DNA of 672 nucleotides from a phage. Under the pieces are notes generated by a model. It was not told the DNA's origin. It was given only the letters and a program-made list of their open reading frames with translations, and searched no databases. Location of the stretch: the sequence record OP745095.1. The stretch is one strand, 5' to 3'. Within the stretch, counting starts at the first letter, position 1. Each line of letters starts with the position of its first letter. Position numbers and translations under genes: made by a program. Shown piece by piece: positions 1 to 672 of the stretch.

Positions 1-672
1 ATGGCGCTGCCGAACGGCAGCCAGATTTTTATTGAACAGACCCGCGCGGCGACCGAAATTGAAGCGACCGCGGTGAGCAACGCGGAAAACCCGGTGGCGA
101 CCGTGGCGAGCACCACCGGCATTGTGAAAGGCGATTATGTGCTGGTGCTGGAAAGCGTGTGGGCGGCGTTTAAAAACCGCGTGATGCGCGTGAAAGAAGT
201 GACCCTGGATGCGAGCATTACCCTGGAAGGCGATAAAAACACCAGCACCGCGGATCTGAACAAATTTCCGGCGGGCGGCGCGAGCACCTTTGTGAAAATT
301 GAAAGCTGGATTGAAATTCCGTGCGTGAGCGATATTGCGAAAAGCGGCGGCGAACAGCAGTTTTATACCAAACAGTGCCTGAGCGATGATCGCGAAAAAC
401 AGATTCCGACCTTTAAAAGCGCGACCAGCATTGCGTATACCTTTGATTTTGATTATAGCAACCCGATTACCCAGCTGCTGATTGGCTATGATGAAGATGG
501 CAAAACCCGCGCGATGCGCATGTTTGTGCCGAAAGCGAGCTATCCGATTCGCACCTTTAGCGGCACCCCGAGCTTTGATGATATTCCGAACACCGTGATG
601 AACGAAGATGAAACCACCATTCTGACCATTAGCCTGGATGGCAAATATACCCATATGAAAGAATTTGTGGCG
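1..672 (+). CDS. Partial CDS (open at the 3' end): putative phage major tail tube protein, lambda gpV-like, N-terminal tube-forming domain
   Basis: Seen in sequence: ATG at 1-3 and frame +1 open through 672 (224 codons, no stop), while frame +2 has TGA at 74-76 and frame +3 has TGA at 33-35. Translation begins MALPNGSQIFIEQTRAATEIEATAVSNAENPVATVASTTGIVKGDYVLVLESVWAAFKNRVMRVKEVTLD and ends TILTISLDGKYTHMKEFVA. Alternating hydrophobic/polar runs (IFIEQ, YVLVLESVW, STFVKIESWIEI, SIAYTFDFDY, TILTISLDG) suggest a beta-sandwich fold. From memory of lambda gpV: SIAYTFDFDYSNPITQLLIGY resembles [20 protein letters not shown], and DGKTRAMRMFVPKASYPIRTFSGTPS resembles [24 protein letters not shown]. The family call is motif-level recollection, not a computed alignment. 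Confidence 0.5.
   Translation, partial: MALPNGSQIFIEQTRAATEIEATAVSNAENPVATVASTTGIVKGDYVLVLESVWAAFKNRVMRVKEVTLDASITLEGDKNTSTADLNKFPAGGASTFVKIESWIEIPCVSDIAKSGGEQQFYTKQCLSDDREKQIPTFKSATSIAYTFDFDYSNPITQLLIGYDEDGKTRAMRMFVPKASYPIRTFSGTPSFDDIPNTVMNEDETTILTISLDGKYTHMKEFVA

Follow-up and report, generated by a model that had tools for sequence, protein, structure and literature searches.

A 672-nucleotide stretch with one codon per amino acid reads as a reverse translation of the major tail protein of Escherichia phage vB_EcoS_ESCO41

Among the closest described systems to the protein treated here are two tail tube proteins, gp41 of phage T1 and gp39 of phage NBD2. T1 gp41 combines a beta-sandwich core, which enters a 24-stranded hexameric barrel, with a beta-hairpin and an outer Ig-like domain, and about 34 gp41 rings are stacked around the tape measure protein in the T1 tail, with disulfides joining successive rings (PMC11945409); 9L0F is among the depositions that this structure paper cites (PMC11945409). 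Six disulfides between Cys108 and Cys126 link each pair of neighbouring NBD2 gp39 rings and increase thermal stability, as documented by cryo-EM, Raman spectroscopy, the C108S and C126S mutants and thermal-shift assays (PMC13576161). The disulfide-cross-linked branch to which gp39 belongs makes up about 14% of the Pfam family PF08813 (PMC13576161).

The window, by which we mean the whole stretch of 672 nucleotides that was analysed, is open throughout frame +1 from an ATG start to a final alanine codon, 224 codons in all, and contains no stop. Its translation is identical over all 224 residues (100%) to the major tail protein of Escherichia phage vB_EcoS_ESCO41 (YP_009789945.1), and the second-best protein match, in phage CJ19, is 99.6% identical. 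The elements of the window that concern the encoded protein are the following.

1..672, + strand: artificial coding sequence for the 224-residue ESCO41 major tail protein (codon table; 224/224 residues identical; 672/672 bases regenerated)
154..657, + strand: region encoding PF08813 Phage_tail_3 (tail tube protein), residues 52-219 (Pfam match)
322..324, + strand: codon of Cys108, the residue that corresponds to Cys108 of NBD2 gp39 and aligns with a cysteine of the T1 chain 9l0f
376..378, + strand: codon of Cys126, the residue that corresponds to Cys126 of NBD2 gp39 (beta-hairpin arm) and aligns with a T1 cysteine

What the window encodes is a siphovirus tail tube protein of the T1 type. Against PF08813 it scores 161.8 bits (gathering cut-off 24.2, E = 1.4e-47), covering positions 1-163 of the 165 in the profile, and over residues 1-220 it matches both PHROG 584, 'major tail protein' (E = 4e-76), and the solved structures 9l0f_G ('Putative major tail protein', E = 1.4e-68) and 9jlf_E ('Tail tube protein', E = 3.7e-68); 10lj_C and 9lbn_L are more distant solved relatives. 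In a global alignment with NBD2 gp39 (YP_009284663.1), likewise a member of PF08813, 181 of 224 residues are identical and no gaps are needed, the 19% divergence falling mostly in the N-terminal and outer-domain region and in the last five residues. T1 gp41, with 222 residues as against 224, aligns with short gaps in the outer-domain region. The window protein contains exactly two cysteines, Cys108 and Cys126, which occupy the positions of the two gp39 cysteines that mark the disulfide-cross-linked branch of PF08813, and both also align with cysteines in T1 gp41 (9l0f) and in 9jlf_E. Given the gap-free identity with gp39 and the alignment of both cysteines with those of gp39 and T1, we infer a disulfide-cross-linked stack of hexamers of the same kind for the ESCO41 protein, by analogy with relatives that are 81% and about 57% identical to it. 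By homology, it would assemble into hexameric rings around the tape measure protein, these rings would stack into a non-contractile tail tube, and neighbouring rings would be cross-linked by Cys108-Cys126 disulfide bonds.

The window itself carries no gene context, and the gene order was examined at the native ESCO41 locus, where the tail tube gene is preceded by a tail terminator gene (PF13554) and followed by genes for a Phage_TAC_4 protein and for the tape measure protein (TMP_2). The native gene occupies positions 18169-18843 of NC_047820.1 (KY619305.1), the genome of a phage of the Drexlerviridae, genus Nouzillyvirus, that was isolated from chicken caecal content in France. Several observations on annotation accompany this locus. 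A gene for 105 amino acids just downstream of the tail tube gene (6750-7067 of the extracted ESCO41 locus, L001) is annotated as 'tail length tape measure protein'; it more likely encodes a tail assembly chaperone, because its product matches PF08748, Phage_TAC_4. It is followed by an unannotated gap of 347 nucleotides (L001 7068-7414) before the real tape measure gene, which may contain the frameshift extension that such chaperones usually have; gene and gap together span 18918-19582 of NC_047820.1. The head and tail structural module is also interspersed with genes for an HNH endonuclease (L001 655-1137) and an endonuclease VII (L001 10718-11227). Elsewhere, proteins 95-99% identical to the tail tube protein are labelled 'tail fiber(s) protein' in several GenBank records (P817, vB_EcoM-p111, P818, XT34, 50EP and BUCT-XGG-1), and the homologue in GaoY1-9D is labelled 'hypothetical protein'. 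In view of the matches to PF08813, PHROG 584 and the solved tail tube structures, these labels are probably annotation errors.

At the level of DNA the window departs from the native gene. The sequence-only reading had held that every amino acid is written with a single codon across the 224 codons, and our tabulation of all of them returned the same 20 codons that it had listed, one per amino acid: GCG, TGC, GAT, GAA, TTT, GGC, CAT, ATT, AAA, CTG, ATG, AAC, CCG, CAG, CGC, AGC, ACC, GTG, TGG and TAT. No amino acid takes two codons in frame +1; a second synonymous codon there was what the reading itself had named as fatal to its case. Of the degenerate amino acids, 17 occur two or more times, and the pattern holds for every one of them; histidine, with one occurrence, is uninformative, and methionine and tryptophan have no synonymous codons. 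If codons were drawn at the frequencies of the native ESCO41 gene, the probability of one codon for every amino acid would be about 1e-59. For comparison we took 102 real genes, each 150 codons long or longer, comprising ordinary E. coli K-12 genes, genes for ribosomal proteins, EF-Tu and EF-G, and ESCO41 structural genes. In these, at most 24% of the degenerate amino acids were written with a single codon and each gene used at least 39 distinct codons, ribosomal protein genes included. The uniformity of codon usage in the window is confirmed to lie far beyond chance.

The native ESCO41 gene, which encodes the identical protein, uses 47 distinct codons and is 79.5% identical to the window in DNA, differing at 138 of 672 bases. 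The mismatches fall at codon positions 1, 2 and 3 in the numbers 13, 13 and 112, the changes at the first two positions all arising from 13 serine codons in which TCN became AGC. A protein conserved at 100% while third positions are changed in 112 of 224 codons (50%), and always toward one table, is not what evolution would yield. The two sequences have 107 of 224 codons in common, and the longest exact run that they share is 20 bases. The native gene ends in TAA and has an AAGGAG ribosome-binding site upstream of its ATG, neither of which is present in the window, and directly 3' of the native TAA (L001 about 6676-6705) lies a GC-rich hairpin with a T-run, TGCAAAGGGGGCTATTGCCCCCCTTTTTCT, which is likewise absent. 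Only one contig of the assembly collection, the ESCO41 genome, has the exact protein on record, and there it is written in native codons. The claims that the nucleotide sequence of the source organism is not represented here, and that protein searches would find matches with other underlying codons, are both borne out by this comparison.

To identify the table behind the window, we counted codons in annotated genes from three stretches of the E. coli K-12 MG1655 genome and in the ESCO41 structural module, and compared the window codon with the top codon of each gene set for 18 amino acids.

94 ordinary E. coli K-12 genes (29,015 codons): window codon is the top codon in 18 of 18
29 genes for ribosomal proteins, rpoA, tufA and fusA: window codon is the top codon in 8 of 18
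15 ESCO41 genes: window codon is the top codon in 7 of 18

The probability that an arbitrary one-codon table would coincide with the top-codon table of ordinary E. coli genes is 2.9e-9. The agreement for arginine is less diagnostic than that for the other amino acids, because its margin in the E. coli sample is narrow (CGC 693 against CGT 654); the other margins are comfortable. Against the full agreement with genome-wide E. coli usage, the phage's own codon preference is ruled out as the source of the table by its 7 of 18, and the preference of highly expressed E. coli genes by its 8 of 18: where the window has GAT, TTT, TAT, CAT, ATT, CGC, GGC and GTG, the ribosomal and elongation-factor genes prefer GAC, TTC, TAC, CAC, ATC, CGT, GGT and GTT. 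Further, when the ESCO41 protein was back-translated with the top-codon table derived independently from the 94 E. coli K-12 genes, the result was the window itself, at 672 of 672 bases.

The window thus almost certainly came about when the ESCO41 tail tube protein was reverse-translated by computer, each residue being given its commonest E. coli K-12 codon, and the base-for-base regeneration upholds the earlier statement that this DNA was generated from a protein sequence. A fixed look-up table would have exchanged each residue for the codon most frequent genome-wide in E. coli K-12, and the stop codon is missing because the protein record carries none. Reverse translation by most frequent codon with an E. 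coli table likewise fixes a single codon for each amino acid and adds no stop. Output of this kind is presumably given by EMBOSS backtranseq with an E. coli table and by 'Reverse Translate' of the Sequence Manipulation Suite (SMS), and the sequence by itself points to no particular program or usage table. We found nothing that contradicts this reverse-translation reading.

Several features that might catch the eye in the DNA can be set beside the native gene in the same way.

1..672, - strand: in-register antisense frame free of stops, not a gene (0 stops in the window against 5 in the native gene)
6..31, + strand: terminator-like hairpin (6-21), GCTGCCGAACGGCAGC, followed by a T-rich run (site scan, folding energy)
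63-81, 96-114 and 270-288: weak family of 19-nucleotide direct repeats, the only one found (79% identity in the window)

No stop interrupts the antisense frame anywhere in the window, since TTA, CTA and TCA are missing from the codon set; an ORF finder could take it for an overlapping gene. The first 40 bases of the window have a folding energy of -11.3 kcal/mol, against -1.9 for those of the native gene, and the single terminator-like site found compares with an average of 1.1 in shuffled sequence. No promoter-like site was found in the window by the site scan. The direct repeats arise because similar peptides rich in alanine, threonine, serine and glycine are written with single codons, and at the same positions of the native gene the identity drops to 47-53%. 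The window has a GC3 of 0.638, the native gene one of 0.589. Codon bias, GC3 and GC skew, the repeats and hairpins, motifs that resemble promoters or RBSs, and the antisense ORF all stem from the look-up table. The sequence-only reading had regarded apparent repeats and motifs as uninformative, and with the antisense ORF, the 5' hairpin and the 19-nucleotide repeats absent or much weaker in the native gene we come to the same judgement.

A megablast search with the window came back empty from 50,697 phage records, 5,426 complete E. coli genomes and 72,556 plasmids. Neither of two 30-mers of the window, 556-585 and 1-30, which differ from the native gene at 13 and 8 of their 30 bases respectively, occurred in the contig collections for viruses, genomes (596 Gb) and metagenomes. 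The native 30-mer from the same slot, used as a positive control, did match the 50,800-bp ESCO41 contig in IMG/VR. Sensitive blastn with a word size of 11 recovered the native gene together with relatives, the identities being about 77-80%, since most first and second codon positions are set by the protein and 107 codons coincide. At E <= 10 this search placed two records in the band of at least 99% identity, and these would have to be short matches of fewer than 28 bases, since megablast, which needs an exact word of 28 bases, found nothing in the same collection. The expectation that BLASTN would find no natural match is accordingly correct for exact and near-exact matches, for which neither megablast nor the 30-mers turned up a natural genome in the collections searched, and incorrect for sensitive blastn, which recovers the native gene and its relatives.

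Two other origins of the window have to be weighed against reverse translation in a computer. The first is that the window was physically synthesised as an E. coli expression gene with a single codon for each amino acid, for instance as a source of tail-tube nanotubes, and that this construct was then sequenced or deposited. The codon table is indeed an E. coli table, the sequence alone cannot separate a design that stayed in the computer from one that was synthesised, and tail tube proteins of the PF08813 family, NBD2 gp39 and MED16 gp13, have been made recombinantly as self-assembling nanotubes (PMC13576161); the published gp39 and gp13 constructs, however, are phage genes cloned into pET vectors (PMC13576161). 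The window has none of the elements of a construct, lacking a stop codon, a tag, vector sequence, cloning sites and flanking DNA, and nothing in the plasmid collection matches it by megablast. Nor does it look optimised for expression: its codons are those of highly expressed genes for only 8 of 18 amino acids, and the hairpin of -11.3 kcal/mol lies a few bases past the start codon. Strong hairpins near the start codon are normally avoided in expression-oriented design. We consider a synthesised gene very unlikely; if it were one, the hairpin near its 5' end and its stop-free antisense frame would be relevant to expression, but the sequence would remain a back-translation. The second, that the window is a natural gene of such extreme bias that it uses a single codon per amino acid, has nothing in its favour beyond the uniform codon usage itself, and is so improbable as to be excluded for practical purposes by the 1e-59 calculated above, the survey of 102 genes, the 47 codons of the known natural gene for the identical protein and the absence of exact 30-mers from about 600 Gb of genomes and from the viral and metagenome collections.

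As a reverse translation of the ESCO41 protein, the window is an artefact of data preparation, and it matters for quality control only: findings that rest on its nucleotide features are to be discarded. Only findings drawn from the protein sequence can stand, and these concern a protein that is already known from RefSeq and belongs to a family with solved structures and a published mechanism.

Follow-up and report, generated by a model that had tools for sequence, protein, structure and literature searches.

The window, by which we mean the whole 672-nucleotide stretch of DNA analysed here, is a single open reading frame on the plus strand (1..672), with 224 codons and no stop codon. Its translation is 100% identical to gp63, the "major tail protein" (YP_009789945.1) of Escherichia phage vB_EcoS_ESCO41, a 50.8-kb phage of the Drexlerviridae, genus Nouzillyvirus, that originates from chicken caecal content. 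The gp63 gene occupies 18169-18843 of KY619305 / NC_047820, of which 18169-18840 is matched to the window. The native gene has mixed codons and a terminal TAA, unlike the window DNA, where one codon serves each amino acid throughout (GCG for 20 of 20 alanines, CTG for 11 of 11 leucines, for example). The window DNA is therefore a synthetic back-translation in which only the protein is informative; since each residue has a single codon, short open reading frames in other frames and base composition are meaningless, and no nucleotide-level feature is biological. From the translation, the identity to ESCO41 and the match to Pfam family PF08813 (E 1.4e-47), the complete coding sequence at 1..672 (+) almost certainly specifies a PF08813 member that serves a T1-like siphovirus (ESCO41, Drexlerviridae) as its major tail tube protein. 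RefSeq already annotates the protein as a major tail protein, and the present analysis demonstrates its identity, family, fold, homology to the lambda tail tube protein gpV, conservation of key residues, and gene order.

In ESCO41, genes for head closure, tail completion and the tail terminator (gp64) are followed by gp63, chaperone ORFs, a 968-aa tape measure and minor tail proteins, an arrangement that is the canonical siphovirus order and the genomic context of a PF08813 tube gene. Just beyond gp63, in the region L002 9750-10378 (NC_047820.1 ~18918-19546), a 105-aa ORF is annotated 'tail length tape measure protein'. It ends in ...GTA AAA AAC TAA, with a slippery heptamer (A_AAA_AAC) immediately 5' of the stop codon, and the -1 frame, open from ~9989 to 10378 in L002 numbering, holds an unannotated 69-aa ORF. 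PHROG 17368 covers both ORFs, which together look like a putative tail assembly chaperone of the lambda G/GT type with a programmed -1 frameshift, apparently mislabelled and partly unannotated in RefSeq. The structural module also contains an HNH endonuclease gene, flanked by the genes for head morphogenesis and protease (L002 3655-4137), and an endonuclease VII gene amid the minor tail genes (L002 13718-14227), both probably mobile or homing elements.

Family membership and domain layout

The window protein is a straightforward member of PF08813 (Phage_tail_3, "Phage tail tube protein, TTP"), which it matches with 161.8 bits against a cut-off of 24.2 over residues 52-219 (profile positions 1-163 of 165), and it lies within the disulfide-crosslinked clade of the family that includes gp39 of Escherichia phage vB_EcoS_NBD2, T1 gp41 and the FCWL1 tube protein. 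The family, which is carried by all 120 homologs listed, belongs to clan CL0504 (PMC13576161). PHROG 584, major tail protein, is matched with an E value of 4e-76, and the PDB copy searched holds four sequence-distinct solved PF08813 members, namely T1 gp41 (9l0f, E 1.4e-68), the FCWL1 tube protein (9jlf / 9kmh, E 3.7e-68), a "gp15" (10lj, E 7e-19) and phiXa gp9 (9lbn, E 1.1e-12), with the T1 and FCWL1 proteins, both solved by cryo-EM, about 54% identical to the window protein. NCBIfam has no model for it. By tblastn, relatives are present in 1159 phage records, mainly of Escherichia and Klebsiella phages. Placement in the non-contractile tail tube family, as made in the original prediction, is supported by PF08813, PHROG 584, and the T1 and FCWL1 structures (E about 1e-68), and nothing contradicts the identification as a tail tube protein.

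The domain layout was drawn from T1 gp41, in which the beta-sandwich comprises residues 2-15, 95-113 and 135-218, an Ig-like domain takes up 16-94, and a beta-hairpin 114-134 (PMC11945409). These limits were transferred to the window protein through a sequence alignment, the hairpin being shifted by 5 residues. On the plus strand, the first strand of the barrel (residues 2-16, 4..48; gp41 2-15) precedes an insertion in the barrel, the outward-facing decoration domain (residues ~17-99, 49..297), a beta-barrel of FCCH-like or Ig-like type. Next come a barrel strand with W103 and C108 (residues 100-118, 298..354), placed by hhalign and BLASTP alignments; the long beta-hairpin arm (residues ~119-139, 355..417; gp41 114-134), which would point towards the neighbouring ring; and the C-terminal bulk of the beta-sandwich (residues 140-224, 418..672; gp41 135-218 and the structural model), which would supply the lumen-lining barrel. 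Tryptophan is found at the position of W103 in 75 of 89 family representatives. The Pfam search gave no Big_2 domain match in the window protein, which ends with its barrel domain.

An AlphaFold2 model of the window protein (pLDDT 77) has the fold of PF08813, a beta-sandwich 'phage barrel' flanked by a single helix and extended by a long beta-hairpin arm. A strand begins at residue 7, and the later elements are a strand at 143-149, a helix at 155-166, and strands at 170-175, 183-192, 205-212 and 217-219. Confidence is low (pLDDT <50) over residues 111-140, the region of the hairpin arm, as is expected of an arm that takes on order only when the tube is assembled. Foldseek matches the model to the tube proteins 9jlf (8.5e-21), 9l0f (1.5e-20) and 9lbn (1.3e-10), and also to E1 FCCH domains at about 1e-3; the decoration domain has an E1 FCCH-like fold, a six-stranded beta-barrel like the first catalytic cysteine half-domain, and is called simply Ig-like by the authors of the T1 study (PMC11945409).

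Several features of the homologs and their records are worth noting. In P0242 (628 aa), P0245 (505 aa) and P0262 (621 aa), the first ~210 residues match the full tube protein and are followed by 300-400 additional C-terminal residues, which perhaps represent decoration or Ig-repeat extensions, or fusions. Many GenBank orthologues are labelled 'tail fiber(s) protein' or 'hypothetical protein', probably through propagated misannotation; examples are MZ826699 (P817), OL449681 (p111), ON062054 (P818), OR767160 (XT34), OR472545 (50EP), PP069513 (BUCT-XGG-1), OQ850291 (ULIM2) and MN296515 (Sfin-3). MG065675 and MG065669 (Campylobacter phages A118 and A123), together with 19 other 'Campylobacter' records, are ~50 kb in size and carry a T1-type tube protein. 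The protein from these 'Campylobacter jejuni' phages is 53% identical to that of the window, to which it is about as close as are the proteins of enterobacterial T1-like phages, and the host label looks odd for genomes that resemble those of Drexlerviridae.

Relationship to lambda gpV

Residues 143-188 (427..564, +; SIAYTFDFDYSNPITQLLIGYDEDGKTRAMRMFVPKASYPIRTFSG, confirmed by translation) had been singled out for their likeness to a block of the lambda tail tube protein gpV (lambda J02459 8955-9695), and the block given for comparison corresponds exactly to gpV residues 81-123. They form the strand-helix-strand-strand part of the barrel and, by hhalign, hmmsearch and secondary structure, correspond to gpV 79-122. 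Direct comparison gives modest values. BLASTP aligns residues 103-180 with gpV 36-116 at 22% identity over 81 columns (E 0.005). The Smith-Waterman score of the full protein against gpV is 49, versus 31 +/- 5.3 for composition-preserving shuffles, a level reached by 26 of 2000; that of the 46-residue segment alone is 37, versus 18.4 +/- 3.8, a level reached by 2 of 2000. Conversely, gpV scores 23.8 bits on PF08813 (E 3.7e-5), just under the Pfam cut-off of 24.2, and secondary PF08813 matches are precomputed for many gpV-family proteins.

The evidence from profiles was obtained at two depths, with a close profile (A1) of relatives at least 51% identical to the window protein and a broad one (A3) of 89 representatives clustered at 50% identity and 25-72% identical to it. 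Aligned by hhalign with a gpV-family profile, A3 gives a probability of 95.2% (E 2.4e-8) over 114 columns, residues 101-217 opposite gpV 34-150, whereas the shallow profiles (A1 against gpV relatives) give a probability of only 4.7%. When A3 was run against the 177,635 PDB sequences, the four PF08813 structures ranked first and the next six matches were all lambda-type gpV: 9mfe (3.9e-5), 7t2e (4.2e-5), 2k4q (4.9e-5), 7t4f (1.7e-4), 6p3e (1.8e-4) and 9e7m (8.5e-4). No other protein from outside the family fell below 0.001 among these sequences, the rest having E values of 0.03 or worse. In hmmsearch with the family profile, gpV reaches 24.3 bits, and none of 2000 shuffled gpV N-domains scores above 10.3 bits. 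As judged from these sequence comparisons, pairwise similarity to gpV is marginal and the relationship at the level of profiles is robust.

Structural models point the same way. The window protein and a gpV homologue 99% identical to gpV, modelled with AlphaFold2 (pLDDT 72 for the latter), have collinear secondary-structure elements at an offset of 64/66: strand 143-149 is opposite gpV 78-86, helix 155-166 opposite 92-102, strand 170-175 opposite 106-111, and strand 183-192 opposite 117-127. Foldseek matches the model of the window protein to the gpV structures 7t4f, 8k36, 7t2e and 8k35 with E values of 2-4e-3, probability 1.0, and a TM score of about 0.45 normalised to gpV. In the reciprocal search with a full-length gpV model, matches to Big_2/Ig domains dominate and T1-type tubes are absent from the best 50 listed. 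The weak points of the gpV link leave the deep-profile result uncontradicted, and the profile search (PF08813, with gpV as the sole significant match in the PDB from outside the family) and the structural comparison both came out in favour of the proposed kinship.

The register of the alignment is the same with BLASTP, Smith-Waterman, hhalign at both depths, and hmmsearch, running ungapped from K139/K75 to A179/G115 at an offset of 64. After A179, hhalign places a 2-residue insertion (S180, Y181), beyond which T185-F186-S187-G188 pairs with V119-F120-R121-G122. All computed alignments uphold the equivalences of KSA, of G.TRA...P and of TFSG with VFRG that had been proposed, but shift two others, S143 with S81 by 2 positions (A145 is computed to face S81) and the LL pair by 1 (L160 is computed to face L96). 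As for the motifs themselves, LL..[WFY], G.TRA[YM][KR][IM].[FV]P and [VT]F.G are each present literally, a single time, in the two proteins and follow one another in the same order there, while KSA..S[FI]..[LY].[WF] matches neither as written and needs a variable gap (KSATSIAYTF versus KSAGDTSFTLAW). A further parallel, between W54-T68 of the window protein (160..204, +; WAAFKNRVMRVKEVT) and gpV W36-T46, was mistaken: according to BLASTP, hhalign and the Pfam coordinates, gpV W36-T46 lies opposite W103-A113. The T1 decoration domain spans residues 16-94, so window residues 54-68 fall within an inserted domain that is absent from the gpV N-domain; W54-T68 is not homologous to the gpV segment, and its local score of 25 against gpV, reached by 6 of 500 shuffles, is that of a chance-level local match. 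The core observation is thus partly confirmed and its interpretation as a tail tube supported: residues 143-188 are homologous to residues 79-122 of the gpV N-domain at clan level. We take PF16461, the family of gpV, to be in the same clan, CL0504, as PF08813. The homology, remote at about 22% identity, is genuine and had been rightly recognised by a reader from sequence alone.

Could the likeness of residues 143-188 to gpV nevertheless have arisen by chance, or by convergence of amphipathic beta-strands? This is very improbable in view of the 114 collinear columns of the deep-profile alignment, of gpV as the only match from outside the family below 0.001 in the PDB, of its 24.3 bits against no more than 10.3 for shuffles, of one register recovered by four methods, and of an identical order of secondary-structure elements with a Foldseek probability of 1.0; deep profiles, shuffles, register and structure together led us to reject it. 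To regard the window protein as a gpV orthologue, and a member of PF16461 (Phage_TTP_12) itself, would accommodate the motif-level similarity in residues 139-188 and the frequency of secondary PF08813 matches in gpV-family proteins, but it has practically no chance of being correct, given that the Pfam search finds no PF16461 match even at E<=10 against 161.8 bits for PF08813, that only 22% of residues are identical with gpV across 81 columns, that the C-terminal Big_2 domain is absent from the window protein, and that the FCCH-like insertion is absent from gpV; membership in PF16461 was rejected because of the missing Pfam match. Some other member of the phage-barrel superfamily (a distal tail, baseplate tube, myovirus inner tube or Hcp-like protein) was considered as well and rejected as scarcely credible.

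Three database proteins, P0164, P0165 and P0209, go by the name 'Ail/Lom family outer membrane beta-barrel protein'. In them, Lom domains (PF06316, PF13505) are joined to a gpV tube domain (PF16461), probably as chimeras produced by gene calling or assembly of E. coli prophages.

Cysteine pair, contact residues and proposed tube assembly

The only two cysteines of the window protein are C108, in the beta-sandwich (322..324, +), and C126, on the hairpin arm (376..378, +). Going by position in the sequence, they coincide with the cysteines published as the inter-ring disulfide of NBD2 gp39 and T1 gp41, C108 being at the very position of gp39 C108 (PMC13576161). In gp39, C108 bonds covalently to the C126 that a subunit of the adjacent ring contributes, as established by cryo-EM, Raman spectroscopy and TCEP reduction, and the C108S and C126S mutants have lower thermostability, judged by their melting temperatures (PMC13576161); an inter-ring disulfide has also been reported for T1 (PMC11945409). 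Both cysteines are kept in all 37 of the relatives at least 51% identical to the window protein (A1), and in the broad set (A3) 6 of the 89 representatives have both and none has one alone, a strict co-occurrence that agrees with the earlier description of the disulfide in just one clade, which makes up about 14% of PF08813 (PMC13576161). By analogy with NBD2 gp39 and T1 gp41, the same disulfide would be expected to form in the ESCO41 tube.

Other contacts are likewise conserved. The gp39 contact residues G6, V109, K124, L127, D149, R184 and E204 are all kept in the window protein; in gp39, D149 and K124 form an inter-ring salt bridge, and R184 and E204 an intra-ring salt-bridge hub (PMC13576161). 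Residues 143-188 include two of these ring-contact positions, D149 and R184.

Both straight and bent tubes of gp39 have been examined by cryo-EM. Their rings are hexameric and are related by a rise of 40.8 A and a twist of 23.8 degrees (PMC13576161), the lumen measures 40 A and the outer diameter 125 A (PMC13576161), and the monomer combines a barrel domain with an FCCH domain that faces outwards and a beta-hairpin arm (PMC13576161). The hexamer stacking, disulfide and geometry that we propose for ESCO41 are modelled on this orthologue, which is 82% identical, and on T1 gp41. Six beta-sandwich 'phage barrel' domains (residues ~2-16, 100-118 and 140-224), each with residues 143-188 as its strand-helix-strand-strand core, would make one ring, the inner beta-barrel of which would line a DNA channel of ~40 A. 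With the tape measure protein at their centre, the rings would form a helical stack that extends from the tail tip to the tail terminator capping the tube, with the beta-hairpin arm (~119-139) extending to the next ring, where its C126 would bond to C108, and with the FCCH-like insertion (~17-99) decorating the exterior of the tube. The stacked hexameric rings of the original prediction are, on the strength of the gp39 and T1 gp41 cryo-EM structures, what the window protein would be expected to form.

Comparison with known tail tubes

The closest characterised relative is NBD2 gp39 (Escherichia phage vB_EcoS_NBD2; PDB 9toz/9toi; PMC13576161), 82% identical to the window protein in an ungapped alignment of two proteins of 224 aa. 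Common to both are the barrel domain, the FCCH-like insertion, the beta-hairpin arm, C108/C126 and the contact residues, and the gene neighbourhood is the same in NBD2 and ESCO41. They differ by 40 substitutions, including Q8 in place of K8, a bend-contact residue of gp39, and the phages belong to different genera, Nouzillyvirus for ESCO41 and Vilniusvirus for NBD2. T1 gp41 (9l0f) and the FCWL1 protein (9jlf/9kmh), with 222 aa, show short indels relative to the window protein, located within the decoration domain and following K178. MED16 gp13 (PDB 9to0) and phiXa gp9 (PDB 9lbn) are PF08813 members without the C108/C126 pair and about 23-33% identical; engineering the pair into MED16 gp13 led to higher thermostability (PMC13576161). 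As regards the decoration domain, its likeness to the FCCH of E1, the ubiquitin-activating enzyme, is one of fold only, with 8-17% identity and no enzymatic context, and the domain differs from E1 FCCH in serving as an external decoration of a virion tube.

Because gp39 has already been characterised in detail, its inter-ring disulfide included (a 2026 paper, PMC13576161), the significance of the present results beyond correct annotation is small; they add a correction of the alignment register with gpV and the recognition of many orthologues mislabelled "tail fiber(s) protein". With the A3 profile against the PDB, no other solved tube protein shows a sequence link comparable to that with gpV. 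We would tentatively entertain, as a possibility rather less probable than not, that PF08813 and PF16461 are sister families in which an ancestral barrel was decorated twice independently, with an FCCH-like domain inserted behind strand 1 on the way to T1 and an Ig-like domain added at the C-terminus in lambda, and that the FCCH-like domain itself acts in adhesion at the cell surface. If true, these proposals would be modest extensions of published work, where the T1 tail tip has been described as lambda-like and five PF08813 architectures have been catalogued.

Set beside lambda gpV, finally, the window protein has in common with the gpV N-domain (PF16461; PDB 2k4q, 6p3e, 8k36, 7t2e) a homologous beta-sandwich core, the same order of elements (strands, arm, strand, helix, strands) and a set of residues, W103/W36, KSA139-141/75-77, G167.TRA/G103.TRA, P177/P113 and F186.G188/F120.G122. 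Also shared are the role of hexameric tube subunit and a gene position preceding the G/GT chaperone and tape measure genes. The differences lie in family and in ornament: gpV itself matches PF16461 with 235 bits, whereas the window protein, about 22% identical, is in another Pfam family; the C-terminal Big_2 Ig-like decoration of gpV (residues 161-239) has no counterpart in the window protein, just as the FCCH-like domain inserted after the first strand of the latter has none in the gpV N-domain; and gpV lacks any cysteine and therefore the inter-ring disulfide. The window protein, in short, works like lambda gpV, whose role and core fold it shares along with a homologous core in sequence, and belongs to a different family.

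Follow-up and report, generated by a model that had tools for sequence, protein, structure and literature searches.

Introduction

Close relatives of the tail tube protein considered here have been solved as tubes in phages T1 and NBD2. The cryo-EM structure of T1 gp41 divides the subunit into a beta-sandwich assembled from residues 2-15, 95-113 and 135-218, an Ig-like insert comprising residues 16-94, and a beta-hairpin at residues 114-134 (PMC11945409). The outer domain of NBD2 gp39 has been termed E1 and described as FCCH-like (PMC13576161), the same domain being termed Ig-like in T1 (PMC11945409). Five architectures are distinguished within the family PF08813, of which 'barrel + N-terminal FCCH' is one and three others have C-terminal Ig domains (PMC13576161).

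In the cryo-EM structure of gp39 the subunits of adjacent rings are joined by a disulfide bond (A:C108-H:C126, 2.04 A), of which there are six per interface, and these disulfides raise the thermal stability of the tube (PMC13576161). The T1 tube has the same inter-ring bond (PMC11945409), homologous cysteines are present in 9L0F and 9JLF, and the bond as a whole is confined to one branch of PF08813, amounting to about 14% (PMC13576161). Two further sets of contacts are described for gp39, with R184 and E204 forming an intra-ring salt-bridge hub and K124 and D149 an inter-ring pair (PMC13576161).

Escherichia phage vB_EcoS_ESCO41, referred to below as ESCO41, belongs to the genus Nouzillyvirus of the Drexlerviridae and was obtained from chicken caecal content. 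The phage is the type species of Nouzillyvirus and a component of a phage cocktail directed against APEC. Its authors found neither an integrase nor an excisionase and inferred a virulent lifestyle (PMC10269720). Here we describe a stretch of DNA, 672 nucleotides in its entirety and referred to throughout as the window, that encodes the tail tube protein of this phage.

Results

Identity of the encoded protein

When compared with phage genomes by tblastn, the protein encoded by the window is 100% identical, over 224 of 224 residues, to the translation of positions 18169-18840 of the ESCO41 genome (KY619305.1/NC_047820.1). The natural gene at this location extends from 18169 to 18843 and its product is annotated as 'major tail protein' (gp63; YP_009789945.1). 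An exact-sequence look-up returned one contig only, which is the 50.8-kb ESCO41 genome.

Profile searches assign the protein to PF08813 (Phage_tail_3) with a score of 161.8 bits against a cut-off of 24.2 (E = 1.4e-47; profile positions 1-163 of 165), and to PHROG 584 (major tail protein) with E = 4e-76, residues 1-220 aligning to profile positions 3-216 of 218. Solved tail tubes are also recovered as relatives, namely 9L0F (T1 gp41; 1.4e-68) and 9JLF (3.7e-68), both matched over residues 1-220, together with 9KMH. All of the relatives found by tblastn that are at least 79% identical reside in phage genomes of 48-53 kb. The protein is a tail tube protein that is already known and ordinary, and its mildly noteworthy traits, namely a predicted inter-ring disulfide pair and an N-proximal decoration domain, are common to well-studied homologues.

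The labels attached to some of its orthologues deserve comment. Several that are 95-99% identical are recorded as 'tail fibers protein' or 'tail fiber protein', and one as 'hypothetical protein' (examples among these records are MZ826699.1, OL449681.1, ON062054.1, OR767160.1, OR472545.1 and PP069513.1); these are misannotations that will propagate. A T1-like tube protein that is 53% identical is also encoded in the genomes deposited as 'Campylobacter phage A118/A123' (MG065675.1, positions 31469-32128; MG065669.1, positions 31453-32112). There are 21 such records among the matches, each of about 50 kb and giving C. jejuni as the host, which is odd for a family whose hosts are mostly enterobacterial, and the host may have been mis-assigned.

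Codon usage of the window

Frame 1 of the plus strand begins with an ATG at position 1 and stays open, without a stop, for 224 codons through base 672, and no other ORF of more than 50 amino acids is found in the window in any frame. This reading frame uses 20 codons for its 20 amino acids, exactly one for each residue type (for example Ala is GCG on 20 occasions, Thr ACC on 24, Ser AGC on 18, Ile ATT on 17, Leu CTG on 11 and Arg CGC on seven), and we take the set to be the 'most frequent E. coli codon' table of common reverse-translation tools. The natural ESCO41 gene specifies the same protein with 47 different codons. The two DNA sequences are 79.5% identical overall and only 50% identical at third positions, and the longest run that they share is 20 nt. 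Compared by megablast with 50,697 phage records, the window DNA gave no match. The window thus fails as natural genomic DNA, as it has no synonymous diversity and its exact nucleotides are absent from those phage records.

Because a single codon stands for each type of residue, and because the DNA has no match while the protein is matched at 100%, we are all but certain that the window is a mechanical back-translation of the complete, catalogued ESCO41 gp63 protein and is not natural DNA. This origin explains why the window starts at the ATG, why it lacks a stop codon at position 672 and why it has no flanking sequence, as it was not cut from a genome. Similarly, the GC content of the window (52.2%, with a GC3 of 63.8%, against 50.4% GC for the natural phage gene) is set by the codon table and not by the phage. 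Short ORFs in alternative frames, such as one of 50 amino acids at positions 135-287 on the minus strand, are by-products of the back-translation and are meaningless.

The reason for the back-translation could be either a pipeline artefact or the design of a synthetic gene. Deliberate design, perhaps for the production of recombinant nanotubes as with NBD2 gp39, would agree with the use of one preferred E. coli codon per residue, and homologous tube proteins are being produced recombinantly as nanotubes (PMC13576161). We nevertheless consider it improbable that the window is a designed gene and not a pipeline product, as an expression construct would include a stop codon and no such record was recovered among the 50,697 phage records searched by megablast. 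Strict one-codon-per-residue designs are, moreover, normally avoided in practical codon optimisation. On either account the DNA is not natural, and whatever biology it reflects belongs to ESCO41 gp63.

Completeness of the protein

An earlier, sequence-only reading of this DNA had stated that there is no stop codon by position 672, leaving at least 224 residues in frame, and this is accurate, frame 1 of the plus strand being open from 1 to 672. It went on to suggest that the ORF runs off the 3' edge and is possibly cut short, and noted that a different or absent C-terminal module would be informative. Comparison with the natural gene shows neither a truncation nor a further module. That gene has an AAGGAG ribosome-binding site upstream and ends ...GTT GCG TAA, with the stop codon directly after codon 224, and just 3' of the stop there is a GC-rich hairpin (GGGGGCTATTGCCCCC) followed by a T-run. 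A stop immediately after position 672 was among the outcomes that the reading had itself set against its proposal, and the natural TAA is in substance that stop. As this TAA follows codon 224, and as the profile matches reach the ends of the models, the 224 residues are the whole protein, with no C-terminal module.

For the protein to continue beyond the window into a C-terminal decoration module, whether Ig-like as in lambda gpV or of a new kind, one would have to set the 672 bases without a stop codon, and the C-terminal Ig domains of some PF08813 members (PMC13576161), against several lines of evidence. The natural stop is followed by the terminator-like hairpin, the annotated product is 224 amino acids in length, and NBD2 gp39 is likewise exactly 224 amino acids. 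Both the profiles and the solved tubes are matched end to end, and neither a Big nor an Ig family is matched by the window protein in Pfam at E <= 1. The missing stop is in any case accounted for by back-translation. We attach next to no probability to a continuation of this kind, and treat gp63 below as a complete protein of 224 residues.

Domain organisation and the two cysteines

The alignment of gp63 with T1 gp41 and NBD2 gp39 is collinear over residues 1-220, with five gap positions, three of which are contiguous. The domain limits in ESCO41 numbering (Table 1) are inferred by mapping the published limits through this alignment.

Table 1. Features of the window and of the ESCO41 genome around the natural gp63 gene. 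Positions are those of the window.
Feature	Position	Strand	Basis
Tail tube / major tail protein gp63 CDS, 224 codons without stop	1..672	+	tblastn identity, PF08813, PHROG 584
Beta-sandwich (tube-forming) segment 1, residues 1-15	1..45	+	Alignment with T1 gp41; inferred mapping
Inserted outward-facing decoration domain, residues ~16-99 (predicted)	46..297	+	Alignment to T1 gp41 16-94 and NBD2 gp39
Beta-sandwich segment 2, residues 100-118, including Cys108	298..354	+	T1 gp41 95-113 via alignment
Cys108 codon TGC, predicted inter-ring disulfide partner	322..324	+	Invariant alignment column; gp39 homology
Long beta-hairpin arm to neighbouring ring, residues 119-139, including Cys126 (predicted)	355..417	+	T1 gp41 114-134, gp39 arm
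Cys126 codon TGC, other predicted disulfide partner	376..378	+	Invariant alignment column; PMC13576161
Beta-sandwich C-terminal bulk, residues 140-224, including R184 and E204	418..672	+	Alignment; natural stop; profile ends
Upstream of tube: terminase small and large subunits, HNH, portal, MuF-like, HNH, protease-like, decoration protein, major capsid, connectors, tail terminator			PF13554 (terminator)
Downstream of tube: TAC, tape measure, gpM-like, gpL-like			PF08748 (TAC); PF06791/PF09718 (tape measure); PF05939 (gpM-like); PF05100 (gpL-like)
Further downstream: gpK-like, gpI-like, gpJ-like central fibre			JAB/NlpC-P60 (gpK-like); PF06805 (gpI-like)
Elsewhere in ESCO41: holin/endolysin/spanin, primase, helicase, recombination genes, methyltransferases, tRNA-Arg			

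By homology, gp63 is predicted to consist of a barrel into which an FCCH/Ig-like domain is inserted near the N-terminus, and to lack an Ig domain at the C-terminus. Pfam searches at E <= 1 detected neither an FCCH nor an Ig domain in this insertion, and a single-sequence AlphaFold2 model of gp63, made with no alignment, had a mean pLDDT of 30.6 and a pTM of 0.18. The decoration domain is also the region in which ESCO41 and its homologues diverge most.

There are exactly two cysteines in gp63, C108 and C126, and both of these, like R184 and E204, are unchanged across the aligned gp63, gp39, T1 gp41 and 9JLF. K124 and D149 are conserved between gp63 and gp39, the position of K124 being occupied by Tyr in T1 and 9JLF. 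The protein thus has the cysteine pair that characterises the disulfide-crosslinked branch of PF08813, of the gp39/T1 gp41 type, and a Cys108-Cys126 inter-ring disulfide is predicted for gp63 from these homologues. One might go further and suppose that the domain at residues ~16-99 has a genus-specific function, such as the reversible binding of a host surface glycan or a role as target or decoy for host immune sensors of tail tube proteins, or that the Cys108-Cys126 link behaves differently in Nouzillyvirus tails, but none of our results points to either and we regard both as highly improbable.

Genome neighbourhood of natural gp63

The genes around natural gp63 in ESCO41 (Table 1) include a long non-contractile (siphovirus) tail module, in which the terminator, tube, TAC, TMP and distal/tip genes are found in order. 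The sequence-only reading had proposed a downstream search for tail assembly chaperones with a programmed frameshift, for a tape measure protein and for tip proteins, and all of these are present beside the natural gene. It had also pointed to capsid, terminase, portal and lysis genes as bearing on whether the gene comes from a tailocin. All of them are present in ESCO41, which in substance has the complete canonical morphogenesis module that the reading had named as an outcome against anything novel.

In what follows, positions in ESCO41 are given in locus coordinates (L001), in which 10750-11378 corresponds to NC_047820.1 18918-19546. The chaperone gene, gp62, ends ...GTA AAA AAC TAA and has a slippery A_AAA_AAC at L001 11058-11064. 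Its -1 frame is open for 104 further codons, to L001 11378, and the extension matches DUF1799 (PF08809) with E = 3.4e-14. Together, gp62 and its -1 extension are predicted from these sequence features to be the classic G/GT arrangement. An apparent gap of 348 nt before the true tape measure gene arises because the frameshift extension, which fills it, has no annotation.

The annotation of this region has other peculiarities. In RefSeq the PF08748 chaperone gp62 (L001 10750-11378 with the unannotated -1 extension) is labelled 'tail length tape measure protein'. The head module is broken up by two HNH_3 endonuclease ORFs, of which the first separates the terminase and portal genes (L001 2019-2567) and the second the MuF-like and protease genes (L001 4655-5137), and an ORF annotated as 'endonuclease VII', with no Pfam hit at E <= 0.01, lies between the gpM-like and gpL-like genes (L001 14718-15227). 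All three are probably homing-endonuclease insertions. Terminator-like GC-rich hairpins with T-runs are found after the tube gene (L001 10679-10702) and after the -1 chaperone ORF (L001 11380-11395), the latter being terminator-like on both strands. Both hairpins would fit an attenuation by which much more tube protein is made than products of the downstream tail genes.

Free phage, prophage or tailocin

The window offers no gene context of its own, and the earlier reading had left it undecided whether the gene belongs to a prophage, a tailocin or something else. This can be settled from the natural gene, which resides in the complete ESCO41 phage genome, and both the tailocin and the prophage are excluded. 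No match to the natural gp63 gene was found by blastn in 5,426 complete E. coli genomes, and none of the 80 annotated features of ESCO41 is an integrase. Among 185,579 species-representative genomes of bacteria and archaea there was one match, to a 3.7-kb MAG contig.

That contig (CALKAR010000264.1, 'uncultured Peptococcaceae') encodes at positions 2261-2932 (locus L005) a tube protein of 223 amino acids that is 99% identical, and its flanking ORFs have the sizes and order of those in ESCO41. It is likely to be a coliphage fragment mis-binned into a Firmicutes MAG, and not a domesticated cluster.

The tail tube proteins of F-type pyocins belong to the same fold superfamily (cited in PMC13576161), and together with the missing context of the window this is what could be said for assigning gp63 to a domesticated F-type tailocin or a resident prophage, and not to a free virulent phage. 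Such an origin can scarcely be credited. The exact protein occurs on a single contig, a complete phage genome that has terminase, portal, protease and capsid genes as well as genes for lysis and replication, and the close relatives are all in phage genomes of similar size. An F-type tailocin is rejected on the terminase, portal, protease and major capsid genes directly upstream and on the lack of any chromosomal match in E. coli. A temperate prophage is rejected as no integrase is annotated, in keeping with the report that ESCO41 has neither integrase nor excisionase (PMC10269720), and as no integrated copy occurs in the 5,426 E. coli genomes; the only match among the 185,579 genomes is the MAG contig with the same phage neighbours. 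With the full set of head and packaging genes present and no copies in the E. coli genomes searched, we exclude both a tailocin and a prophage as the source of gp63 and take it to be the tube protein of a free phage.

Discussion

The value of these observations is mainly one of quality control, as an ORF that appears to run off the edge of its sequence arises here from a back-translated protein record. The codon usage, GC content, missing stop and flanks, and alternative-frame ORFs of back-translated windows hold no biological information and are not to be mined.

A mechanism for gp63 can be proposed by transfer from the solved tubes of NBD2 gp39, to which it is 81% identical, and T1 gp41, to which it is 55% identical. 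In this model six copies of gp63 would form a ring through their beta-sandwich domains, with a beta-barrel lining the lumen, and the stacked rings would follow a helix around the tape measure protein, beginning at the tip complex and ending at the tail terminator. The G/GT-type chaperone made through the -1 frameshift would probably aid this assembly. The beta-hairpin arm would touch the next ring, and disulfides would link Cys108 of one subunit to Cys126 of another in the adjacent ring, with six such links per interface, so stabilising a flexible tube. The N-proximal Ig-like/FCCH-like domain (residues ~16-99) would decorate the exterior, and the finished tube would act as the conduit for ejection of the DNA.

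Comparison with known systems

F-type tailocins, such as the F-pyocins, have a flexible non-contractile tail, the tube protein of which shares its broad fold class with gp63. They differ in being chromosomal and in having no head or packaging genes, whereas ESCO41 is a free phage with head, packaging, lysis and replication genes and has no chromosomal copy in 5,426 E. coli genomes.

The sequence-only reading had taken the protein for a lambda-like tail tube, and part of this stands, in that gp63 is the tube protein of a siphovirus and has the fold superfamily of lambda gpV. The two have the same role, forming the hexameric tube rings of a long non-contractile tail, and the gene order of lambda (terminator, tube, G/GT chaperone, tape measure, M, L, K, I, J) is like that of ESCO41. 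Membership of the gpV family does not stand. Lambda gpV has PF16461 (Phage_TTP_12) and a C-terminal Big_2 domain (residues 161-239), and matches both profiles, neither of which is matched by the window protein at E <= 1; on PF08813 gpV scores 23.8 bits, just under the cut-off of 24.2. Pairwise similarity is marginal, with 22% identity over 81 residues (BLASTP, E = 0.005). On the evidence of these family assignments, gp63 and gpV appear as proteins that do the same job and are distantly related, in separate families. The decoration domain is predicted to be N-proximal in gp63, and in the gp63/T1-type tubes it stands in place of the C-terminal Ig domain of gpV (PMC11945409, PMC13576161).

T1 gp41 (9L0F; PMC11945409) and the 9JLF/9KMH protein are nearer, at 55% identity to gp63 over residues 1-220 (E ~1e-68). 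Their domain order is like that proposed for gp63, consisting of a beta-sandwich, an inserted Ig-like domain and a beta-hairpin, and their cysteines homologous to those of gp63 form inter-ring disulfides. They differ in length, at 222 amino acids, and are shorter by five residues in the decoration domain and by one at position 181.

Nearer still is gp39 of NBD2 (Drexlerviridae, Vilniusvirus), the tube of which was solved by cryo-EM (PMC13576161). It resembles gp63 in its length of 224 amino acids, in its 81% identity and in having Cys108, Cys126, R184, E204, K124 and D149 at the same positions, and it falls in the same PF08813 family with, by homology, the same layout of a barrel and an N-proximal FCCH-like domain. 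It belongs to another genus, and about 19% of its residues are not those of gp63, most of these differences falling within the outward-facing domain and the extreme C-terminus. ESCO41 gp63 itself has the same 224 residues as the window product, and only the DNA differs, being 79.5% identical and, in the window, without its stop codon.
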